A stretch of 64,000 nt of DNA from Candidatus Omnitrophota bacterium. Its GTDB lineage: Bacteria > Omnitrophota > Gorgyraeia > 2-01-FULL-45-10. The translations under genes and the position numbers were made by a program. Numbering within the stretch: position 1 is the first letter of the stretch; every line of letters starts with the position of its first letter. The DNA lies in assembly GCA_903843285.1 (NCBI GenBank), contig CAIMPC010000062.1, forward strand, positions 8,895-72,894, given 5' to 3'. The notes under the pieces were generated by a model, which was not told the DNA's origin, searched no databases, and saw only the letters and a list, made by a program, of their open reading frames with translations. This document shows positions 1 to 64,000 of the stretch, piece by piece.

Positions 1-866
1 ATACCCGCGAACCTCTGGCGCCCCACCGCATCGATCTCGTCAATAAATATGATCGCGCCACGGCCGCTTACCTTTGCGGACTTCTTCGCCTGCTCAAATA
101 GATCGCGAACCCTGGAAGCCCCGACGCCCACAAACATTTCTACGAAATCAGATCCCGACATCGAAAGAAACGGCACGTCAGCCTCGCCGGCAACGGCCTT
201 TGCCAGGAGCGTCTTACCTGTACCCGGAGGACCCATTAAAAGAACACCTTTAGGTATCTTACCTCCGAGCCGCTGAAACTTCCGAGGATCTTTTAAGAAC
301 TCGATAACTTCCTGAAGCTCTTCCTTGGCTTCATTCACGCCCGCCACATCTTCGAACGTAACCTTAGTCTTCGACTCCGATCCCAGGGTTATGCGGGACT
401 TCCCGAAAGCCATGAATCTGCCGCCGCCTTGAGCCGCACTACCTCTATAGACGAATAACCAAAGGAATAATATGAACAATACCATCGGACCCAGAGAGTA
501 GAATATGTTCATTAGAAGCGTCTTTGGCGGCTTAATATCGAAATCTTTCACATTCTCCCGGAGACTTCTTATGATGTCCTGGTCCGCATCCGGGATATTA
601 ACTATAAATTTCGATCCGTCCGAAAGAGATCCCTTTAAGATATTCTCGACCTTAATACACGAAGCTATCTTTTGGGTTGAAGGATTTTCTTTCAGCATCT
701 GGAAAAACTTTGAATACGACAACTCCTGAACGGGCTTCTCCGATGAAGATGGGTTGAATGTATTTACTAAATATAAAACGCCCAGGATGATAAAAAACCA
801 TATCAAAAAGTTCCCCTTACCCCGCACCGGGGGGACGCTATTCTTCTGTCGATCTTTCTGTTCCAT
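1..866 (-). CDS. ftsH: ATP-dependent zinc metalloprotease FtsH, 5' portion only. The gene starts at 866 and its C-terminus lies beyond the window start.
   Basis: Minus-strand translation from the ATG at 864-866 gives an N-terminal TM region followed by an AAA Walker A motif ([51 protein letters not shown]). It sits downstream of tilS, as is typical. Confidence 0.85.
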
Positions 867-941
867 ACTATTTAACTCCGATCTTTTTTATTATGTACAT
901 TAAGTAAAATATATTAGCAGGATATAAGCCTAATGGCAAGA

Positions 942-1943
942 TTAGATTTTTCTGATTTTGCTGAGGCGCAGCTCATTTGCACCCCTGTAGGCTACGACTC
1001 CTCCCGGCAAATGCACGGACGAACCTTTGGCTTTACGGTTAATAAGGCCCTCCACCTCTTTCCAGTGCCTGAACGACAACTTCTTAACCTCGCCGCCTGC
1101 TTTTTCCAGACATTCACGTAAGATTTCCTTCTGTATTGAGCGGGATTGAATTATTAAATCTTTAAGCTTTACCTCGACTCCACCGAACTTCGGATAATTA
1201 AGCAGATTTTTAATACCGGCGTTCGCTTCCTCGATAAATTCGAAATCTTCCCGCAGGTGCTCCGCCATGTTAAATAAAGCCCTCTTCAGCCTGGGATTGT
1301 ATTTCTCAAGAAACGGTACGATCTGGCCTCGAACAACATTTCGGAAATATATCGGCTCGATATTAGTGCGGTCGATCCTGTAAAGAATTCCCTCGCTATT
1401 AAGGTATTTCAGGATATCGCGCTTTTCGATCTCAAAAATCGGCCTGATTATTTTAAAATCACCCTCAAGCCGCGACGGGGCTATTCCGACCAGCCCCTTC
1501 AATGACGCACCCTTAATAACGCGCATTAAGATCGTCTCAGCCTGGTCATCCAAAGTGTGCCCCGTGGCGATAATATTGGCACCCAGCTTCTTACCGGCAG
1601 TTCGATAGAATTGATACCGCTCCATGCGCGCATGTTCTTCCGTAGATAAACTTTTAGGTTTGGATTTATTAACATCGATCTTTTTATAAACGATCTCGAC
1701 CCCTAACTCTTTCGCAAGTTTTTTAACAAACAAAGAATCCTCGCCGGACTCTTTGCCCCGCAGTCCATGATCGAGATTACAGACGGAGACCTTCTTCAAA
1801 TTAAGCTTTCTTCCGAGCGATAGAAGCGCATGCAGTAGAAAGACAGAATCCGGCCCGCCCGAACACGCGACCATAACCGAGTCTCCGGGCTTCAACAGCT
1901 CGTAGTTCCGTATCGTCTTCAATACTTGCTCGATTAATTTCAT
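942..1943 (-). CDS. tilS: tRNA(Ile)-lysidine synthetase
   Basis: 333 aa. Has the PP-loop SGGPDS motif and the TilS substrate-binding region. The tilS-ftsH arrangement is conserved. Confidence 0.85.
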   Translation of the reverse strand: MKLIEQVLKTIRNYELLKPGDSVMVACSGGPDSVFLLHALLSLGRKLNLKKVSVCNLDHGLRGKESGEDSLFVKKLAKELGVEIVYKKIDVNKSKPKSLSTEEHARMERYQFYRTAGKKLGANIIATGHTLDDQAETILMRVIKGASLKGLVGIAPSRLEGDFKIIRPIFEIEKRDILKYLNSEGILYRIDRTNIEPIYFRNVVRGQIVPFLEKYNPRLKRALFNMAEHLREDFEFIEEANAGIKNLLNYPKFGGVEVKLKDLIIQSRSIQKEILRECLEKAGGEVKKLSFRHWKEVEGLINRKAKGSSVHLPGGVVAYRGANELRLSKIRKI

Positions 1944-1990
1944 TTACACTCCGAATGTCACTCGTATGATTTTTAGCCCTCGAAAGATCT

Positions 1991-3259
1991 CTACCCTGCC
2001 GCGCTCTCGCCGGCCAGATGACCGGTGGAGAATGCCTGTTGTAGATTATATCCGCCGCTGGCGGCCGAGCCCTCGATAATCTCGCCCGCAAAATAGAGGC
2101 CCGGAACCAGTTTCGACTCCATAGTCCGCGGGTTGATTTGGCTTATCGAGACACCGCCGCCCGTAACCATCGCCTCTTCTATTGCCAGAGATCCCTTAAC
2201 CGTTAACGGCAACGCCTTAAATAATTTTACTACTTCTCGACGGGCTTTCTGTGTAATCTGATTGACCATGTGCTCCGGATCTATGCCGGCTAATGTCATA
2301 AATAAAGTTATGAGCCTCTGGGGAAGGTAACCTTTCATTATGCTTTTAAACTGCGCCTTACCTGAGGATTTAAATTCCCTTAGCAGTCTATTGTCGAGCT
2401 GTTCGGATGTCAAGGCCGGCTTAAGGTCGATAAAGACATTTACCGCCTTATGGGCTTCTACCATATCCATTACATCACCGCTTAAATCCAGAACCAGGGG
2501 CCCGGATATTCCGAAGTGCGTGAACATAAGTTCGCCTATTTCGGATACGAGCTTCTTTTTCCCTGCTTCAAAGGTTATCCTGATATTCTCGAGCGCTAAT
2601 CCCTGTAAATCTTTTACCCACTCCTGGTTTGTAGTCAGAGGAACGAGGCCCGGCTTAAGTTTAATAATTTTATGGCCCATCTTCTCTGCGATAACAAAAC
2701 CGTCCCCGGATGATCCTGTCGCCCTATAGGACGCGCCGCCCGTAGCGAGTATGACTTTCTTAGCCGATATCGTTCTTTCGGTGCCGATTTCGAGCTTAAA
2801 ATATTCCTTATCTATCTTAATCGATGTAAGCCTCGCGCTGTAAACAATCTTCACACCCAAATCTATAAGACGCCTTACGAGCGCTTCTACCACTGAGCGG
2901 GCCTTATCGTCTGAAGGAAATACCCGTCCTTGGCGCTCAACCTTCATCTCGAGACCACATGAATTGAAGAACTCTATCAGATCGCCATTAAAAAATTTGT
3001 ACAATGCCGTCCGCAGGAATTTACCACTGGTGCCAAACTTTTCTATAAAGGTTTCTATCGGCGCGCTATTAGTTATGTTGCATCTACCCTTACCTGTAAT
3101 CAGTATCTTCTTTCCTATTGAATCATTCCGCTCTATCAGAATAACCATTTTGCCGAGCTCAGCGGCTCGTATAGCAGCCATCGCCCCTGCAGCGCCACCG
3201 CCCACTACGGCTATATCAAAACTTTCGCTCATTAAAGCCTCATGTGACATGGTAGACAT
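1991..3259 (-). CDS. NAD(P)/FAD-dependent oxidoreductase of the HI0933/BaiN family (aminoacetone oxidase-like flavoprotein)
   Basis: 422 aa. N-terminal dinucleotide-binding motif DIAVVGGGAAGAMAA and the family-typical GKGRCNITN motif. Confidence 0.7.
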   Translation of the reverse strand: MSTMSHEALMSESFDIAVVGGGAAGAMAAIRAAELGKMVILIERNDSIGKKILITGKGRCNITNSAPIETFIEKFGTSGKFLRTALYKFFNGDLIEFFNSCGLEMKVERQGRVFPSDDKARSVVEALVRRLIDLGVKIVYSARLTSIKIDKEYFKLEIGTERTISAKKVILATGGASYRATGSSGDGFVIAEKMGHKIIKLKPGLVPLTTNQEWVKDLQGLALENIRITFEAGKKKLVSEIGELMFTHFGISGPLVLDLSGDVMDMVEAHKAVNVFIDLKPALTSEQLDNRLLREFKSSGKAQFKSIMKGYLPQRLITLFMTLAGIDPEHMVNQITQKARREVVKLFKALPLTVKGSLAIEEAMVTGGGVSISQINPRTMESKLVPGLYFAGEIIEGSAASGGYNLQQAFSTGHLAGESAAG

Positions 3260-3635
3260 CTCTCATAAGCTTAGCCACGACCTCACGATCAGCCTTTGCG
3301 AAATCGTAGGCAGCGAGATCCTTAGGTTCGACCCATTTTAATTCATCATGATCCAGAGCGCGAAACTCGCCCGATATGTGGCGGACTTTGTATACCAATA
3401 GCTCCAGCGGAACAAGCATATATTTGAAACTGCTCCGGCAGATAAAATCCCCTATCTCGGCCTCTATACCCAATTCTTCTTTGAGCTCTCTCCTAAGGCA
3501 CTCCTCCGGCGTCTCACCGGCATCTATCTTACCACCCGGGAATTCCCATCTGCCACCGTGCCGATCGCCTGCACGCCTTTTGGCGATCAATATCTTCCCG
3601 TCTTTCTCTATAACCGCAGCTGTGACTTTAAACAT
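3240..3635 (-). CDS. NUDIX hydrolase (MutT-like)
   Basis: Nudix box GX5EX7REUXEEXGU is recognisable (GGKIDAGETPEECLRRELKEELGIE). I place the start at the internal Met (MFKVTAAV) so the gene abuts the stop of the upstream gene instead of overlapping it by 47 nt. Confidence 0.7.
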   Translation of the reverse strand: MFKVTAAVIEKDGKILIAKRRAGDRHGGRWEFPGGKIDAGETPEECLRRELKEELGIEAEIGDFICRSSFKYMLVPLELLVYKVRHISGEFRALDHDELKWVEPKDLAAYDFAKADREVVAKLMRDVYHVT

Positions 3636-3636
3636 G

Positions 3637-3972
3637 TTAGTGTCCCGCCATATCGCCATGGTAACGATCATCCCACGACTCATCCCTCATCCTATTAAGC
3701 TCGTTTTGCATCTCCTGCATTGTTATCTTCTCTTCATACGCCTTATTCAGATCTACAGGGCATAGCGCTACATCTATCCATCCCTTTGCATTGTCATCCC
3801 AGAAGAACGCGACATGACCAGCATCCGAATCGATCATAATCTTAAATAGCCTGCCATTAACATCCATGACATCTTCCAAATATCGCTCTTTTTCATGATG
3901 TTCGGCATAGGAATTAAGCTGAAATAAAGCCAACGCCGCTATTATAATTACTAATATTATTTGAGGTCGCAT
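3637..3972 (-). CDS. hypothetical small secreted protein with an N-terminal signal peptide
   Basis: 111 aa. Hydrophobic N-terminus (MRPQIILVIIIAALALFQLNSYA). No recognisable family. Its stop lies 1 nt from the NUDIX start. Confidence 0.4.
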   Translation of the reverse strand: MRPQIILVIIIAALALFQLNSYAEHHEKERYLEDVMDVNGRLFKIMIDSDAGHVAFFWDDNAKGWIDVALCPVDLNKAYEEKITMQEMQNELNRMRDESWDDRYHGDMAGH

Positions 3973-4043
3973 AATCTATTGTTAGTGGGATAGAATTGTT
4001 TGCCCTGCGTTTATCGTTGCTATCTCATAATAGCGAAACAGAA

Positions 4044-4120
4044 TGGTAGCGGGGACTGGATTTGAACCAGTGACACGCCGGGTATGAGCCGACTGCTCTG
4101 CCAGACTGAGCTACCCCGCC
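4044..4120 (-). tRNA. tRNA-Met, anticodon CAU. Could instead be tRNA-Ile2 (lysidine-modified). Not initiator-like.
   Basis: Reverse complement is GGCGGGGTAGCTCAGTCTGGCAGAGCAGTCGGCTCATACCCGGCGTGTCACTGGTTCAAATCCAGTCCCCGCTACCA. It folds as a 77-nt cloverleaf with a 7-bp acceptor stem (G1-U72), D-arm GCTC/GAGC, anticodon loop CTCATAC, T-arm ACTGG/CCAGT, and an encoded CCA. Confidence 0.85.
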
Positions 4121-4150
4121 ACAGAAAAAATTACTACCAAAATCGTGAGA

Positions 4151-4179
4151 ATTATAGCATATTCATCTAACCAGCGCAA
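4151..4179 (-). promoter_or_regulatory. sigma70-like promoter for the tRNA
   Basis: Minus strand reads TTGCGC - 17 nt - TATAAT, about 30 nt upstream of the tRNA 5' end. Confidence 0.4.
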
Positions 4180-4271
4180 CAATTGACCAACCGTTCATAA
4201 TAAGCGCTCCCCCTTGCTTTTACCCGTATTCCGGGGGTTCACTTTATCATTGATTACATTTTTAATGCGCA

Positions 4272-4333
4272 GGGACACGTTTAATCTGAAAAAAGGGGAC
4301 ACGTTAAAGGTTGGATTTGCCAAACGGTACAAA
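4272..4333. repeat. copy A of a ~60-nt conserved repeat (GGGACAcGTTTAATCTgAAAAAAGGGGACACGTTaAAGGTTGGATTTGCCAAACGGTACAAaG). It overlaps the last 9 codons of larE.
   Basis: Near-identical copies lie at 59139-59193, 60431-60492 and 61729-61789, with a partial copy at 59718-59771. Confidence 0.7.
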
Positions 4334-5134
4334 GTAAGATGATTCGTGCATGCTTCCGGTGCGATATCCGGCAAGGTCCAGGGCAATGTACACGAAGCCA
4401 AGCTTTTTAAGATTATCGACAATGGCTTTTTTTAGTTTTAAAACTTTTCTCTGATCTTCGGGTAAGAGTTCGAGCCTGGCGATATCACCATGTATCCTAA
4501 CCCTCACCTGTCTGAACCCCAGAGACCTCAAATAGCTTTCAGCTTTATCGACTCTATTCAGATCTTTTGCCGATATCTTGCTGTGAAATGGAAAACGAGA
4601 TGCAAGGCATGCAAATGACGGTTTGTCCCAGGTAGACAGCCCTAGTTTTCTGGAATATCTCCGGATGTCGTCTTTTGTGAATACGGCTTCGACTAACGGG
4701 CTCCTGACTCCCAGCTCCTTCGCCGCAAACCTACCGTAGCGCACATCCTTCAGGTCATCGTAATTTGCGCCATCGAGCAGATAACTCATCTTATGCGATT
4801 TGCGCAAATTATCCAGCTTTTTGAATAACTCCTTCTTACAGTAGTAGCATCGATTGACGGGATTGGACTTAAAATGTTTTATCGCAAGCTCCTTAGTGTC
4901 TATCGTCAGATGCCTGGCGCCAATTACCTTGGCTACGCGCACGGCCTCTTTATATTCCGCGGCCGGATAGGTCTCGGATCTCGCCGTCACAGCAAGCACA
5001 TTATCCTCACCCAGCACGTCAACAGCGACCTTCAGCAGAAAAGCGCTATCGAGTCCGCCAGAATAGGCGATGACAACGCTGTCCATATTCCTTAATATCT
5101 GCTTTAACTTGCTAAGCTTGTTCATCATCTCCAC
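4304..5134 (-). CDS. larE: ATP-dependent sacrificial sulfur transferase LarE / PP-loop ATP-utilising enzyme (TIGR00268 family)
   Basis: 276 aa. SGGLDS PP-loop motif and the LarE-like cysteine region. Confidence 0.7.
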   Translation of the reverse strand: MEMMNKLSKLKQILRNMDSVVIAYSGGLDSAFLLKVAVDVLGEDNVLAVTARSETYPAAEYKEAVRVAKVIGARHLTIDTKELAIKHFKSNPVNRCYYCKKELFKKLDNLRKSHKMSYLLDGANYDDLKDVRYGRFAAKELGVRSPLVEAVFTKDDIRRYSRKLGLSTWDKPSFACLASRFPFHSKISAKDLNRVDKAESYLRSLGFRQVRVRIHGDIARLELLPEDQRKVLKLKKAIVDNLKKLGFVYIALDLAGYRTGSMHESSYFVPFGKSNL

Positions 5135-5378
5135 TCTCCAGCAACTAATTTTTCGGCTAACTCAATAGTTAACAGCAAAATATTTTGCAAGACACCGGCG
5201 GCTAAGCGGCAGGATAGTCCTTGAGGCGTAAGGTTTTTCGAAGCGGCCGTAGCAATTAAGTGATGCAAATCTTGCACACATTAATTGCAGGCTGCCGAAA
5301 AACTAGCCGAAAGGACACCTGCCGATAAAGCCGCAAAAATATCAATTGGAGTAAAATATTTTAGTCTCCGCCGAAAAA

Positions 5379-6485
5379 TTATCGCGCCCCTTTTATCCAG
5401 CCTCCGCCGAGGACCACATTCTTTTCATAGAAGACCACGGCTTGCCCCGGAGTCGGAGCGGACTGAGGCTCGTCAAAGTCGACCTTAACGGCATCGACAC
5501 CCAGCTTTGTCACAACGGCTTTAGCTTTCTTATGATTATACCGTATCTTCGCTTCTACCTTCATCGGTTTTTCAATATCTTTAATTGAAATCCAGTTTAG
5601 CCTGTCCGCGATGACTCTCCTCTTAAGCAATTCTTTCCTCACTCCAACCACAACGCGATTATTATGAATATCAATCTCTGTAACATATAGCGGTTCTTTA
5701 TGAGCGATCCCCAGCCCGCGACGCTGTCCGATGGTGTAACTCATTATACCTTTATGACAGCCGAGGACCTTGCCATTTTTATCTACTATCGACCCGGGTC
5801 TTGCTTCTACCCCCGTCTTGATCTTTATATATTCATCATAATCTTTGTCCTGCACAAAACAGATATCCTGGCTCGAAACCGTGTTATACGTCCTGACCTT
5901 CATCTTTTTTGCTAATGCCCTGACACGATCTTTCGTAAGTCCGCCGAGAGGGAAGATCGTATGCTTCAGCTGTTCCTGCGAAAGATTAAATAAGAAATAT
6001 GATTGGTCTTTTATTTTATCTTTGCCCTCTTTTAGCAGAAATCGCCCGGTCCGCTTATCCAAACCCGCATTCACATAATGACCCGTAGCGACGTATGAAG
6101 CGCCGAGCGACTGAGCTTTCTCCAGCATCTTACCGAACTTTATCTTCTGGTTACAGATCACGCACGGGTTCGGTGTAAGCCCCTTAAGGTACTCCGAACA
6201 AAAGTAGTCCACTACGTATTTTTTAAAGTCCGCGCTGAAATCAACAACGTAGTAAGGTATGCCGAGGTCTTCGGAAACTGCTCTTGCCCGCGTGACAGCC
6301 TCGAGACTGCAGCAGGCGCGCTCGGAGCTCTGTCCGCATTCTTCCTTAGGCCACATCCTGAATGTGATGCCTATGACGTCGTAGCCTTCCTTCTTAAGTA
6401 AGGCCGCGGCAAGAGAAGAATCTACTCCGCCTGACATTCCGACTACGACTTTAACCTTAGAGTTTGCCCGCTTCTTTAGCGCCAT
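5379..6485 (-). CDS. mnmA: tRNA-specific 2-thiouridylase MnmA
   Basis: VVVGMSGGVDSS PP-loop motif and the MnmA catalytic Cys region (PNPCVICN). I place the start at MALKKRANSKV. Confidence 0.85.
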   Translation of the reverse strand: MALKKRANSKVKVVVGMSGGVDSSLAAALLKKEGYDVIGITFRMWPKEECGQSSERACCSLEAVTRARAVSEDLGIPYYVVDFSADFKKYVVDYFCSEYLKGLTPNPCVICNQKIKFGKMLEKAQSLGASYVATGHYVNAGLDKRTGRFLLKEGKDKIKDQSYFLFNLSQEQLKHTIFPLGGLTKDRVRALAKKMKVRTYNTVSSQDICFVQDKDYDEYIKIKTGVEARPGSIVDKNGKVLGCHKGIMSYTIGQRRGLGIAHKEPLYVTEIDIHNNRVVVGVRKELLKRRVIADRLNWISIKDIEKPMKVEAKIRYNHKKAKAVVTKLGVDAVKVDFDEPQSAPTPGQAVVFYEKNVVLGGGWIKGAR

Positions 6486-7518
6486 ATCGATCCATAAAAT
6501 CTTCTGTCGTCTTAACCACAAATTTATCTTTTACCTGCGAAATGATCAGGGCATCCTCACCATGACCTATATCCAGCAATTTTAATCCCTTATCACCGAG
6601 AATACATAACGCGGTCGCCAGAATATCGGCGGCCGACGCATCATCGGCGATCACGGTGGAGCTGATATTGCCGTCGCCCATAGGATATCCGTTCCTGGGA
6701 TCTATGATATGCGAATAACGCCTCCCACCCAACATAAAAAATCTTTCATAATCGCCGGATGTTATAACGGCTTTATTTCGCACCTTGAGTTTTAAAAATA
6801 TCCTGCCTCTTTCTCTCGGATGTTGAATACCGACATTCCATAATTTCTTCGCCGATGGCGCCCCCAGACAATACATATTGCCGCCGGGATTAACGATTGC
6901 ATTATGAATGCCGTTTGCAATAAGCACTTTAGCGGCGCGATCTGCCGCATATCCTTTCGCCACTCCTCCCAGATCTATCGCCATTGCCTCCTTCTTAAAA
7001 GAGATCGTCTTCCGGAGGCTGTCCAATACCACATATTTTGAACCGACTCGCTCTACGGCATTTTTAATATCTTCTTCGCCCGGAAGGGCTCCAAGCGTTT
7101 TAGCCTTCGCCCAAATATCCACCAGGGGTTTTACGGTAATATCGAATGCGCCATCGGTCCTGAAGCTGTAGTCAATAGACTTCTTTATTAAGCCGAATGT
7201 CTCATCCGATATTTTTAATACTTCATCTTTTTTCAACCTGTTGATCTTCGAAACTTCACTATCTTCTTTATATACGCTGAGGAGGCTTTCTATGCGCGCT
7301 ATTTCATTGAACGCCTTGTCGATAGCCCCGACAATCTCACCTGAGCGCTTCCTCTCGGACGCAGGCACCTTAATCTGAACGATGGTACCCATGAGAAAAG
7401 CTTCTTTCTCCACCATTGGTATGGCATAATTGGCTCCCTGCAGCATGAAGAAAGCGCATGGCGCGGCGGTGAAGGCCAGTAATATCACGGTTATTATTAT
7501 ACGCCGGGAAGGGGTCAT
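6457..7518 (-). CDS. apbE: FAD:protein FMN transferase (ApbE family), exported or lipoprotein
   Basis: 353 aa. Signal/lipobox-like N-terminus. ApbE motifs (GTIVQIK...DLGGVAKGYAAD...TSGDYERFF). Confidence 0.8.
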   Translation of the reverse strand: MTPSRRIIITVILLAFTAAPCAFFMLQGANYAIPMVEKEAFLMGTIVQIKVPASERKRSGEIVGAIDKAFNEIARIESLLSVYKEDSEVSKINRLKKDEVLKISDETFGLIKKSIDYSFRTDGAFDITVKPLVDIWAKAKTLGALPGEEDIKNAVERVGSKYVVLDSLRKTISFKKEAMAIDLGGVAKGYAADRAAKVLIANGIHNAIVNPGGNMYCLGAPSAKKLWNVGIQHPRERGRIFLKLKVRNKAVITSGDYERFFMLGGRRYSHIIDPRNGYPMGDGNISSTVIADDASAADILATALCILGDKGLKLLDIGHGEDALIISQVKDKFVVKTTEDFMDRYGAKEAGKL

Positions 7519-8609
7519 TTCAGGCTATCGACAACTTTATCGATATCGATATATTTCTCTACCATATCTACTATTATCTTTATCTTCTCGGCATCCTGAG
7601 GTTTAAGCTTAACGATCATGGAATGGACGCGAGAGGCAATCTTATAGGTATCTTCTTTCGTGGTAAGGACCGGTATCTTCGACTTCTTAAGCCTGCTCAT
7701 GCTTCCACGCTTAGGCATAAGCCCGCCCGATATTATCAGCCCCGAGAAGCGGCAACCCTTTTTCATCCTGCCGGACTGGACCTTACAGGCGGCCTCGATC
7801 ATTTCGTCACGGTCGCCCGGTATAATCATAAGGGTATTATTCGATAGAAATTTAATAGCGTCTCTGACATTCATCGCACCGATAAGCACGTTCTCCACCG
7901 GCTTATCAAAGCTATCACCTTCATACAGTACGTGGATCTTTAATTCTTCCCTTATCTCGCGCATTGTGGGTATATCGAGTATCTTCTGATATGGCAATGC
8001 TCCAAATACGTTCAATTTCTTCTGCTCAAGGCCCTTAACAACCAGTTTTGATATCCTCTCATACTTCTCCGGAAGAACTTTATTTATGACAACACCGGCT
8101 ATCTTTACACCCTCTTTATCGAAAAGGGCCTTATTCAGCATTATCTCATCGATAGGCTTACCAACACCGCCTGATGATATGAGAAGCACGTCGGCGCCCA
8201 AAAGCTTTGCGACCACAGCATTCGACAGATCGAGCACGCTTCCCACGCCGGCGTGACCGGTACCTTCGATTATCACCAGGTCATTATTTTTTGCTACGCG
8301 CCCATACGCCTCCGTTATCTGCCTGGTATAATCATTATCCGATCCCTTCTCTATAAACCGCTCGGTAAATCCGCGTTCGATAGCGATCGGAGACATATCC
8401 TTAATGTTGCACTTAATTCCGAACACTTCCTCTATGAGAACCGAATCCTCGTCCACCTTATAACCCTGCTCAACGAGATAACGCTGTCCGATGGGTTTAA
8501 TGAATCCTATCTTATCGAACCGCTTCTTCAGCGCCGCTATCAATCCGAGCGAAACGGTGGTCTTGCCGTCATTCTGCATCGTGGCCGCGACAAATATCTT
8601 CTTCGCCAT
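7515..8609 (-). CDS. free-standing P-loop (BioD/CobQ-like) plus DRTGG domain protein, resembling the phosphotransacetylase N-terminal region
   Basis: 364 aa. N-terminal ATMQNDGKTTVSLGL P-loop and a C-terminal DRTGG-like region (IIPGDRDEM...LIISGG). Confidence 0.6.
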   Translation of the reverse strand: MAKKIFVAATMQNDGKTTVSLGLIAALKKRFDKIGFIKPIGQRYLVEQGYKVDEDSVLIEEVFGIKCNIKDMSPIAIERGFTERFIEKGSDNDYTRQITEAYGRVAKNNDLVIIEGTGHAGVGSVLDLSNAVVAKLLGADVLLISSGGVGKPIDEIMLNKALFDKEGVKIAGVVINKVLPEKYERISKLVVKGLEQKKLNVFGALPYQKILDIPTMREIREELKIHVLYEGDSFDKPVENVLIGAMNVRDAIKFLSNNTLMIIPGDRDEMIEAACKVQSGRMKKGCRFSGLIISGGLMPKRGSMSRLKKSKIPVLTTKEDTYKIASRVHSMIVKLKPQDAEKIKIIVDMVEKYIDIDKVVDSLK

Positions 8610-8669
8610 GAAAAATGGGTTCCCTTTTTCTGCTGCTGGGCTGAAATATCTAACCAGGTTAAATAGCTA

Positions 8670-9470
8670 CTATATAAGCTTCTCTTCGCGGAAGGCTTTG
8701 ATATACTCGGCGCAATACTCGTCGCTGGCCAGGAGGGCGTTTGAGGCGGCAAGGCTGGATCTCATATGCTTCTCCCCCGGGTCGATTATCGCAGAATCCA
8801 GACCCTCGCTCATTGCCATCGATAGAAATACGGAATTTATCAATCCTCTATTCGGAAGCCCATATGACACGTTTGATAGTCCGCAGATAGTATTAACCCC
8901 TCCGAGGCCCTTAATCATCCTTATGGACTTCAGATATTCTACGGCCTGAGCCGGTTCGGTGGAGATCGGCCTGATAAGCGCATCTATGTAGAGATCTTCG
9001 ATGTTGAAACCTGCACTCTTAAGTCGTCCCACTATTTGTTCAGCGATCGCCAGACGATCACCTGCAGTTTCGGGCATACCTTTGTCATTCATAGTAAGGG
9101 CCACGAGTTTCGTATTATATTTTATCGCAAGCGGCAATATATTATTTATCCTCGAATCCTCGGCTGTTATGGAATTAATAAACAGCTTTCCTTTACCCTT
9201 ATAAACCTTCAAGCCCTTTTCTATCGCGAGATAGTTTGGACTGTCTATGCATAAATTTATATCCGGGATCTCGCTCTGGATAACACTGATAACCCAATCC
9301 ATATCCTGAAGCTCATCGCCGGATGTGACAGCACAATTAACATCTATATACTCGGCTCCCGCGCCGATCTGCTCCTTAACCTCTTTTAGGATATGCGCGG
9401 CATTCCTCTGGCTTATGGCTTCACGGATCTTAAGCCTTGTGGAATTTATCCTCTCACCTATTATAAGCAT
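8670..9470 (-). CDS. pterin-binding methyltransferase, AcsE/MtrH-like (methyl-THF:corrinoid methyltransferase), paralog 2
   Basis: 266 aa. TIM-barrel pterin-binding motifs (IIGERINSTR...IDVNCA...ICGLSNVSYGLP). Confidence 0.7.
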   Translation of the reverse strand: MLIIGERINSTRLKIREAISQRNAAHILKEVKEQIGAGAEYIDVNCAVTSGDELQDMDWVISVIQSEIPDINLCIDSPNYLAIEKGLKVYKGKGKLFINSITAEDSRINNILPLAIKYNTKLVALTMNDKGMPETAGDRLAIAEQIVGRLKSAGFNIEDLYIDALIRPISTEPAQAVEYLKSIRMIKGLGGVNTICGLSNVSYGLPNRGLINSVFLSMAMSEGLDSAIIDPGEKHMRSSLAASNALLASDEYCAEYIKAFREEKLI

Positions 9471-10415
9471 CTATCCGGAAACCTTTCTCTTCTGATAATT
9501 ACGCTCTATCGTCTTAACGAGATTGGTAAGTACTTCGTTGACCGGCGTCGGAATATTAAGCGCCTTCGCCTGCCTTACTATCGCGCCGTTAATGAATTCT
9601 ATCTCCGTCCTATTCTTATTCAATACGTCCTGCAGCATGCTCGATATATTAGCTGAGGTAGCCCTGCAGACAGACTCGACTTTTTGTATCGGATCATCAT
9701 ATGAAAGTTTTATGCGCTTACGTTTAACCACCTTCACAGACTCCTGGACCGCGCTTCTAAGCACATGCCTGCATTCCTCATCCTCTATTATCGCGCCATT
9801 ACTTAAACCCGTTATAGCCGTGATCGCATTTATACCGGCATTGACTATAAGTTTACTCCATATGACGGAGTCGATATCCCTGGAGACCTTAGTCTCCATG
9901 CCCGCCTTTGTTAGAATGGCCGCAACATCGCGTATGGCGCCCAGGACTCTGCCATCGGCCTTCCCTATCACCGTCTCGCCTTTACCCGCATGGCGCACAT
10001 GTCCAACCCCTAGTAGCGTGGAGCCATGATTAGTAACTCCGGCTATGACCCTGTCAGCTCCAAACTGATCATTAAGTATCTGGACATTCCCCAGGCCATT
10101 CTGCAATGTCAGTATGCTGGTCTTATCCGTTACGATATCTTTTATCTCTTTACAGGCATCTTCCGTCGAATAACTTTTTACGCAAATTATCACGAGATCG
10201 CATGCGCCGATATCCCTGGCATTTGCCGTGGCATTGATCTTTACATTCAATGTAGCATTCAACCCTTCGACTTTTATACCGTCGCTCGAAATTTTCTTAG
10301 CCCTGTCGGAAAATTCGTCCAGAAGCCAGACATCTTCTTTTGCCTTACTCTTCAATAAAGCAGATACGAGGCAGCCTAACGCACCCGGACCTACTACCGC
10401 TATCTTCATAGGCAC
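9471..10415 (-). CDS. panE: 2-dehydropantoate 2-reductase (ketopantoate reductase)
   Basis: 314 aa. N-terminal Rossmann motif KIAVVGPGALG and an ApbA/PanE C-terminal domain. Confidence 0.75.
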   Translation of the reverse strand: MPMKIAVVGPGALGCLVSALLKSKAKEDVWLLDEFSDRAKKISSDGIKVEGLNATLNVKINATANARDIGACDLVIICVKSYSTEDACKEIKDIVTDKTSILTLQNGLGNVQILNDQFGADRVIAGVTNHGSTLLGVGHVRHAGKGETVIGKADGRVLGAIRDVAAILTKAGMETKVSRDIDSVIWSKLIVNAGINAITAITGLSNGAIIEDEECRHVLRSAVQESVKVVKRKRIKLSYDDPIQKVESVCRATSANISSMLQDVLNKNRTEIEFINGAIVRQAKALNIPTPVNEVLTNLVKTIERNYQKRKVSG

Positions 10416-10454
10416 ACCTCTTATTGGCTTGTAATATATATAAAACGGACTTCT

Positions 10455-10491
10455 AGATTCTTCGTTGGGCTAAAGCCATCCTCAGAATGAC
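10455..10491. repeat. REP/MITE-like palindromic unit (AGATTCTTCGTtGGGCTAAAGCCatCCTCAGAATGAC)
   Basis: Intergenic. Same unit family as at 24451-24539, 40773-40857, 59653-59692 and 60216-60393. Confidence 0.7.
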
Positions 10492-10517
10492 ATGCACTTC
10501 TATAGCTAAGCTATTAC

Positions 10518-11360
10518 CTATTTCTTCTTAAGTTTTTTCAGCTCTTCATCTTTTATCGTAAAGGTATGCTCCGGAGCTGGAAATTTACCGCTCTCGACAT
10601 CCGATATATATTTTTCAATCGCATCTTTCGCCAGGGATGATACGTTAAGATACTGCTTAACAAACTTAGGAACAAACTTATCGAACAAACCGAGCATATC
10701 GTAAGTAACGAGCACCTGACCGTCACAGTAAGGCCCCGCGCCGCAGCTTATAGTTGGTATCTTTAATCTTTCCGTTATTATCTTGGCCACCTTATCCGGA
10801 ACGCATTCGAGCACAATCGCGAAACAACCTGCGCTCTCGAGCCGCAGTGCCTGATCGAGGATCTTTAACGCAGACTCCCGGTCCTTACCCTGGACTTTGT
10901 ACCCGCCAAGTTTGGATACGGTCTGGGGGGTCAGCCCTAAATGTCCCAATACCGGAATTCCAGCATCTACTATCGCGCGCGTAGCTCCTATCACCTCATC
11001 GCCACCCTCGAGCTTCACGGCATCGCATCCTGCCTCTTTCAAAAAACGTCCGGCATTGCGCACAGCTTCTTCTTTAGAAACCTGGTATGACATGAACGGC
11101 ATATCGCCGATCAGAAAGGACGATCTGGTGCCGCGCCTGACGGCTTTCGAGTGATGTATCATCTCATCCATGGTCACAGGCACCGTAGAATCATATCCGA
11201 GCACAACCATCCCGAGTGAATCGCCCACCAAGATCACATCAATCCCGGCATCATCGACTATACGCGCCATCGGATAATCATACGCGGTCAGCATGGTGAT
11301 CTTCTTACCCTCGCGCTTTTTAGCGCGCAAATCACCGATCATAATCTTCTTTCGCTCCAT
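10518..11360 (-). CDS. panB: 3-methyl-2-oxobutanoate hydroxymethyltransferase
   Basis: 280 aa. Typical PanB motifs (MLTAYDYP...VGDSLGMV...LEGG). Confidence 0.85.
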   Translation of the reverse strand: MERKKIMIGDLRAKKREGKKITMLTAYDYPMARIVDDAGIDVILVGDSLGMVVLGYDSTVPVTMDEMIHHSKAVRRGTRSSFLIGDMPFMSYQVSKEEAVRNAGRFLKEAGCDAVKLEGGDEVIGATRAIVDAGIPVLGHLGLTPQTVSKLGGYKVQGKDRESALKILDQALRLESAGCFAIVLECVPDKVAKIITERLKIPTISCGAGPYCDGQVLVTYDMLGLFDKFVPKFVKQYLNVSSLAKDAIEKYISDVESGKFPAPEHTFTIKDEELKKLKKK

Positions 11361-11369
11361 ATATCTCCC

Positions 11370-12167
11370 TTACCTCTTCCTGTATGCGTCGAGAAACGAA
11401 TCGCAATAGATGTTTTTGTTCAATATGAGATCCGCCGTAATCATCGCATCCATTAATTCCTGGTCCAGCGGATCGAGGATCGCGGATGTCAGGCCGCAAG
11501 CCATCGCCATCGTCAGAAAAGTCCTGTTCAACAAGCCGCGATTGCCTTTTGTGCCCTGAGAAACGTTCGAAAGTCCGATCACGGTATTCGGCGCAGGATT
11601 ACAAAGCATCCTGAGTTCGCGTATCGTCTCGAGAACCTCTTTCCCCTGAGCCTGAGCCACATTGACCGGCATTGCTATGGGATCGAGATATAGGTCATCC
11701 GGACTTATTCCGAATTCCATGGCCTTGGCAATAATCTTTGCGGCAAGTTCCAGCCTATTATCCTTTGAATTAGGAACGCCGGACTTGTCCATAGCGACGC
11801 CGATCACCTGAGCATTATATTTCTTAGCGAGCCGAAAGACGACCGACATCTTATCGTCATCGGCGCTGGTCGAATTTATAACGACACGATTGACCGATAC
11901 CTTCAGGGCTTCCTCTATAACATCGGTCTTCGTCGAATCTATAGATAGCGCAACGGTAACAACCTTCTGGATGCTCTCGACCAGCCATTTCATATCATCC
12001 ACAGGTTTAGAGGAATATGGCCCTGCGCTTATATCGAGAATATTCGCTCCGGCTCTCACCTGCTCTTCGGCTAAATGCTGAATGACATCTGTCTCTCTGT
12101 TAGATATGGCCTTGCTGACATCCTTATACATACCGTTAATAAGTTCGCCTATTATTATCAATTTCAA
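11370..12167 (-). CDS. acsE: methyltetrahydrofolate:corrinoid/iron-sulfur protein methyltransferase (AcsE-like), paralog 1
   Basis: 265 aa pterin-binding domain protein, immediately downstream of acsD. Confidence 0.75.
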   Translation of the reverse strand: MKLIIIGELINGMYKDVSKAISNRETDVIQHLAEEQVRAGANILDISAGPYSSKPVDDMKWLVESIQKVVTVALSIDSTKTDVIEEALKVSVNRVVINSTSADDDKMSVVFRLAKKYNAQVIGVAMDKSGVPNSKDNRLELAAKIIAKAMEFGISPDDLYLDPIAMPVNVAQAQGKEVLETIRELRMLCNPAPNTVIGLSNVSQGTKGNRGLLNRTFLTMAMACGLTSAILDPLDQELMDAMITADLILNKNIYCDSFLDAYRKR

Positions 12168-12182
12168 TCCTCCCGGGAATAA

Positions 12183-13106
12183 CTACTTAGTCATGATCCA
12201 ATCTATATATCTCCTGACAGATCTGGCTGCATCCGGATGACGCATCACTATCAAATCGGCCCCGGCCTGGAGAAGAGATGTCGATGTAACTACTTCCCAA
12301 TTAATGCCCTGAACACTGCCAAACTCTTTAGCCTCTTTGGTCTTCCATGTTTCTGCGCCGACGAATACTATAAATGGCATCGCCAGCATCTTGTCACCCA
12401 CAAAAGCCGCAAGGCGGCTTCTCTCCATGATCGAATATACATACTCCATACCATATCCGAGCGACGTCGTGGTCGGATGCATCACTATACGCTTTGCATC
12501 GAACCCCATATCGCTTATAAGTATATTTACCTGCTTGGCGATATTGACATCTATCGGGGAGTCCGCTATTATCGAATGCCCGTCGGCAAGGCATGTGGCG
12601 GTCAACGTCTTATAATTATTCTGAGATGCGACGCCAAGCAGGCAATTCTCGCCCTTCAGCGCCTGGCTGACCTTAGGCATGATATCGTTATCACGCTCCT
12701 CATCTCCCGAACCCAACACTATCAAAGGAACGCCTGTCTTGCTGGCTATAGCCCTTAACACAACGAGAGCTTCATCGATCGGCCTGGAACCGTAATCGGG
12801 GTGCATGCTGGCAAGCCTGACGCATAGCGCCCGGGCCCCAAAATCTTCTACGCATGCCTTCGCCCATTTAACGGGATCTTTGACGACATTGCCATATGCA
12901 TTTATTATATGCTCCGACCAATCCTCCGGCGGACAATCCAATATCTCATATGCCACTACGGGAGGATTCGGCATCTCTCCTTCATCGAACAGAAATGGAA
13001 ATGTGCTCTGGCCGCCTATCTTAATAGACGGACATAGCGCCCCTTTCCCTATCTCCACCGTATTAATCGGGCCGCTATATTTTTCTTTAATAAGCTCTAC
13101 GGTCAT
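12183..13106 (-). CDS. acsD: corrinoid iron-sulfur protein small subunit (acetyl-CoA decarbonylase/synthase delta, AcsD/CdhD)
   Basis: 307 aa. CdhD family TIM-barrel. Sits between cooC and acsE. Confidence 0.8.
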   Translation of the reverse strand: MTVELIKEKYSGPINTVEIGKGALCPSIKIGGQSTFPFLFDEGEMPNPPVVAYEILDCPPEDWSEHIINAYGNVVKDPVKWAKACVEDFGARALCVRLASMHPDYGSRPIDEALVVLRAIASKTGVPLIVLGSGDEERDNDIMPKVSQALKGENCLLGVASQNNYKTLTATCLADGHSIIADSPIDVNIAKQVNILISDMGFDAKRIVMHPTTTSLGYGMEYVYSIMERSRLAAFVGDKMLAMPFIVFVGAETWKTKEAKEFGSVQGINWEVVTSTSLLQAGADLIVMRHPDAARSVRRYIDWIMTK

Positions 13107-13108
13107 AT

Positions 13109-13861
13109 CTAATTCCCCATTACTTTCTGAAATATGCCTGCAATTTTGCCATTGATCACATCGTCGTCGAATCCCAATATCGGCTCTCCCGAAATATTTC
13201 GCTCCATGAGCGCCTGGCTATACGGCACATCTCCGGAGATCTCCATACCGGAACCATCGATCTCCGCTTTTAATGCCGACAGAGGCCCCAACACTCTATT
13301 TATCACTATATAAGCGCCGCCTATCCTTATCTTCAGCCTTTTCGCAAGGCCATATATCTTTTTGGCCGCGCGCACGCCCGTAATAGAGTAATCGCTTACA
13401 AGCAGAAGCTTCGTTATATCGCCCTCCGTACGGCGCGATATGTGCTCCATGCCGGCGGCATTATCTATCACGACGAAATCGTAGCTCTTAGTTATCCGCT
13501 CTATTATAGCTCTTAATAGGCTATTAACGTAGCAATAGCATCCGGGACCTTCGGGCGCACCCATAACCAGAAGGTCGAAATACTTAGTCTCGGTAATCGA
13601 CTCCTGAACCTTCATCTCTATAAATCTATCCTTAGTAATACCGGATGGTATTTTATCCATATTCTTCGAAATATCATCACAGATGCCCACTATGGTCTCC
13701 GGATCTTTTACTCCCAGCGCCTCGGCAAAACAAGAGTTAGGGTCGGCATCAATCGCAAGTATGGAGCACTTCTTTTGCTTAATAAGCTCGGCGACTATCA
13801 AGCCGGCTATCGTAGTCTTACCGGTCCCCCCTTTACCGTTAACGGCTATAACCGTACCGAT
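13109..13861 (-). CDS. cooC: CooC/AcsF-type Ni-insertion ATPase (CODH/ACS maturation factor). Start codon unresolved.
   Basis: The MinD/ParA-type P-loop VIAVNGKGGTGKTT is encoded upstream of the TTG that the ORF track uses as its start. The frame stays open up to a TGA at 13910-13912 and contains no ATG, GTG or TTG before the P-loop. The best candidate start is ATC at 13859-13861, preceded by GGGAGG. Confidence 0.6.
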   Translation of the reverse strand: MGTVIAVNGKGGTGKTTIAGLIVAELIKQKKCSILAIDADPNSCFAEALGVKDPETIVGICDDISKNMDKIPSGITKDRFIEMKVQESITETKYFDLLVMGAPEGPGCYCYVNSLLRAIIERITKSYDFVVIDNAAGMEHISRRTEGDITKLLLVSDYSITGVRAAKKIYGLAKRLKIRIGGAYIVINRVLGPLSALKAEIDGSGMEISGDVPYSQALMERNISGEPILGFDDDVINGKIAGIFQKVMGN

Positions 13862-15738
13862 GGGAACCTCCCGATATCCGTATGCGGAAAAAAGAGCGCG
13901 GCCATATATTCATCCATGTATCCCGCTTCCGAACTTAAATCCAGATAAGTAATGTTCCTATATATCTCGTTAGTCACATCCAGCGCATCGCGCGATCTCA
14001 CCGACATCCTTGCGCCTGCGAGCGATGAATTGCCGATAAATTCGTAAACATTCCGTCCGACATCGGGTAATAAGCCTATAAAAATCGAATTCTCGATATT
14101 CAGATAGTTGCCAAACCCGCCGGCAATGTATATCTTCTTAACTTCCGAAATATTCTTTCCCACCTTATTCAATATAGCGATAATGGCGCTATAAATGGCC
14201 GCCTTAGATCTTTTGATGTTTTCAATGTCATCATCCTGGATCACAATATCGCGTCCTATTCCGGTCTCGGGCGCAAACGCCACTACAAACTCATAATTAT
14301 TCTCGCTCTTACGGATCCTTCGCGATCCTGTATCACGATTTATCTTACCGTCTTTACTTATTGCGCCCCTTTTAAGCATCTGACAAAGCAGGTCGATATA
14401 TCCCGATCCGCAGATACCTTTGGGCGGACTTCCGGCAATGGTCTCAAACCTCACATCCATATTGGGGTCGATCGCGACCTTCTGTATTGCGCCGCTAACA
14501 GCCTTCATTCCGCACGATAGCCCGCTGCCCTCAAATGCCGGCCCCGCGCTTGCGGCAGAGCCCATCATCCATTCCCTGTTACCGAGGACAATCTCTCCAT
14601 TAGTCCCTATATCGATAAGCAGAGTAAGCTCCTCGTTCTCGGCAAGCCCGCAGGCCAATATCCCCGAAACTATATCACCTCCGATATACGTGCTTACACC
14701 GGGTATAAAAGTGGCTATGCCCTTAGGGCTTATATTAATTCCAACCTCTCTGGCATTCATGGTCGGGAATGCGCTTAGGGTGGGAACGTACGGCGCTTTA
14801 CGTATCTCTGCGGGGTCTATCTTAAGGAGCAGGTGCATCATAGTCATGTTGCCCGATGCAACCACAGCATAAACATTGCCCGCATTAATTTTACATAAAT
14901 TTATCAGGTCCTCAATTATTTCATTAATATTATCGAGTATAGCGCTATTCAGTTTTTCCATGCCTCCGGGCTCATCGGCGAAGACTATCCTGGTAATAAC
15001 GTCCGCGCCATAGACCGACTGTTTATTAAATGCTATCCTGGTGCCTAATATAGCGCCCGAAACCAGATCTATGAGCTGGCCTACGACCGTTGTGGTTCCT
15101 ATATCAAACGCAAATGCGAAGCTAATGGCCGTGGTATCGCCGGGTTCGAACGATAGTATCTCCATGGCCCCTTCCTTATACGCAATGACCGCCGTTACTT
15201 TAAAATCGCTTTCACGCAGAACCTCGCTTAAGTGTTTTAAGTTAGCGAGCCTCGTAGAAAGACGCAATCCGTTAACCCTGATCTTAAGGGCATCAATAAT
15301 GCGATCCATATCGCTGGTATTGTCATCGACCGTGGGCTTAGACAGCTCGAGATATATTTTATTTATTATGGGGACGGGCTTAAACAGTCCCTCTCTCTGA
15401 AGTATTACTCCTTTAGCAAAGTCCTCCGCCCAATGGCTCATGTGCTCATGCGTCGCTACAGATTCTTTGGGGATTTCCACGACCAGATCGCTTTCGACTA
15501 TCGTCTGGCACGCCAATACAATACCTTTTTCTCTGCCCGGTATATTAATAAATCGTGATGAGTCCGTCTTAATCTTTCCGCTCGTTATATTGACAAGGCA
15601 TTTTCCGCACGTGCCCTCACCTCCGCACGATGCGTTCAGAATAATGCCGGCCTTAGTTGCGGCGCTCAGGAGATCCGTTCCATGAGGCACAGCCACAGAT
15701 TTATCGTGGTCTGTGAACGTTATTTTAAATTCCTGCAT
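13846..15738 (-). CDS. reductive activator of corrinoid protein (RACo): 2Fe-2S ferredoxin domain plus ASKHA ATPase
   Basis: 630 aa. N-terminal CGGEGTCGKC ferredoxin motif. ASKHA/DUF4445 body. Confidence 0.8.
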   Translation of the reverse strand: MQEFKITFTDHDKSVAVPHGTDLLSAATKAGIILNASCGGEGTCGKCLVNITSGKIKTDSSRFINIPGREKGIVLACQTIVESDLVVEIPKESVATHEHMSHWAEDFAKGVILQREGLFKPVPIINKIYLELSKPTVDDNTSDMDRIIDALKIRVNGLRLSTRLANLKHLSEVLRESDFKVTAVIAYKEGAMEILSFEPGDTTAISFAFAFDIGTTTVVGQLIDLVSGAILGTRIAFNKQSVYGADVITRIVFADEPGGMEKLNSAILDNINEIIEDLINLCKINAGNVYAVVASGNMTMMHLLLKIDPAEIRKAPYVPTLSAFPTMNAREVGINISPKGIATFIPGVSTYIGGDIVSGILACGLAENEELTLLIDIGTNGEIVLGNREWMMGSAASAGPAFEGSGLSCGMKAVSGAIQKVAIDPNMDVRFETIAGSPPKGICGSGYIDLLCQMLKRGAISKDGKINRDTGSRRIRKSENNYEFVVAFAPETGIGRDIVIQDDDIENIKRSKAAIYSAIIAILNKVGKNISEVKKIYIAGGFGNYLNIENSIFIGLLPDVGRNVYEFIGNSSLAGARMSVRSRDALDVTNEIYRNITYLDLSSEAGYMDEYMAALFFPHTDIGRFPSVRL

Positions 15739-17076
15739 CTATTCCTTCCAGTTTCTTAGATAGTTTATTATGCCGGAAGCCTCTCTGGGCCCGACAGATA
15801 TCTTCCATCCGGAGATCTCCTCCAGCTTACCACTCATAACGGCTACATATCCCGGTATCGTCAACGTGCGATGCGCTACCATATCCTCGATACCGGACTT
15901 CTTCAGCACTTCAGTGATCTTCTCGGCCGTAAATTTGTCCGCAGCCCAGGCAGTAAGCACCGACATGCCTTCGGCATCACAGCATATTATGTATGACGGC
16001 ACTTTGCTCGATTCCACTTCGGAGGCCACCGTAAAGTATGTTATCGAGAAATTCGTAGTAACCAGGACGGGCGAATCTTTGGTGACCTTGCCAATCTTAT
16101 AAATGTTCGGCTCGACCTGAACCGGTTTCTGGGGATCCTGATAAATATCCTGCCGCGCAACCAGAAGCGGGAAAATAAATTCCTTATCCATATTCTTCAT
16201 GACCACGATGCCGGCATACTTCATCATATACGATACAGCTTCAGATAATTCCAGCTCCGGATCGGCGTTCTCTGTAAAAGCGATTATCGGATAACCCAGA
16301 GGCCTAAAATTCTTTTTAAGCGCAAGACGCCTCATGTAGGTATAATCCTGGATGCGCCCTGATAAGCCGGTTGACTTTAGATTTATCAGAATATCCTCCA
16401 CTCCGCCGGCCCTGGCTTTAGAAACTGCCTCGGCCGCCTCATCTATGCCAGAGCAGGTAATGGCGAGCGGCAGTTTATTCTCGCGGGCTAAACTTATAAA
16501 ATTGTCCGGGAAGGTCCTATCTCCGCAGATTATAAGAGGCCTCTTATCTTTGCACATCTTCACAGCTTCCTGCATGGATTCAGCATCACGGCTGTAGAGA
16601 GCAATGGCTACTTTGGATGCGGCCTCTACGGCGCTGACAGCCATCATGAATTTATTGCGATAACCCGAGGAATTTTTAACACATATGAGATTGGCGCCTA
16701 TCGTCTGGCCCACCCGCTCAAATTTCAGATTATTTATCTTCGAGACTGCCGCGCTGATCTCTTCCTCGCTCATGGAATCTTCGATGAGAATTCCTATGGC
16801 GGTCGGATTATGGAACTTCTGCTCATGCCGGAACATTACCGTCTCGTTACCTACCTCAAACTTAGCATCGCCTGTGCCTATGGATACCAGCCTGATTGGC
16901 GGCTGGGCGGCTGACTCCAGGGCGTCTTTGGCCTGCGCGGTAATGTGCGGACACTTATCGAGCGGGATCTTCTTCTGGGCAAGAGCCATAGCCATAGCAA
17001 GGCATGTGGCAAAACCGCAATCTTTGCAATTAGTTTTCGGTAAAAGTTTATATATATCTAATCCTGTCAGTGCCAT
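15739..17076 (-). CDS. acsC: corrinoid iron-sulfur protein large subunit (AcsC/CdhE)
   Basis: 445 aa. N-terminal 4Fe-4S motif CKDCGFATC. B12-binding domain. Confidence 0.85.
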   Translation of the reverse strand: MALTGLDIYKLLPKTNCKDCGFATCLAMAMALAQKKIPLDKCPHITAQAKDALESAAQPPIRLVSIGTGDAKFEVGNETVMFRHEQKFHNPTAIGILIEDSMSEEEISAAVSKINNLKFERVGQTIGANLICVKNSSGYRNKFMMAVSAVEAASKVAIALYSRDAESMQEAVKMCKDKRPLIICGDRTFPDNFISLARENKLPLAITCSGIDEAAEAVSKARAGGVEDILINLKSTGLSGRIQDYTYMRRLALKKNFRPLGYPIIAFTENADPELELSEAVSYMMKYAGIVVMKNMDKEFIFPLLVARQDIYQDPQKPVQVEPNIYKIGKVTKDSPVLVTTNFSITYFTVASEVESSKVPSYIICCDAEGMSVLTAWAADKFTAEKITEVLKKSGIEDMVAHRTLTIPGYVAVMSGKLEEISGWKISVGPREASGIINYLRNWKE

Positions 17077-17092
17077 ATTATCTCTATATCTC

Positions 17093-19276
17093 TCAGATCA
17101 TTGAGGGCATAGTCAGCGCCGGATGGCCGACTTTAGTCAGATAGTCGACGAGAGCCGCTGTATCCGTAGCCACGGTCTCATCCGCTATCTTATCCAATAG
17201 ATCCGGCTCTCCAATCTCTTTAGCCCTAATTTTCAGCTTGTCAGCGAGGGATTCCTTCATTTCCTTCGTCATCCACACCACTCGCTTCAATCCGCCCTCA
17301 GCGGATATAAACTTTTTACTAACCACATATAGCCTACCGACACCGAGAAACCCGGGCGTCTGTACCCCTCCGCCTACGGTGCTGGCAAGGGTCGTAAACT
17401 TCATTCCGGAGGGCGTAGGTCCAGTATACTCACGATTGACTACCATCACGCCATTGGCCTCAGGAACTATCGCCACTACGCACTCGAAGCATCCGCACGA
17501 TGTCATGGGCGATTCCATTATCGAATATGCGGCCATCTGAGTAGTGCGTTGGTGCGAGCTATCGGTGACAAAATTATTAACACCCTCCCAAATCCCCTTA
17601 TTCAGGTCTATCTCTTTCCCCTTTTTTATGGGCTGGTTTCCGCCGGTGGGTGTTATCTCATGTGCGGCCTTCGCATCGAGCCATGAGTATGCGCCACACA
17701 ATCCCAGCCTTTCCGGGCTCACCACGCAGACGTGATCGGGCGCGAAACTCTGGCATAGCGTACAGCTATAGAATGTATCGACCGATTCGTCCGTCATCCC
17801 AGCTATTCTATTATCTCTGGCTTCATAAACTCCCTTTACTTCCGGCAATAATCTATCTACGTCAGCCTGGGTTGTGTATATCGTAACCTGGACTTTATCT
17901 ATAATCGCACCATATTCATCATGTAGTTTTGCGACCAGTATGTCTCCAAGGTGATGCATTTTAAAGCCGGCCTTTCTGGCATCCTTAGATATGCGCACCC
18001 AATTCATATCACGCTGGCCCATATGGAATATGCCCATGGCATAATTCAGAAACTTATGTATCTGACGTTCGAGTATCGGCTCAAACTCGGCGCTCATCTT
18101 CCTCCCGGCAACCTCTATCAATATGCCAAGCGGATGACTGGAACCCTCCTCCATATGATTTACTTCCGGCCCGACCACGGCGACCTTACGGTCTTCTACC
18201 TGGTCCATCTTCTTCATCCTGAGATATTCGAATGCCTTTGAGTCCTTGCCGCCGAACTGCACGAACATATCGGCCTTCCTGACACGTTCGCCCTCGAACG
18301 CCGCTGAGAATGGAACGGGCACCGGAACCTGCGCCACCTTAACCTTTATCCCGCGCGCTTCGATAGCCGTAGGTACGATCTTTCCATAATCATTCTGGCT
18401 GACTAAACACTCTTCGTGTGCGCATACACCGGACGACTTTATCTCGGGAAGATCCAGATCGGTTATTATAGGCACTCCCGCGGCTAACGCTCCGGCGCCG
18501 GCGGCGGCCTTTATCTCGTCCACGCCTCCCAAAAGTAATACAAACGCCGGCACTCTATTTCTCACATAGTCGACGCAGGCGCTGGCATTACCTGCCTTTA
18601 TACCGCCAAATGTGAGCGCGGCTCTTATAGCGAAGTTCAGAACATAAACGACAGAGGCCGTATCCCTTCCGAACGGCACAACATAGCTTTCGAGACCCGT
18701 ATGCAGACCCCCTTCTTTCAGCTGATCGATAATACTAACACCGTCGACACTGTCACCGATAAGAGTAAGAATATTCCTCTTCTGGAGATCTCGCACGATA
18801 TTGACGGCGGTCTTCGCATCCGGCGCTTTCCCTAACACAACGGCTATCCCCGAAATCCTGCCATCTACGAGCTGAATACCGAGCGATCTTAACAGTGTAT
18901 CCGAGAAGAAACCGGAGCAACCGGCCTGCGGCTGGGTGCCATAAAGATATCCGAGGGCGCATAAAATTTCCGCAGATAGTATGGTAGCTACGCCGCCGCT
19001 CAGCGCTTCAGTTAATTTGACATCCCGGCCTAAGGCGTTGGGCAGAAAGGTCTTCGCTTTATCGAGAATCTTTTTAGCATCACTAAGATTTCTGGCCTCG
19101 GAGCCAAGTAAAGCATTTGCCAGCGGCAAGTAAAACGCAGTCTCAGGAAACGCTATGGCCTGGGCTTCGCCCTTATCTTTAATAGCTTTAATTAATTCTC
19201 CATCGGCAAGATCTACGACCGACCTTGCGCCTTTGACCATCAAACCGGCTACATCCTGAACGGTAATTTTTGACAT
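17093..19276 (-). CDS. acsB: CO-methylating acetyl-CoA synthase (ACS beta subunit, AcsB/CdhC)
   Basis: 727 aa. A-cluster Cys motifs including CGCFEC. Confidence 0.85.
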   Translation of the reverse strand: MSKITVQDVAGLMVKGARSVVDLADGELIKAIKDKGEAQAIAFPETAFYLPLANALLGSEARNLSDAKKILDKAKTFLPNALGRDVKLTEALSGGVATILSAEILCALGYLYGTQPQAGCSGFFSDTLLRSLGIQLVDGRISGIAVVLGKAPDAKTAVNIVRDLQKRNILTLIGDSVDGVSIIDQLKEGGLHTGLESYVVPFGRDTASVVYVLNFAIRAALTFGGIKAGNASACVDYVRNRVPAFVLLLGGVDEIKAAAGAGALAAGVPIITDLDLPEIKSSGVCAHEECLVSQNDYGKIVPTAIEARGIKVKVAQVPVPVPFSAAFEGERVRKADMFVQFGGKDSKAFEYLRMKKMDQVEDRKVAVVGPEVNHMEEGSSHPLGILIEVAGRKMSAEFEPILERQIHKFLNYAMGIFHMGQRDMNWVRISKDARKAGFKMHHLGDILVAKLHDEYGAIIDKVQVTIYTTQADVDRLLPEVKGVYEARDNRIAGMTDESVDTFYSCTLCQSFAPDHVCVVSPERLGLCGAYSWLDAKAAHEITPTGGNQPIKKGKEIDLNKGIWEGVNNFVTDSSHQRTTQMAAYSIMESPMTSCGCFECVVAIVPEANGVMVVNREYTGPTPSGMKFTTLASTVGGGVQTPGFLGVGRLYVVSKKFISAEGGLKRVVWMTKEMKESLADKLKIRAKEIGEPDLLDKIADETVATDTAALVDYLTKVGHPALTMPSMI

Positions 19277-19300
19277 AAATAATTATTGGCTCCTATATAA

Positions 19301-20167
19301 TTATAATCCGGCGGCATCCAGAACCATCGGCACTTTCCTGTCCCACCCTATTGGCATGATGTGTATGCCTTGGCATAAAGGCCTGAGTTCTTTAATAAGC
19401 CGCGTGGAGATACCGATAGAGGAAGCGCTTCTATCCTTAGCGCTTTCCATCTCTTCTATAATATCATCAGGCACATGTACGCCCGATACGTTATCATTCA
19501 TAAAACGCGCCATGCCTGCGGATTTCAATAAGACTATACCGGCCAATATCGGCACATTCAGGTGCTTTGTCAGGCGCGCAAAATTCTTAAATATATCGAC
19601 GTCATACACAGCCTGTGTCTGAAAAAATTTCGCTCCGTTTGCAATCTTTTGTTCCATCTTAATTATTTCCGGCTCTATGGGATCCGCTCCGGGATTAACC
19701 ACGGCTCCGAGACAAAATTCGGGCGTTCCTCTCAGGGGATTACCCTTCATGTCCTTACCTTCCTGCAGACCCATTGCCACTTTAAGCAGTTGGACGCTGT
19801 TAAGGTCAAATACGGGCTTCGACTCCGGATGATCGCCGAGAGTCGGGTAATCCCCGGTAAGTATAAGGACGTTTTTTATTCCGAGAATACCTGCCGAGAG
19901 CAGATCTGACTGCAGTGCAAGGCGGTTCCTATCACGACAGGTCACCTGAAGTATCGGTTCGATGCCAATGTCCATTAAAAGATGGCTCAGCACCAACGAT
20001 CCTGCCCTCATTACAGAGCTCTGAAGATCGGTCACATTCACGGCATCCACCCTATCTTTGATCAAAGAGACATCGTCAATAACCATCTTCACATCTATGC
20101 CTTTTGGCGGAGCGATCTCGCTGGTTACAATGAATTTACCCGACTTAAGTTTTTCGCAAAATGTCAT
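19301..20167 (-). CDS. metF: 5,10-methylenetetrahydrofolate reductase
   Basis: 288 aa. MetF TIM-barrel motifs. Confidence 0.85.
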   Translation of the reverse strand: MTFCEKLKSGKFIVTSEIAPPKGIDVKMVIDDVSLIKDRVDAVNVTDLQSSVMRAGSLVLSHLLMDIGIEPILQVTCRDRNRLALQSDLLSAGILGIKNVLILTGDYPTLGDHPESKPVFDLNSVQLLKVAMGLQEGKDMKGNPLRGTPEFCLGAVVNPGADPIEPEIIKMEQKIANGAKFFQTQAVYDVDIFKNFARLTKHLNVPILAGIVLLKSAGMARFMNDNVSGVHVPDDIIEEMESAKDRSASSIGISTRLIKELRPLCQGIHIMPIGWDRKVPMVLDAAGL

Positions 20168-21037
20168 CTATAGCTTTTCCGCGCGCGCCTGCGCTTTAAA
20201 CTGCTCGATCGTATTCCTCATCAGCATAATCGTAGTAAGAGGTCCGACGCCACCCGGGACCGGCGTTATGAAAGATGCCTTCGTCTCGGCGCTATCGAAT
20301 TCGACGTCACCCATTATCTTATCCCCGACCTTATTTATCCCCACATCTATTACTATGGCACCGGGCGATATCCAATCGCCTTTGATTAGCCCGGCTTTTC
20401 CTACGGCAACGATCAGAATTTCGGCGCGCTTCACATGGTCAGCCAGATGCCCGAGCTGGCTTGTAGCGATATGGCATATCGTCGTGGTAGCAAAATTATT
20501 GACGAGCATGAGCGAGATCGGCTTACCTACGATATCGGAGTGGCCCACGACTACGGCCTCTTTACCGTACAGCTTCACCCCCGTGGATACCAACAGCTCC
20601 ATAATAGCCATTGATGTGCATGGACCTATCGAATACTTTCCGAGAACTATCTTCCCTATATTCTTCGGATGCATCCCTTCCGCATCCTTTTCGGGCGCTA
20701 TCAGGCCGGATATCTTAGCGGCGTCGATCTCGCCCGGCACCGGCAGTTGTAATATCATGGCCGTCACCGACCGATCTTCGTTCAGGTCGTTTACAGCCTT
20801 CTCCGCCGCGGCCTGCGACGTGCCCTCCGGAAGGCTTCTCAGCTCATACTCTATGCCTAACGATTCTGCGGCCTTCTTTTGATTCCTTATATAGACTTCT
20901 GAGGAGGCATTCTCGCCTATCTGAAGCGCTACCAGCCTCGGCGATACGCCACGCTCAGCCTTAAGCTCTATTACCTCCTGTGCCAGAAGGGCCCTGATCT
21001 TTTCCGCAATCGGTTTACCTTCCAGTAATTTTGCCAT
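20168..21037 (-). CDS. folD: bifunctional methylene-THF dehydrogenase / methenyl-THF cyclohydrolase
   Basis: 289 aa. Typical FolD (…VVVGHSDIVGKP…). Confidence 0.9.
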   Translation of the reverse strand: MAKLLEGKPIAEKIRALLAQEVIELKAERGVSPRLVALQIGENASSEVYIRNQKKAAESLGIEYELRSLPEGTSQAAAEKAVNDLNEDRSVTAMILQLPVPGEIDAAKISGLIAPEKDAEGMHPKNIGKIVLGKYSIGPCTSMAIMELLVSTGVKLYGKEAVVVGHSDIVGKPISLMLVNNFATTTICHIATSQLGHLADHVKRAEILIVAVGKAGLIKGDWISPGAIVIDVGINKVGDKIMGDVEFDSAETKASFITPVPGGVGPLTTIMLMRNTIEQFKAQARAEKL

Positions 21038-21060
21038 GTAAGGATCCTTTCATCCATAAG

Positions 21061-21669
21061 CTATGAAATGATTATCTCTTCGCACATCTCCAGTATATCT
21101 TCCCTGAGTTTCGGCATCTCTTCTTCCATGGGGGCCAGGACATGATGTATTTTGGCAATGTAGTCCGTATCGCTTATGTTCTTCAGATTGACATAAACAT
21201 TGAATCTGGCCGCCAGGAACGAGGCGTCGAATAACGTTACGGCTATGGCTGTATCCGTTATCAAATTCTTATTGCCGAATTCGGCCAAATCACGGCATAG
21301 CTTAATGCATTTATTCGATATTTTGCAAACCAGAAACGGCGATTCCAGCGCACTCTTATAAAATTCATCCAGCCGGGCGCTGTCATTGTGCGTCTCTTTT
21401 AATGCGAGCACTAATTTCTTATAAGCATCTATATCGGCATCTATAAGAGCCCTGAGCTCTGAATCGAACTTCTGCGCTTCCAGCAGGATGCCGGCGACAT
21501 TGCATTCCACATCTTTATATTCCGGCTTACCGATAGTAAAATTTGCAACCATGGACAAAAGAGACGTCCCGATCGAAGCCGTGAGAGCGGCCGCGCTTCC
21601 GCCGCCCGGCGTCGGCTTCTTAGAGGCAAGGTCATCCAAATATTCACTAAGCGGCCTATCTATGTACAT
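21061..21669 (-). CDS. fchA: methenyltetrahydrofolate cyclohydrolase (FchA, cyclodeaminase-domain family)
   Basis: About 200 aa. Formiminotransferase-cyclodeaminase-like (GGGSAAALTAS). I place the start at MYIDRPL. Confidence 0.7.
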   Translation of the reverse strand: MYIDRPLSEYLDDLASKKPTPGGGSAAALTASIGTSLLSMVANFTIGKPEYKDVECNVAGILLEAQKFDSELRALIDADIDAYKKLVLALKETHNDSARLDEFYKSALESPFLVCKISNKCIKLCRDLAEFGNKNLITDTAIAVTLFDASFLAARFNVYVNLKNISDTDYIAKIHHVLAPMEEEMPKLREDILEMCEEIIIS

Positions 21670-23350
21670 ATCGGATCCTCCCTTTCGCATCAATATCTAT
21701 ATTCTCTCCGCAGGGATGCGCCGGTAAGCTGGGCATGGTAAGCATCTTCCCGCATAACGCATAGAGAAATCCGGCTCCGATAGAGGGTTTGACGTCCCTG
21801 ACGGGCAACACGAAATTTCTTGGCGCGCCCTTCAACTTTGGATCGTGTGACAACGATAGATGCGTCTTCGCCATACATACAGGGATCTTATTGAATCCGA
21901 ACTTCTCATAAAGCGCGATACTCTCTAATGCGGCCGGTTCAAAATGAACACTCTTTGCGCCGTAAACCTTCTTGGCTATCGTCTCGATCTTCTCTTTTAT
22001 GGAAATGTCCAGCGGATATAAATATCTAAATTTACTATTTCCACGGCATGCTTCGACGACTGCCCCTGCCAGGGCCGTAGCGCCCCGCGAGCCATACCTG
22101 TAGCAGTCATTGACAACGCAGTTAAAAGCGCCCGCAGCCAGCGCCTTCTTTCTGAGGGCATTGATCTCCCTGTCGGTATCGGTCTTAAAGCGATTAATAG
22201 CTACTATGCACGGCACACCATAAAGCCTGGAGTTCTCTATCTGTTTTTCTAAGTTTGTGCATCCGGCCTCGAGGGCCTCTACATTCTCTTTGGTAATGCA
22301 TTTTTCCAGGGGATTACCGACTACCATTTTATAAATTCCGGAATGTATCTTCAGCGCTCTGACGGAACAAACCAGAACCACGGCATCGGGCTTAAGGCCG
22401 CTCGTCCTGCACTTTATATTGGCAAACTTTTCGAGTCCGCAGTCTGCGCCAAAGCCCGCCTCAGTGACTACGTAATCGGCCAGATTCAGCGCCATCACAT
22501 CGGCGATTATAGAGCTATTGCCATGCGTTATATTTGCAAACGGCCCCGTATGAATAAAACATGGCGTGTTTTCAATGGTCTGGACGAGGCTCGGTTTTAT
22601 CGCCTCTCTCAATAACAGCGCCATCGAGCCGGCCACTTTTAAGTCTTCAGCGGTCACAGGCTTCTTATTTTTAGTCAGCCCTATCACGATTTTGGATAAT
22701 CTCTCGCGCATATCTTTTATCGAATCCGTAAGCGCAAGGATAGCCATTATTTCGCTTGCCGCAGTTATATCAAAACCCGTGTCGCGCTCGACGCCGTCCT
22801 GTTCGTCTCCTCCAAGGCCTATCCTCACATTTCGAAGCGCGCGATCGTTTGTATCCACAACCCTTCTCCAATAAATCCTGTCTTTATCTATATTGAGAGG
22901 ATTGCCTCTGAAGAGATGATTATCGATAAATGCCGCGCAAAGGTTGTGCGCCTGGCCCACAGCATGAATATCGCCGGTGAGATGCATATTTATATCGTCC
23001 ATCGGCAAAACCTGAGAATAACCGCCGCCCACACCGCCGCCCTTAATCCCAAAAAATGGGCCAAGCGATGGTTGCCTCAGGCAGGCTACAGCTTTTTCAC
23101 CGATACGGTTTAAGGCCATTGAAAGGCCTATGGTCGTTACGGTCTTACCCTCGCCTAAATGCGTAGGCGTTATACCGGTCACGACCACGTATTTGCCCTT
23201 AGTTTTTCTGCGCTTTTTCAATAAATCTAATGATATCTTGGCCTTAAGATCCCCGTATAGTTCGAGGCAACCCTTTGGTATGCCGAGAGATGCGGCAATA
23301 TGCGTAATCGGCTTCAGTTTTGCTTTTTGGGCGATCTCGATATCTGTCAT
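21656..23350 (-). CDS. fhs: formate--tetrahydrofolate ligase
   Basis: 564 aa. P-loop PTHLGEGKTVTTIGL. Full-length FTHFS. Confidence 0.9.
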   Translation of the reverse strand: MTDIEIAQKAKLKPITHIAASLGIPKGCLELYGDLKAKISLDLLKKRRKTKGKYVVVTGITPTHLGEGKTVTTIGLSMALNRIGEKAVACLRQPSLGPFFGIKGGGVGGGYSQVLPMDDINMHLTGDIHAVGQAHNLCAAFIDNHLFRGNPLNIDKDRIYWRRVVDTNDRALRNVRIGLGGDEQDGVERDTGFDITAASEIMAILALTDSIKDMRERLSKIVIGLTKNKKPVTAEDLKVAGSMALLLREAIKPSLVQTIENTPCFIHTGPFANITHGNSSIIADVMALNLADYVVTEAGFGADCGLEKFANIKCRTSGLKPDAVVLVCSVRALKIHSGIYKMVVGNPLEKCITKENVEALEAGCTNLEKQIENSRLYGVPCIVAINRFKTDTDREINALRKKALAAGAFNCVVNDCYRYGSRGATALAGAVVEACRGNSKFRYLYPLDISIKEKIETIAKKVYGAKSVHFEPAALESIALYEKFGFNKIPVCMAKTHLSLSHDPKLKGAPRNFVLPVRDVKPSIGAGFLYALCGKMLTMPSLPAHPCGENIDIDAKGRIRYVHR

Positions 23351-23459
23351 ATTTAGCCTTAGGTTATAATAATATATTAGTTCATTATGGACGGGTTTAT
23401 TCTAATATAAAGGCCTGGTGGGGTCAATACAATTTGCTTCTAATTTGCTTCCGAATAAC

Positions 23460-24080
23460 TTACTTTATGAGTGATTTGACCGGGCCAAATGTCTTACGAT
23501 GGATCGGCGATACGCCATTATCTGCCAACGCTTTTTTATGCGCCTTTGTGGGGTAGCCTTTATGCCGCGCAAATCCGTACTGGGGGAATGTTTTATCGTA
23601 CTCTTTCATGATGCGGTCCCGCGTCACCTTTGCCACGATCGATGCCGCCGCTATGGACATGCTCAATGAATCACCTCTGATAATGCATTTTACGGGACAT
23701 TTAGCGGGAAGATTAACTCTGCCATCGACGATTATAAAATCCGGAGGCGTAGATAGTTTCGATAGCGCCTCTTCCATGGCTCTTATCGTGGCTTTATAAA
23801 TATTGATCTCATCGATCACCTTCTCGTCCGCCATGCCTATGCCAACTATGGCCTTACTGAAGATCTCATCGTAAGCCCGCTCCCTCATTTTAGGGGTAAG
23901 CTTCTTAGAGTCATCTATCCGCGCTTTAAATGAGAAATCCTTCAGAATAACGGCACCGGCAACGACAGGGCCGGCCAAGGGACCCCGGCCGGCCTCGTCT
24001 ACGCCTGCTATTAACTTATATCCCTGACTACTTAGCCTCTTCTCGTGGCTTAGCAGCTGTCTGGTCTTGCGAATGGCCAT
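23460..24080 (-). CDS. rnhB: ribonuclease HII
   Basis: GVDEAGRGPLAGPVV motif. 206 aa. Confidence 0.85.
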   Translation of the reverse strand: MAIRKTRQLLSHEKRLSSQGYKLIAGVDEAGRGPLAGPVVAGAVILKDFSFKARIDDSKKLTPKMRERAYDEIFSKAIVGIGMADEKVIDEINIYKATIRAMEEALSKLSTPPDFIIVDGRVNLPAKCPVKCIIRGDSLSMSIAAASIVAKVTRDRIMKEYDKTFPQYGFARHKGYPTKAHKKALADNGVSPIHRKTFGPVKSLIK

Positions 24081-24426
24081 GCGACACCTTCTCTTCGACC
24101 TTGGACTCTTTTCCGACTTTACGCTTTAAGTAGTAAAGCTTTGCCCTGTTAACATCGCCCTTCTTTACAACCTTTATCTTATCAATAGATGGCGAGTGAA
24201 GAGGAAAGACCATCTCGACACCCTCACCATACGATACCTTACGCATCGTAATGGTTTCGGTAAGGCCTGACCCGGCGCGCGCTATGATAACGCCTTCGAA
24301 GGTCTGGATGCGCGACTTCCCTTCTTCGACTATCTTCAGCTGTACGTCGAGCGTATCGCCGATATCGAACTCAGATATGTCTTTCTTCAGGAATTTTGAC
24401 TCTACAAATTTAATCATATCTTCCAT
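24028..24426 (-). CDS. rplS: 50S ribosomal protein L19
   Basis: Conserved L19 core from MEDMIKFVE…, with a short charged C-terminal extension. Confidence 0.85.
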   Translation of the reverse strand: MEDMIKFVESKFLKKDISEFDIGDTLDVQLKIVEEGKSRIQTFEGVIIARAGSGLTETITMRKVSYGEGVEMVFPLHSPSIDKIKVVKKGDVNRAKLYYLKRKVGKESKVEEKVSHGHSQDQTAAKPREEAK

Positions 24427-24450
24427 GTTACTATCCTTTCTTTTTGTTTT

Positions 24451-24539
24451 GTCATCCTGAACCCGCCGGAGCTTTAGTAGCGGGTGAAGGATCTGGACGC
24501 GTAGATTCTTCGTCGGGCTAAAGCCCTCCTCAGAATGAC
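24451..24539. repeat. two adjacent REP/MITE-like units (GTCATCCTGA-hairpin-GAAGGATCT and AGATTCTTCG-hairpin-CTCAGAATGAC)
   Basis: Intergenic, between trmD and rplS. Same unit family as at the other REP-like sites. Confidence 0.7.
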
Positions 24540-24563
24540 ACACGCAATTCTATGACCAAACTA

Positions 24564-25244
24564 TCACTTCTTCCTTAACAGATCAGGTCTTCTCTGTCTA
24601 GTTCTCTTCACTGCCTCTTTCGCACGCCAATCATCTATCTTCTTATGGTCACCGGACAATAGAATGTCCGGAACCTTCATGCCCTTAAATTCTGCCGGAC
24701 GAGTATATTGCGGATACTCTAAAAAATCGTTCTCAAATGACTCCGATGCGGTCGAATCGCCGGAGCCCAGCACGCCCGGTATCAATCTCGTAACCGAATC
24801 TATAAGCACCATCGCGGGTAACTCACCGCATGTCAATATATAGTCGCCTACCGAGATCTCCTCATCGACCAGAGATCTTACCCTTTCGTCGACGCCTTCA
24901 TAATGGCCGCATATAAGAATGAGCTCTTTTTCTTTAGCAAATCTTTTTACTGTCTTCTGATCGAGCTTTATACCCTGAGGCGTAAGCAGTATAACTTTTG
25001 CGCCGCTTCCTTCAGAGGACTTAATATCCTTAAGCGCTAAATATACCGGCTCTACCTTCATCACCATTCCGGGCCCGCCGCCGAACGGTTTATCGTCAGC
25101 GCTGTGATGATTGTCGAAGGTCCAATCTCTTAAGTCATGTATTTTAACCTTTAGAAAGCCCTTAGCCTGGGCCCTCTTAAGGATCGACTCACCAAGGACG
25201 CTGTCGAACATATTGGGAAAAAGAGTCAGGATGTCTATATACAT
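24564..25244 (-). CDS. trmD: tRNA (guanine37-N1)-methyltransferase
   Basis: Typical TrmD, including the SPOUT knot region. Confidence 0.9.
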   Translation of the reverse strand: MYIDILTLFPNMFDSVLGESILKRAQAKGFLKVKIHDLRDWTFDNHHSADDKPFGGGPGMVMKVEPVYLALKDIKSSEGSGAKVILLTPQGIKLDQKTVKRFAKEKELILICGHYEGVDERVRSLVDEEISVGDYILTCGELPAMVLIDSVTRLIPGVLGSGDSTASESFENDFLEYPQYTRPAEFKGMKVPDILLSGDHKKIDDWRAKEAVKRTRQRRPDLLRKK

Positions 25245-25272
25245 ACATTGCACTAGTTCATATAACTATAAA

Positions 25273-25524
25273 CTATGAACTGACCTTCACTCCCTGCTTC
25301 TTTAATAGAGTCCTTACCGCGGGAGACGGCTTAGCGCCTACGCTTATCCAATACTCAGCTCTGGCCTTATTAACCTTCACTGTTGCGGGATCGGTCTTAG
25401 GATCGTAGAAGCCCAATATATCTATTGGCCTCGAGTCCCTTGCCCTGCGTTTATCCATCACCACTATCTTATGTACGGGCTTCTTTAGAGCCCCTGCCCT
25501 CTTTAATCTGATTACTGCCGACAT
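25273..25524 (-). CDS. rpsP: 30S ribosomal protein S16
   Basis: 83 aa. MSAVIRLKRAG…. Confidence 0.9.
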   Translation of the reverse strand: MSAVIRLKRAGALKKPVHKIVVMDKRRARDSRPIDILGFYDPKTDPATVKVNKARAEYWISVGAKPSPAVRTLLKKQGVKVSS

Positions 25525-25533
25525 TTATTCCTC

Positions 25534-26799
25534 CTATTTCTCTTTTTCTCTCCAGACATTAGCACCCAGCTTCACAAGCTTCTCTTCCAATCTTTCATAA
25601 CCTCTATCGAGATGATAGATTCTATGCACATCGGTCCTGCCTTCGGCGACCAGCCCTGCCAATACCAGCGCGGCTGATGCCCTTAAATCCGACGCCATAA
25701 CGGGCGCGCCGCTAAGGCTCTTAACTCCCTTAATAACGGCAGTCGCGCCTTCTAATATAATATCCGCGCCCATACGATTCAGCTCGCTTATATGTATAAA
25801 ACGCTCCGGATATATCTTCTCAGTTATGACACTTATTCCGTCGGTAACTGTCATAAGGCTCATCATCTGCGCCTGGATATCGGTCGGAAAACCGGGATAT
25901 GTGAGCGTCGTTATATCGGCCGGCTTTAATTTCTTTACGTGTTTAACTCTAAGTCCTGACGGAACTTTTTTTACACTCACGCCGGATTCCTCCAGCTTAT
26001 CCACTAAAGCTATCAGATGTTCGAGCTTAGCATTCTTAACAATGACATCCCCTTTAGTTATCGCGGCGGCCAACATATAAGTGCCGGCCTCGATACGATC
26101 GGGTATAACGGCATGCTCTGCGCCATGCAGTTTCTTAACGCCCTCGATTACTATCCTGTGCGTCGAATGCCCTTTTATCTTAGCACCCATCTTTATAAGA
26201 AAATGCGCCAGGTCCACAACCTCAGGCTCACATGCGGCATTCTCGATAACAGTGACACCTTTTGTCAGGGTCGCAGCCATCATGATATTTCCGGTGGCAA
26301 GGACGCTCGAACCGAAATGCCCACCCAAGTATATGTGGCTGCCGCGCATCTTACGTCCATCCGCTATCAGATAGCCCTTCTCGACCTTAATATTCACTCC
26401 CAGGGCTCTCAAACCCTTCAGATGAATATCTATCGGCCTGGGGCCTATAACGCATCCGCCCGGAAAAGATACCTCGGCCCTCTTCTGTTTTCCTAAGAGC
26501 GGGCCGAGCACGCAAATGGATGCGCGCATCGTGCTTACCAATTCGTAAGGGGCAATGAATTTCTTATATCCGGCGGCCTCTATGGTCGCCACATCGCTTT
26601 CCTGCTTCGCCTTAACATCAAGGTTCTTAAGTATCTTCAGCATCGTCGAAATATCGCGAAGTGTCGAAACATTCCTTATTACACATTTATCGTCGGTGAG
26701 CAGAGTAGCCGCAAGTATCGGCAGACATGCGTTCTTAGAGCCGCTTATCTCCACGGTTCCGGATAGACGTTTTGAACCCTCTATAACTAATTTATCCAT
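25534..26799 (-). CDS. murA: UDP-N-acetylglucosamine 1-carboxyvinyltransferase
   Basis: 421 aa. EPT-fold MurA motifs. Confidence 0.9.
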   Translation of the reverse strand: MDKLVIEGSKRLSGTVEISGSKNACLPILAATLLTDDKCVIRNVSTLRDISTMLKILKNLDVKAKQESDVATIEAAGYKKFIAPYELVSTMRASICVLGPLLGKQKRAEVSFPGGCVIGPRPIDIHLKGLRALGVNIKVEKGYLIADGRKMRGSHIYLGGHFGSSVLATGNIMMAATLTKGVTVIENAACEPEVVDLAHFLIKMGAKIKGHSTHRIVIEGVKKLHGAEHAVIPDRIEAGTYMLAAAITKGDVIVKNAKLEHLIALVDKLEESGVSVKKVPSGLRVKHVKKLKPADITTLTYPGFPTDIQAQMMSLMTVTDGISVITEKIYPERFIHISELNRMGADIILEGATAVIKGVKSLSGAPVMASDLRASAALVLAGLVAEGRTDVHRIYHLDRGYERLEEKLVKLGANVWREKEK

Positions 26800-27482
26800 T
26801 CGATTATTATTACCCTATCGATACCGTTAAAATCTTTCTTTATGCAATTTACTTTAAAATATCCACTCTCATCTACTATAGCGCTTACTGCGCATCGCTG
26901 GCCGAAGCCTATCTCAAGTAACGCATATCCGCCGCGCTTTAAATTGTCCGGCAGTTTCGAGATTATGCGCCTGTAATAATCGAGTCCGTCCTCGCCACCA
27001 TCCAGCGCTATCCTGGGTTCCCTAAGAACTTCTTCCTGTAATGTCGGGAATTCATATTTTGCAATATAAGGCGGGTTCGAGACAACTATATCAAATTTAT
27101 CATCGATACCATCGAACAGATCTCTATTTATGAATTCTATATGGTTATACAAACCATTCCTGATAGCGTTTCGCCTGGCAACCTCTATGGCATCCGGCGA
27201 AATGTCGGAAGCGATTATTCTACAATTAGTTGGGCCTTTTGTCAACCTTTCGGCCAAAGCTATTGCGACACAGCCGGATCCGGTGCATAAATCCAATATT
27301 TTAATCTCGCCAACTTTTAATGAGCATAAACCGGTAAGCTGAACAGCCGCTTCGACCAAAACCTCGGTCTCAGGCCTGGGAATAAGGACGCGTTCATCGA
27401 CATTAATGTTAATCCCGCAAAATTCCACGCTCCCTATAACATATTGTATCGGTGTATATGGCGCTATCGTCCTCATGCTCAC
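26787..27482 (-). CDS. prmC: release factor glutamine methyltransferase (PrmC/HemK), N-terminally short form
   Basis: NPPY motif (VVSNPPYI) and an SAM-binding motif. Immediately downstream of prfA. Confidence 0.75.
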   Translation of the reverse strand: MSMRTIAPYTPIQYVIGSVEFCGININVDERVLIPRPETEVLVEAAVQLTGLCSLKVGEIKILDLCTGSGCVAIALAERLTKGPTNCRIIASDISPDAIEVARRNAIRNGLYNHIEFINRDLFDGIDDKFDIVVSNPPYIAKYEFPTLQEEVLREPRIALDGGEDGLDYYRRIISKLPDNLKRGGYALLEIGFGQRCAVSAIVDESGYFKVNCIKKDFNGIDRVIIIEWIN

Positions 27483-28552
27483 GTCGCGGCCTTCAATCTT
27501 AGTTTCTTATCTTCGGCCTTTAATGCGGCCACAAGCTCATCCAGATTACCCTCCATAACACCTTCCAGATTATGCGTAGTAAATCCTATCCTATGGTCCG
27601 TAATGCGCCTGTCCGGAAAGTTGTAAGTCCTTATCTTCTCCGAGCGATCTCCACTGCCTACCTGGGCTCGTCTGGATTGCGTTATCTTATCGGACTGCTC
27701 CTTCTGCCTTGCATCAAATAGCCTTGCGCGCAGGACCTTAAGAGCCTTAGACTTATTCTTAAGCTGTGATCGCTCGTCCTGACAGGTGACGACGAGTCCG
27801 GAAGGCAGATGCGTAAGCCTTACAGCTGAGTCCGTCCTATTAACACCCTGGCCGCCCGCACCGCCTGATCTAAATACATCGATCTTCAGATCCTCGGGCC
27901 TTATCTCTATATCGACGTCCTCGGCTTCCGGTAATACCGCCACCGTCGCCGCAGACGTATGTATCCTGCCGCTCGCCTCAGTCTCCGGGACTCTCTGAAC
28001 TCTGTGCGTGCCGGATTCAAATTTCATCATACCATAAACTCCGGAGCCGGATACTGAACATATGACTTCCTTATAGCCGCCCTTCTCGCTAAGGCTCGAA
28101 TCTATCAGCTCCACCCTCCAGCCATTCTTGGCCGCGTATCTCGAATACATGCGCAGGAGATCGGCTGCAAATAGACTGGCTTCCACTCCACCGGTTCCCG
28201 CCCTTATCTCGAGAATGATTCCTCTTTGAGCGCCCGAATCTTTCTCCAATATCATGTCTTCGATCCTGGATGCGGACGCTTTTAATGCCTCGGTGAGCCT
28301 ATGCCTCTCCTCTTCGGCTAAAACAAGAAACTCCTTATCATGAGTCTTATCGCTAAGCACCTTCTCCATATCTTTCAGGTCGACGGCCATCTTTTGATGC
28401 TCTTCGTAAGCCTTTATTATCGGCGTAAGGGAAGCGAACTCCTTAGCATAAGATTGATATTCTAAGCCGTTTCCCACTACTTTCGGATCGGCCAATAGCT
28501 GATTCAGCTGGTCATACCTTTTCTTACGTTCCTGGACTATCTTATCGATCAT
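27479..28552 (-). CDS. prfA: peptide chain release factor 1
   Basis: GGQ motif (SGGAGGQGVNRT). 357 aa. Confidence 0.9.
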   Translation of the reverse strand: MIDKIVQERKKRYDQLNQLLADPKVVGNGLEYQSYAKEFASLTPIIKAYEEHQKMAVDLKDMEKVLSDKTHDKEFLVLAEEERHRLTEALKASASRIEDMILEKDSGAQRGIILEIRAGTGGVEASLFAADLLRMYSRYAAKNGWRVELIDSSLSEKGGYKEVICSVSGSGVYGMMKFESGTHRVQRVPETEASGRIHTSAATVAVLPEAEDVDIEIRPEDLKIDVFRSGGAGGQGVNRTDSAVRLTHLPSGLVVTCQDERSQLKNKSKALKVLRARLFDARQKEQSDKITQSRRAQVGSGDRSEKIRTYNFPDRRITDHRIGFTTHNLEGVMEGNLDELVAALKAEDKKLRLKAAT

Positions 28553-28558
28553 ATTTCC

Positions 28559-28825
28559 TTATTCGGCTTTAACTTCGCCTTTAGCTTCCTCTTTCGATGC
28601 TACAGCAGTCTTCGCCTTCGATTTAACGTTGCCGGCATATCGCTTAGAGAACTTCTCGATGCGGCCTGCAGAGTCTATCAGCTTCTGCGTCCCGGTAAAG
28701 AACGGGTGGCACTTCGAACAAATATCGACCTGTATGCTCGGCTTTGTAGAGCGGGTCTTAACTACCTCACCGCAAGCGCAGTGTATAGTAGCCTCTTCAT
28801 ATTTCGGGTGTATCTTCTCTTTCAT
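28559..28825 (-). CDS. rpmE: 50S ribosomal protein L31 (Cys-containing type A)
   Basis: 88 aa. CxxC…CxxC zinc ribbon. Confidence 0.9.
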
Positions 28826-28867
28826 GACATTCTCCTTTTTGTTGTTTTCTTTGGACTATTATATTAA

Positions 28868-30115
28868 TTACTGGTTCATCGACATTAAGAATTCGGCGTT
28901 CGTCTTTGTCTTGGAGAGCTTCTCGATGAGTAACTGCATGGCCTCATCGGTATTTAACTCGTTGAGCGCTTTCCTCATGAGCCATATACGCTTCAGCTCA
29001 TCGGGATGGACGAGTAGTTCTTCTTTTCTGGTATTGGAACGCTTTATATCGATAGCCGGATATATCCTCTTCTGAAAAAGGTTTCTATCCATCTGCAATT
29101 CCATATTACCGGTGCCCTTAAACTCTTCGAATATAACTTCATCCATCCTCGAACCCGTGTCGACGAGCGCGGTGGCAATTATTGTTAAGCTTCCGCCCTC
29201 TTCTATATTACGCGCAGCCCCGAAGAACCTCTTAGGCTTTTGGAGCGCATTGGAGTCAACTCCGCCGGAGAGTATCTTACCGGAATGCGGCACGACCGAG
29301 TTATAGGCGCGCGCAAGGCGTGTGATCGAGTCCAAAAGTATGACAACATCTTTCTTAGATTCGACCAGCCTCTTAGCTTTCTCGAGTACTATCTCTGCTA
29401 CCTGTATATGGCGCTCTGAGGGCTCGTCGAATGTCGAACTAATAACCTCGCCTTTAACCGAGCGCTGCATATCCGTGACTTCCTCCGGACGTTCATCGAT
29501 TAATAGCACTATCAACACGACTTCGGGATAATTCGTAGTTATGGCATTCGCGAATTTCTGCAGAAGCACCGTCTTACCACTATACGGAGGCGCGACTATA
29601 AGCCCCCTCTGCCCTTTACCGACCGGAGCCAATAGATCCATTATCCTCGTAGATATCTCTTTCGGATTATTCTCCAGCATAAAACGCTGGTTCGGATAAA
29701 GCGGTGTCAGGTTATCGAAGAGCGTCTTATCCTTAGTCTCTTCCGGATTACCTAAGTTCACAGCCTCTACCTTAAGTAGTGCAAAGTACCTCTCGCCCTC
29801 TTTCGGCTGTCTGATCTGGCCGCTCACTGTATCACCGGTGCGTAAATTAAATCGTCGTATCTGCGAAGGAGATACATATATGTCATCCGGTCCGGGGAGA
29901 TAATTATAGTCCGGACTCCTCATGAAGCCAAAACCGTCCGGAAGTATCTCCAGAACACCTTCTCCAAAAATCAATCCTTCCTTCTCGGTCTTAGCCTGGA
30001 GTATTTTAAATATAAGGTCCTGCTTCTTTAATCCGCTCATACCATTGACGTTCATATCCTTAGCAAGCTTTGTCAGCTCTACTATGCTAAGGGCCTTTAA
30101 TTCAGCTATCTCCAT
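28868..30115 (-). CDS. rho: transcription termination factor Rho
   Basis: Rho N-terminal, CSD and RecA-like ATPase domains. The start I give (MEIAELK) yields a canonical-length protein. The track ORF extends 54 aa further upstream, overlapping coaE. Confidence 0.85.
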
Positions 30116-30696
30116 ACGACCTCCTCCCAAACCCTTCTTGCCTGCAGTCTCGTACGACTTCTCGTTAGATCGTTCTGAACTACGAAGTCCGCCATTTTCA
30201 GCTTTCTCTTCATTGACATCTGACTCCTTATCCTCTTTAACACTTCTTGCCTGGTTACTCGGAACTTTTTTATGCATCTTTCTATCTGCCTTTTTTTAGA
30301 ACAACTGACCACTACCACTTTATCGACTATATTTAAAAGACGCGCCTCTATTAAGAGCGGGGCGTCGATGACTACGACGGCATCTTTACCGGCCGTCCTT
30401 ATCCTTGATTTTATCACCCGAATTACCTCGGGGTGCACGATATTATTTAATTTTGCGATCCTCGCCTTATTGCCGAAGACGCAAGACGCAAGCCTTCTCC
30501 TATTTATCTCTTTACCATCTACGGAAATGCTACAACCGAATTCCGATACTATTTTTCTGTACGCGGGAGTGCCCTTTTTAATCACATCATGGGCTATCGC
30601 ATCGGCATCTATCACCTTCGCGCCAAACGATTTTAATATCGCTGCCACGAAACTCTTTCCGGTACCAAAAGACCCTGTTACTCCTATGACAATCAT
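30106..30696 (-). CDS. coaE: dephospho-CoA kinase
   Basis: P-loop [11 protein letters not shown]. 196 aa. Confidence 0.8.
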
Positions 30697-30712
30697 GCCT
30701 ATCTCCGCAACC

Positions 30713-32140
30713 TTAATTCTTAATTTTATTATAAAGCTCTATGTATTTCCAGGCAGAGACTTTCCATGAGAAATCGAGTCCCATCACCCTCTTCACTAGC
30801 TCTCTCCACGCGCCCCTATTCTGATGCACGGAAAACGCCCTTTTTATAGCTGTCAAAAACGCCTCCGGCCTATATTCCTCGAAGGTGAATCCCGTGCCTT
30901 CCTTAGTCCTAAAATCATACTCGGATATGGTATCCTTCAGCCCCCCTGTCCGACGCGCGACAGGGATGGTACCGTATTTGAAGCCGATCATCTGACTGAG
31001 TCCGCAAGGTTCATATCTGGAAGGTATTAAAAATACGTCTGAAGCCGCGTAAATCTTTTCGGCGAGAATAGCATCATATTTCAGATTTATCGACGTATTC
31101 TTTTGATGTGCCTTCGCCATCTTTTCCAACAGCACATGGTATTTATGGTCGCCTGTCCCAAGCAGGACAAATTGCACCTTCATGCTCAGTATGTCATTGA
31201 TTATCTTTGCCAGAAGATCCATGCCTTTCTGGTCCGCAAGCCGTGATATTACTCCTAACATCGGAATATCAAAATCGACTTTAAGCCCTAATTCCTTCTG
31301 CAGGGATTCCTTATTAATATATTTATTGTCGGGGTTCTCTATGGAATATTTCTTCGCGATCACAGAGTCGGTAGCCGGATTCCAGACACCGTAATCGATG
31401 CCGTTCAATATACCATAGAGGGCATCTTTCTTAGCTTGTAACACCCCCTCCAGTCCGCAGCCATACTCCTTAGTCAATATCTCCTTAGCATAAGTCGGGC
31501 TTACCGTGCTCACAGCATCCGCATATATTATTCCGGCCTTCATTAGATTTACCTGGCCATAAAATTCGAAGTAGTGTATATGGAACAGAGCCCAGTCCAG
31601 CCCTGTCTTAGGAAAATCCTCTTTTGAGAACAATCCCTGGTATGCGATATTATGTATAGTGAATAATGTTTTGGTCCTGGCAAAGAATGGATCATATTTA
31701 TAGATCGTATTAAGATATACGGGGATCAGCGCCGTATGCCAATCATTGCAATGAATGATGTCCGGCCTGAAATTCTCTTTTATGCATCTCTCAAGAACCT
31801 GTCTTGAAAAGAATGCGAATCGGGTGAGGTTATCGGCATAATCACCGAACTTATCGCCGTAATACTCTTTTCTGTTAAAGTAATCGTCATTCTCGACCAG
31901 ATATACGGTAACACCTTCGGAAACTTTATTATCCTGCACGGCCTCATGACGTGATGACTTCTTTATGACCGTCCTATCGCCGGGGACTTTAACAGATCGG
32001 TACTTCGGCATTATAACGCGGACGTCCACGTCCATCTCGCTAAGCTCGAGCGGAAGGCTCCCCGCTACATCGGCGAGTCCACCGGTCTTAGCGAACGGCA
32101 CGACCTCACTCGCTACGAATAATACCTTAATTTTTTCCAC
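30713..32140 (-). CDS. glgA: glycogen synthase (ADP-glucose type, GT5)
   Basis: N-terminal KTGGLADV motif. 475 aa. Confidence 0.85.
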   Translation of the reverse strand: MEKIKVLFVASEVVPFAKTGGLADVAGSLPLELSEMDVDVRVIMPKYRSVKVPGDRTVIKKSSRHEAVQDNKVSEGVTVYLVENDDYFNRKEYYGDKFGDYADNLTRFAFFSRQVLERCIKENFRPDIIHCNDWHTALIPVYLNTIYKYDPFFARTKTLFTIHNIAYQGLFSKEDFPKTGLDWALFHIHYFEFYGQVNLMKAGIIYADAVSTVSPTYAKEILTKEYGCGLEGVLQAKKDALYGILNGIDYGVWNPATDSVIAKKYSIENPDNKYINKESLQKELGLKVDFDIPMLGVISRLADQKGMDLLAKIINDILSMKVQFVLLGTGDHKYHVLLEKMAKAHQKNTSINLKYDAILAEKIYAASDVFLIPSRYEPCGLSQMIGFKYGTIPVARRTGGLKDTISEYDFRTKEGTGFTFEEYRPEAFLTAIKRAFSVHQNRGAWRELVKRVMGLDFSWKVSAWKYIELYNKIKN

Positions 32141-32173
32141 TTAATCCGTCTCCTCATCGAATATAAATATGCA

Positions 32174-34840
32174 TTAAGCCTTGTATTTTTCCTGCTCGAG
32201 CCAATTCTCGCCGACCTCGATATGCGCCTCTACCGGAACCTTAAGCTTTATGACATTCTCCATACCGTCCTTCACTATATGATAAGTTTCTTTCAGATCT
32301 TTCTCGGGCACATCGAAGACCAGTTCGTCGTGGACCTGCAGGGTCATCTTTGTCCCGAGACCTTTCTTTGCAAGCCTTTCATATATATCTATCATGGCCA
32401 CTTTGATCACATCGGCCGCCGAGCCCTGTATGGGCATATTAATAGCGGTCCTTTCCGCAAACTGCCTGATCCTCATATCGGCGCTATTTATCTCGGGGAT
32501 GTAGCGCCTACGGCCAAGCATGGTCGTAACGTAGCCCTTCTCCCTGGCCTCCGTGATGAGTCCGTCCATGTACTCCTTAACCGCCGGATATCTCTGAAAA
32601 TACGCGTCGATGAAATCTTTCGCCTTTGCCACATCAATGCTCAGGCTTTGCGATAACCCGTACGGGCTCATGCCGTAGATAATCCCAAAGTTTACCGTCT
32701 TTGCCATGCCGCGCATCTCGGTGGTAACATCCTTCTCATCCACATTAAAGACCAATGCCGCCGTAAACGAATGTATGTCGAGCCCCTCCTTAAACGCTTT
32801 GGTAAGGTGCTTATCGCCGGACATGTGCGCCAGCACCCTAAGCTCAATCTGCGAATAGTCGGCCGAAAGAAGCACCCTGTCCTTAGCTGAGGGTATAAAG
32901 GCTTTACGTATTTTGCGCCCCTCCTCGGTCTTAATCGGGATATTCTGCAGGTTCGGTTCGCTCGATGATAACCTACCTGTGGCGGTAACCGTTTGATTGA
33001 ACGAGGTATGTATCCTTCCTGTCTTCGGATTCGCGATGAGCGGAAGCGAATCTACATATGTCGATTTTAATTTTGAAAGCTCCCTGTACTCCAGAATGGT
33101 ATGCGGTAATTTATGCGATGCGGCCAGCTTAGTCAAAACCTCTTCATCCGTAGATATGCCGGTCTTAGTCCTTCTTACCACCGGGAGCTTCAGCTTTTCA
33201 AAAAGGATGGTCGATAACTGCTTAGGCGAATTGATATTGAATTCTTCGCCTGCTATCTCATATATTTTCTTAGTTAATTTCTCGAGCTTCTTCTCCATCT
33301 CCACCGAAAGCCCGGCAAGATAGTCCTTATCAATAGATACTCCGGTAATCTCCATCCCCGCGAGCACTTCCACTAAAGGCATTTCCACTTTATAGAATAA
33401 TTCGTCCATGGACTTCGCGGCGATCTCTTTTTCCAGTATCTTCTTAAGCCTGAGGGTGACATCGCTATCTTCACAGCAATAGGCGCAGACCTTATCGACA
33501 TCGACCTGGTCCATGGTTATCGCCTTCTTGCCCTTACCTATCAGCTCTTCGATAGGCGTGGTCATCTTATGGCTAAGATATTCGATCGATATCTCTTCGA
33601 GATTATGGTTCATCTTAGATGGATTCAGGACGTAAGACGCGACCATAGTGTCAAAGAACTTACCGGCGAGGTTAATACCGTAATTAGCGAGCACTATATA
33701 TTCATATTTAATATTCTGGCCGATCTTTTCAATGGACGCATCTTCGAATATGGGTTTCAGTTTACCGAGAACAAAATCGCAGTCAAAATATTTATTGACC
33801 GGCACATAATATGAGCGCCCCACAATCCATGAGAACGAGACGCCGACGAGCTTAGCGAGCATAGGATCCTCTGAAGTCGTTTCAAAATCGAATGCAAATT
33901 CGCTCAGCCCTTTAAGCTCAGCCACAAGCTTCTCAAATTTATCCCGGTCGTCGATCATCTCATATGTCGAATCCAGGGACTCCTTAGGCGTGAATTCCTT
34001 TATGAAGGCCTTAAATTCCAGTTCCTTAAACATCTCCAGGAGTTGAGCGTGGTCGGGCGGTTTTAATTCAAGTTCCTTAAAATCGACATCGATGGGCACC
34101 TTAGTATCGACGATGGCAAGCTCCTTACTTAATATCGCCATCTTCTCATTCTCCACCAGCGCCTTCTTTCTCGCCTGGCTCTTCACCTTATCTATATTCT
34201 TCAGCAGATTTTCCAGGCTTCCAAATTCGCTTATAAGCTCTATGGCGGTCTTCTCGCCTATGCCATGCACGCCGGGTATATTATCCGAAGCGTCGCCCAT
34301 TAAGGCCATTATATCTACCATCTTATCCGGATCTACGCCAAAGGCTTCTTTAACCTTATGCGCATCGTATATCAGCCCATCCTTATTCGTGTTATAGACC
34401 TTAATATGATTATTTACCAGCTGTAGAGCATCTTTATCGCCTGTGGCTATAAAAGTCTCCACATCTTCCTTCTCCGCTTTTTTAGCTATGGTCGCGAGGA
34501 CATCGTCAGCCTCATATCCTTCCATTTGATATATAGGTATATTGTAGGCTGAAACCAATCTCTTAATGTAAGGCATCTGGGACACCAGCTCATCAGGCAT
34601 AGGCTTACGGTGGATCTTATATTCCTCGAACTTCTTATGCCTGAATGTCGGGGCCTTCATATCGAAGGCTACCGCCAGCATATCGGGCGAATTATCCTTA
34701 ATGATCTTGTTCAACATCGTCATGAAGCCATATATGGCGTTCGTAGGCTGGCCCTTCGAATTGGACAGCGTCCTTATGGCATAGAATGCCCTGTAGCAGA
34801 AGGAGTTGCCATCGATCAGAAATAGTCTTTTTTTGGACAT
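32174..34840 (-). CDS. polA: DNA polymerase I
   Basis: 888 aa with 5'-nuclease, 3'-5' exonuclease and polymerase domains. Confidence 0.9.
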   Translation of the reverse strand: MSKKRLFLIDGNSFCYRAFYAIRTLSNSKGQPTNAIYGFMTMLNKIIKDNSPDMLAVAFDMKAPTFRHKKFEEYKIHRKPMPDELVSQMPYIKRLVSAYNIPIYQMEGYEADDVLATIAKKAEKEDVETFIATGDKDALQLVNNHIKVYNTNKDGLIYDAHKVKEAFGVDPDKMVDIMALMGDASDNIPGVHGIGEKTAIELISEFGSLENLLKNIDKVKSQARKKALVENEKMAILSKELAIVDTKVPIDVDFKELELKPPDHAQLLEMFKELEFKAFIKEFTPKESLDSTYEMIDDRDKFEKLVAELKGLSEFAFDFETTSEDPMLAKLVGVSFSWIVGRSYYVPVNKYFDCDFVLGKLKPIFEDASIEKIGQNIKYEYIVLANYGINLAGKFFDTMVASYVLNPSKMNHNLEEISIEYLSHKMTTPIEELIGKGKKAITMDQVDVDKVCAYCCEDSDVTLRLKKILEKEIAAKSMDELFYKVEMPLVEVLAGMEITGVSIDKDYLAGLSVEMEKKLEKLTKKIYEIAGEEFNINSPKQLSTILFEKLKLPVVRRTKTGISTDEEVLTKLAASHKLPHTILEYRELSKLKSTYVDSLPLIANPKTGRIHTSFNQTVTATGRLSSSEPNLQNIPIKTEEGRKIRKAFIPSAKDRVLLSADYSQIELRVLAHMSGDKHLTKAFKEGLDIHSFTAALVFNVDEKDVTTEMRGMAKTVNFGIIYGMSPYGLSQSLSIDVAKAKDFIDAYFQRYPAVKEYMDGLITEAREKGYVTTMLGRRRYIPEINSADMRIRQFAERTAINMPIQGSAADVIKVAMIDIYERLAKKGLGTKMTLQVHDELVFDVPEKDLKETYHIVKDGMENVIKLKVPVEAHIEVGENWLEQEKYKA

Positions 34841-35021
34841 TACACGATATGCCTTATGAGGTGTAGATACAGAGGAGGTCTTTGGACATTTATCAGAAAT
34901 TCAACTATTTAGGGATTTGTTCTTTCGGAAAACAATACAATAGAGGACATCAGAATCATTTAACCTATTATTATTATACGCATAAACACGATTTTGTCAA
35001 CAAAAATTATGAGAAACGCAC

Positions 35022-35669
35022 TTATATGACTAAGATATTCATCTTCTTCTTAAATAGGCGGGTCTCGTTCTCTTGCCCCCTAACAAGCCTATTTATGTTA
35101 TCTCTATGCTTATAAATTGAGATACTACAGATCACAACACTTGAGAGAATTATATATAGAGGGTACTTTAGTATGCAGGCTATGGCGGGAAAAAGCAGAA
35201 GCGCCATAATAGATGCAAGTGATACGAAATTCGTGATATAAAGTACCAGGAGCCATACTATGGCGGATGGTATCAGGGCAAATGGTGTGAGAACTATAGC
35301 GACTCCGATAGTAGTGGCGACACCTTTACCACCCTTGAACTTCAGAAATACCGACCAGATATGGCCGCATACTACGGCCAGAGCCAGTATGCCGCGATAT
35401 GCATCGTATTGAAGATCTATATTGAATTTGTAAAAATAATTTGCGACTATAGTTACCGCCGCAACACCTTTTAGAATGTCCACGATTAAGGTCACTAGCG
35501 CCGGAAGTTTACCAACGCTCCTTAAGACATTCGTCGCTCCGGCATTCTTAGAGCCAACCTGCCTAATATCAATACCTTTAAATATTCTGGCCAATACATA
35601 ACTGGTTGGAAATGATCCCATTATATATGCAAGCACAACTGATAACGCAAGCGCTAATACAGGATTCAT
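35022..35669 (-). CDS. plsY: glycerol-3-phosphate acyltransferase PlsY
   Basis: Multi-TM protein with the GSGNxGATN-like motif (GSKNAGATN). Confidence 0.85.
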   Translation of the reverse strand: MNPVLALALSVVLAYIMGSFPTSYVLARIFKGIDIRQVGSKNAGATNVLRSVGKLPALVTLIVDILKGVAAVTIVANYFYKFNIDLQYDAYRGILALAVVCGHIWSVFLKFKGGKGVATTIGVAIVLTPFALIPSAIVWLLVLYITNFVSLASIMALLLFPAIACILKYPLYIILSSVVICSISIYKHRDNINRLVRGQENETRLFKKKMNILVI

Positions 35670-35672
35670 TCC

Positions 35673-36233
35673 CTACCCCGCTTTCTTCGCAACGCTACTA
35701 TCGCTTAATAATTTACTACCCTTCATAACATAGTCCAGCCCCGATATCATCGTAAGAAGGATTGCCAAGTTCCACACGATATTTGAATAGTTGAACTTAA
35801 CAAGAATGCAGACGATGACTATCATCTGAAAGAACGTGGTAATTTTCCCTACGATGCTCGGGGATATCTTAAGGTCGCTCTTCACTACGTAAACCACTAT
35901 CGATCCGACCACGATTATAACATCCCGGGAGATAACGATTATTGGTACATACGGCGGCAGCCTGAGATGCTGCGGTATACTGGGCGCCACAGAGAGGCAT
36001 ATATATGCGCTCGTCAGAAGAAGCTTATCTGCGATGGGATCCAGTATAGTTCCGAGCTGAGTTTTTTGTTTTAACGCGCGAGCGATAAATCCATCGAGCC
36101 CATCGGAGATAATGGCGACGATGAAGAATATAAGCGCTATGTCGAGTCTCGAATAGGCCACCGCGGTTATGAAGAATGGAATAAGAATTATACGCGTTAT
36201 CGATATTTTATTGGCCAGCGTAACTTTGCCCAT
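35673..36233 (-). CDS. pgsA: CDP-diacylglycerol--glycerol-3-phosphate 3-phosphatidyltransferase
   Basis: CDP-alcohol phosphatidyltransferase motif DGxxAR…G…D…D. Confidence 0.8.
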   Translation of the reverse strand: MGKVTLANKISITRIILIPFFITAVAYSRLDIALIFFIVAIISDGLDGFIARALKQKTQLGTILDPIADKLLLTSAYICLSVAPSIPQHLRLPPYVPIIVISRDVIIVVGSIVVYVVKSDLKISPSIVGKITTFFQMIVIVCILVKFNYSNIVWNLAILLTMISGLDYVMKGSKLLSDSSVAKKAG

Positions 36234-36240
36234 ATGACTC

Positions 36241-36840
36241 CTACTTTATCAGCTTCATCCTATTTAAGGGCCAGTAAATAAGCATCGCCTTACCCACCAG
36301 ATTTTTTCTAGGTACAAATCCCCAGTACCGCGAATCCCTGGAGTTGGAGCTATTGTCTCCGAGAACAAAGTATGAGTTCGCGGGCACCACGATAATTTTA
36401 CCTTCCTGTCCATAGTCGCCCGCATTATAATAATAGACCGACTTACAGCCAGGCTCTTCCAGCGCCATACCGTTAACCAATATTCTGCCGTCTTTTACCT
36501 CAACCTTCTCGCCGCCGAAGGCTATGAGGCGTTTCACGAAATCCTTCCTAGGGTCTTCGGGAGATACGAAAACTATAATGTCCCCGCGCCTTGGTTCTTT
36601 TATGTCCAGTATCGGCAGTTTCCAATTAACGAACGGAACTCTCGCGCTATACAGAAATTTATTTACAAATATCCTGTCACCGATCTTAAATGTCGGTATC
36701 ATCGATCCGGAGGGTATCTTAAATGCCTGTACGATAAACGTCTGGATCACTATAGCTATTGCAAACGCTATTACTATAGACTCTACCCATTCCCTCACTT
36801 GTGATTTCACCTTTTCTTTATTCATAACCCCTCTTGTCAT
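36241..36840 (-). CDS. lepB: signal peptidase I
   Basis: SM(I/E)PT and GDNRxxSxDSR motifs. Confidence 0.85.
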
Positions 36841-38633
36841 TGCGCTTTAAGCGCTGCAAAAAATGCTTCCTGCGGAATATCCACCTTTCCAAACTGCTTC
36901 ATCTTCTTCTTTCCCGCTTTTTGTTTCTCCCAAAGCTTTCTCTTCCTGGTTATGTCGCCGCCGTAACATTTGGCAGTGACGTTCTTACCCACAGCCTTTA
37001 TAGTTTCGCGGGCGATGACCTGCCCCCCTATAGCGGCCTGCAGTATTATTTGAAACAGATGACGCGGTATGGTCTCTTTCAATTTTTCGATAACAACTTT
37101 GCCTTTCGAATATGCCTTGTCCTTAAATACTATCGATGAGAACGCATCATATACTTCGCCGTTTATCAATATATCAAGTTTTACTATACTCGTGGGCCTG
37201 TAGTCAAGGAACTCGTAATCGAGCGAACCGTAGCCCTTAGTCGCAGACTTTATTCTATCGTAAAAATCTACTATAACTTCGGACAGCGGAATATCATATA
37301 TAATTCTGGCGCGTTTGTCATCGAGATACTCCGTGGAGACGTACGACCCTCTGCGCGACTCGGAGAGTTCAAGAATGGTTCCTATGGATTCCTTGGGCAG
37401 TATTATGTACGCCCTTACATAAGGCTCTTCGGTCTCTTCGACCTCGCCCGCATTCGGCAATTTTACGGGATTGTCGACCTCCTCTATCTCGCCGTCTTTC
37501 CTCAGAATTCTATATACAACGCTCGGAGTCGTAATAACCAGGTTTAGATCATATTCCCTCTCTAACCTCTGCTCGATTATCTCCATATGTAGTAACCCGA
37601 GAAAGCCGCATCTGAAGCCCATGCCGAGCGAGGCCGACTTCTCCAGTTCAAACACAAAGGCTGCATCCGAAAGCCTGAGCTTCTCTATCGCTTCCTTTAG
37701 CAGATGAAAGTCGGCGCTGGACGCCGGATATATACCGCTAAATACCATCGGATGGACTTTCTTATATCCCGGTAAAGGCGCCGCCGCGGGATTCTCCGCA
37801 TCGGTTAAAGTGTCCCCGACAAAGACTTCCCTGGCATCACGTATGTTGCAAGTTATATATCCAACCTCACCGCATGATAGTTTATCGACGGTTGACTGCC
37901 GTGGGTTAAAGATGCCGACCTCCTGCACTTCATAGACTTTATTATTCGACATCATCATGACCTTCATACCTTTACATATGACGCCGTTCATTAGCCGTAT
38001 AAGCACCACGACGCCTTTATACGCGTCGAACCTGGAATCAAATACAAGCCCCTGCAGAGGGTTTGTCACCTCACCGCTGGGTGAGGGTATCTTACTTACG
38101 ACGGACTCCAGAATATCCTCTGTCCCCGTCCCGAGCTTAGCGCTCGCAAGCACTATATCCGCCTTATCGAGTCCGAGTATATCGGATATCTGATGTTTTA
38201 CATTTTCGGTCTCGGCGCTGGGAAGATCGATCTTATTTATTACCGGAATTATTACGAGGTTATGCTCCATCGCAAGATAGAGATTAGCTACAGTCTGGGC
38301 CTCGACTCCCTGAGAGGCATCTACCACGAGTAGCGCGCCTTCGCAGGCGCCAACCGATTTAGACACCTCATACGTAAAATCGACGTGGCCGGGCGTGTCG
38401 ATAAGATTCAGCTCGTAGATAAGGCCGTCTTTCGCCTTGTAGTTTATTCTAACGGCGCTGGCCTTAATCGTGATTCCACGCTCTTTCTCGAGATCCATAT
38501 CATCGAGAATCTGATCATGAAATTCTCTCTCGCTTATCGCGCCCGTGAATTGCAGGATACGATCGGCCAGAGTTGACTTTCCGTGATCTATGTGGGCAAT
38601 GATTGAAAAATTACGTATCAGTGATTTATCCAT
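36837..38633 (-). CDS. lepA: elongation factor 4
   Basis: 598 aa. GTPase G1-G4 motifs and the LepA C-terminal domain. Confidence 0.9.
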
Positions 38634-40057
38634 TAAACACTATCCGATAATTTCCTTCCAAATTCGAGTATCCCCAACGCCTTCTTCTCGTCGGGAGCTT
38701 CCGCATATACTCTGAGAATGGGTTCGGTGCCCGAAAGCCTGAGCATCATCCATGACCTGTCATCACATATGAATTTAAAACCATCTGTGGTCTTTACATC
38801 TACCACCGGATGACCGAGAATTACCTTCGGAGGATTATTACTTAAGCTGGCCATAAGTTTAGCCTTCTTTTCATCGGGATACTTAAGATCCAGCCTCTTA
38901 TATTCGTAAGTGCCATATTCCTTATCTATCGATTTCAATATATCCATAATTTTCTTCTTTTTCATCGCCATCATCTCGAGTATGAGAAGCCCGGAAAGAA
39001 TGCCGTCTCTTTCAGGTATCGAATCCTTGAACGCCACACCTCCCGTCTCCTCACCGCCTATTAATATATCATCCTTAAGCATCAGCTCGCAGATATATTT
39101 GAATCCAACGGGAGTCTCATACATCTTAAGACCATGTTTTTTACAAATCTTCTCTATGAGGAACGTTCCGCATATCGTCTGTATAACACCTCCGCGCATC
39201 TTTTTATCTTCTAACAGGTGTAATAACAATACAGACATAACCTTATGTCCAGTCAATAGCTTGCCGTTCGGAAGCGCAACGCCCAACCTGTCCGCATCCC
39301 CGTCCGTGGCAAGGCCAATATCGTATTTGCCCTTCTTCGTCTTCTCAGCGAGCTCCTTCAGGTTCGGCAATATCGGTTCCGGATTGATTCCGCCGAAGCT
39401 TGGATTCTTTTCGTTATGTATAGTGTCGATTTTGCAATTGCCCCCTTTGAGCAGCATAGAGATGTAGTCATTGCCGGTACCATACATAGAATCTACGAGG
39501 ACCTTCAACTTACTCTTTTTTAATAGCTTTATGTCTGCGTAGCTCTTAATGAACGCAAGGTGAGCCGAGATCAGATCGTCTATAACCACCAGGCCTTCGG
39601 CTTTTAGCTCATCGAGTGATTTAATCTTGATTTCACTCTTACCCAAATACGACTCAAACTTCTTCGTTATCTCAGGTCCGGCCGATCCACCATAGTAAGC
39701 CTTATACTTTATGCCATTATATCTGGCAGGATTGTGGCTGGCGGTGATCATTATACCACCAACATACCCTCTGTCTTTGATCGCAAAACTGACGGACGGT
39801 GTAGGGACTGCCCTATCAGACAAAACGGCCTTTATGCCGTTGGCACCGAAGACGCAAGCCATAAGCTCGGCATATTTATCGGATAAGAATCTGGTGTCAT
39901 AACCTATTACTACCTTCCGCTCTTTAACCTTTAGCCCCTTACAGTCATTATGTATAAAATCGGCTACCGACTGTGCCACTTTCTTCACATTATCAAAAGT
40001 AAATTCGTCGCTTATTACAGCTCTCCAACCGTCCGTTCCGAATTTTATACCACCCAT
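38633..40057 (-). CDS. phosphoglucomutase/phosphomannomutase family protein
   Basis: Active-site TASHNP motif. 474 aa. Confidence 0.8.
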
Positions 40058-40699
40058 TTATACTCCTCCCCTTATTTTTTTGATCGCGCCCGCATAGTCT
40101 TTTGATCCGAAGACTGCGGATCCGGCCACCAGCACATTGGCACCCGCTTTTATAGCCTTAGCCGCGGTTAACTCATTGATACCACCGTCGACCTGGATAT
40201 CCTTCTTAAATATCCTGCGCACCTCCTCGACTTTAGACAGGCAATCCGGCATGAAGCCCTGCCCTGCAAATCCCGGTTCGACCGTCATCACAAGCACCAT
40301 ATCGACCATCGGCAATATCTCCTCTATCGCGGCGACACCGGTATTGGGCCTTATGGAAACGCCTACCTTATTCTTAAAATATCTAATCAGCTTTATGATC
40401 TCTAAGGGGTCTTTTTCGGCCTCTATGTGAAATGTGATTATATCGCTTCCGGCATTGGCAAAACTCTCTATATAATCCTGCGGATTATTGATCATAAGAT
40501 GGACGTCAAAAGGCAGTTTCGTGACAGGTCTGGCTGACTTTACCACTATCGGCCCCATCGTTATATTGGGCACAAAGGCGCCATCCATAACGTCGATATG
40601 CACCCAATCTGCGCCTGCTTTATCTATCGCCCTTATCTCCTCTCCGAGCCTTGAGAAGTCGGCTGAGAGTATGCTCGGCGCTATTAAAATATTCTGCAT
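40058..40699 (-). CDS. rpe: ribulose-phosphate 3-epimerase
   Basis: 213 aa. Typical Rpe TIM barrel. Confidence 0.9.
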   Translation of the reverse strand: MQNILIAPSILSADFSRLGEEIRAIDKAGADWVHIDVMDGAFVPNITMGPIVVKSARPVTKLPFDVHLMINNPQDYIESFANAGSDIITFHIEAEKDPLEIIKLIRYFKNKVGVSIRPNTGVAAIEEILPMVDMVLVMTVEPGFAGQGFMPDCLSKVEEVRRIFKKDIQVDGGINELTAAKAIKAGANVLVAGSAVFGSKDYAGAIKKIRGGV

Positions 40700-40772
40700 A
40701 AGATTACCCCATTTTGAGTGACTAACTTAAATGTGCAACAGCTCAGCTCCAGAAGAAACTTGACTATAGCCT

Positions 40773-40857
40773 GTCATCCTGAGCGAAGCCCGATAGGGCG
40801 AAGCGAAGGATCTCTCTTTTAGATTCTTCGTCGGGCTAAAGCCCTCCTCAGAATGAC
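40773..40857. repeat. two REP/MITE-like units (GTCATCCTGAGCGAAGCCCGATAGGGCGAAGCGAAGGATCT and AGATTCTTCGTCGGGCTAAAGCCCTCCTCAGAATGAC)
   Basis: Intergenic, between the M16 peptidase and rpe. Same unit family as at the other REP-like sites. Confidence 0.7.
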
Positions 40858-40886
40858 GCATGCACTTATATGACTGAACTATAGCC

Positions 40887-42149
40887 TTAAATGTGCAACG
40901 CTTCCTTAATCAATTTCTCATCCAGCTTTGGGCCAATTACGGCAAGGCTCATACTATTATCTTTGAATACGTTATTGGCTACCCTCATGATGTCTTCGAC
41001 GGTAACGGCCTCTACCTTTTCCAATATCGGTTTGGATGTCAAATCCTTTTCGCCCGAAACAACCTTTTCACCAAGCCATAACATATGGCTCATGGTGTCC
41101 TCGAGAGCAAATAACAGCTGGCCTTTATAGTACTCTTTGGCCCTTCTAAGCTCTCCCTCCGATATAGGTTCCTTCGAGAATCGCGCAAGTTCTTTAAGTA
41201 TAACTTCGAGAGACTTTATCAGTTTCTTATCATCCACCCCGGCGCTGATAACCAACGCCCCGCAATCCTCATACCTTCTCACACTGGATGATATCTCGTA
41301 ACATAATGCCATCTCGTCCCTGACGATGTGAAATAGCCTGGATGACATATTTGCGCCCAGGACTATATTCATAACACTCATCACGTGCTTATCGGGATGA
41401 AACCGATCCACGGCATGAAATCCTATGGCCAGATGCGTCTGTTCAGTCTTCTTTGCATATAGATTAACTCTCGGAGCATCCTGAGAAATATTTGCTTTAG
41501 AGAATTTGGAGATCTGGCCCGCCTTTGCGTCGGATAGATATTTCTTTGCCAGGGATGTAAGTGCATCCTCATCTATATTGCCTGAGCCCACCACAAAAAT
41601 ATTCTTAGGATTATAGAACATGTTCTTATAATTTACTATATCATTTTTAGCCACGGACTTCACAGTCTCTTCCGTGCCGGCAAGCGGCATACCGAGCGGT
41701 TGATTTGGCCACATCTCCTCTGCCAGGATCTCATGCACGTAATGAGCCGGTATATCCCTATACATCTTTATCTCTTCTACTATGACTTCTTTCTCTTTTA
41801 AGATCTCTGATTCTTCAAGCCTCGGATTCTGCACCATATCACTGAGTATATCCAGTCCTAATGACACGTCTTTACCTAATACCTTTACCAGATAGCAAGT
41901 ATGTTCTTCCGAAGTAAAACCATTAAAGCTTCCGCCTCTGCCTTCTATCTCCTGTTTTATCGTCATCGTGTCACGCTCAGTAGTACCCTTAAATAAAAGA
42001 TGCTCCAGTATGTGACTTATACCGCTGTTTTTTGGATCCTCATACCTACCGCCGACGCGCACCCATACCCCTATCGCGACCGACTCCATACCGGCCATAG
42101 GATGAGTCATTATCCTCAGTCCATTATCTAACGTCTTCAATCTGTGCAT
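40887..42149 (-). CDS. M16 family zinc peptidase (insulinase-like)
   Basis: HxxEH inverted zinc motif (HILEHLLFKGT). Confidence 0.75.
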   Translation of the reverse strand: MHRLKTLDNGLRIMTHPMAGMESVAIGVWVRVGGRYEDPKNSGISHILEHLLFKGTTERDTMTIKQEIEGRGGSFNGFTSEEHTCYLVKVLGKDVSLGLDILSDMVQNPRLEESEILKEKEVIVEEIKMYRDIPAHYVHEILAEEMWPNQPLGMPLAGTEETVKSVAKNDIVNYKNMFYNPKNIFVVGSGNIDEDALTSLAKKYLSDAKAGQISKFSKANISQDAPRVNLYAKKTEQTHLAIGFHAVDRFHPDKHVMSVMNIVLGANMSSRLFHIVRDEMALCYEISSSVRRYEDCGALVISAGVDDKKLIKSLEVILKELARFSKEPISEGELRRAKEYYKGQLLFALEDTMSHMLWLGEKVVSGEKDLTSKPILEKVEAVTVEDIMRVANNVFKDNSMSLAVIGPKLDEKLIKEALHI

Positions 42150-42571
42150 TACACCTGTCCTCTCTTTCGCGAATCGAGATAGCTCTGCAAAATCAGTCCG
42201 GATGCGACCTTATCGGCAAGCTTTCTTCTCTTAAAGCCATTCATGCCGGCTTCCATCATCGCACGCTCTGCCTGAACCGTTGTGAGCCGCTCATCCTGCA
42301 TCTTAACGGGGACACTTATTGCCTTAGATAAAACGTCGATGAACTCCAGCACCTCTTTAGTCTTCTGGCTGTGCGTCCCATTCATGCTTATGGGAAGGCC
42401 GACAACAACCTCGATAACATTATTTTCTTTGATTATCCCGGCTATCCTGTCCAGGTCCGCCTTAATATCTTTTCTGTAAATCGTGTCCGTGCCCTGGGCG
42501 GTAATGTATAGCTCATCGCTCAGCGATACGCCTATCCTTTTCGTTCCATAATCAAGACCCATTATCTTCAC
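42149..42571 (-). CDS. ruvX: Holliday junction resolvase-like / pre-16S rRNA nuclease RuvX (YqgF)
   Basis: MGLDYGTKRIGVS motif. 140 aa. Confidence 0.85.
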   Translation of the reverse strand: MKIMGLDYGTKRIGVSLSDELYITAQGTDTIYRKDIKADLDRIAGIIKENNVIEVVVGLPISMNGTHSQKTKEVLEFIDVLSKAISVPVKMQDERLTTVQAERAMMEAGMNGFKRRKLADKVASGLILQSYLDSRKRGQV

Positions 42572-42581
42572 AAAATTATCC

Positions 42582-43463
42582 TCATATTATCTTTATGATC
42601 TTTCCGGACTTTTTAACAAAACGTCTCGACTCTATTTTCAACACCTTTTCCAATGTATCAAAACTCCCCACATCATTCCATTCGTATCTGCCTTTCACGC
42701 AATAGATATTACCGGCCTTCTCCATTATAGCGTAATCTATCGATATCTCCGGCATGTCATCATAAGCTCTGTATGGATCCCGACACTGAATCATGTGGAA
42801 TATTTTAGGCGCATATTTCCTGAGAGATGCGCTAAGCGCACCAAGACGAAATATAAATATTCCGGCATTCCATAAATATTTACCGCTGGCAATATACCGC
42901 TCGGCAGTATCGATATCGGGCTTCTCGGTAAAACACTCTACCTTAGCAATCGTACTCGATTTCGATACCTTTATATATCCGTATTCCGTAGACGGCCGTT
43001 TAGGATCGATACCTACGGTAATAATCGCATCGGCATGTCTCTTTGCAAAATTTATGCCTAAAATTAGCGCTTCCCGTTCCTTGCCCCTGTCCGGAATATA
43101 GTGGTCCGCCGGCATAACCAGCATAACGGCATCCCTGTCCATGCTCATAATATATCGCGCCGCAAGCGCTATAGCGGGAGCCGTATTACGCGATACGGGT
43201 TCAAGCAAAATATTATTCCATGAATCCTTAGGCAGATCCCTTTTCACAAGGGTATGATGCTTTTTATTAGCCACGATCACGATGTGATCAGATTCAACCA
43301 ACTTCAATAAACGATCGATCGTATTCCTAAACATCGTCTCTCTGTCATTCGTTACAGATAAGAACGCCTTAGGCCGCAGATTTGTAGATAACGGACGAAG
43401 CCTCTTTCCCTTCCCACCAACCAGAACAACCGCATAAACATCTTTATAACGTTTAGACGCCAT
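42582..43463 (-). CDS. mannose-1-phosphate guanylyltransferase-like sugar nucleotidyltransferase
   Basis: LVGGKGKRLRPLS nucleotidyltransferase motif. I place the start at MASKRY. Confidence 0.7.
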   Translation of the reverse strand: MASKRYKDVYAVVLVGGKGKRLRPLSTNLRPKAFLSVTNDRETMFRNTIDRLLKLVESDHIVIVANKKHHTLVKRDLPKDSWNNILLEPVSRNTAPAIALAARYIMSMDRDAVMLVMPADHYIPDRGKEREALILGINFAKRHADAIITVGIDPKRPSTEYGYIKVSKSSTIAKVECFTEKPDIDTAERYIASGKYLWNAGIFIFRLGALSASLRKYAPKIFHMIQCRDPYRAYDDMPEISIDYAIMEKAGNIYCVKGRYEWNDVGSFDTLEKVLKIESRRFVKKSGKIIKII

Positions 43464-44244
43464 GAATTGCATTCGCAAGGCTTTTAGCGAGTTTTGGAAC
43501 CTTTACCATCGCACCTTTATCTTCTCCGATCAGCTTAACGATAGCGCTTCCCACTATTACGCCATCGGCCACCCTCGCGATACGCGAGGCCTGCTCCGAA
43601 TTTGAAACACCGAACCCGACTGCGACCGGTTTATCCGTGGCAGACTTAACGGCCCTTATCTTAGAGATCACATCTACCGGCAGTTCGCTCCTGGTGCCCG
43701 TAACTCCTGTCAAAGATACGTAATATATAAACCCTCTTGAATCCTCTACAATATGCCGGATCCTTTTAACTGTAGATGTGGGAGAGGCGAGAAATATAGT
43801 GGCTACTCCACTGAGCCTGGCGCATTTTATTAAATCCGACGCCTCCTCAAATGGCAGGTCAGGCACTATCACCCCGTCCACGCCACACTTACGACAGCTA
43901 ATAATGAACTTATCCAGTCCATACCGCAGTATAGGATTATAATATGTCATGAAGACTATGGGCATATCGGTGGAAGCTCGTAGTTCGATAACCATATCAA
44001 ATATCTTCTTAAGCTTAACACCGCCTCTAAGAGCCCTGTGCGATGCCGCCTGAATAATGGGCCCATCCGCAATCGGATCGGAAAACGGTATACCCAGCTC
44101 CAATATATCTACTCCGGACTTTTCAAGCTCTAAGGCTATTCTTTTGGTAGAAGTAAGATTAGGATCACCTGCTGTAATATAGGCAATAAATGCCTTACGC
44201 TTCTTGGCTCTCAATTCTATAAATTTCTTGTCGATCCTATTCAT
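43453..44244 (-). CDS. trpA: tryptophan synthase alpha chain
   Basis: 263 aa. Typical TrpA. Confidence 0.9.
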   Translation of the reverse strand: MNRIDKKFIELRAKKRKAFIAYITAGDPNLTSTKRIALELEKSGVDILELGIPFSDPIADGPIIQAASHRALRGGVKLKKIFDMVIELRASTDMPIVFMTYYNPILRYGLDKFIISCRKCGVDGVIVPDLPFEEASDLIKCARLSGVATIFLASPTSTVKRIRHIVEDSRGFIYYVSLTGVTGTRSELPVDVISKIRAVKSATDKPVAVGFGVSNSEQASRIARVADGVIVGSAIVKLIGEDKGAMVKVPKLAKSLANAIHGV

Positions 44245-44275
44245 ACTATTAATACCTCCGGAACAATATTATTAA

Positions 44276-44677
44276 TTAACGAACTTCTGCCTTCGCCTCT
44301 TTAAGAATCAGCGGATAGTTCAATATAAGCACATCGTCCAGCATGATCTCCACCCAATACTTACCCGACGCTATAAATACGAGATTATTTATCCTGGATA
44401 TAAGCGTATGATGAGCATCTATATCCTGCAAATCGAAGGGTTGCTCATTGGTTTGGAATACTACAGACTTATCCTTTGAATTAATAATCTTTATCTTTTG
44501 CAAAAAACTACCCTGCCCCTTACACCATCTGTTTACGACGAACAGCGCCGGATGCGTAGCCGGAAATACCCTCGCGGTAATGGCTTCGAATAAACCTATA
44601 AGCATGAACTTACCATTATCTTCCCGCCGAACGTCATCGCATAAAACTGAAAACTGCAGATTAGGTCTTATATTCAC
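44276..44677 (-). CDS. hypothetical protein with no recognisable family, inserted between trpB and trpA
   Basis: 133-aa ORF on the same strand, in a 425-nt gap where trpB and trpA are normally adjacent or coupled. Confidence 0.5.
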   Translation of the reverse strand: MNIRPNLQFSVLCDDVRREDNGKFMLIGLFEAITARVFPATHPALFVVNRWCKGQGSFLQKIKIINSKDKSVVFQTNEQPFDLQDIDAHHTLISRINNLVFIASGKYWVEIMLDDVLILNYPLILKEAKAEVR

Positions 44678-44694
44678 CTGATACCTTCTTTCTA

Positions 44695-45870
44695 CTATAA
44701 AACGCCTCGCACAATATCGATGTCCTTATCACCTCTCCCGGAAAGGCATACCACTACTATCTTATTCCTCGGCAATCTTTTGGCAAGATCAGCGGCATAA
44801 TAGATAGCGTGGGATGATTCGAGAGCCGGTATAATCCCTTCCGTAACAGATAATAATTTGAATCCTTCGAGAGCTTCCTTATCTTTAACGGCAACGTAAT
44901 TTACGCGGCCTGAATTTTTTAGATACGCATGCTCAGGGCCGACCCCGGGATAGTCGAGTCCGGCGGAGATCGAATGAGCAATCTCTATCTGTCCGTCATC
45001 ATCCTGTAATATATAACTCTTTGAGCCATGCAAAACACCTACAGAGCCTTTACATAAAGTGGCGGCATGATGAGTTGTATTTATACCGAGTCCTGCGGCT
45101 TCAACTCCGATTAAACTGACTTTATCTTTCAAGAAGGAATGAAATATACCCATGGCATTACTTCCACCGCCCACACAAGCAACTATATAGTCCGGGAGTC
45201 GTCCAATATTTCGCTTGCACTGAATCCGGGCTTCTTTGCCTATGACGGATTGAAAATCACGGACGATCATCGGATATGGATGAGGACCCGCGACAGATCC
45301 TATAACATAGTATGTGTTACCTACATTGGCCACCCAATCTCTCATAGCCTCATTCATCGCATCCTTCAACGTCTTAGATCCGCTGTGGACGGGAGTTACC
45401 TTAGCACCCAGGATCTTCATCTTAAAGACATTTATCGCCTGGCGCTTAATATCCTCATCTCCCATGAATATTTCGCAATCCAAGCCAAATAGAGCCGCCA
45501 CAGTAGCGGTAGCGACACCATGCTGACCGGCACCCGTCTCAGCTATAATCCTCTTCTTTCCCATCCTTATGGCAAGCAGGGCCTGGCCGATAGTATTATT
45601 TATCTTATGGGCACCCGTATGAAGCAGATCCTCCCTCTTCAGATATATCTTTGCGCCACCCATCTTCGAGGTTAGGTTCTCGGCAAGATATAACCCTGTG
45701 GGGCGTCCGGCATACTCCCTCAAATAGTGCTCGAGATCCTTCCTAAAAGATGCGCTCTCGTGCGCCTGCCTATACGAACTCTCAAGCTCATATATGGCGG
45801 ACATCAAAGTCTCGGGCACAAATCTACCGCCGAACCTGCCGAAATATCCTTTTTTATCGGGTAACATCAA
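44695..45870 (-). CDS. trpB: tryptophan synthase beta chain
   Basis: PLP-lysine region HTGAHKINN. 391 aa. Confidence 0.9.
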
Positions 45871-46488
45871 TTAGCCCTTTCTCGCTTCTTCCACGAAACT
45901 CTTTAATAATTGCATACATTTCTTACCCGGATACTCTTCGACTCCGGTCGACACATCCACTCCGTAAGGCACCACTTCGGATATAGCGCGTCCAATGTTA
46001 GAGGGGTTAAGGCCTCCGGACAGTATAACCGGCTTTAGAAACTCATAATCCTTAAGCATCTTCCAATCAAACGTCTCACCCGTCCCACCGAAATATCCGT
46101 GTTTATGCGTATCTACCAGGAAATAATCGACGTCGTACAAATTAATCGGCTCGATATCTTTTTTATTCAATATCCTAAACGCCTTTATAACTTTATAGTC
46201 TGCCTTAAATGCTCTGCAATATTTCGGCGTTTCATCCCCGTGAAACTGCAGTGAATCGAGCCCTACATCCTCCGCTATGGCGCGAACTGTGTCAATGTCT
46301 TCATCAACGAACACGCCGACTTTTGCAATGGTATCGGGCAGTTCATTTATAATCTCTCTTGCGGTATTGCGATCAACGCGTCTCTTAGATTTCTCATAAA
46401 AGACTAAACCTATCATGTCCACGCCGAGGTTCGCAGCGAAAACAGCATCTATTTTATTGGTAATGCCGCAAATTTTTATAAGGGTCAT
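45871..46488 (-). CDS. trpF: phosphoribosylanthranilate isomerase
   Basis: 205 aa. TrpF TIM barrel. Confidence 0.85.
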   Translation of the reverse strand: MTLIKICGITNKIDAVFAANLGVDMIGLVFYEKSKRRVDRNTAREIINELPDTIAKVGVFVDEDIDTVRAIAEDVGLDSLQFHGDETPKYCRAFKADYKVIKAFRILNKKDIEPINLYDVDYFLVDTHKHGYFGGTGETFDWKMLKDYEFLKPVILSGGLNPSNIGRAISEVVPYGVDVSTGVEEYPGKKCMQLLKSFVEEARKG

Positions 46489-47264
46489 TAATATCTCATT
46501 ATCTCGCGCATCTTAGCGGCAATGTCTGATGCCTCCATGAAGGCCTCGCCGATAAGTACAGCGTTGATCCCCAGCGACTTCAGAAACATAACGTCCTCGT
46601 AACTCTTTATGCCGCTCTCTGAAACCTTTATCTTATGCGCAGGAATAAGCCTCATGAGCTTCTGGGTCATCGCAAGGTCAACCTTAAACGTATGGAGATC
46701 TCTGTTATTTATACCTATAATATCTCCGCCGGAGGCTATGGCCTTATCCATATCCTCTTCATTATGAACTTCGAGAAGAACGTCGAGGCCGAGCGAAGTT
46801 GCCAGCTGGTAGAATCCGGTCATCTCGCTTTCAGAGAGAAGATCCGCAATTAAAAGTATCGCATCGGCGCCGAAGGCTACGGATTCGTATATCTGATACT
46901 CATCGATTATAAAGTCTTTACGTAATATGGGTAGAGAGACGCTCTGCCTAACCACCTTTATATGTTCTAATTTGCCTTCAAAGAATCGCTCATCTGTAAG
47001 GACAGATATCGCGGAGGCGCCGTTGGCCTGATATGTCATCGCGATCTTAGACGGATTAAAATCACCTCTTATTATACCTTTCGACGGAGAGGCCTTCTTT
47101 ATCTCTGCGATCAGGTTTATATGATGAGGCCTCGATATATTCTTCTTGAATGAGCTATTAACCGAGATGTAGCGCAGTTCTCTAATGAGCTCCTCTTTTG
47201 TCTTAAGGCGTTTAGCCTCATCGATTACCCTTCTCTTTTCCTCAATAATCCGCGATATCATCAT
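46488..47264 (-). CDS. trpC: indole-3-glycerol phosphate synthase
   Basis: 258 aa. IGPS motifs. Confidence 0.85.
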   Translation of the reverse strand: MMISRIIEEKRRVIDEAKRLKTKEELIRELRYISVNSSFKKNISRPHHINLIAEIKKASPSKGIIRGDFNPSKIAMTYQANGASAISVLTDERFFEGKLEHIKVVRQSVSLPILRKDFIIDEYQIYESVAFGADAILLIADLLSESEMTGFYQLATSLGLDVLLEVHNEEDMDKAIASGGDIIGINNRDLHTFKVDLAMTQKLMRLIPAHKIKVSESGIKSYEDVMFLKSLGINAVLIGEAFMEASDIAAKMREIMRY

Positions 47265-48310
47265 CTGTTTGTGATTTCTATGAGTTTCATCAATTTATCG
47301 AGCGCCTGTCCGGAGTCTATCGAACGAGCGGCCATCTTTATCCCCGACTTCAAGTCTTTAGCTTTAGATCCGGCGACCAAAGATGCCGAGGCGTTCAATA
47401 GTACAATATCTCGCCTCGGTGATTTTTCACCCTTCAAGATCTCGAGTGTTATCTCTGCATTGACCTTAGGATCTCCGCCTTCTATTTCGCAGAGGCTCGC
47501 TCTATGCAATCCGAACTTTTCCGGAGTAATGATATAATTTTTGATCTTTCCATTTTTCAATTCTGAAACCCTGGTCTTACCGGTGATCGTTATCTCATCG
47601 CATATATCGGTGCCGAATACTACAAATGCCCTCTTAGTGCCCAGGTTATTAAGAACCCTGGCAATCTTTTCCGTGAGAGAGGCATCATATACACCCACAA
47701 CCTGGGCGGTGGCATTTGCCGGATTGGAAAGCGGGCCCAACAGATTAAATATCGTTCTTATCCCTATCTCTTTTCTCGATGATGAAGCATGCTTCATGGC
47801 GCTGTGAAATATCGGAGCATATAAGAAACCTATGCCTACCTCTAATAGGCATCTCTGCATCAGTTCGGGACTTACATCTATCTTCACGCCGAGAGCCTCC
47901 AGGACATCAGCGCTTCCACACTCGCTCGATGCGGCGCGATTACCGTGCTTCGCCACCTTCAGTCCACAACCTGCAGTCACAAACGCAACCGTGGTCGAGA
48001 CATTGAATGTATTGGCGCCTCCGCCTCCCGTTCCGCAGGTATCTATAACGTCACGGCGCCTGCTTAGGCGGTCCCCGGCAATATCTCCTCGTGCACCTTC
48101 GGCCGAGATATGTAAAGACTTCTCTCGCATCACCCTGGCGGCGGCAGTTATCTCTTCGACCGTCTCACCCTTCATACGTAAAGCCGTCACAAACGCGCCT
48201 ATCTGGGCCGGAGTCGCTATACCGGTCATTATCTCGTTAAAGGTATCCCGCATTTCATCGACAGTCAGATCTATACGACTGACGACTTTCTCTATGGCCT
48301 GTTTTATCAT
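47261..48310 (-). CDS. trpD: anthranilate phosphoribosyltransferase
   Basis: GTGGD motif (DTCGTGGGGANTFNVST). Confidence 0.9.
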   Translation of the reverse strand: MIKQAIEKVVSRIDLTVDEMRDTFNEIMTGIATPAQIGAFVTALRMKGETVEEITAAARVMREKSLHISAEGARGDIAGDRLSRRRDVIDTCGTGGGGANTFNVSTTVAFVTAGCGLKVAKHGNRAASSECGSADVLEALGVKIDVSPELMQRCLLEVGIGFLYAPIFHSAMKHASSSRKEIGIRTIFNLLGPLSNPANATAQVVGVYDASLTEKIARVLNNLGTKRAFVVFGTDICDEITITGKTRVSELKNGKIKNYIITPEKFGLHRASLCEIEGGDPKVNAEITLEILKGEKSPRRDIVLLNASASLVAGSKAKDLKSGIKMAARSIDSGQALDKLMKLIEITNR

Positions 48311-48879
48311 TTTGACCTCACATCCAGAAAATTCTTCAATAACTTCTTACCCTCAAGCGTCAGTATCGATTCCGGATGAAACTGGACACCGTATATCGGA
48401 TAGGTCCTGTGCTTAAGACCCATTATCTCTTTCGTCTTTGTCTGGGCCGTAATCTCTAAGGATCTCGGAAACGTTTTTCTATCCACAATGAGCGAATGGT
48501 ACCTGGTGGCCTCAAATGGGTTCGGAATATTATTAAATATACCTTTGCCATCATGATAGATCATAGATACCTTGCCGTGCATCAGAGATTTCGCGTTTAT
48601 TATACGTCCTCCGAAGACTTCGCCTATGGCTTGGTGCCCGAGACAGACGCCCAGTATGGGCGTCTTTTGGCCGAATACTCTTATAACCTCTTCCGAGATA
48701 CCGGCATCCTTCGGTTTACCCGGCCCGGGAGATATAATTATCTTCGCGGGCTTCAGTTTTTTTATCTGATTAATATTAACCTTGTCGTTCCTGTATACTT
48801 CGAGTCGAGCGCCAAGCTCACCGAGGTATTGGACCAGGTTATACGTAAAAGAATCATAATTGTCGATAACCAATATCAT
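48307..48879 (-). CDS. trpG: anthranilate synthase component II (glutamine amidotransferase)
   Basis: Class I GATase catalytic triad region (GVCLGHQ). Confidence 0.85.
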   Translation of the reverse strand: MILVIDNYDSFTYNLVQYLGELGARLEVYRNDKVNINQIKKLKPAKIIISPGPGKPKDAGISEEVIRVFGQKTPILGVCLGHQAIGEVFGGRIINAKSLMHGKVSMIYHDGKGIFNNIPNPFEATRYHSLIVDRKTFPRSLEITAQTKTKEIMGLKHRTYPIYGVQFHPESILTLEGKKLLKNFLDVRSK

Positions 48880-48881
48880 CT

Positions 48882-50396
48882 CTACAGCCCCCGCTCTGCA
48901 ATCTCAATAGCTTTTACCAATGCCTTTGCCTTGTTCAACGTCTCCTGATATTCCTTTGCAGGCTTAGAGTCAGATACGATTCCAGCGCCCGCCTGAATAT
49001 ATGCGGTATTATTTTTAATAAGGATGGTCCTGATCGTTATACAGCAGTCGAGATTTCCCGAAAAACTAAAGTAACCGACGCTCCCGGCGTAGGTACTGCG
49101 TCTGAGGTTTTCAAGTTCATCAATGATCTCCATCGCCCTGACCTTAGGAGCTCCGGTAACTGTTCCGGCAGGAAAGGTGGCTTTTATCACATCAAATGCA
49201 TCATATCCCTTTTTCAATCTACCCGAAACATCCGTTACTATATGCATAACGTGCGAATATTTTTCCACTGTCATCATATCCGATATTTTAATGCTCTTAA
49301 AATCGCATACCCGTCCGATATCGTTTCGTCCAAGATCGACCAGCATTATATGCTCCGCTCTCTCTTTGGGATCGGCCAGCAGGCTTCTAATTAATTTGAT
49401 ATCCTCTTCCTCTGATGATCCCCTGGGCCGGGTTCCCGCTATAGGTCTAACCTCTACATTACCATCCTCACATCTCACCATTATCTCGGGTGAGGATCCC
49501 ACCAGGGAAAAGTCCTTAAACTTCAGATAGTACATATATGGCGAAGGATTGATAGAGCGAAGGGCCCTGTATATCTCGAACGGTTTGCTCTTCACGGGCG
49601 TCTCAAGCCTCTGAGATAATACAACCTGTATTATATCGCCGGCTTTAATATATTTCTTCGCCCTATTTACAACGTCTTTAAATTCCGCTTTTGTGAAATT
49701 GGACTTCAGGCGAATTGCCTTCTTACTATTATTCACGTGACCGGACTTGGCCGAACTGCCACATGCGGTGAGACTACCCACTATCGCATCTATCTTGCGT
49801 AAGGCTTCCTCGTAAGACTTCGCGGCCGAACCTTTAATGTGAGCGTTAGAAACAACCTTTATCTTATGGTCGACGTGATCAAATATCAATATCGTATCCG
49901 TAAGCATGAATACCGAATCAGGCACTTTGAGCGTATCACTATTTTTATCCGGGATCTCTTCCATGAAGCGGACCATATCGTAACCGAGATACCCCACAAA
50001 TCCGCCGGTAAACCTCGGAAGGCCTTTTATCTTTACAGCCGTGTATTGAGCCAATAATTTTTTAAGCTCTCCCAGGGGATCGTTCGATTCATAAACCTTC
50101 TTCTTATTCCCCTCTGTGATCTCTACGCTATTACCCTTACTGGAAAATACTATTGACGGTTTACTTCCGAGAAATGAATACCTTGCCAGCCTCTCACCGC
50201 CCTCGACCGATTCGAGCAAAAAAGAAAACTCTTCAGACGCGATCTTAGAGTAGGCGGATAGCGGCGTTTCAAAATCGGCAAGTATCTCCTTATAGACAGG
50301 GATGAGATTGCCGGATTTGGATAACTTTATAAATTCTTTTTTACCGGGATAATACACTCTATTTATGGAACTCCTATAATCTTTTATCGGCGACAT
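48882..50396 (-). CDS. trpE: anthranilate synthase component I
   Basis: 504 aa. Chorismate-binding domain. Confidence 0.9.
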   Translation of the reverse strand: MSPIKDYRSSINRVYYPGKKEFIKLSKSGNLIPVYKEILADFETPLSAYSKIASEEFSFLLESVEGGERLARYSFLGSKPSIVFSSKGNSVEITEGNKKKVYESNDPLGELKKLLAQYTAVKIKGLPRFTGGFVGYLGYDMVRFMEEIPDKNSDTLKVPDSVFMLTDTILIFDHVDHKIKVVSNAHIKGSAAKSYEEALRKIDAIVGSLTACGSSAKSGHVNNSKKAIRLKSNFTKAEFKDVVNRAKKYIKAGDIIQVVLSQRLETPVKSKPFEIYRALRSINPSPYMYYLKFKDFSLVGSSPEIMVRCEDGNVEVRPIAGTRPRGSSEEEDIKLIRSLLADPKERAEHIMLVDLGRNDIGRVCDFKSIKISDMMTVEKYSHVMHIVTDVSGRLKKGYDAFDVIKATFPAGTVTGAPKVRAMEIIDELENLRRSTYAGSVGYFSFSGNLDCCITIRTILIKNNTAYIQAGAGIVSDSKPAKEYQETLNKAKALVKAIEIAERGL

Positions 50397-50429
50397 CTGC
50401 CGAAACTTCCGAATACAGTCACCCGCAAT

Positions 50430-50831
50430 CTAAGTCGTGGGCCTCTGCGAAGGTGTATAAACCTCCCTTGGATCAAATACCCTTTTTCCGAGTATCTCAA
50501 TATCCCCGTCTTTATTAATACGGCGAAAATAACATGTGAAATAACCTTCGTGACAACCGGCTATCTTCTGGTCGACCTTAATAAGGATGGAGTTGCCTTC
50601 ACAATCTATACATATGCTCTTAACCGCCTGAACACAGCCGCTCGTTTGGCCCTTCTTCATAAGCATATTCTTCGATCGTCTGAAGACATAAACATATCCC
50701 TCGGTGATCGTCTTCTCGAGCGCATCATTATTCAGGTAGCACAACGTCAGCACCTCTTTGCTCTTTTCGTCCTGGATTATAGCCGGAATCAATCCTTTAT
50801 TATTAAACTTAAGATATGCAACGATCTTCAT
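50430..50831 (-). CDS. hisI: phosphoribosyl-AMP cyclohydrolase
   Basis: 133 aa. Cyclohydrolase domain only. Confidence 0.85.
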
Positions 50832-51598
50832 ATTCTCACCGAGACTCCCTTTTTATTTAGATATCTCTTCGCAGCGCCCACACTGTATGTTCTGAAATGA
50901 AATATCGATGCGGCCAATACCGCGTCCGCCTTGCCCTCGGTCAGCGCATCGTAGAGATGCTCCAGGTTTCCGGCCCCGCCCGATGCTATTACCGGAAGAC
51001 ATACTGTCTCACTGATTTTTCTGGTCAAGGCCGTATCATAACCTTCTTTAGTGCCATCGTAGTCCATGCTGGTCAGCAGTATCTCTCCGGCGCCCAGATC
51101 TTCCATCTTCTTTGCCCATTTTACGGCATCTATTCCTGTCGGTGTCCTGCCGCCGTTTATGAATACCTCCCAGACTTCTTTGGCCCTTGTCTTAACTTTG
51201 CATTTCGCATCTATCGCCACAACGATACATTGGCTTCCGAACCTCGAGGAGGCCTTCTTTACAAATTGCGGATCTTTAACGGCCGCCGTGTTTATGGAAA
51301 CTTTATCACACCCGGCTATGAGAAGATTCCGTATATCGTCTATCGTCCGTATGCCGCCGCCTACGGTAAAAGGCAGAAATATAGTATCGGCAACCTTCCT
51401 TACAAGCTCCAGAGTCGTTTTACGCTTCTCATGGCTTGCGGTTATGTCGAGAAATACGAGTTCATCGGCGCCTTCTTTATCATAAAATATGGCGTTCTCC
51501 ACAGGATCACCGGCATCCTTTAGATTTACAAAATTTACGCCCTTCACCACCCTGCCATCTTTAATATCGAGGCAGGGTATTATCCTTTTTGTGAGCAT
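50828..51598 (-). CDS. hisF: imidazole glycerol phosphate synthase, cyclase subunit
   Basis: 256 aa. Typical HisF. Confidence 0.9.
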
Positions 51599-52308
51599 AT
51601 CCTTATCGCCTCGGCCAGATCTACCTTACCTTCGTAAAGCGCCTTACCGATTATTATGCCTTTTAGTCCGTCGCTCTCTAGCGACTTTAAATTTATTATA
51701 TCTTCAATACCGGAAACACCGCCTGCGGCCACCACATCAAGTTTCGTCGAGCGCATCAGATCTCTCAGTAGATCAATATTAGGTCCGCCCAGCATGCCGT
51801 CCTTCGAAATATCAGTATAATTTATCGTCCTCACACCAGCCTCACCCACCCTCTTTGCTAGCTCTATAGCCGTGATCTCAGTCTTAAAAACCCATCCCTT
51901 CGTGCATACCATTCCTTCTTTAGCATCGATACCCACGACGATATTATTTTTGTAGCTCTTAACCACTGAATCTAAAAATTTCTGATCGAGCGCCCTTGTG
52001 CCTATCACTACCTTTTCCACTCCGACGCCCAGGACTTTTCTGATCGTCTCCTCGTCTCTTATGCCGCCACCCAGCTCTATCTTTACCTTCACACTCTTGG
52101 CGATACTGCCCACTATATCTAAATTACGAGATGACCCCTCGAGGGCACCGTCCAGATCGACTATATGGATCATCTCCGCCCCGAGAGACTCCCATCTCTT
52201 TGCCACATCCAAAGGCGAATCCAGATAGGTAGTCTGCCTGGAATATTCTCCCTGGCTTAGCCTTACAACCTTTCCGAGCCTTATATCTATAGCCGGTATC
52301 GCTATCAT
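51580..52308 (-). CDS. hisA: ProFAR isomerase
   Basis: 242 aa. Typical HisA. Confidence 0.9.
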
Positions 52309-52353
52309 TTTAATTTGCCTTATCCCGCCGAAGACTCTATCAGCATATGCACA

Positions 52354-52980
52354 TTAGCGAAGTCGGATAAAGTTCGACAGGATATTTAAACCGAGATCCT
52401 GACTCTTCTCCGGATGAAATTGAAATCCGTAGACGTTATCCTTATGCACTCCCGAAACAAACTTTATACCATAATCTGTCATAGTAAGAGTTACCTTTTT
52501 ATCCTTTGGCACCACATAATACGAATGAACGAAGTAAACATACGAGCCATCAGAAATGTTTTTTAATATGTTCGGGCCTCCTGCAGATGCACTCGACGCC
52601 TTATTAATTACATTCCATCCCATGTGAGGAACTTTAAGCCCGCCCTTGCCAAACTTAAACCTTTTGACATTACCACCCAATACGGATAAACCCTTTACTC
52701 CGGGGGCTTCTTCACTGGCATCAAACAGTAACTGCATGCCCAGGCACAGTCCGAGGAATGTCTTGCCCTCGTTTATTGCATCCTTTATCGGCGCCACAAG
52801 CCTTAATCGTTTCAGCTCATTCATAGCATCGCCAAACGCGCCAACCCCGGGCAACACAAGCTTATCACATTTAGCGATATCGGAAGGTTTCGAAGTTATC
52901 CTTACCCTGCCCCCGACCTTCTTAAGAGCTTTCTCAACGCTCCTTAGATTGCCCATTCCATAATCTATTACGGCTATCAT
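52354..52980 (-). CDS. hisH: imidazole glycerol phosphate synthase, glutaminase subunit
   Basis: 208 aa. GATase (GLCLGMQ). Confidence 0.9.
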   Translation of the reverse strand: MIAVIDYGMGNLRSVEKALKKVGGRVRITSKPSDIAKCDKLVLPGVGAFGDAMNELKRLRLVAPIKDAINEGKTFLGLCLGMQLLFDASEEAPGVKGLSVLGGNVKRFKFGKGGLKVPHMGWNVINKASSASAGGPNILKNISDGSYVYFVHSYYVVPKDKKVTLTMTDYGIKFVSGVHKDNVYGFQFHPEKSQDLGLNILSNFIRLR

Positions 52981-52989
52981 CCGGTAACC

Positions 52990-53598
52990 TCAGTCTATCG
53001 TTCCCTTTGTAGAAGGAACGCCTTTTCTACGGACATCCACCTGAGTAGCTTCATCCAGCGCCATACCCAGGGCTTTAAATATCGCTTCCAGGACGTGATG
53101 CGTATCCTCTCCGGAATAGACATCGACATGCATATTGATAGCGGCATTCTTCGCGAAAGTATCCAGAAAATCCTTGCCGTCATCTATAGAATAATTCTCC
53201 GATGAAGGTAAGGTGTCACCGTACTTCGGGATCCTCCAGGCAAACGCATATCGACCCCCAACATCCACCATGACCTTCGCCGCAGCCAGATCCATCGGCA
53301 CTTCTTTCGAACCGTATCTTTTAATACCGCGGCAGTCGCCAAGCGCCTGTTTAAATGCCTTACCCAGGCATATCGCGGCATCTTCATTGGTGTGATGTAT
53401 GTCGACCTTGAGATCACCCTTCACTTTCAATACGAGATCAAATAGCCCATGAAAGGTAAATAGTGTCAGCATATGGTCGAGAAAACCTATACCGGTATCT
53501 ATATCTACTTTGCCGCTACCGTCAATATTGAGCTTGCCCGTTATGTCGGTCTCTGTGGTCTTGCGCTTAATTACGTTTAAACGAATCTTCTTTGCCAT
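52990..53598 (-). CDS. hisB: imidazoleglycerol-phosphate dehydratase
   Basis: 202 aa. IGPD metal-binding His/Glu motifs. Confidence 0.9.
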   Translation of the reverse strand: MAKKIRLNVIKRKTTETDITGKLNIDGSGKVDIDTGIGFLDHMLTLFTFHGLFDLVLKVKGDLKVDIHHTNEDAAICLGKAFKQALGDCRGIKRYGSKEVPMDLAAAKVMVDVGGRYAFAWRIPKYGDTLPSSENYSIDDGKDFLDTFAKNAAINMHVDVYSGEDTHHVLEAIFKALGMALDEATQVDVRRKGVPSTKGTID

Positions 53599-53610
53599 AC
53601 ATCGCCCTTT

Positions 53611-54831
53611 CTATTCGAACCTTGCTCTAACAGAAGCAAGATGTTTATTCAGCATCTCTATTCCGGCAACTTTTTCAAGGGGTTCACGAATCTTCTCGAG
53701 CGCCTTCTTCGTAAATGAAAGTATGTGCGAGCTCTTATAAAAATCTGAGACCCCCAAGCCTGAAAAAAAACGCGCACTACCGCCCGTAGGCAGGACATGG
53801 CTGGGGCCGGCGACGTAATCACCCACTGCCACCGGCGTGTAAGGGCCCAGAAATATTGCACCCGCATGCACTATTTTCTTAGAGATCTTTTTCGGATTAT
53901 TCGTCAATATTTGCAAATGCTCGGCCGCCAATAAATTCGCAACATTAGCCGCCTCATCCATATTCTTCACTCCGATTATATAACCGTTAATATTCTGATG
54001 CTTAAATATCTTTACCAGTCTCTTAGAGTTAGTAACCAATATAGAAATGCCCATGTGATGTTCGGCCTGAGCTTCCAGGTCGGCCATTATGAACTTAACA
54101 TCCGACATCTGATTAGCAATTATCACGACCTCTGTGGGTCCGGCCAGCATATCAATACCGCAATAACCGAAGACCTGACGCTTCGCCTCTGTGACATAGG
54201 CATTTCCCGGACCAACTATCTTATCTACCTTCGGTATGATCTTAGTGCCGAATGCCAGAGCGGCTATAGCCTGCGCGCCGCCGACTTTGTATATGGCGTC
54301 AACCTTAAGAAGGTCGGCCACTACCAGGATGTGCGGATCGACAGAACCATGTTTGTTAGGCGGTGTGACCAACACTATCTTTTTTACTCCCGCCATCTTA
54401 GCAGGAATCACCGTCATATATACGCTCGATACCAGAGGCACTGTACCGCTCGGCACATACACCCCCACCTTCTCAATCGGCACTATATTCTCTCCTAATA
54501 ATACACCGTCAGCGTCCTTTATCTTCCATGACTTCTTAAGCTGTTTCTTATAGAACTTATTGATATTCTCCATTACTATCTTCAGCGTAGAGACAAACTC
54601 CGGCTCGATATTCTGATATGCGCCCGACATCTCGCATTCGGAAACCTTCAGATTTTTCAAGTTAAGTTTCACACTATCAAACTTCTTTGTGTATTTCAAA
54701 ACAGCATCATCGCCATTAAGTTTAACATTTTCCACTATTTTGCTTACACTATCCGCCACCCGCCTATTACGCGTAAAACCCCTGTCGCATAGTTTCCGGA
54801 ACTGCTGACTGCCCACTCTCACAACTTTCAT
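53611..54831 (-). CDS. hisD: histidinol dehydrogenase
   Basis: 406 aa. Typical HisD. Confidence 0.9.
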   Translation of the reverse strand: MKVVRVGSQQFRKLCDRGFTRNRRVADSVSKIVENVKLNGDDAVLKYTKKFDSVKLNLKNLKVSECEMSGAYQNIEPEFVSTLKIVMENINKFYKKQLKKSWKIKDADGVLLGENIVPIEKVGVYVPSGTVPLVSSVYMTVIPAKMAGVKKIVLVTPPNKHGSVDPHILVVADLLKVDAIYKVGGAQAIAALAFGTKIIPKVDKIVGPGNAYVTEAKRQVFGYCGIDMLAGPTEVVIIANQMSDVKFIMADLEAQAEHHMGISILVTNSKRLVKIFKHQNINGYIIGVKNMDEAANVANLLAAEHLQILTNNPKKISKKIVHAGAIFLGPYTPVAVGDYVAGPSHVLPTGGSARFFSGLGVSDFYKSSHILSFTKKALEKIREPLEKVAGIEMLNKHLASVRARFE

Positions 54832-57377
54832 TTAAGCGTCTCCTTAACTGATCCGATGGCCTTATCCAATGCGGCTTTCAGCTTCTCATCCGACCTTCCG
54901 CCGCCCTGCGCAAAATTATTCTTGCCGCCGCCCGAACCCTCTATGGCTTTAGAGATATCTTTGGCTATGCTATTCGCGCTTATGCCTCTCTTCACGAGGT
55001 CTTCCGTAACCGATGCGACAAACGACACCTTATCTCCAAACTTCGTATGCAGTATGACGATCGATGATGTCGCCTTAGCCCGAATATTATCCGCAAGCAG
55101 CCTCAAAGTTTCTATCATTATATCATTTATATTTTCAACTACTATCTTAGAGCTGCCGAAAGTTTCGGCTCGAGATAAAAATAAGCCTACCTTAGATGTC
55201 TCTTCTTCCAACCTTTTTTGGGCTATTTTCTTCAACAAATCCTTATCGGCTTCCAGTTTTAGCTTCGCCGCATTGGCTGCATCTCGATCCTTCATCCATT
55301 TCAATGCCGCTTCCCCCGTCACCGCCTCTATGCGACGCACACCTGAGGCCGTGGAGCTCTCGCCGGTTATCCTGAATATGCCGATATCCCTTGTATTATC
55401 CACATGAATCCCACCGCACAGTTCTTTAGAGATATCGCCTAAAGAGATCACCCTTACAGTTTTGTCGTACTTCTCGCCGAAGAGCGCGGTTGCTCCGGAC
55501 CCCTTAGCCTCCTCGATATCCATTACATCTTTTTTTACCGGCAAAGAACTCTTTATATTCTCGTTAACCAAATCTTCTACTCTTACGAGCTCCCTGTTTT
55601 CCATCTTCTTCATGTGTGTAAAATCAAATCTCAGATGTTCGCCGTCGACCAGAGATCCGGTCTGGCGCACGTGATCGCCCAGGACCTTACGAAGCGCCGA
55701 GTGCAATAGATGCGTCGCGGTATGATTCGACATGATCTTACGCCTTAAGGTCTCATCGATTGACGCTCGTGCTCTATCTCCGGTCTTAATAGAGCCTCTT
55801 ACGATCCTGCCTATATGCACGATCGATTGGCCGATCTTTTTCGCATCCGTCACTTCCATCGCGCCGGATTGAGTATCGATTTTTCCCCGATCGCCGACCT
55901 GTCCGCCGGATTCGCCGTAAAACGGCGTCTTATCTAATATGACTTCGCCGTCTCCGAGAACTGCCACTACTTCAGCTTCCGCGACCGACTTTTCGTAGCC
56001 GAGAAATTCGGTCTTAAGCCCGAGGGCCTCAACCTTCTTTGCAAACGTCTCGGTAAATATTTCACCTTTTATCTTTGATTTGGAACGGGACAAGTCTCTC
56101 TGCTTATCCAAAAGCTTATCGAATATACCCCTGTCTATCTTAAGTCCGCGCTTTTCCGCGATCTCTTCCAGCATCTCATAAGGCATGCCATACGTATCGT
56201 AAAAACTAAACGCTTCATGCGCCAGTCGGGACGAATCGTTAGAACCTTTCATACTCTCGAATGCCGCCTCAACCTTAGGCAGTTGGTTCCCGATCACGTA
56301 TAGAAAAGCCTCTTCCTCTGTCTTCACGATCTGGGCGATGTCATCGCGGCGCGTCTTCAGATCCGGATAAGCGGCATGCATCACATCGGCCACTGTGGAA
56401 ACCAATTTGTATAGAAACGGTTCCTTAATTCCGATATCCTGGCCGTGGGACATAGAGCGCCTGATTAATTTGCGCACAACGTAGCCGCGTTCCTCATTCG
56501 ATGGCATAACGCCATCGGCTATACAGAATGTGACAGCGCGGATATGGTCAGCAATGGCTTTAACCTTGCTCCCTGAGACATCCGGCTTATTACCGCTATA
56601 CGATTGGATCGTTTCCATAAGCGGCTTAAATATATCAATCTCAAAGTTCGTCTTCACGCCTTGCATTATCGATGCTATTCTCTCCAGTCCCATCCCTGTA
56701 TCAATATTCTTATTTGTAAGATTCTTTAGGCTACCGTCCTCTTGCCTATCAAACTGAGTGAATACCAGGTTCCAGACTTCGATAAATCTACCGCAATCAC
56801 ATGCCGGACCGCAATCAGGCTCACCGCATCCCGTGTCAGCGCCATGATCGTAAAATATCTCTGAACACGTCCCACAAGGACCGTTAGGCCCCTTAGATGG
56901 CGCTTCGGACGGCCAAAAATTATCCTTCTCGCCCAGCTTTACGATCCTGGAGGGAGATATCTTTATATCATCCTTCCATACTTTGTAAGCCTCTTCATCG
57001 TCTTTGTATACCGAAACCCACAGCCTGTCCTCCGGTATATTCAGTATCTTAGTGAAAAATTCCCAGGCCCATGCTATAGCTTCATTTTTAAAATAATCCC
57101 CAAATGAAAAGTTGCCCAACATTTCAAAGAATGTGTGATGAGCACTCGTCTTGCCGACGTTATTCAGATCTCCTGTCCTGAGACACTTCTGCGAAGAGGT
57201 GGCGCGTTTATAGGTGATATTACGCCCTAGGAACTTCTCCTTAAATTGATTCATGCCGGCGCCTGTAAATAGCAGCGTCGGATCATCCTTAGGCACGAGA
57301 GAATCGCTCGGGACTATTTCATGGGCCTTTGTCTTGAAGAAATCAAGGTATAATCTTCTTATCTCATCCGTTTTCAT
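54828..57377 (-). CDS. alaS: alanine--tRNA ligase
   Basis: 849 aa. Class II aaRS catalytic, editing and C-terminal domains. Confidence 0.9.
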   Translation of the reverse strand: MKTDEIRRLYLDFFKTKAHEIVPSDSLVPKDDPTLLFTGAGMNQFKEKFLGRNITYKRATSSQKCLRTGDLNNVGKTSAHHTFFEMLGNFSFGDYFKNEAIAWAWEFFTKILNIPEDRLWVSVYKDDEEAYKVWKDDIKISPSRIVKLGEKDNFWPSEAPSKGPNGPCGTCSEIFYDHGADTGCGEPDCGPACDCGRFIEVWNLVFTQFDRQEDGSLKNLTNKNIDTGMGLERIASIMQGVKTNFEIDIFKPLMETIQSYSGNKPDVSGSKVKAIADHIRAVTFCIADGVMPSNEERGYVVRKLIRRSMSHGQDIGIKEPFLYKLVSTVADVMHAAYPDLKTRRDDIAQIVKTEEEAFLYVIGNQLPKVEAAFESMKGSNDSSRLAHEAFSFYDTYGMPYEMLEEIAEKRGLKIDRGIFDKLLDKQRDLSRSKSKIKGEIFTETFAKKVEALGLKTEFLGYEKSVAEAEVVAVLGDGEVILDKTPFYGESGGQVGDRGKIDTQSGAMEVTDAKKIGQSIVHIGRIVRGSIKTGDRARASIDETLRRKIMSNHTATHLLHSALRKVLGDHVRQTGSLVDGEHLRFDFTHMKKMENRELVRVEDLVNENIKSSLPVKKDVMDIEEAKGSGATALFGEKYDKTVRVISLGDISKELCGGIHVDNTRDIGIFRITGESSTASGVRRIEAVTGEAALKWMKDRDAANAAKLKLEADKDLLKKIAQKRLEEETSKVGLFLSRAETFGSSKIVVENINDIMIETLRLLADNIRAKATSSIVILHTKFGDKVSFVASVTEDLVKRGISANSIAKDISKAIEGSGGGKNNFAQGGGRSDEKLKAALDKAIGSVKETLK

Positions 57378-57843
57378 CTATCAGTACACCTATTACTCTG
57401 TTAATAATGTCGTAATCGAACTCGCGCCTGGCGAGGTAGTCATACAGGCGCTTGGATGCTTTTCTTCTGTCGAGCTTAACCAGGCGCTTAAAACGCTCTC
57501 TCGTAATATTGAGAGCCACCTCATACTCATCGTAGTTTTTAGCCGCATCTTCGAGCGCCTGATCAATATCTGAATCGTCCACACCTTTAAACTTAAGCTC
57601 GCGCCTTAAGGCTGACTTGCCCATAGGATTCACATGCATTCGCGACTCGACCCAAAAACCGGCGAACTTACGATCATCTATCTCGCCAATCTTTTTAAGC
57701 GCCACGACAACGGAATCTATAATGGTCTCATCATAACGTTTAAGCTTAAGCCTGCCGCGCAACTCAGCCTCAGACCTCGGCCTTGAGCGCAGTAGGCAAT
57801 AAGCGTTATTCGTTGCAGCTCGTAGCTTCTTATTCTCTTCCAA
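57364..57843 (-). CDS. recX: RecA regulator RecX
   Basis: 159 aa helical-repeat protein. Immediately downstream of recA. Confidence 0.8.
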   Translation of the reverse strand: MEENKKLRAATNNAYCLLRSRPRSEAELRGRLKLKRYDETIIDSVVVALKKIGEIDDRKFAGFWVESRMHVNPMGKSALRRELKFKGVDDSDIDQALEDAAKNYDEYEVALNITRERFKRLVKLDRRKASKRLYDYLARREFDYDIINRVIGVLIDENG

Positions 57844-57845
57844 TG

Positions 57846-58898
57846 TTATTTAATAGACTTCTCTATTATCTCTTTTTCGATCTTGGCTAAGATCGTCGGA
57901 TTCGCCCTAAGATAGGTCCTGGCGTTCTCCTTACCCTGGCCGAGCTTCTCCTCGCCGTAAATCAGCCATGTCCCGCTCTTCTTCAGAACACCTGTAGCCT
58001 CACCCATATCTAACACACTGCCCGACTTAGAGATCCCCTCGTCGAACATGATGTCGAACTCCGCTTTTCTGAACGGCGGAGCTACTTTATTCTTAGCAAT
58101 AGATGCCCTGACTCTGTTACCCACAGCCTCTTCGCCTTTTTTAAGTGATGCTATTCTGCGCAGATCTATTCTGACCGATGAATAGAATTTGAGCGCCCTG
58201 CCTCCCGGCGTCGTTTCAGGATTTCCGAACATCACGCCTATCTTCTCGCGTATCTGGTTGATAAATATCACGCACGTCTTGGACTTCGAGATAGATCCCG
58301 ATAACTTCCTAAGAGCATGACTCATCAGACGCGCCTGTAATCCCATGTGCGACTGCCCCATCTCACCATCGATCTCAGCCTTCGGAACGAGTGCCGCTAC
58401 AGAGTCAATAACTACCACGTCTAATGCATTAGATTTTACCAGTGTCTCCGCTATATCCAACCCCTGTTCTCCGGTATCCGGTTGAGACATAAGCAGGTTG
58501 TCGAGATTAACTCCCAACATCTTCGCATAAGAAGGATCGAAGGCGTGCTCGGCGTCAATAAAAGCGGCCGTCCCGCCCATTCGCTGCGCATTAGCTATAA
58601 TGCTGAGGGTTAGCGTCGTCTTTCCGCTCGATTCGGGGCCAAATATCTCTATAACCCTCCCTCGCGGCACTCCGCCTACGCCGAGCGCTATATCGAGCGT
58701 CACCGATCCGGTAGGAATCGACGGCACATCCAACTTAAAGTCCTGGCCGAGCTTCATTATAGAACCCTTGCCGAATTGCTTTTCGATGTGCTCTAATGCC
58801 ATCTCGAGCGCTTTGGCTTTATTGGCCTGCACACTATCTTTAACCTCTTTAGGCTGCTCGTGAGCGTCCTCTTTTTCCTTCGATTTTGATTTTACCAT
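57846..58898 (-). CDS. recA: recombinase RecA
   Basis: Walker [10 protein letters not shown] and L1/L2 loops. 350 aa. Confidence 0.9.
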
Positions 58899-58959
58899 TT
58901 CACTCTCCTTGGATTATTACGCTGGTTACTTCTCGTATCAACATTACATATAGTGGGTT

Positions 58960-58988
58960 ATTATACAGGCATTACCTCCTTTCTGCAA
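58960..58988 (-). promoter_or_regulatory. sigma70-like recA promoter
   Basis: Minus strand reads TTGCAG - 17 nt - TATAAT, with a strong SD (AAGGAGAG) before the recA ATG. Confidence 0.4.
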
Positions 58989-59066
58989 GAAAATCGCACT
59001 AAAATAATGGGAATGGGAAGATACATCGTACCCCCTTCCATATGTGTTAATCGTCCTTATTTATTA

Positions 59067-59193
59067 CCCCCTACTATAAAGACGCTAAAAGGGGTGAAAT
59101 TGTTGCAAAGTATTTTAAAATAGTTTGATTGGGGACAGGTTTAATCTTAAAAAAGGGGACACCGTGAAGGTTGGTTTTGCCAAACGGTACAAG
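59067..59193. repeat. copy B, long form (~125 nt) of the island repeat. It is a direct repeat of 61665-61789.
   Basis: CCCCCTACTATAAAGACGCTAAAAGGGGTGAAATTGTTGCAAAGTATTTTAAAATAGTTTGATTGGGGACAGGTTTAATCTTAAAAAAGGGGACACCGTGAAGGTTGGTTTTGCCAAACGGTACAAG. About 95% identical to copy E. Confidence 0.75.
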
Positions 59194-59196
59194 GGC

Positions 59197-59334
59197 TCAA
59201 AGATGGTTGGGGGATATTCTAGTTACTTTACCGTTTTGCCACACAGAAAGAGGACGGCCTGTTTCCTTATGCCGCTCGACCACCTGTCGCACAGCCTTTT
59301 TCAGAGCCGCTTCTGCTTTATCTTGTAAGGACAT
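59197..59334 (-). CDS. 45-aa mini-ORF with a Phd/YefM-antitoxin-like N-terminal pattern
   Basis: MSLQDKAEAALKKAVRQVVERHKETGRPLSVWQNGKVTRISPNHL. The helix-then-GxPxxVxxNGKxVxRIxP pattern resembles the Phd/YefM N-domain. Its stop lies 3 nt from repeat B. Confidence 0.3.
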   Translation of the reverse strand: MSLQDKAEAALKKAVRQVVERHKETGRPLSVWQNGKVTRISPNHL

Positions 59335-59341
59335 TCTTTTT

Positions 59342-59566
59342 TCATATTTCCTTTACGCCTTTCTTAATCATCTCAAATAAATCACTATTTATAGCTTCGA
59401 CATGGCCATTTTTCTTTTTAGCGATCAGAGTAGGCCTTGCTTTAGAATTATCAAATAACATCCATGAATTAACCATCGGCATGTATAGATTGAAGAAATT
59501 ATAAATACCACGAACAAAACGCCTTCTCACGTCTTCCGATGGAACATTATGCCCGCCTTCGGCCAC
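59342..59566 (-). pseudogene. C-terminal remnant of a zeta-toxin/COG4185-like P-loop ATPase (N-terminus missing)
   Basis: 74 codons containing a GGHNVPSEDVRRRFVRG motif like the C-terminal region of zeta/AAA_33-type ATPases. An in-frame TGA lies 4 codons upstream of the first possible start. No Walker A is encoded upstream. Confidence 0.45.
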
Positions 59567-59652
59567 CCTATTGCCATGTCATAGCTTATACTCTGAACAT
59601 ATGCCCTCTACAAGTAAAATGCCTGCATGGGTTGTTTGATCTGACCCCGGAC

Positions 59653-59692
59653 GTCATTCTGAACGAAGCCCAAAAGGCGGAGTGAGGAATCT
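59653..59692. repeat. REP/MITE-like unit (GTCATTCTGAACGAAGCCCAAAAGGCGGAGTGAGGAATCT)
   Basis: Intergenic, between the zeta-like remnant and partial repeat C. Same unit family as at the other REP-like sites. Confidence 0.65.
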
Positions 59693-59717
59693 AGGAGCGG
59701 GATGCACTACTCACTGG

Positions 59718-59771
59718 GAAAGGTTGGATTTGCCAAACGGTATAAACACTGGGAGCATTCCAATAAATGAC
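59718..59771. repeat. partial copy C of the island repeat (GAAAGGTTGGATTTGCCAAACGGTATAAACACTGGGAGCATTCCAATAAATGAC)
   Basis: Shares the 3' tail (…GGGAGCrTTCCAATAAATGAC) with copy D. Followed by a duplicated GACCCCTTTTTTT. Confidence 0.6.
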
Positions 59772-59803
59772 TCTGACCCCTTTTTTTGTGACCCCTTTTT
59801 TTG

Positions 59804-60109
59804 CTAGACGAAAACTTTTTCTTCAACTTTTTTAACTCGACTCGCGAGGCCTTTTGTTTCATGGCTAATGTCCATCACAGCGCTTTTTACCGTATCAAGA
59901 TCCCGCTCGATTCTGTCTAAACGCTGACTATGTCCATCGAGAACGTGTTCAATTCTACCCAAGCGCTGATCATGCCCATCAAGCTTTCTTATTATGATTC
60001 CGTGGCCTTCGGCAATGGTCTGAACCTGCTTACTTATACCCTCTAACAATACTCTGGTTTCGCGGTCAGAGTCTGTGGTCTTATTTTTTGGCGCTTTATC
60101 ATTCTTCAT
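59804..60109 (-). CDS. small heptad-repeat coiled-coil protein, short paralog (101 aa), unknown family
   Basis: Starts with RBS GAGGAG then ATG. It is a paralog of 60537..61010, sharing an identical ~67-nt 5' leader (60110-60176 vs 61011-61077), an identical N-terminus (MKNDKAPKNKTTDS…) and an identical C-terminus (…ERDLDTVKSAVMDISHETKGLASRVKKVEEKVFV). It contains LDGHxQRL heptads. Confidence 0.6.
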   Translation of the reverse strand: MKNDKAPKNKTTDSDRETRVLLEGISKQVQTIAEGHGIIIRKLDGHDQRLGRIEHVLDGHSQRLDRIERDLDTVKSAVMDISHETKGLASRVKKVEEKVFV

Positions 60110-60215
60110 TTACTATTGTCTCCTCGTCGTAAAGTGAATATATCATACCGGGTTATTGAAGTAAACTTATTTTTCACGGGCTCCTGGATGGGGTTGTTTA
60201 ATCCGACCCCCGGAC

Positions 60216-60393
60216 GTCATTCTGAACGAAGGAGCCGAAGGGCGGAGTGAAGCCTGCCTGCCTACTATCGGAGCACCTGCAGGTAGGCAGGAATCTATGC
60301 GTTCAGATCCTTCGGCTCGCCACTTTCAGTGGCGGCCTCAGGATGACATACGCTTCGTCATTCTGAGGAGGGCTTTAGCCCGACGAAGAATCT
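60216..60393. repeat. composite array of three REP/MITE-like units, including one with a long GCCTGCCTGCCTAC…GCAGGTAGGCAGG hairpin insert
   Basis: Units at 60216-60296, 60303-60348 (inverted) and 60357-60393. Confidence 0.65.
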
Positions 60394-60430
60394 AAGGCAC
60401 TTGGATGACGAAGGGGCGCTTCTCTCGTCA

Positions 60431-60519
60431 GGGACAGGTTTAATCTTAAAAAAAGGGACACGTTGAAGGTTGGATTCTGCAAACGGTACAAGTGCTGGGA
60501 GCGTTCCAATAAATGACCC
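60431..60519. repeat. copy D of the island repeat (core 60431-60492 plus the tail shared with copy C)
   Basis: GGGACAGGTTTAATCTTAAAAAAAGGGACACGTTGAAGGTTGGATTCTGCAAACGGTACAAGTGCTGGGAGCGTTCCAATAAATGACCC. Confidence 0.7.
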
Positions 60520-60536
60520 TTTTTTGCTAGACGCTA

Positions 60537-61010
60537 CTAAACGAAAACTTTTTCTTCAACTTTTTTAACACGACTCGCGAGGCCTTTTGTTTCATGGCTA
60601 ATGTCCATCACAGCGCTTTTTACCGTATCAAGATCCCGCTCGATTCTGTCAAAACGCTGACTATGTCCATTAAGAATCTGACCATGCCCGCTCAAGCTCT
60701 GCGTATGCTCATCGAGGATCTGGCCATGTTTATTCAAGCTCTGCGTATGCTCATCGAGGATCTGGCCATGTTTATTCAGAATCTGAGTATGCTCATCGAG
60801 GATCTGGCCATGTTTATTCAGGATCTGAGTATGCTCATCGAGAACATTCTCAATCCTATCCAGGCGTTGACTATGCCCATCAAGCTTTCTTATTATGATT
60901 CCGTGGCCTTCGGCAACGGTCTGAACATGCTTACTTATACTCTCTAACAATACTCTGGTTTCGCGTTCAGAGTCTGTGGTCTTATTTTTTGGCGCTTTAT
61001 CATTCTTCAT
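60537..61010 (-). CDS. small heptad-repeat coiled-coil protein, expanded paralog (157 aa), unknown family
   Basis: Same leader, RBS and termini as 59804..60109. The middle is expanded by 14-aa / 42-bp in-frame tandem repeats (ILNKHGQILDEHTQ)n, giving about 12 consecutive LDxHxQx heptads. Confidence 0.6.
   Translation of the reverse strand: MKNDKAPKNKTTDSERETRVLLESISKHVQTVAEGHGIIIRKLDGHSQRLDRIENVLDEHTQILNKHGQILDEHTQILNKHGQILDEHTQSLNKHGQILDEHTQSLSGHGQILNGHSQRFDRIERDLDTVKSAVMDISHETKGLASRVKKVEEKVFV
60693..60850. repeat. 42-bp perfect or near-perfect tandem repeat, about 3.8 copies, in frame inside the 157-aa gene
   Basis: caagctctgcgtatgctcatcgaggatctggccatgtttatt occurs twice exactly, then two variant units. 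It is absent from the 101-aa paralog. Confidence 0.8.
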
Positions 61011-61248
61011 TTACTATTGTCTCCTCGTCGTAAAGTGAATATATCATACCGGGTTATTGAAGTAAACTTATTTTTCGCAGGCGCCTTTTTTCACGGGCTC
61101 CTGAACATTAATCCGAATGAAATCCTATCCTGCGCTTAGGCTGATCAGGGTGCGGAACCATTAGCTGACGAATCGCCTCGAAGATCATGCCGATATCTTC
61201 ACCATGCTTCTCTATTTTTATTTCAAGCTCGTTCAATTTATTAGATAA

Positions 61249-61626
61249 CTATTTATGGTTTACAATCATTGTTTTTAATCTTACGAAAGCTCGCATTATG
61301 GCAATATTTACCTGAATGGCTCGTTCGCTATTAAGCACGCTAGATAGCATAGCTACACCTTGCTCAGTAAATGCATACGGATTAGCACGTCGGGCTCCAT
61401 CCCAACTTGAAATCGCAATTTGCGATTTCAAGATTGCATGCTCTGCATCACTTAGCTGAAACATAAAATCATTCGGAAATCGCCTTATATTGCGCTTAAC
61501 CTGCTCATTTAACCGCATCACAGGAACCCCGTAAAGCCGCGCCAGATCCATAGAGAGCATAACCTTGTGCCCTCTAATTAAATAGATCTTCCTTTCAATA
61601 ATCTCTTCGGGTATTAAATTACTCAT
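61249..61626 (-). CDS. ORF6N domain protein, terminated early by an in-frame TAG (125 aa as encoded)
   Basis: [21 protein letters not shown]…FPNDFMFQL…[35 protein letters not shown] is a clear ORF6N/KilA-N-like domain. RBS AGAGAGGGAGA precedes the ATG at 61624-61626. The track ORF start at 61704 runs into repeat E and is rejected. Confidence 0.7.
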
Positions 61627-61664
61627 AATGCGTCTCCCTCTCTGTTTATATATACGTGCGTTGT

Positions 61665-61789
61665 CCCCACTATAAAGACGCGAAAAGGGGTGAAATTGTT
61701 GCAAAGTATTTTAAAATAGTTTGATTTGGGACAGGTTTAATCTTAAAAAAGGGGACACGTTGAAGGTTGGATTCGGCAAACGGTACAAG
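61665..61789. repeat. copy E, long form (~125 nt) of the island repeat. It is a direct repeat of 59067-59193.
   Basis: Begins 5 nt after the stop of the large upstream gene and ends 36 nt before the ORF6N start codon. Contains the AT-rich near-palindrome AAGTATTTTAAAATAGTT. Confidence 0.75.
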
Positions 61790-61795
61790 AGTGGG

Positions 61796-64000
61796 TTAGG
61801 CGCTGCGGGAGGCTTTGTCCATTGCGCTGAGCATCTTACTGATGGCTTCGGCGACGTCTCTGAATATCTTAAAGAATCCGAAGTAGCCGGATAGCTTCTT
61901 TATGCTATTATCATTTTCCTTATAGCCTATCGCGACGAACGCGCCCTTCATAATTATCGAGGCAAGCAGGTTAGTCAGGTTAATCTTTTCGACTGCGACT
62001 ACTGTATCGGCATTCATGCCTTTTCTATTGATAAGGGCATATGCCAGGGTGCCTTCACGGCCCTTCTCACGCGTATTCACAGCGTCCGCGCCTATCATAT
62101 TTATCTCATTGCCGGTATCGGTGTCTTCTAATAGGATGGCGATATTGCCAACCTTTACATTATTGGCTTCCATGGCAGACCGTATGGCATCCGATGGATT
62201 AACGCCCTCACCTACCAACACGACAGAGACTCCCGGCACATTCTTCTCGAGCGCGCTTTGCTGTTGGGCATCTCTGGCTATGAGAACCATCCTGGCTACA
62301 TTATTATTCTTCTCGGCATAGCCTAATGCTTCCCGGAATTCTCCACGAAGCTGGCCCTTATCCTTATCGAACACACTATTGCCATCGAACGCCAATATTA
62401 CAGTATCGCGGACTATGCTCGCCCTGTGTAATTTGCCAAGGGCTTCGAAGAGGCCCTCTAAACTGCCCGACTTATCCCTTAACACACCCTCTATCATGGC
62501 GTAAGCGCCGGTCACATTAACATCCTCTTTTGAATATACGCCATTGGCATATGTAAACGTATGCTGTTCCATCAGCTCACCGCTCTTAACAAACGCCGCG
62601 AGCGGCACAGCCGGCATCTTAAGGACCTTAAAACTGCCATCCGGCAATATGACCATCGATCCGGCATCGCCCAGTTTGGCGAAGTTTGCCCTGTCCGCGT
62701 CGAATTCCGCATCATTAGCAGGCATAACGGGATGGGAGTGGATCAACCAGCGCGTATTCGCATTAAACAGGACGGTAGACTTATAGTCATAGGAAGCGGC
62801 TGTAGCGTCAAAGACGATGGCGGCATTCCTGAAGGCATATGCGACCTTACCATCAGATCCGACAGAGAACGCGACCTCGTATAAGCCCTTGCCTATCGCC
62901 GTAGTCATATTGTTCCTTATCGTTTCATCGGGGAAGTCTGCGACATGGCTATCTATATACTCTTTAACCTTATCGCCCACTTTATCGCCTTTTTTGAGCG
63001 CTATATCGAAGCTTCTGCCGCCGATCTCTATCGTGTATGTCATATCCTCAGCGGCGATACCGTTACTTGCCAAACCCTGCATCCTGGTAATCTCGATGGC
63101 CGATTCTCTCGACACCGTATCGACACCACCAACCTTAGTGGCATTTGTAAGGCGTTCGGCTTTGGTCTGAGTCTTTTCGATAATCTTAGTTACGGTTTCG
63201 GGAGTTGCAGGCTCGCCGAGCAGGCTGGACTGAGCCATCATAATGCCGGGTCCGAGCGGCCCAACTCCGATCAATCCGTTTCTGAGCGCATCGATATTTT
63301 CCGGATGCGCTAATCTCTCGCTAATTGGCCCAAAGCTCGGAGCAAATTTGGCTGTGAATTCCGCGCGCTTCTCATCATTAAATTTACTCAAGGCGAGGCC
63401 AAGCGGGTTCTCGCCTGATTTATAACCGAAGAATTCCCTCTGGGTTATCTTATAAAGGTTGTCATGCGTATTAGTAGGTGTCACGGATTCCAATACTTCG
63501 TGGAGTATGTATTCCTGGATAAGCTTATTTCCATAAGGGGTGGGGGCGACCATCTTCGAGAGATATTCGATCACGTCCGCGGCGAGGGCTATTCCACCTC
63601 TCTTACCGAATCCTAAGAGATGCCCTGTGATCGGCTCGACTCTCGCAGTGAAGTATGAGATCATCGCGGCTCTTGTCTCGGGATTATTAAGCTTGCTCAA
63701 CATAGCCAGTGCGTCAGGATAAGAATCTGAGCTTATACCAGCCGGAGGACCTCTATTCATAGCCGTATCAAATAATTGCCTTATAGCCTGAGTCACCGCA
63801 TCCTCGACAACTTTATCTACACCTTCCAATTTCTGCACCAATCCGGAGGCGAATACCGCCTCGATAGACTCAGCGGCGTCTACCCTATCCTTCAGCCAGC
63901 CTTTAGCTATCTCTCCACCTCCGCCGGGTGATACGATAGGAGGAGCCTGCTTCTCAATCGCACTCACCCCCCAATCTACAGTAATTTCTCCTATATTATT
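61796..64000 (-). CDS. large hypothetical protein (at least 723 aa) with no recognisable family. The 5' end is unresolved and may continue past the window edge.
   Basis: Uninterrupted minus-strand frame from the window edge to TAA at 61796-61798. The candidate GTG at 63965-63967 has a poor SD. It contains a WLIHSHPVMPANDAEFD segment that loosely fits the JAMM/MPN H-x-H-x(n)-D signature. Ala/Gly-rich. Confidence 0.55.
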   Translation of the reverse strand, partial: NNIGEITVDWGVSAIEKQAPPIVSPGGGGEIAKGWLKDRVDAAESIEAVFASGLVQKLEGVDKVVEDAVTQAIRQLFDTAMNRGPPAGISSDSYPDALAMLSKLNNPETRAAMISYFTARVEPITGHLLGFGKRGGIALAADVIEYLSKMVAPTPYGNKLIQEYILHEVLESVTPTNTHDNLYKITQREFFGYKSGENPLGLALSKFNDEKRAEFTAKFAPSFGPISERLAHPENIDALRNGLIGVGPLGPGIMMAQSSLLGEPATPETVTKIIEKTQTKAERLTNATKVGGVDTVSRESAIEITRMQGLASNGIAAEDMTYTIEIGGRSFDIALKKGDKVGDKVKEYIDSHVADFPDETIRNNMTTAIGKGLYEVAFSVGSDGKVAYAFRNAAIVFDATAASYDYKSTVLFNANTRWLIHSHPVMPANDAEFDADRANFAKLGDAGSMVILPDGSFKVLKMPAVPLAAFVKSGELMEQHTFTYANGVYSKEDVNVTGAYAMIEGVLRDKSGSLEGLFEALGKLHRASIVRDTVILAFDGNSVFDKDKGQLRGEFREALGYAEKNNNVARMVLIARDAQQQSALEKNVPGVSVVLVGEGVNPSDAIRSAMEANNVKVGNIAILLEDTDTGNEINMIGADAVNTREKGREGTLAYALINRKGMNADTVVAVEKINLTNLLASIIMKGAFVAIGYKENDNSIKKLSGYFGFFKIFRDVAEAISKMLSAMDKASRSA

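Follow-up and report, generated by a model that had tools for sequence, protein, structure and literature searches.

The DNA analysed here, a 64-kb stretch of an Omnitrophota genome to which we refer as the window, carries 49 long ORFs on the minus strand versus four on the plus strand, with a GC skew of -0.16. Close to one of its ends lies larE and, at 59-62 kb, a gene cluster upstream of recA, and both regions contain copies of the same short repeat (Table 1). A repeat search of the window gave four 62-nt copies with 87-100% identity, and a 32-nt core, allowing up to three mismatches, is present at four sites, versus 0.00 expected from shuffles; a half copy was added by an nhmmer profile built from all copies. 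All five are found on the minus strand, that of the genes, where the element reads CTTGTACC...TGTCCC, with the layout 5'-CTTGTACCGTTTG...GTGTCCCC...CTGTCCC-3'. The pairwise divergence of the window copies (3-13%) suggests an old activity instead of an ongoing one.

Table 1. Features of the repeat family in the window, and the transposase loci in other contigs (positions in the window, except for L007, which is numbered along its own contig).
Feature	Position	Strand	Description
Full solo copy 1	4272..4333	-	covers the last 9 LarE codons and the stop; nhmmer E 3.5e-20
larE	4304..5134	-	PP-loop ATP-dependent sulfur transferase; native end ...GSMHESS
Leader module	59069..59131	-	TTTTAAAATAcTTTGCAAC-N17-CGTCTTTATAGT; promoter-like; abuts copy 2
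Full solo copy 2	59132..59193	-	~230 nt upstream of recA; nhmmer E 5.4e-20
Half copy	59719..59746	-	outer box and A part only; nhmmer E 1.2e-05
Full solo copy 3	60431..60492	-	nhmmer E 1.5e-20
Leader module, second copy	61665..61727	-	abuts copy 4; precedes the ORF6N gene
Full solo copy 4	61728..61789	-	nhmmer E 4.7e-21
Box 3 (inner end)	61728..61734	-	CTGTCCC; complement GGGACAG, fits GGGGWSAS in most copies
Box 2	61751..61758	-	GTGTCCCC; complement GGGGACAC, fits GGGGWSAS
Box 1 (outer end)	61777..61787	-	TGTACCGTTTG; shown in copy 4
L007 TIRtron	copies 11945-12008 and 12832-12769	inverted	ORF 12273-12806 between the copies, 177 aa
L010 transposase			ENA assembly; identity 70%
L012 transposase			NCBI GCA_028715345.1; identity 72%
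L015 transposase			identity 70%
L016 transposase			identity 61%
L018 transposase			identity 58%

The position of the copies relative to the preceding gene is variable. The copy at 61789 is separated by 6 nt from the stop codon of the giant-protein gene, of which 723 aa are in the window, and that at 59193 follows a doubtful 45-aa ORF by 3 nt, but the gap is 44 nt for the copy at 60492, preceded by an ORF for a 157-aa coiled-coil, XhlA-like protein, and 57 nt for the half copy at 59746, and larE and its copy overlap by 30 nt. An initial, sequence-only reading, according to which the element always starts a few nucleotides after a stop codon, is therefore accurate for some copies and not for others. 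The same reading had correctly counted five sites, but it placed the start of the second copy at 59139 instead of 59132, and its partial copy at 59718-59771 contains the element over ~28 nt only. The similarity of 59720-59774 to 60466-60520 beyond the element is due to a tandem duplication of the upstream gene, and the inner half of the half copy has been replaced by a different repeat family. Owing to this duplication, the copies at 59.7 and 60.4 kb, each of which follows one of the two paralogous XhlA-like genes, do not represent independent cases.

At larE, the proposal that the protein ends in a repeat-encoded peptide proved right: the C-terminus reads ...GSMHESSY-FVPFGKSNL*, in which FVPFGKSNL and the stop codon are supplied by the element. 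We compared it with 119 LarE homologues (64-85% identical, nearly all of the named ones from Omnitrophota), most of which end in ...GYRTGSMHE followed by 0-2 residues, the remainder having unrelated short tails. Two of them end exactly in ...MHESS, and the VPFGKSNL tail is present in none of the 119, so that the C-terminus comparison suggested earlier points to a lineage-specific tail and not to shared ancestry. An identical tailed LarE was found again in other samples of the same population. Because it is absent from the homologues, the tail is an insertion artefact, being neither ancestral nor a grafted functional tag; it is specific to this lineage and results from the position of a copy over the stop codon that larE originally had.

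In order to find further members of the family, the 19-base core was searched in 185,579 reference genomes, a species set that does not include this lineage, giving a single chance match (in Maribacter, where the rest of the element is absent), and the viral contigs gave three weak or chance matches with no transposase. The core was found in eight metagenome stretches, mostly from sample Ga0114951, in which the DNA of the window is also present (L004 is identical to the 61.7-kb region). The 13 distinct full copies have sharp edges at both ends, TGTACC at the outer and TGTCCC at the inner end, and solo copies at unrelated loci have identical ends; at least ten of the solo copies stop at the same inner base, with unrelated DNA beyond it. 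Most solo copies lie 5-15 nt past the stop of a co-oriented gene, and about 12 of 15 are co-oriented with the upstream gene, such that the constant orientation noted initially is true of all five window copies but does not hold as a rule: two copies in L008, at 10226 and 11631, are in reverse orientation, abutting gene starts just upstream of the genes. Overlap with the end of an ORF is seen in only one of about 14 solo copies, that of LarE. No empty versus filled polymorphism was found, as identical-protein contigs from other samples share the insertions or break at the repeats (L023 begins exactly at the repeat, and L020 and L021 break within the repeat cluster), and neither a target-site duplication nor a clear target motif was found beyond a YT dinucleotide.

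The alignment of 21 copies, from the window and from L003, L005, L007-L010, L012, L015, L016, and L018, revealed a map of three conserved boxes, TGTACCGTTTG, ~19 nt, GTGTCCCC, 16 nt, STGTCCC. Box 1 is nearly invariant: in the whole alignment only the two most divergent copies depart from it, by a single base each. On the complementary strand a GGGGACAS motif occurs twice per element, 24 nt apart, represented by GGGGACAC and GGGGACAG, which both fit GGGGWSAS and are present in nearly every copy; its core is invariant except in L016, with GGGTACAS. The outer end TGTACC is preceded by the dinucleotide CT or TT in 13 of the 17 copies tabulated. The outer box contains GTAC but forms no stem, and a T-run follows GTGTCCCC.

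None of this corresponds to a folded structure. Single-sequence folds of each copy, on both strands, were no better than those of shuffled sequences (z from -0.24 to +1.6), and RNAalifold gave 0 consensus pairs on either strand of the 21 copies, a covariance analysis that had been recommended and that bears out the earlier impression that there is no convincing hairpin. At the gathering threshold, Rfam had no match at the element, its only match in the window being a tRNA-Met at 4044-4120. A terminator scan of the window was empty at the repeat copies, in agreement with the initial view that a plain intrinsic terminator is unlikely, and a promoter scan gave only weak sigma-70-like matches, in the leader. 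With no structure and no terminator or Rfam match, the element is no terminator, REP-type palindrome, or attC-type site. A sigma-54 promoter, a tRNA T-arm or att site, Tn3-type inverted repeats, and DGR variable repeats were also dropped by eye, since spacing, structure, or A-specific variation did not fit in any of them.

Inverted copies of the element flank a gene of the Pfam Y1_Tnp family in five Omnitrophota contigs (L007, L010, L012, L015, and L018). In L007 the ORF matches Y1_Tnp/IS200-like (PF01797) with an E-value of 2.8e-16, and its last 13 codons are inside the right-hand copy. In the other four contigs the gene is bracketed by inverted homologous copies (nhmmer E 4e-05 to 2e-19, with 1e-11 to 1e-16 for those of L010 and L012), and the right copy overlaps the stop codon of the transposase. 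In a further contig, L016, only the right-hand copy is found by nhmmer (E 0.005), and a diverged left copy is recognisable by eye only, in the upstream flank. The common unit has 0.7-0.9 kb and comprises an inverted terminal repeat (TIR), a short promoter/leader, the transposase gene, and an inverted TIR over its stop, an arrangement for which we use the published name TIRtron. The neighbouring genes differ in L007, L010, L012, and L016, which indicates that the unit occupies different chromosomal places, whereas L015 and L018 are perhaps orthologous and not independent, since several flanking gene families are common to both. No homologue of the transposase was found by tblastn in the 64-kb window. 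The tetranucleotide correlation with the window is 0.68 for L007, from the same sample, versus 0.86-0.91 for L003, L008, and L009. No solo copies were found at three other TIRtron loci (20 kb each), which points to a lineage-specific amplification of the repeat.

The TIRtron transposases have 161-180 amino acids and are 58-72% identical. A homology search retrieved 475 relatives, and each of the named ones is a "transposase" from Candidatus Omnitrophota. The HUH (NHIH), WQ, and Tyr (YIExNP, also given as YIETNP) motifs are invariant in 30 aligned homologues. The best match is to the NCBIfam RAYT model, at 67-76 bits, which is under its cut-off of 80, and the match to the NCBIfam IS200 model is much weaker (21-30 bits). 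By sequence, the transposase has no match in the PDB, but for the AlphaFold model (mean pLDDT 86) the closest fold is 4ER8, E. coli TnpA-REP with a REP hairpin (E 2.9e-09, TM 0.69-0.73), and the transposases of ISDra2 and IS608 come next. The C-terminal tail of the model is disordered (pLDDT ~50).

This tail coincides with the DNA of the element. Among the 120 homologues listed, ten of the closest ones (at least 58% identical) have the ending GTxLISxxGTx*, a translation of GGGACA...GGGACA in one frame, and several more have the shortened ending GTxLI*; the tail of P0007, GDSFNLKIGDTLKV, is the element DNA read in another frame, and more distant homologues end in RGHL, RVQL, or WGQV, corresponding to GGGGACAS in the third frame. 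Dipeptides of the GGGGACAS type occur in 62 of the 120 listed tails, versus 16.6 +/- 3.9 in control windows. From these frames, it is the DNA that is conserved at the C-termini of the transposases, and not the peptide. A pattern on the plus strand that resembled synonymous variation (ACN for Thr, YTR for Leu) was dropped, given the in-frame stops directly upstream; in the transposase frame, the positions concerned belong to the final codon and to the stop (TGA/TAA).

Taking these observations together, we consider it probable that the sites in the window are solo TIR copies of a TIRtron with a RAYT-like Y1 (HUH) transposase, with a role similar to that of REPs. By analogy with TnpA-REP and with IS200/IS605, the transposase would recognise the three boxes on one strand, that is TGTACCGTTTG and the two GGGGACAS motifs, and a single-stranded cut would be made at the outer edge, beside the CT/TT dinucleotide, which recalls the CT at which TnpA-REP enzymes cut (PMC8266576). 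Single TIRs would then be copied or moved to new sites by the transposase acting in trans, and the surviving insertions would be only the intergenic ones, mostly oriented with the coding, and probably leading, strand, an orientation that would place copies just after stop codons. A strand-specific mechanism acting on single strands, like that of the IS200/IS605 relatives, agrees with the orientation of the copies along the G-rich coding strand. At larE, the copy would have landed on the stop codon, and read-through would have added the nine codons.

The solo copies could instead be decay remnants of full-length TIRtrons, or products of rearrangements, and not units that moved by themselves, which we regard as rather unlikely. 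This would account for the leader/promoter module of the transposase that is kept next to the copies at 59132 and 61728 and in L003, for the half copies formed by the outer 30 nt (at 59719 in the window, in L002, and at 10297 and 11631 in L008), and for divergent copies for which no polymorphic sites were found. However, random deletion would produce ragged ends, and not the common inner base of the solo copies. Recombination between inverted repeats inverts the intervening DNA and does not delete it, so that the solo copies do not derive from recombination between the two ends of a TIRtron. In addition, within the contigs of sample Ga0114951 there are at least 12 solo copies versus one TIRtron. 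From this excess, from the behaviour of inverted repeats, from the CT/TT dinucleotide and the co-orientation, and from inner and outer ends that are the same wherever the copies lie, a uniformity not expected of random decay, we infer the spread of single TIRs in trans, as is assumed for REPs and RAYTs. Points that speak against it are the lack of a transposase gene in the window, the only moderate compositional match of L007, the solo-free TIRtron loci, the divergence of the copies, the negative search for polymorphic insertions, and the missing hairpin in a substrate of an enzyme family that normally needs one.

The cluster upstream of recA adds a second module to the repeat. Copies 2 and 4, each with its leader, form a 125-nt direct repeat that is 94% identical, and these are the only two leader modules in the window; the module is also found between the left TIR and the ATG of the transposase in the TIRtrons, and by the solo copy of L003. 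The 125-nt long form may be read as the left TIR plus the transposase leader, but this is less certain in view of L029, a contig with 80% nucleotide identity across recA-recX, which has a similar module before recA and lacks the element. Either the left TIR carries the module along, or recA and the transposase have a regulon-type promoter in common. In L029 recA is preceded by cinA and ligT, with neither the giant-protein gene nor the small accessory genes, and because this contig is rearranged upstream of recA it does not provide a clean empty site.

In the window, four direct copies 0.5-1.3 kb apart separate the ORF6N gene, the two XhlA-like paralogues, and toxin-like fragments, and the 125-nt repeat of TIR and leader brackets the entire 2.6-kb block that is missing in the L029 relative. 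This array-like layout leaves a low probability for another reading, in which the direct copies upstream of recA mark cassettes assembled by the Y1 transposase, in an integron-like gene capture on hairpin-less sites. The enzyme would cut one strand at successive TIRs and move a TIR with its adjacent genes, as single-stranded circles that would be re-inserted at another TIR.

The orientation bias of the copies and their nearness to stop codons could also mean that the host has co-opted the element as an orientation-dependent cis signal, such as an operator or protein site, part of a promoter, or a 3'-UTR element. The three boxes are nearly invariant though the transposases are diverged, a promoter-like module, among others that of recA, often lies 5-10 nt downstream of the element, and the reverse copies of L008 are right at gene starts. 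We hold this to be improbable, since the conservation of the boxes is explained by recognition by the transposase, no RNA structure or Rfam match was found, and the presence of the recA promoter module without the element in L029 indicates that the element is dispensable there. Such a use by the host does not exclude the TIRtron explanation, with which it is compatible.

The sequence-only reading had considered a recombination site, a protein-binding 3' element, and a mobile module that grafts a C-terminal tag. The mobile part of this proposal stands, in that the repeat derives from a mobile element and is very probably a DNA site of a Y1 HUH enzyme. The grafting of a VPFGKSNL peptide, suggested by the end of LarE and by a frame that is open for nine codons in all copies, is effectively refuted, and we give it very little credence. 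A single solo copy overlaps a gene, no LarE homologue carries the tail, and the element-encoded peptides have no match in Pfam. At the 3' ends of the transposase genes the element is translated in two other frames, giving a tail that is predicted to be disordered. In the LarE frame, 4 of the 13 unique full copies meet a stop right after ...NL, and in the others the later residues vary non-conservatively. The reverse copies just upstream of genes in L008 also argue against a module specific for 3' ends. An integron attC-type site or an intrinsic terminator, to which the direct orientation downstream of ORFs, the array-like cluster, and the T-run after GTGTCCCC might point, has a negligible probability, since attC function needs a folded bottom strand and the element has no stem-loop or consensus pair on either strand and no predicted terminator at the copies.

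The element can be compared with known systems of repeats and Y1 enzymes. The REP/REPIN-RAYT systems (REPtrons), reportedly described by Nunvar in 2010, Bertels and Rainey in 2011, and Ton-Hoang in 2012, resemble it in having one transposase-like gene between inverted short repeats that are dispersed extragenically, mostly downstream of genes, in the fold of TnpA-REP, and in the CT/TT at the edge of the element. In contrast to REPs, the Omnitrophota element has no palindrome and no GT[AG]G foot, occurs as single copies and not as hairpin doublets, and has 62 nt versus 20-40 nt, and its protein is under the NCBIfam RAYT cut-off; the window copies may be seen as analogous to REPs, though they are not palindromic. 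IS200/IS605 elements (IS608, ISDra2) share the Y1 HUH fold, and their "peel and paste" model could explain the orientation bias, but these IS have subterminal hairpins and no TIRs and move as whole elements, whereas the Omnitrophota ends are 62-nt inverted repeats without hairpins. Integron attC sites are similar to the 59-62 kb copies in being direct repeats after short accessory ORFs, but the Omnitrophota sites are unfolded and the enzyme that accompanies them is of the Y1 HUH type, and not an IntI tyrosine recombinase. MITEs are likewise short, non-coding, dispersed derivatives of transposon ends, but they have both ends, inverted, and target-site duplications, whereas the Omnitrophota copies are single ends with no detectable duplication.

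The closest correspondence is to the TIRtrons/TIRYTs of Di Nocera, De Gregorio & Rocco (2013, BMC Genomics 14:522; PMC3733652), described in the available text as RAYT-like genes with long TIRs that are not REPs. Several of the published TIRs share GGGGWSAS, and some overlap the 5' or 3' end of a gene (PMC3733652); dispersed families of them, called "moderately abundant", exist in some genomes, as single, dimeric, or grouped copies (PMC3733652; PMC6006769). Most TIRYTs were assigned by Quentin et al. (2018; PMC6006769) to subclass 2.1, with the Y motif YIELNP, typically a C-terminal HTH, and a median of 238 aa, again according to the available text. The Omnitrophota element has the same inverted non-REP repeats around a RAYT-like Y1 gene, the GGGGWSAS motif, the overlap with the 3' end of the gene, and dispersed copies, and on this ground it fits the published TIRtron/TIRYT class, having been matched by motif, layout, and protein. 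It differs in its defined three-box, 62-nt architecture, in its short protein (161-180 aa), which lacks the HTH of subclass 2.1 and has the Y motif YIExNP, and in its host, a phylum that is not named among the TIRYT hosts in the available text of these papers. The class itself is already published, although little studied. In the same sources, the recognition of DNA by TIRYTs is a question standing since the 2013 description, and TIRYT assays are proposed as future work (PMC3733652, PMC6006769).

The analysis describes a recurrent repeat of Omnitrophota genomes and metagenome assemblies that is tied to a specific transposase family. It also explains several annotation artefacts, among them nine spurious residues at the end of LarE, small ORFs wrongly called across the copies, and apparent C-terminal tails of transposases that are in fact sites in the DNA, and it identifies the repeat as a site of assembly breaks, as in L023, L020, and L021. 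We know of no published TIRYT biochemistry. The three-box map presents a hairpin-less putative substrate for an uncharacterised branch of Y1 HUH enzymes and, since to our knowledge every Y1 transposase characterised so far depends on a hairpin in its DNA, it supplies concrete oligonucleotides for the question of how TIRYTs recognise their DNA.

Besides the element itself, we identified a second repeat family in the window, GTCATTCTGAGGAGGGCTTTAGCCCGACGAAGAATCTA (see table), an imperfect palindrome sited in short intergenic gaps, with copies identical over 38-40 nt. Related units occur in L007, a TIRtron stretch (two inverted copies of the element, the TIRs, around a Y1 transposase gene, TIRYT), where they follow the left TIR and precede the gene; they also adjoin the half copy of the element at 59.7 kb and the element copy of L009, a carrier of solo copies. 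These repeats look like a family separate from the element, of REP/MITE-like character. A third repeat, with inverted arms CCTGCCTACCTGCAG...GTAGGCAGGCAGGCTTC, is common to the window cluster and the interior of the L007 TIRtron.

The window half copy has the direct repeat TCCCAGTG on either side (59707-59746), and its inner half may have been swapped for another repeat via microhomology. In L008, another carrier of solo copies, a full element is succeeded in tandem by a partial second start, which covers the element's outer 30 nt and takes in 8 nt of flank (10222-10330). The 100-nt segment holding the L008 half copy is present a second time 1.3 kb away (11623-11720), where it precedes a SprT/YgjP-like gene by 26 nt. 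Contig boundaries fall at these sequences: position 1 of metagenome contig L023 coincides exactly with the first bases of the element, and the repeat cluster that precedes recA contains the position-1 ends of contigs L020 and L021, so that the repeats fragment assemblies.

At L018/L019, a TIRtron locus, the flanks of a second, different Y1 transposase gene consist of iterated GGGGACAGGTCTAGGAT units; the same GGGGACAG box is thus found in another repeat architecture.

Coordinates of features in the window and in related stretches (L029, relative with the recA region but without the element)
Feature	Coordinates	Detail
Second repeat family GTCATTCTGAGGAGGGCTTTAGCCCGACGAAGAATCTA	window 10454-10516, 24502-24564, 40819-40882 (+); 60356-60395 (inverted)	
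Third repeat	window 60265-60300; L007 12072-12115	
Second Y1 transposase gene	L018/L019 207-686	9 kb from first
Tandem-duplicated XhlA-like coiled-coil gene	window 59804-60185 vs 60537-61086	101 aa and 157 aa
Promoter-like module	window 59069-59131, 61665-61727; L029 5255-5310; L007 12205-12260	
tRNA-Met gene	window 4044-4120	150 nt downstream of larE element copy

In the window cluster, the longer XhlA-like copy is enlarged by in-frame 21/42-nt repeats of LDEHTQILNKHGQI units (60652-60861). The ORF at 61796-63967, which runs past the window end, encodes the C-terminus of a giant protein that measures 4036 aa in the full 82.6-kb contig; the 723 aa within the window gave no Pfam match.

The left TIR of the L015 TIRtron has a putative tRNA-like sequence, recognised by eye (~9750-9830), at a distance of ~20 nt. 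No similarity was seen between element and tRNA, and tRNA closeness here and at the larE copy is probably coincidence.

The promoter-like module has the layout TTTTAAAATA-N3-TTGCAAC-N17-CGTCTTTATAGT, with ECF-sigma-like spacing. Its placement upstream of recA, the ORF6N gene and all TIRYT genes examined, and its absence elsewhere in the 64-kb window, hint at a specialised promoter or operator common to recA and the transposase.

Follow-up and report, generated by a model that had tools for sequence, protein, structure and literature searches.

Genes and repeats upstream of recA

The DNA analysed here, called the window, is a 64-kb stretch from a Candidatus Omnitrophota bacterium, and all genes, leaders, cores, and other features given below as coordinate ranges of the window lie on its minus strand. 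recA (gene call, 57846 to 58898) is the housekeeping anchor downstream of an island, and a sigma-70-like recA promoter, TTGCAG-N17-TATAAT with TG, is predicted from reading the sequence at 58960 to 58988; in relatives this promoter is conserved as TTTACA-N17-TGTATAAT. The initial annotation had bracketed the island with direct repeats of about 125 nt, and these are real: the two 125-nt copies (59069 to 59193 and 61665 to 61789) are 94% identical and enclose a co-oriented segment of 2.6 kb with shorter repeat copies inside. Each consists of two parts, a 62-nt core and a promoter-like leader of about 60 nt (P2).

The core is non-palindromic and sharply bounded, with unrelated flanks, and has the consensus (C/T)TTGTACCGTTTG-N3-AATCCAACCTT-N5-GTGTCCCCTTTT-N4-ATTAAA-N2-TGTCCC. 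Three full copies in the island are 89 to 100% identical. The recA-proximal core (59132 to 59193) and the core 3' of coiled-coil paralogue 2 (60431 to 60492) were located by sequence comparison and repeat search; the third (61728 to 61789; nhmmer E value, 5e-22) starts 6 nt past the stop, at 61796, of the 4,036-aa gene next to the island, in line with the earlier report of a repeat copy directly after a large gene. A partial core (59719 to 59748; E value, 2e-5) retains only the 5' 30 nt, the remainder having gone by internal deletion, and is clearly the product of a segmental duplication of the paralogue unit. The short copies earlier placed at 59718 to 59771 and 60431 to 60519 do contain the core, but the rest of them is 3' flank that was duplicated together with the two paralogues. 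In the window, five matches to a degenerate 23-nt pattern of the core were found, compared with 0.01 expected by chance, and all five cores are singlets on the minus strand, with none in the opposite orientation. Because the GC skew of the plus strand is negative throughout the window, the five cores, like all genes, lie on leading-strand sequence. At five sites, cores begin no more than 10 nt past the preceding stop codon, and core orientation matches transcription in about 10 of 14 cases. The fifth window core, absent from the initial annotation, lies far outside the island at 4272 to 4333 (pattern search and LarE comparison), fused to the 3' end of larE and upstream of tRNA-Met.

The two core ends, TTGTACCG... 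and ...CTGTCCC, do not form an inverted repeat, and no terminal inverted repeats were found. There was no target-site duplication in the flanks of 16 core copies, and the sequence on the 5' side of the core showed no consistent target motif, with TAC or CTC preceding some copies. The MITE-like option raised in the initial annotation is matched in part, by a discrete, sharp-ended element at unrelated sites, but not by terminal inverted repeats or target-site duplications. Folding of cores and 125-nt units as single-stranded DNA on both strands gave z scores of +0.17 to +1.28 relative to shuffles, with one of -1.25, and cores folded alone were no better than shuffles (z of +0.5 to +1.3 in five of six copies). 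RNAalifold returned 0 consensus pairs for 16 core copies. The attC-like fold for which a check had been proposed did not appear, nor did attC-like inverted repeats (R''-L''/L'-R') or a bulged hairpin in the repeat. An intrinsic terminator in the core was rejected, as no stem precedes the T-run and a terminator scan found none. Template and variable repeats of a DGR were also rejected, since the mismatches between the 125-nt copies are not adenine-specific. Rfam searches, at the gathering threshold over the whole window and in E-value mode over 58800 to 62000, returned only tRNA and a chance miRNA match.

P2 carries an A/T palindrome, TATTTTAAAATA, followed by TGCAAC-N17-CGTC. One copy is directly upstream of the ORF6N gene (61665 to 61727; P2 HMM E value, 1.2e-16), and the other is upstream of recA (59067 to 59131), as is a homologous element in three related genomes. 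TGCAAC-N17-CGTC, which presumably resembles ECF-sigma promoters, occurs three times in the window, compared with 0.13 expected, two of the occurrences being the repeats themselves. A sigma-54 promoter was ruled out by the GG-GC spacing of 8 rather than 10, and a sigma-70 promoter by the spacing of about 24 nt from TTGCAA to TATAGT. Judged by position only, P2 appears promoter-like.

The island cargo consists of defence/TA-type genes, mostly broken, and a tandem duplication. The ORF6N gene (61249 to 61626; E values of 2.9e-33 for Pfam ORF6N and 7e-52 for PADLOC PDC-S05) ends after 125 codons at an in-frame TAG (codon 126), and in translation the frame continues past it for 46 codons (61108 to 61248); the identical 125-aa product was found on at least 18 contigs. 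Two coiled-coil proteins, paralogue 1 (101 aa; 59804 to 60109) and paralogue 2 (157 aa, with 21/42-nt internal tandem repeats; 60537 to 61010), were identified by sequence comparison as paralogues (E value, 2e-53), both with conserved promoter-like leaders of their own. They lie within a tandem duplication of 901/733-nt spacing that takes in leader, gene, 3' flank, and core. By repeat comparison, 60190 to 60430 is a mosaic of other short repeat families (the GTCATTCTGA...GAATCT type and the CCTGCCTACCTGCAGG palindrome), which recur at 10454, 24502, and 40820 and beside the candidate RAYT gene described below. A 74-aa remnant of a zeta-toxin-like P-loop kinase (59342 to 59566) corresponds to the C-terminal third only of Zeta_toxin/AAA_33 proteins of about 195 aa; together with a 45-aa ORF from the ORF list (59197 to 59334), which several assemblies list as a gene, it occupies one single interval between cores. 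The initial annotation had recognized the zeta-toxin-like remnant, the two heptad-repeat paralogues with their leaders, and the interrupted ORF6N gene. Its Phd-like assignment of the 45-aa ORF was not confirmed, as this ORF had no family match in Pfam, NCBIfam, PHROGs, or PADLOC.

Related genomes and other copies of the repeat

Relatives with 89 to 91% identical RecA have the order cinA-ligT-P2-recA, without the core, and no cinA or ligT homologue is present in the window. Because cinA-ligT stands at the island's place in these relatives, the island is a lineage-specific replacement region, which agrees with its earlier description as accessory. P2 of the proximal repeat, half of the 125-nt unit, is native recA upstream sequence in the related genomes. 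The comparison proposed with the initial annotation showed the island to be absent from relatives, but different cargo between the same repeats was not found on 18 to 19 contigs. All of these contigs, which carry the island proteins, have the island at the same place, and no empty site was seen among them. Between samples, only the tandem unit varies (157+101, 157+157, 101+101, or a single 101-aa gene, the last making the island shorter by 901 nt), and the cargo never does.

The P2 HMM, applied to 44 loci (about 427 kb with redundancy), matched only upstream of recA (the window and three relatives), upstream of ORF6N, in L006, and upstream of the candidate RAYT gene. L006 is another locus with a third copy of core plus P2. 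A relative (L045) has one further P2 copy, which lies upstream of a gene homologous to the island's paralogues.

At 4272 to 4333, the core supplies the final 10 codons of larE together with its stop: LarE homologues end in ...GSMHEAV, and the window LarE adds YFVPFGKSNL from the core. The corresponding site in a relative is without the core, and the core at larE is therefore an insertion. Other contigs hold at least 10 further cores, 8 of them from sample 3300009502, which also holds the window's sequence; the metagenome scan gives a lower bound, having returned of the window's own copies only that in L007. A scan of a genome collection that does not include this species gave one chance match, in Maribacter. 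In L017, an AbiEi/AbiEii TA module is enclosed by two direct cores and lies between the housekeeping genes GHL10 and yggS-proC. Copies outside the island, beside housekeeping genes, thus bear out part of what the initial annotation had named as evidence against its own proposal, a repeat ubiquitous in intergenic regions across the genome and unrelated to variable gene content. Viral contigs contained no copy of the core or cargo and no relatives of the paralogues, the core pattern matching only a Sel1-repeat CDS by chance, and a phage att-site reading was dropped on these grounds.

An open reading frame between inverted cores

On another contig from the same population (L011), inverted cores at 11945 to 12006 (plus strand) and 12771 to 12832 (minus strand) flank a 177-aa ORF. 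This ORF matches Pfam Y1_Tnp (E value, 2.8e-16), and an HUH motif (HIH) and a YIETNP tyrosine motif are readable in its sequence. Its top NCBIfam match, full-length, is NF047646 (REP-associated tyrosine transposase; E value, 1.8e-20), with a score of 73.3 bits that is just under the NCBIfam cutoff of 80; the score with the IS200 transposase model was 21.6 bits (cutoff of 55). A PDB sequence search gave no match. The identical gene was found in one fixed context, with the same neighbours, on 13 of 13 contigs read, and no second copy was present in any of the DNA retrieved, which comprised contigs and no whole genome. The gene is not in the window, and its assignment to the same genome is by co-occurrence only, the gene and the island being found together in six samples (ERZ1426631, 3300009502, ERZ18629311, ERZ1426681, ERZ18626762, and ERZ27313089). 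Tetranucleotide composition, as a means of linking contigs to the window's genome, was uninformative, scoring a different species as high as the window's own halves. Judging from the matches, the fixed context, and the co-occurrence, the 177-aa ORF appears to be a RAYT-type (HUH/Y1) "domesticated" transposase, single-copy and encoded in the window's genome. RAYTs are single-copy genes, and the repeats whose dispersal is attributed to them lie in the extragenic sequence at their flanks (PMC5581495).

The left flank of the RAYT gene consists of the core, P2 (about 60 nt), an RBS, and ATG. In L042 and L043, orthologues of the RAYT with 70% identity likewise lie between inverted homologous cores, so that inverted cores surround the gene in three species (the same population and two other Omnitrophota). 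In L042, the core is directly followed by P2, RBS, and ATG, the exact layout of the 125-nt repeat.

Origin of the repeats and of the island

The repeats probably form a dispersed family that is associated with the RAYT of this Candidatus Omnitrophota lineage. Because core-P2-RBS-ATG is the left flank of the RAYT gene, the 125-nt repeats can be read as solo RAYT left flanks, that is, core plus P2 without the transposase gene. The repeat is tied to a RAYT gene elsewhere in the genome and not to the ordinary terminator duplication that the initial annotation had offered as an alternative. In the mechanism that we propose, RAYT would act in trans on single-stranded DNA and would have copied cores elsewhere, mostly to sites just past stop codons and on leading-strand sequence. 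P2 is ancestral upstream of recA, and four co-oriented cores now split the lineage-specific 2.6-kb segment at the cinA-ligT place of the relatives. The direct repeats could provide homology for recombination, resulting in duplication, deletion, or Campbell-type DNA gain, and P2 might serve as a portable promoter for the downstream gene, here ORF6N.

RAYT/REP systems are considered to be ancient associates of bacterial genomes that are passed on vertically, and classical REPs, like the ends of IS200/IS605, are defined by a hairpin. REP/REPIN-RAYT systems (Escherichia coli TnpA_REP with REP/BIME and the Pseudomonas REPINs) share the arrangement seen here: an HUH/Y1 transposase-like gene, single-copy and in a fixed chromosomal context, lies between inverted copies of a short repeat, whose other copies are scattered extragenically, often 3' of genes and in BIME-like mosaics with further short repeats. 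In both, the structure of the flanks persists from species to species, suggesting vertical inheritance. However, the core is 62 nt long and has no GTAG or CGTC head, and its lack of a palindrome and of a predicted hairpin counts against the proposed RAYT association. The window copies are singlets in one orientation rather than REPIN doublets, the promoter-like leader that belongs to the transposase gene accompanies some copies, and the family seems to be of modest abundance (at least 12 copies observed; the 64-kb window has 5, of which 4 lie in the island). The Correia elements of Neisseria, short dispersed repeats bounded by terminal inverted repeats and TA target duplications, are similarly able to place a promoter before neighbouring genes, but the promoter-like part here belongs to the associated transposase gene as its leader. 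The host also differs, being Omnitrophota here, whereas the palindromic repeats described in PMC5581495 are exemplified by Pseudomonas, Escherichia, and Haemophilus. IS200/IS605 elements and their miniature derivatives (PATEs) share the Y1 HUH enzyme and the lack of target-site duplications around copies, and the orientation would fit lagging-strand template activity, given the GC skew and the literature cited in PMC5581495. In contrast to IS200/IS605, the gene here is single-copy in a single context and below the cutoff of the IS200 model, its ends are inverted copies of one sequence rather than distinct LE and RE hairpins, and there is no tnpB. A long, hairpin-less repeat, sometimes with the transposase leader, in uncultured Omnitrophota would widen what RAYT-type enzymes are thought to recognize. 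The P2 leader shared upstream of recA in several species would, if real, link a domesticated transposase with recombination or DNA damage machinery.

Alternatively, core (3'-UTR or protein-binding) and P2 (a regulated promoter) could be immobile host cis-elements spread by ordinary segmental duplication, with the transposase link reflecting incidental co-regulation. This would suit the conservation of P2 upstream of recA across species and before several unrelated genes, the core orientation that mostly follows transcription, and the origin of the partial core at 59719 by segmental duplication. We consider it unlikely in view of the inverted cores at RAYT orthologues in three species, the sharp core boundaries between unrelated flanks, and the core that overwrote the larE stop and is missing there in a relative; neither a terminator-like hairpin nor an Rfam family was found.

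The 125-nt repeats might also be attL and attR, formed when a circular DNA with one core plus P2 recombined (Campbell-type) with the recA-proximal copy and brought in ORF6N, a coiled-coil gene, and the TA remnant. The segment is indeed bounded by direct repeats and missing from relatives, ORF6N is a domain of anti-repressor-like type that is associated with phages or defence, and the copy at L006 shows that such donors exist. However, the segment has no integrase, replication gene, or excision gene, core and cargo were not found in viral contigs, and the segment occurs at this location only (18 to 19 contigs), making this event quite improbable. It is an origin story for the island that is compatible with the RAYT explanation rather than a real alternative to it. 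Similarly doubtful is the broader idea that the core is the recognition site of a RAYT-type HUH enzyme taking up or excising small defence/TA modules at gene 3' ends, as a single-stranded-DNA counterpart of integrons, with the shared P2 tying RAYT, captured genes, and recA to one regulator (e.g., a DNA damage or ECF-sigma response); two modules bracketed by direct cores, this island and the AbiE module of L017, fit the topology of HUH capture.

A cassette array of the integron type, one of the options named in the initial annotation, with ORF-plus-core cassettes captured in turn at the core by an unseen tyrosine recombinase or by RAYT itself, is highly improbable despite the co-oriented, periodic layout of small ORFs each followed by a conserved 60- to 130-nt element as in attC arrays, the defence/TA-type cargo, the cores close behind stop codons, and the AbiE module of L017 as a second case. 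Here there is no IntI, attI, or Pc and no attC-like bulged hairpin or R''/R' pair, the element also follows housekeeping genes, P2 of the proximal repeat is native to recA, and the cores around the RAYT gene are inverted, not direct. The expectation of unrelated promoterless cassettes with one ORF per attC fails, as two units are tandem-duplicated paralogues with their own promoter-like leaders and one interval holds two ORF remnants; population variants alter the tandem unit and never the cargo. Consistent with the earlier report of no integrase or transposase in the window, the first 7 kb encode larE, mnmA, ApbE, NUDIX, and tRNA-Met, and every gene called beyond about 7 kb is either a housekeeping gene or an island ORF. 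For the periodicity of an ORF followed by a conserved element beside a housekeeping gene, RAYT-type repeats and tandem duplication would suffice, and an integron is not required.

Dispersed cores and a RAYT gene

The 125-nt direct repeats around the 2.6-kb island upstream of recA, as reported in the initial annotation, are real. The two copies (59069-59193 and 61665-61789) are 94% identical, and their core, the 62-nt nonpalindromic half of the repeat, recurs inside the segment at 60431-60492, with a 30-nt core fragment at 59719-59748. A degenerate core pattern matched five times in the window versus 0.01 expected, the fifth core lying at 4272-4333, 55 kb from the others. When metagenome contigs were scanned with the core pattern, full cores with identical sharp ends were found at unrelated loci, mostly in sample 3300009502, the source also of contig L007, whose sequence matches the window identically. 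The 62-nt element is a discrete unit present at many sites.

At five sites, no more than 10 nt separate the start of the core from the stop codon before it. The core at 4272-4333 adjoins larE. LarE homologues stop two to five residues past a conserved GSMHE (e.g., ...GSMHEAV), whereas the window LarE is extended by YFVPFGKSNL from core sequence and ends at a TAA inside the core, so that its last 10 codons and stop codon are core encoded (4304-4333). A relative has no core after larE. Judged from this comparison, the core at larE is an insertion.

In L011, a locus on a contig other than that of the window, a 177-aa open reading frame lies between two inverted cores. Its product is a Y1/HUH transposase (Pfam E value, 2.8e-16), and its top NCBIfam match, over the full model, was "REP-associated tyrosine transposase" (RAYT; E value, 1.8e-20), at 73.3 bits just missing the cutoff of 80. 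The identical protein was found on 13 contigs with constant neighbors in 13/13, and this fixed context is the single-copy behavior described for RAYTs (PMC5581495). An IS200/IS605 element was rejected on the basis of this one gene context and of the score against the IS200 transposase model, which was only 21.6 bits. The RAYT gene and the island were both present in six samples; from this co-occurrence we took the gene to be part of the window's genome, which composition did not settle.

RAYT orthologues with 70% identity occur in two other Omnitrophota assemblies (L042 and L043), likewise between inverted homologous 62-nt cores. The inverted core arrangement around a RAYT-like gene is therefore conserved in three species. 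Over 16 aligned cores, the invariant blocks were TGTACCGTTTG, CCTT, GTGTCCC, ATTAAA, and TGTCCC. The RAYT frame reads into the right-hand core in all three species (L011 12771-12806; L042 and L043 about 10498-10543), and its last ~11 residues (...GTALISEKGTL) are repeat encoded.

The P2 leader

The other half of the 125-nt repeat is P2, a promoter-like leader. In the left flank of the L042 RAYT gene, the core runs directly into an A/T palindrome, and TTGCAAT...CATCTTATATAG, a ribosome-binding site, and the start codon come next. In L011, this leader again lies immediately before the RAYT start codon, with ~200 nt of other short repeats between core and leader. The window repeat has exactly this core-plus-leader layout, which identifies the 125-nt repeats, at the level of sequence, as solo RAYT left flanks. 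A third solo copy of core and P2 was found in L006, a metagenome locus, upstream of an unrelated 520-aa gene.

Among 44 loci (about 427 kb with redundancy), the P2 model matched only upstream of recA, the RAYT gene, and the ORF6N gene and in L006. In three genomes with RecA at 89 to 91% identity, the giant gene, cinA, ligT, P2, a sigma-70-like promoter, and recA follow one another in this order, and no core was found in the recA upstream region of these relatives. This argues that P2, but not the core, is ancestral upstream of recA. In one of the three relatives, P2 also precedes a coiled-coil homologue (E value, 1e-16 versus the island genes) at another locus. That the 125-nt repeats are an immobile regulatory duplication is unlikely; P2 does stand before recA in the relatives, and the core recurs at unrelated loci with identical ends.

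About 7 nt past the CGTCTT/CATCCT block of P2, there is a short leader with a ribosome-binding site before the RAYT and ORF6N genes, a position that would be compatible with a promoter. The TGCAAC-N17-CGTC of P2 presumably resembles an ECF-type promoter. P2 may be the signature of a small regulon with recA among its members, perhaps one controlled by an ECF-like promoter or responding to damage. Its occurrence at recA, the RAYT gene, and a few accessory genes is in itself a nontrivial point. The other is that a RAYT repeat in Omnitrophota lacks a hairpin and has solo flanks bearing a putative promoter.

With L045 and L046 added to the 44 loci scanned, P2 sites were limited to L006 and to the upstream regions of recA, RAYT genes, the ORF6N gene, and a coiled-coil gene. 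Conservation of the ~60-nt element (TATTTTAAAATA...TGCAAC-N17-CGTCTT...TATAG-GGGAGG) in front of recA extends to four Omnitrophota genomes. Copies lie at 59067-59131 and 61665-61727 in the window, at L019 7835-7887, L021 7829-7879, L023 7779-7837, and L045 5566-5622 in relatives, and at L011 12206-12262 and L042 9902-9958. A 63-nt stretch that follows the core at larE (4209-4271), upstream of tRNA-Met, shows an ungapped ~61% match to the P2 half that falls below scoring by the P2 model, and it is either a degenerate P2 or a chance match.

Setting and history of the island

The minus strand carries every sizeable gene of the 64-kb window (1-64000), an extreme gene-strand bias, and the plus-strand GC skew is negative throughout (-0.09 to -0.24), indicating that the minus strand is leading-strand sequence. 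The genes are housekeeping genes (Wood-Ljungdahl, trp, his, polA, rho, lepA, alaS, recX, and recA). The window represents core chromosome of an uncultured Candidatus Omnitrophota bacterium, this being the NCBI name attached to the nearest RecA proteins. Reading along the minus strand, a gene for a 4,036-aa protein (stop at 61796) is followed by the 2.6-kb segment, recA (58898-57846), recX, and alaS. The 4,036-aa protein gene spans 61796-64000 and beyond. The last 733 residues of its product gave no significant Pfam match and are dissimilar to the giant HATPase_c-containing proteins at the equivalent position in the relatives. The window has no homologue of cinA, ligT, or the relatives' giant protein, which places a synteny break at the recA-proximal core. 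The island has replaced cinA-ligT in a lineage-specific manner.

The gene content of the island was largely as initially annotated, including the interrupted ORF6N gene, the paralogues, and a zeta-toxin-like remnant; the 45-aa "Phd-like" frame gave no family match in our searches. A 74-aa open reading frame corresponds to the C-terminal third of Zeta_toxin/AAA_33 proteins, which are ~195 aa long. The ORF6N gene, which matches the PADLOC defense candidate PDC-S05 (E value, 7e-52), is interrupted at codon 126 by an in-frame TAG (61249-61251). This TAG is present in every assembly carrying the gene, and the 125-aa product is the same on at least 18 contigs, indicating a stop that has become fixed in the population. 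The gene is either a fixed pseudogene or one with a read-through or recoded stop.

The two coiled-coil genes (101 and 157 aa) are paralogues, and the difference between them is a 56-residue block of 21/42-nt repeats. In the second paralogue, these tandem repeats (60652-60861) encode a histidine/glutamine-rich heptad block. The paralogue units (leader, gene, 3' flank, and core) are a tandem duplication with spacings of 901/733 nt, and the partial core at 59719 was carried along with it. Between samples the position of the island was constant, and its coiled-coil genes varied as 157+101, 157+157, 101+101, or one 101-aa gene alone; the island with the lone gene was exactly 901 nt shorter. Either version was found in either position in assemblies from different samples. 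The variation in tandem units is compatible with unequal recombination or gene conversion between units, and collapse during short-read assembly could also have produced it. The 101/157-aa differences suggest repeat-number variation, gene conversion, or assembly artifacts.

In the samples compared, there was neither an empty site nor alternative cargo at the island. At L017 5276-6947, an AbiEi/AbiEii toxin-antitoxin module that lies between a GHL10 gene and yggS-proC is enclosed by two cores in direct orientation; accessory modules bounded by direct cores are therefore not unique to recA. The 125-nt repeats might be read as attL and attR of a small integrated element, which bracketing direct repeats would allow. 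We regard this as distinctly improbable; as an origin story it is compatible with our main reading.

Proposed mode of spread and comparison with known systems

We consider it likely that the repeats belong to a RAYT-associated dispersed family whose solo left flanks subdivide a lineage-specific segment upstream of recA. The cores would be spread by the RAYT through single-stranded DNA, the repeats would then serve as homologous sites at which DNA is duplicated, deleted, or perhaps gained by Campbell-type events, and P2 may work as a portable promoter. The leading-strand sequence, equivalent to the lagging-strand template, carries all five window cores (5/5). This placement agrees with what is reported for IS200/IS605-type enzymes (Ton-Hoang 2010, as cited in PMC5581495).

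The closest system in working mode is REP/RAYT, with which the family shares the RAYT protein, inverted-repeat flanks, and a single-copy gene; however, the core is not a palindrome or REPIN. Single-strand folds of cores and of full 125-nt units, on either strand, were no more stable than those of shuffled sequence, and a consensus fold of 16 core copies from three species had zero predicted base pairs. The core is therefore not attC-like, a classical REP hairpin, or an intrinsic terminator, and the integron-type cassette array proposed initially falls with it. A site-specific cassette array of any kind, for which the alternation of genes and repeats would speak, is very unlikely. The core has neither terminal inverted repeats nor target duplications and is thus not a MITE, and no Rfam family matched the repeat.

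At least one further short intergenic repeat family (TAGATTCTTCGTCGGGCTAAAGCCCTCCTCAGAATGAC and relatives, some hairpin forming) is scattered through the window (10454-10516, 24502-24564, 40820-40882, 59622-59700, and 60190-60413), interspersed with cores in a BIME-like manner. Copies of this type also adjoin the RAYT gene (L011 12020-12140) and occur in L017.

Follow-up and report, generated by a model that had tools for sequence, protein, structure and literature searches.

We found that a 64,000-nt stretch of DNA from a Candidatus Omnitrophota bacterium (the window) carries two adjacent (−)-strand genes for 101- and 157-aa members of a newly defined, previously undescribed family of small proteins that is multi-copy and Omnitrophota-restricted. 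In our best reading, to which we assign a probability of roughly 55%, each protein is a cytoplasmic oligomeric rod whose length is altered by slippage or recombination. The two genes and the elements around them are located in the window as follows.

59804..60109, (−) strand: copy A, the short paralog, a 101-aa coiled-coil rod protein (ORF; 99% identical to P0001)
60120..60125, (−) strand: GAGGAG ribosome-binding site of copy A (read from the sequence)
60137..60165, (−) strand: promoter-like site upstream of copy A, the same as upstream of copy B (alignment and pattern)
59720..59774, (−) strand: 3′ element after copy A, a partial copy of the one beyond copy B (repeat comparison)
59629..59685, no strand assigned: GGGTTGTTTAATCCGACCCCCGGACGTCATTCTGAACGAAGG...GGCGGAGTGA repeat closing the copy A duplication unit (repeat families D2, D9, D10, D11, and D15)
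60537..61010, (−) strand: copy B, the expanded paralog, a 157-aa coiled-coil rod protein (ORF; identical to protein P0003)
61021..61026, (−) strand: GAGGAG ribosome-binding site of copy B, with the ATG 10 nt downstream (read from the sequence)
61038..61066, (−) strand: promoter-like site of copy B, TTTACT-17-TATATT with a TG extended −10 (sequence pattern)
60431..60520, (−) strand: 3′ flanking repeat element beyond copy B, CATTTATTGGAAC...ACCGTTTGCAGAATCCAACCTTCAACGTGTCCC (repeat families D5 and D7)
60191..60250, no strand assigned: GGGTTGTTTAATCCGACCCCCGGACGTCATTCTGAACGAAGG...GGCGGAGTGA repeat closing the copy B duplication unit (repeat families D10, D11, and D15)
60594..60947, (+) strand: antisense 117-aa ORF with no equivalent opposite copy A; homologs match the (−)-strand frame

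An earlier note on this DNA had described two duplicated genes with an identical leader containing TTTACT…TATATT and GAGGAG, and alignment bore this out: the 66 nt 5′ of the ATG and the initial 44 nt of the coding sequence, i.e., 110 nt, are 100% identical between the copies, and identity across hundreds of nucleotides is 93–96%. Both protein ends had also been called identical, which holds for the final 37 residues (with the final 140 nt of the coding sequence 96.4% identical at the DNA level) but not for the first 40, where copies A and B differ by four substitutions (D15E, G24S, Q28H, and I32V). The 16 coding positions that differ show a pattern typical of purifying selection (dS ~0.12; dN/dS ~0.32). 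The two genes are true tandem paralogs, and, judged from these substitution rates, the (−)-strand frame of the pair is under purifying selection. Since the same closing repeat follows both copies, the tandem duplication unit consists of promoter, gene, 3′ element, and closing repeat, occupying positions ~59629–60186 and ~60191–61103. The 3′ flanking element occurs five times within the window, each time at the 3′ end of a (−)-strand gene; it has no reading frame that is open across all copies, and the 3′ flanks fold no better than shuffled sequences, with locus L019 as a marginal exception.

The copies differ in length through a single indel of exactly 168 nt (nt 169–336 of the copy B coding sequence), which lies within a longer region of 14-aa periodicity.

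60675..60842, (−) strand: insertion of 168 nt in copy B, made up of four near-perfect 42-nt units that encode (LDEHTQ[I/S]L[N/S][K/G]HGQI)x4, i.e., eight heptads (alignment and unit listing)
60633..60884, (−) strand: full stretch of 14-aa periodicity in copy B, six 42-nt units of which the first and last are older and diverged (unit and heptad listing)
59900..59983, (−) strand: counterpart in copy A, two 42-nt units, LDGHDQRLGRIEHV and LDGHSQRLDRIERD (unit and heptad listing)

This replaces the insertion of about 3.8 copies at 60693–60850 proposed previously, and the units, which do add LDxHxQI heptads in frame, are near-perfect rather than perfect: a single nucleotide separates units 1 and 2, and units 3 and 4 are more divergent. 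Tandem Repeats Finder likewise reported a period of 42, 3.6 copies, and 95% matches at 60692–60842. The two flanking 42-nt units derive, by sequence comparison, from the same 14-aa unit as the insertion but are older and diverged, so that the unit count is 2 in copy A, 6 in copy B, and 4 in a variant allele (P0002). The insertion adds 56 residues, or exactly 8 heptads, and thereby preserves the register. Copy B is a recent four-unit expansion that created a histidine stripe at the core d position, with histidine at 10 of 11 consecutive d positions.

Repeat number differs among natural alleles. In one other sample, a 129-aa allele (P0002, locus L030) lacks 84 nt (two units) within the insertion and has its own SNPs (98.7–98.9% identity), which mark it as a separate strain variant. 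Across the family, four pairs of alleles read from short-read contigs differ only in repeat number and are otherwise identical or nearly so (157/129, 148/127, 134/120, and 129/95 aa). In-frame, near-identical units (period 42, 95% matches) and alleles that differ in unit number between samples are the features of a variable-number tandem repeat, and to this extent the length-variable locus suggested earlier is upheld. It does not look like a fast-switching contingency locus, however, because the four-unit 157-aa allele is identical in nine independent assemblies, which indicates that variation here is slow rather than switch-like. Mosaic A/B variants were present at L030, L031, and L002, on contigs that are short or from short-read assemblies, and they may be chimeric, since stretches as long as 110 nt are identical between copies A and B.

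Structure prediction, which had been proposed for both paralogs, returned a single helix in each case. The AlphaFold2 models place it at residues 10–100 in copy A (pLDDT 92.1) and 10–155 in copy B (pLDDT 92.7); these are models of monomers, and a lone helix is silent on assembly. The heptad register is unbroken (a = L/V; d = I/V/H) over 12 heptads in copy A and 20 in copy B, so that both copies combine a continuous helix with unbroken a/d heptads, as in a canonical coiled coil. The dominant pattern of leucine at a and isoleucine at d resembles the GCN4-pLI tetramer rule, which might apply here, and the helices would measure roughly 14 nm for the 101-aa copy and 22 nm for the 157-aa copy. Both proteins start with a short Lys-rich tail and end in ...KKVEEKVFV. 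As the earlier note had held, there is no membrane segment (maximum Kyte-Doolittle 19-residue means of 0.45 and 0.43 in the two proteins), and no signal peptide, lipobox, or cell-wall anchor was found in the proteins; a product with neither signal peptide nor membrane segment is expected to be cytoplasmic. A PDB profile search matched generic coiled coils alone (DC-SIGNR neck, reovirus sigma-1, adhesin stalks, and tropomyosin), and a Foldseek search of the single-helix model against the PDB gave no match.

The family was not recognised from the sequence at the outset, and it indeed has no name in Pfam, NCBIfam, PHROGs, or PADLOC, where its generic coiled-coil matches fall below the cut-offs. 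There are 20 close matches; a wider search yielded 176 representatives at 50% identity (E < 1e-3), and the family comprises at least 295 sequence clusters at E ≤ 1e-5, ranging from 92 to 164 aa, with no domain fusion among the 295 matches. Organism names on the family records are Candidatus Omnitrophota or Omnitrophica alone, while 12 of 16 genome loci are titled Candidatus Omnitrophota and 4 of 16 'uncultured Planctomycetia' (3 of these in one genome); the family is found almost only in Omnitrophota-type assemblies. Draft genomes hold up to three copies, with further tandem pairs at L013, L025, and L026. We found no paper on the family, and two giant-gene preprints on Omnitrophota mention no ORF6N, coiled coils, or XhlA.

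Family members have conserved ends (N-terminal ETRVLLE...AEGHG.I..KL and C-terminal HE.RI.KLEEKVF) and a variable center. The N-terminal motif, (E/Q)(R/K)ETRVLLE-x7-(V/I)KT(V/I)AEGHG-x-I-xx-KL after a Lys-rich tail, is present in both copies; in an alignment of 43 sequences, E34 is invariant and T18, L21, and E23 are nearly so. At the C terminus, the family motif is HE.R(I/V).K(V/L)EEKVF, in which one Arg is invariant and one Glu nearly so; copies A and B carry it as the variant GLASRVKKVEEKVFV, which retains R91 and E96. Both copies also match the family in length (~90–165 aa) and in having no additional domain. Near-perfect tandem repeats were detected in 62 of 165 collected relatives, a proportion inflated by a coiled-coil query that preferentially gathers repetitive proteins, and the period was 7 or 14 in 58 of these. 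In most repeats of the family, the d residue is V, I, or L (e.g., LDTVEQK and DLISVKS), and His-rich repeats are limited to this lineage and a few others.

The promoter is a hallmark of the family. The pattern TTTAC-N14-17-TG[GAT]TA[TC]AnT matched 18 times in ~209 kb on both strands, and all 18 matches lie directly upstream of family genes; the pattern is stringent, and other genes may have weaker promoters. The architecture seen in copies A and B recurs upstream of family genes at 16 other places in Omnitrophota-type loci, and both copies carry the family form, TTTAC-N14-17-TGnTAnAnT, ~33 nt before the ATG. The gene is monocistronic, with its own promoter, and the near-consensus extended −10 element suggests strong expression. 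An Rfam search of the window and 16 related loci found only tRNAs and one unrelated cobalamin riboswitch.

From this architecture, we propose the following explanation. After the Lys-rich N-terminal tail, each protein would consist of one amphipathic α-helix in unbroken a/d register, and since a lone amphipathic helix must pair, it would form a homo-oligomeric coiled-coil rod. The conserved ends of the rod may be functional or interaction sites, and its middle a variable-length spacer that could serve as a ruler. This spacer would gain or lose whole heptads (7, 14, or 42/3 residues) when near-identical DNA units slip in replication or recombine unequally, and gene conversion between adjacent paralogs would reshuffle it further.

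The genomic neighborhood bears on whether the pair is instead cargo of a defense or toxin-antitoxin island, acting with ORF6N or toxins (as an antitoxin, adaptor, or abortive infection factor) and varying its repeats in an arms race. The pair lies between a giant gene and recA in a 2.6-kb island that is flanked by 125-nt direct repeats and also holds small ORFs and an ORF6N gene (PF10543, E = 2.9e-33; PADLOC candidate PDC-S05, E = 9e-52), and other family loci contain HEPN, HTH_3, AbiEii, AAA_14/DUF4143, GIY-YIG, and IS110 and Y1 transposases. However, there is no conserved neighbor, the commonest neighboring Pfam family accounting for 3 of 38 neighbors, and the co-occurrence with ORF6N or toxin genes raised in the earlier note is not a rule: ORF6N adjoins a family gene in 2 of ~20 loci, namely the window, where the ORF6N gene has an in-frame stop, and L029, which has two. 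Many family copies sit between housekeeping genes (recO, ybeY, fabG, mdh, leuS, recG, and smc), always with their own promoter, and PADLOC matches of the family are weak and of a generic coiled-coil kind (best E = 6.2e-4). We therefore consider a defense role unlikely.

We also regard as doubtful a secreted or surface coiled coil, comparable to M protein, PspA, or secretion substrates, by whose repeat number a predatory or epibiotic bacterium would vary its antigens or host range. In-frame variation of repeat number within a coiled-coil rod fits this idea, as does the position of family genes directly downstream of giant 'dark' proteins at two loci (the window and L015), given that Omnitrophota giant proteins have been linked to secretion-system or pilus genes and to a host-dependent lifestyle (bioRxiv 10.64898/2026.06.07.730766). 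The two giant proteins, though, have no Pfam domains and no detectable similarity to each other, and no secretion genes adjoin the family in the loci examined. Among the closest parallels, the neck of the human lectin DC-SIGNR/CLEC4M (3jqh, the top PDB sequence match, with generic coiled-coil similarity), streptococcal M protein, and PspA all carry in-frame tandem repeats in an oligomeric helical stalk, and their alleles vary rod length while the end domains stay constant. These proteins are extracellular, with end domains and anchors, whereas the Omnitrophota family has no signal peptide, lipobox, membrane segment, cell-wall anchor, or globular domain.

Designed three-stranded coiled coils with histidine layers bind Zn and Cu, and copy B, with histidine at d of every added heptad and 13 histidines versus 5 in copy A, could in the same way be a metal-binding (Zn, Ni, or Cu) or pH-sensing histidine ladder whose expansion was selected for its His layers. 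Judged from sequence, this is an outside chance, compatible with the rod explanation as a property of copy B. Because d is V, I, or L in most repeats of the family, the general function of the family cannot be metal binding.

It is very improbable that the protein is a phage lysis accessory factor akin to XhlA, or a prophage remnant. In XhlA, from PBSX-type prophages of Bacillus, a membrane anchor follows the coiled coil, and XhlA acts with holin and endolysin. It resembles the family in its small size (~90–100 aa) and in a similar coiled-coil sequence that includes C-terminal ...HE.RI..LE.... In Pfam, copy A scores best against PF10779 (E = 6.2e-06, 26.7 bits, model positions 3–46 of 67), which 12 of 43 family members match at E < 1e-3. 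The earlier verdict that the protein is not XhlA-like accordingly stands for the architecture, although the coiled-coil part of XhlA remains the best, sub-threshold Pfam match. None of the listed family scores (26.7 bits for copy A, 23.5 for copy B) reaches the curated cut-off of 34.7 bits, the model is matched over its coiled-coil part alone, copies A and B lack the membrane segment, and the conserved N-terminal ETRVLLE...AEGHG module of the family is absent from XhlA. A distant relative, P0104, does combine the family N-terminal motif with a C-terminal hydrophobic segment, but it has no Pfam match. No holin, endolysin, or other phage gene lies near the family loci examined, and no relatives occur among 2.9 million IMG/VR contigs or 50,697 phage records. 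The sub-cut-off score together with the lack of a TM helix, a lysis cassette, and phage relatives largely refutes an XhlA or prophage identity.

The second-best Pfam match of copy B, DUF16 (PF01519; E = 7.2e-06), is a comparable case from Mycoplasma pneumoniae, since it too comprises small, lineage-restricted, multi-copy coiled-coil proteins with no assigned function. It differs in taxon, its match is confined to the repetitive rod, and its scores (26.9 bits for copy B and 16.1 for copy A) are below the 40-bit cut-off.

At least six independent assemblies span both copies and reproduce the 157 + 101 arrangement at 100% identity (99.95% in L005): L001, L003, L004, L005, L007, and one ENA and NCBI contig with the same gene calls. 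The 157-aa copy is further confirmed, likewise at 100% identity, by L006 and a JGI contig (L032), and the P0003 sequence is present on 16 contigs. The paralog identity over hundreds of nucleotides, with the arrangement reproduced across independent assemblies, excludes chance, and the pair withstands the suspicion that one copy is an assembly duplication. The (+)-strand ORF at 60594..60947, which had been put forward as a possible conserved frame, is on sequence grounds a by-product of the stop-free repeat and not a gene. An artefact of assembly duplication, repeat mis-assembly, or a true gene on the (+) strand is thus extremely improbable: 42-nt repeats and near-identical paralogs can trip short-read assemblers, and contigs L007, L030, L031, and L032 end inside shared regions, but the arrangement is identical across different pipelines, copies A and B have diverged at coding positions in the manner of selected genes, and hundreds of homologs match the (−)-strand frame.

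Returning to the cytoplasmic rod of variable length, a more specific version of it may be entertained, tentatively and as an unlikely special case: an abundant, Omnitrophota-specific, cytoskeleton-like or scaffold 'ruler' whose ends would dock fixed partners and whose slippage-tuned heptad spacer would set the distance between them inside cells that are ultra-small and host-dependent, so that the 14- and 22-nm paralogs would offer alternative spacings and the His core would make assembly respond to metal or pH as well. A possible analogy comes from rods in which residue count sets a physical distance, such as Braun's lipoprotein Lpp, trimeric autotransporter stalks, and phage tape-measure proteins, and weak PHROG and PDB matches of the family are to tape-measure, tail-needle, and adhesin-stalk coiled coils; the likeness is one of analogy only, as the family has no lipobox, membrane anchor, or phage context.

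Omnitrophota are widespread nanobacteria, almost wholly uncultured, a large share of whose genes lacks annotation. Should the protein be one more structural coiled coil, the value of the finding would be modest and mainly annotational. Transcription signals in Omnitrophota could be recognized by markers such as the family promoter and its conserved 3′ flank. The conserved ends, whole-heptad spacer, and natural length alleles make the family a concrete and cheap target for biochemistry, and also for expression surveys, and it provides a natural example of tandem DNA repeats lengthening a coiled coil with its register intact.

We found that the 101-aa copy A and the 157-aa copy B differ in length by a single indel of exactly 168 nt, and copy B is best described as a recent expansion by four units of 42 nt. 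The gene pair has the following features in the window:

59804-60109, minus strand: copy A, ORF of 101 aa
60537-61010, minus strand: copy B, ORF of 157 aa
60675-60842, minus strand: 168-nt insertion of copy B (CDS nt 169-336), from DNA alignment
60165-60137, minus strand: promoter-like TTTACT-17-TATATT with a TG extended -10, copy A
61066-61038, minus strand: promoter-like TTTACT-17-TATATT with a TG extended -10, copy B
~59629-60186: duplication unit of copy A, from repeat analysis of the window
~60191-61103: duplication unit of copy B, from the same analysis

Specifically, Tandem Repeats Finder placed the repeats of copy B at 60692-60842 (period 42, 3.6 copies, 95% matches), and the four inserted units encode, in order, LDEHTQILNKHGQI, LDEHTQILNKHGQI, LDEHTQSLNKHGQI and LDEHTQSLSGHGQI. 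A single base separates unit 1 from unit 2, so the units, described in the earlier note as perfect, are near-perfect. The units flanking the insertion, LDGHSQRLDRIENV and LNGHSQRFDRIERD, are older, diverged versions of the same 14-residue unit, which gives copy A two units and copy B six. In the DNA alignment, the 66 nt before the ATG and the first 44 coding nt are 100% alike and include a GAGGAG ribosome-binding site, with the ATG 10 nt further on; the common leader, promoter-like TTTACT/TATATT and ribosome-binding site reported earlier are thereby borne out. Identity of the last ~35 residues likewise holds (the final 37 are identical), while the first ~40, also said to be identical, carry four substitutions. 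A perfect 15-nt tandem duplication, TGACCCCTTTTTTTG x2 (59774-59803), directly follows the stop of copy A but has no equivalent after copy B.

Apart from the indel, 16 coding positions separate the two copies, through 7 synonymous and 9 non-synonymous steps (dS 0.12, dN 0.038). The resulting dN/dS of 0.32 indicates that the minus-strand frame is under purifying selection. The 157+101 arrangement recurs in six independent assemblies covering both copies (L001, L003, L004, L005, L007 and an ENA+NCBI contig with identical gene calls), to which the window DNA is 100% identical (99.95% for L005) over up to 2.5 kb. The 157-aa copy is also found at 100% identity in L006 and in the JGI contig L032 (over 3.4 kb in the latter). 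Together with the 16 differences and the dN/dS, this arrangement establishes the two genes as true duplicated paralogs, and an assembly artefact, including the collapse of one copy that had been considered, is refuted with almost no residual probability. The antisense reading fared no better: the plus-strand 117-aa ORF (60594-60947) has no counterpart opposite copy A, all homologs match the minus-strand product, and the ORF owes its existence solely to the lack of stop codons in that frame of the repeat.

The tandem duplication unit is larger than the gene, which it carries together with its promoter, a 3' flanking element and a repeat of the type GGGTTGTTT.ATC.GACCCC.GGACGTCATTCTGAACGAAG. Short interspersed repeats of the form CCCCGGACGTCATTCTGAACGAAG...GGCGGAGTGA(A/G)GAATCT lie on the flanks of both copies (59629-59700, 60191-60300 and 60355-60395), with a palindrome inside them at ~60255-60295 and a further repeat of this type at 40773-40788. 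The flanking repeats may have mediated the tandem duplication.

AlphaFold2, given an alignment of 43-44 sequences, predicted one uninterrupted helix for copy A (residues 10-100, mean pLDDT 92.1) and for copy B (residues 10-155, mean pLDDT 92.7), with a disordered, lysine-rich tail, MKNDKAPKNKTTD, ahead of it in both. From about residue 21 onward the heptads run to the C-terminus without a break in register (12 in copy A, 20 in copy B), with mostly Leu or Val at position a and Ile, Val or His at position d. Since the insertion adds 56 residues, i.e., exactly eight heptads, it lengthens the predicted helix from ~14 to ~22 nm (at 0.15 nm per residue) without shifting the register. A lone amphipathic helix of 90-146 residues is not a stable fold, and it is therefore natural to infer that both proteins form homo-oligomeric coiled coils. 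There is no hydrophobic segment in either copy (maximum 19-residue hydropathy 0.45), in agreement with the earlier view that a TM segment is absent. In copy B, His occupies 10 of 11 consecutive d positions, a stripe that could add metal- or pH-dependent assembly; being lineage-specific, it cannot be the general function of the family.

Sequence searches returned 20 close relatives and 176 representatives at 50% identity (E<1e-3), and a family profile search returned 295 clusters (E<=1e-5). All 120 matches listed of these clusters are 92-164 aa long, show no fusion to another domain and carry no organism names other than Candidatus Omnitrophota or Omnitrophica. When one genome per species was scanned, 16 loci emerged: 12 in assemblies with Candidatus Omnitrophota in the title and four in assemblies labelled 'uncultured Planctomycetia' (three from one genome). 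Draft genomes hold at most three copies, with tandem pairs in L013, L025 and L026. In the family alignment, the N-terminal end, ...(D)SERETRVLLE.I...VKT.AEGHG.I..KL..HD., and the C-terminal end, ...HE.RI.K.EEKVF., are conserved and the centre is not alignable; E34 and R91 are invariant, and T18, L21, E23 and E96 nearly so.

Near-perfect tandem repeats were present in 62 of the 165 relatives collected (each <=260 aa), with a period of 7 or 14 residues in 58 of the 62. The repeated sequences are mutually unrelated (LDTVEQK x6, HDRRFDS x3, DLISVKS x3, RLDGMDH x5 and DALDVKV x5), and the expansions are therefore independent events, each of which keeps to the heptad. In four pairs of database proteins, the two members are the same or almost the same except for unit number:

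P0003/P0002: 157 and 129 aa, two 14-residue units (copy B of the window)
P0201/P0045: 148 and 127 aa, three 7-residue units
P0187/P0044: 134 and 120 aa
P0091/P0086: 129 and 95 aa, two 17-residue units

On contig L030, the 129-aa allele also carries SNPs relative to the window (98.7-98.9% identity), which makes it a separate strain variant, and the four-unit allele of copy B is unchanged in nine assemblies. The proposal of a length-variable locus thus stands for variation between strains and not, on this evidence, for an obviously fast switch. Three contigs are mosaic: L030 joins an A-type upstream flank to a B-type body with the 129-aa allele, in L031 the 3' end of a 101-aa gene is B-type, and of the two 157-aa copies in L002 (4600-5260) the second has A-type flanks. 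These fit gene conversion between the paralogs; chimeric short-read assembly may instead have produced them, given the identical stretches of up to 110 nt that copies A and B share.

An upstream alignment of family genes from many genomes gave AAAAATATCTTTACA-N17-TGnTATAnTT-(~12 nt)-AATCGGAGGAnTTATAAATG. When the window and 145 kb of related loci (~209 kb) were searched on both strands with TTTAC-N14-17-TG[GAT]TA[TC]AnT, all 18 matches lay immediately ahead of family genes, against a chance expectation that we estimate at well under one. Besides the window, the promoter and leader occur in L008, L013, L016-L019, L022-L026, L028 and L029. Judged by these patterns, a conserved, probably strong promoter with its leader accompanies the family gene.

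In several genomes, family genes are followed, starting at the stop codon, by an apparently non-coding element of ~110 nt, ...TTTCCTTCCTAAGTAGTTC..ACCTTGT..TCTGTCTTGTAAAAATCA..GGTGTCTCTATGCC (L019:6325-6450, L022:934-1060, L025:780-906, L026:2952-3080 and L028 after 435; partial in L010, L013, L016, L020 and L029), with no Rfam match, no frame open across all copies and no convincing fold. A different repeat, in gene sense CTTGTACCGTTTGGCAAATCCAACCTT(C/T)AACGTGTCCCCTTTTTT.AGATTAAAC.TGTCCC, has five copies in the window (4306-4333, 59166-59193, 59719-59746, 60465-60492 and 61762-61789). All five lie at the 3' end of a minus-strand gene (the giant gene, copy A, copy B, a 45-aa ORF and a tRNA-adjacent gene), where chance predicts none; a fold check gave no classical terminator hairpin.

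The pair lies within a 2.6-kb stretch that also contains an ORF6N gene and two small ORFs:

57846-58898: recA, on one flank of the stretch
59069-59193 and 61665-61789: 125-nt direct repeats, 94% identical, bracketing the stretch
59106-59127 and 61702-61723: 22-nt palindrome CAAAGTATTTTAAAATAGTTTG, one in each direct repeat
61108-61704, minus strand: ORF6N gene (PF10543, E 2.9e-33; PADLOC candidate PDC-S05)
61249-61251: in-frame TAG breaking the ORF6N gene
61796-63967, minus strand, running past the window end: C-terminal 723 aa of a giant gene (4036 aa on the longer ENA/NCBI contig)

The bracketing repeats suggest an island inserted or rearranged between the giant gene and recA. One palindrome precedes recA and the other precedes the ORF6N start by ~80 nt, and they could form a shared operator. 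The ORF6N stop is present in all other assemblies, and the 46 codons past it retain the usual C-terminal tail in the same frame (...IFEAIRQLM...), which suggests either that the nonsense mutation is very recent or that the stop is read through. The giant protein has no Pfam domain; an unrelated giant protein (>2000 aa) immediately precedes the family gene in L008 and L015, with no detectable similarity between those of the window and L015.

A defence-island component working with ORF6N is the alternative that survives best, and we consider it unlikely. Mobile or defence-type neighbors do occur at some loci (ORF6N, HEPN, AbiEii, AAA_14/DUF4143, GIY-YIG, IS110 and Y1 transposase), as do housekeeping genes (recO, ybeY, fabG, mdh, leuS, recG and smc). 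However, the family gene at other loci always stands alone with its own promoter, the commonest Pfam family accounts for only 3 of 38 neighbors, and the suggested co-occurrence with ORF6N or toxin genes gave no consistent association. A BNR/Sortilin-Vps10-type repeat protein, the only neighbor family seen three times, adjoins the gene in 3 of ~18 loci (L018:4561-5922, L020:819-2012 and L023:1066-2643), which may be shared synteny of one paralog and not a functional link. A secreted variable antigen is slightly less probable still, as copies A and B have no export signal. No model in Pfam, NCBIfam, PHROGs or PADLOC covers the pair: the last three gave generic coiled-coil similarity alone (SMC, Rad50, tape-measure proteins and ZorA), and the best Pfam matches were DUF16 (26.9 bits, cut-off 40) and XhlA (26.7 bits, cut-off 34.7). 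A phage XhlA-like protein is very improbable, since only the coiled-coil part is alike, none of the XhlA features tested was found and no relatives were found in IMG/VR or phage GenBank records.

The description that best fits copies A and B is a homo-oligomeric coiled-coil rod in the cytoplasm, conserved at both ends, with a spacer between them that changes in whole heptads. Spacer length would likely change by slippage or unequal recombination, with a likely contribution from gene conversion between neighboring copies. We favor a role as a structural spacer or scaffold because the ends are conserved while length alone varies in the middle, because the promoter looks strong, and because an enzymatic domain, a partner gene and an export signal are all lacking. 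Varying the length of a coiled coil through tandem repeats is a mechanism of an already known kind, and the finding, which is solid, well defined and testable with simple biochemistry, overturns nothing in current understanding; what is new here is a previously undescribed family, together with its restriction to one phylum, its strictly heptad-quantized variation, its hallmark promoter and its histidine-core variant.
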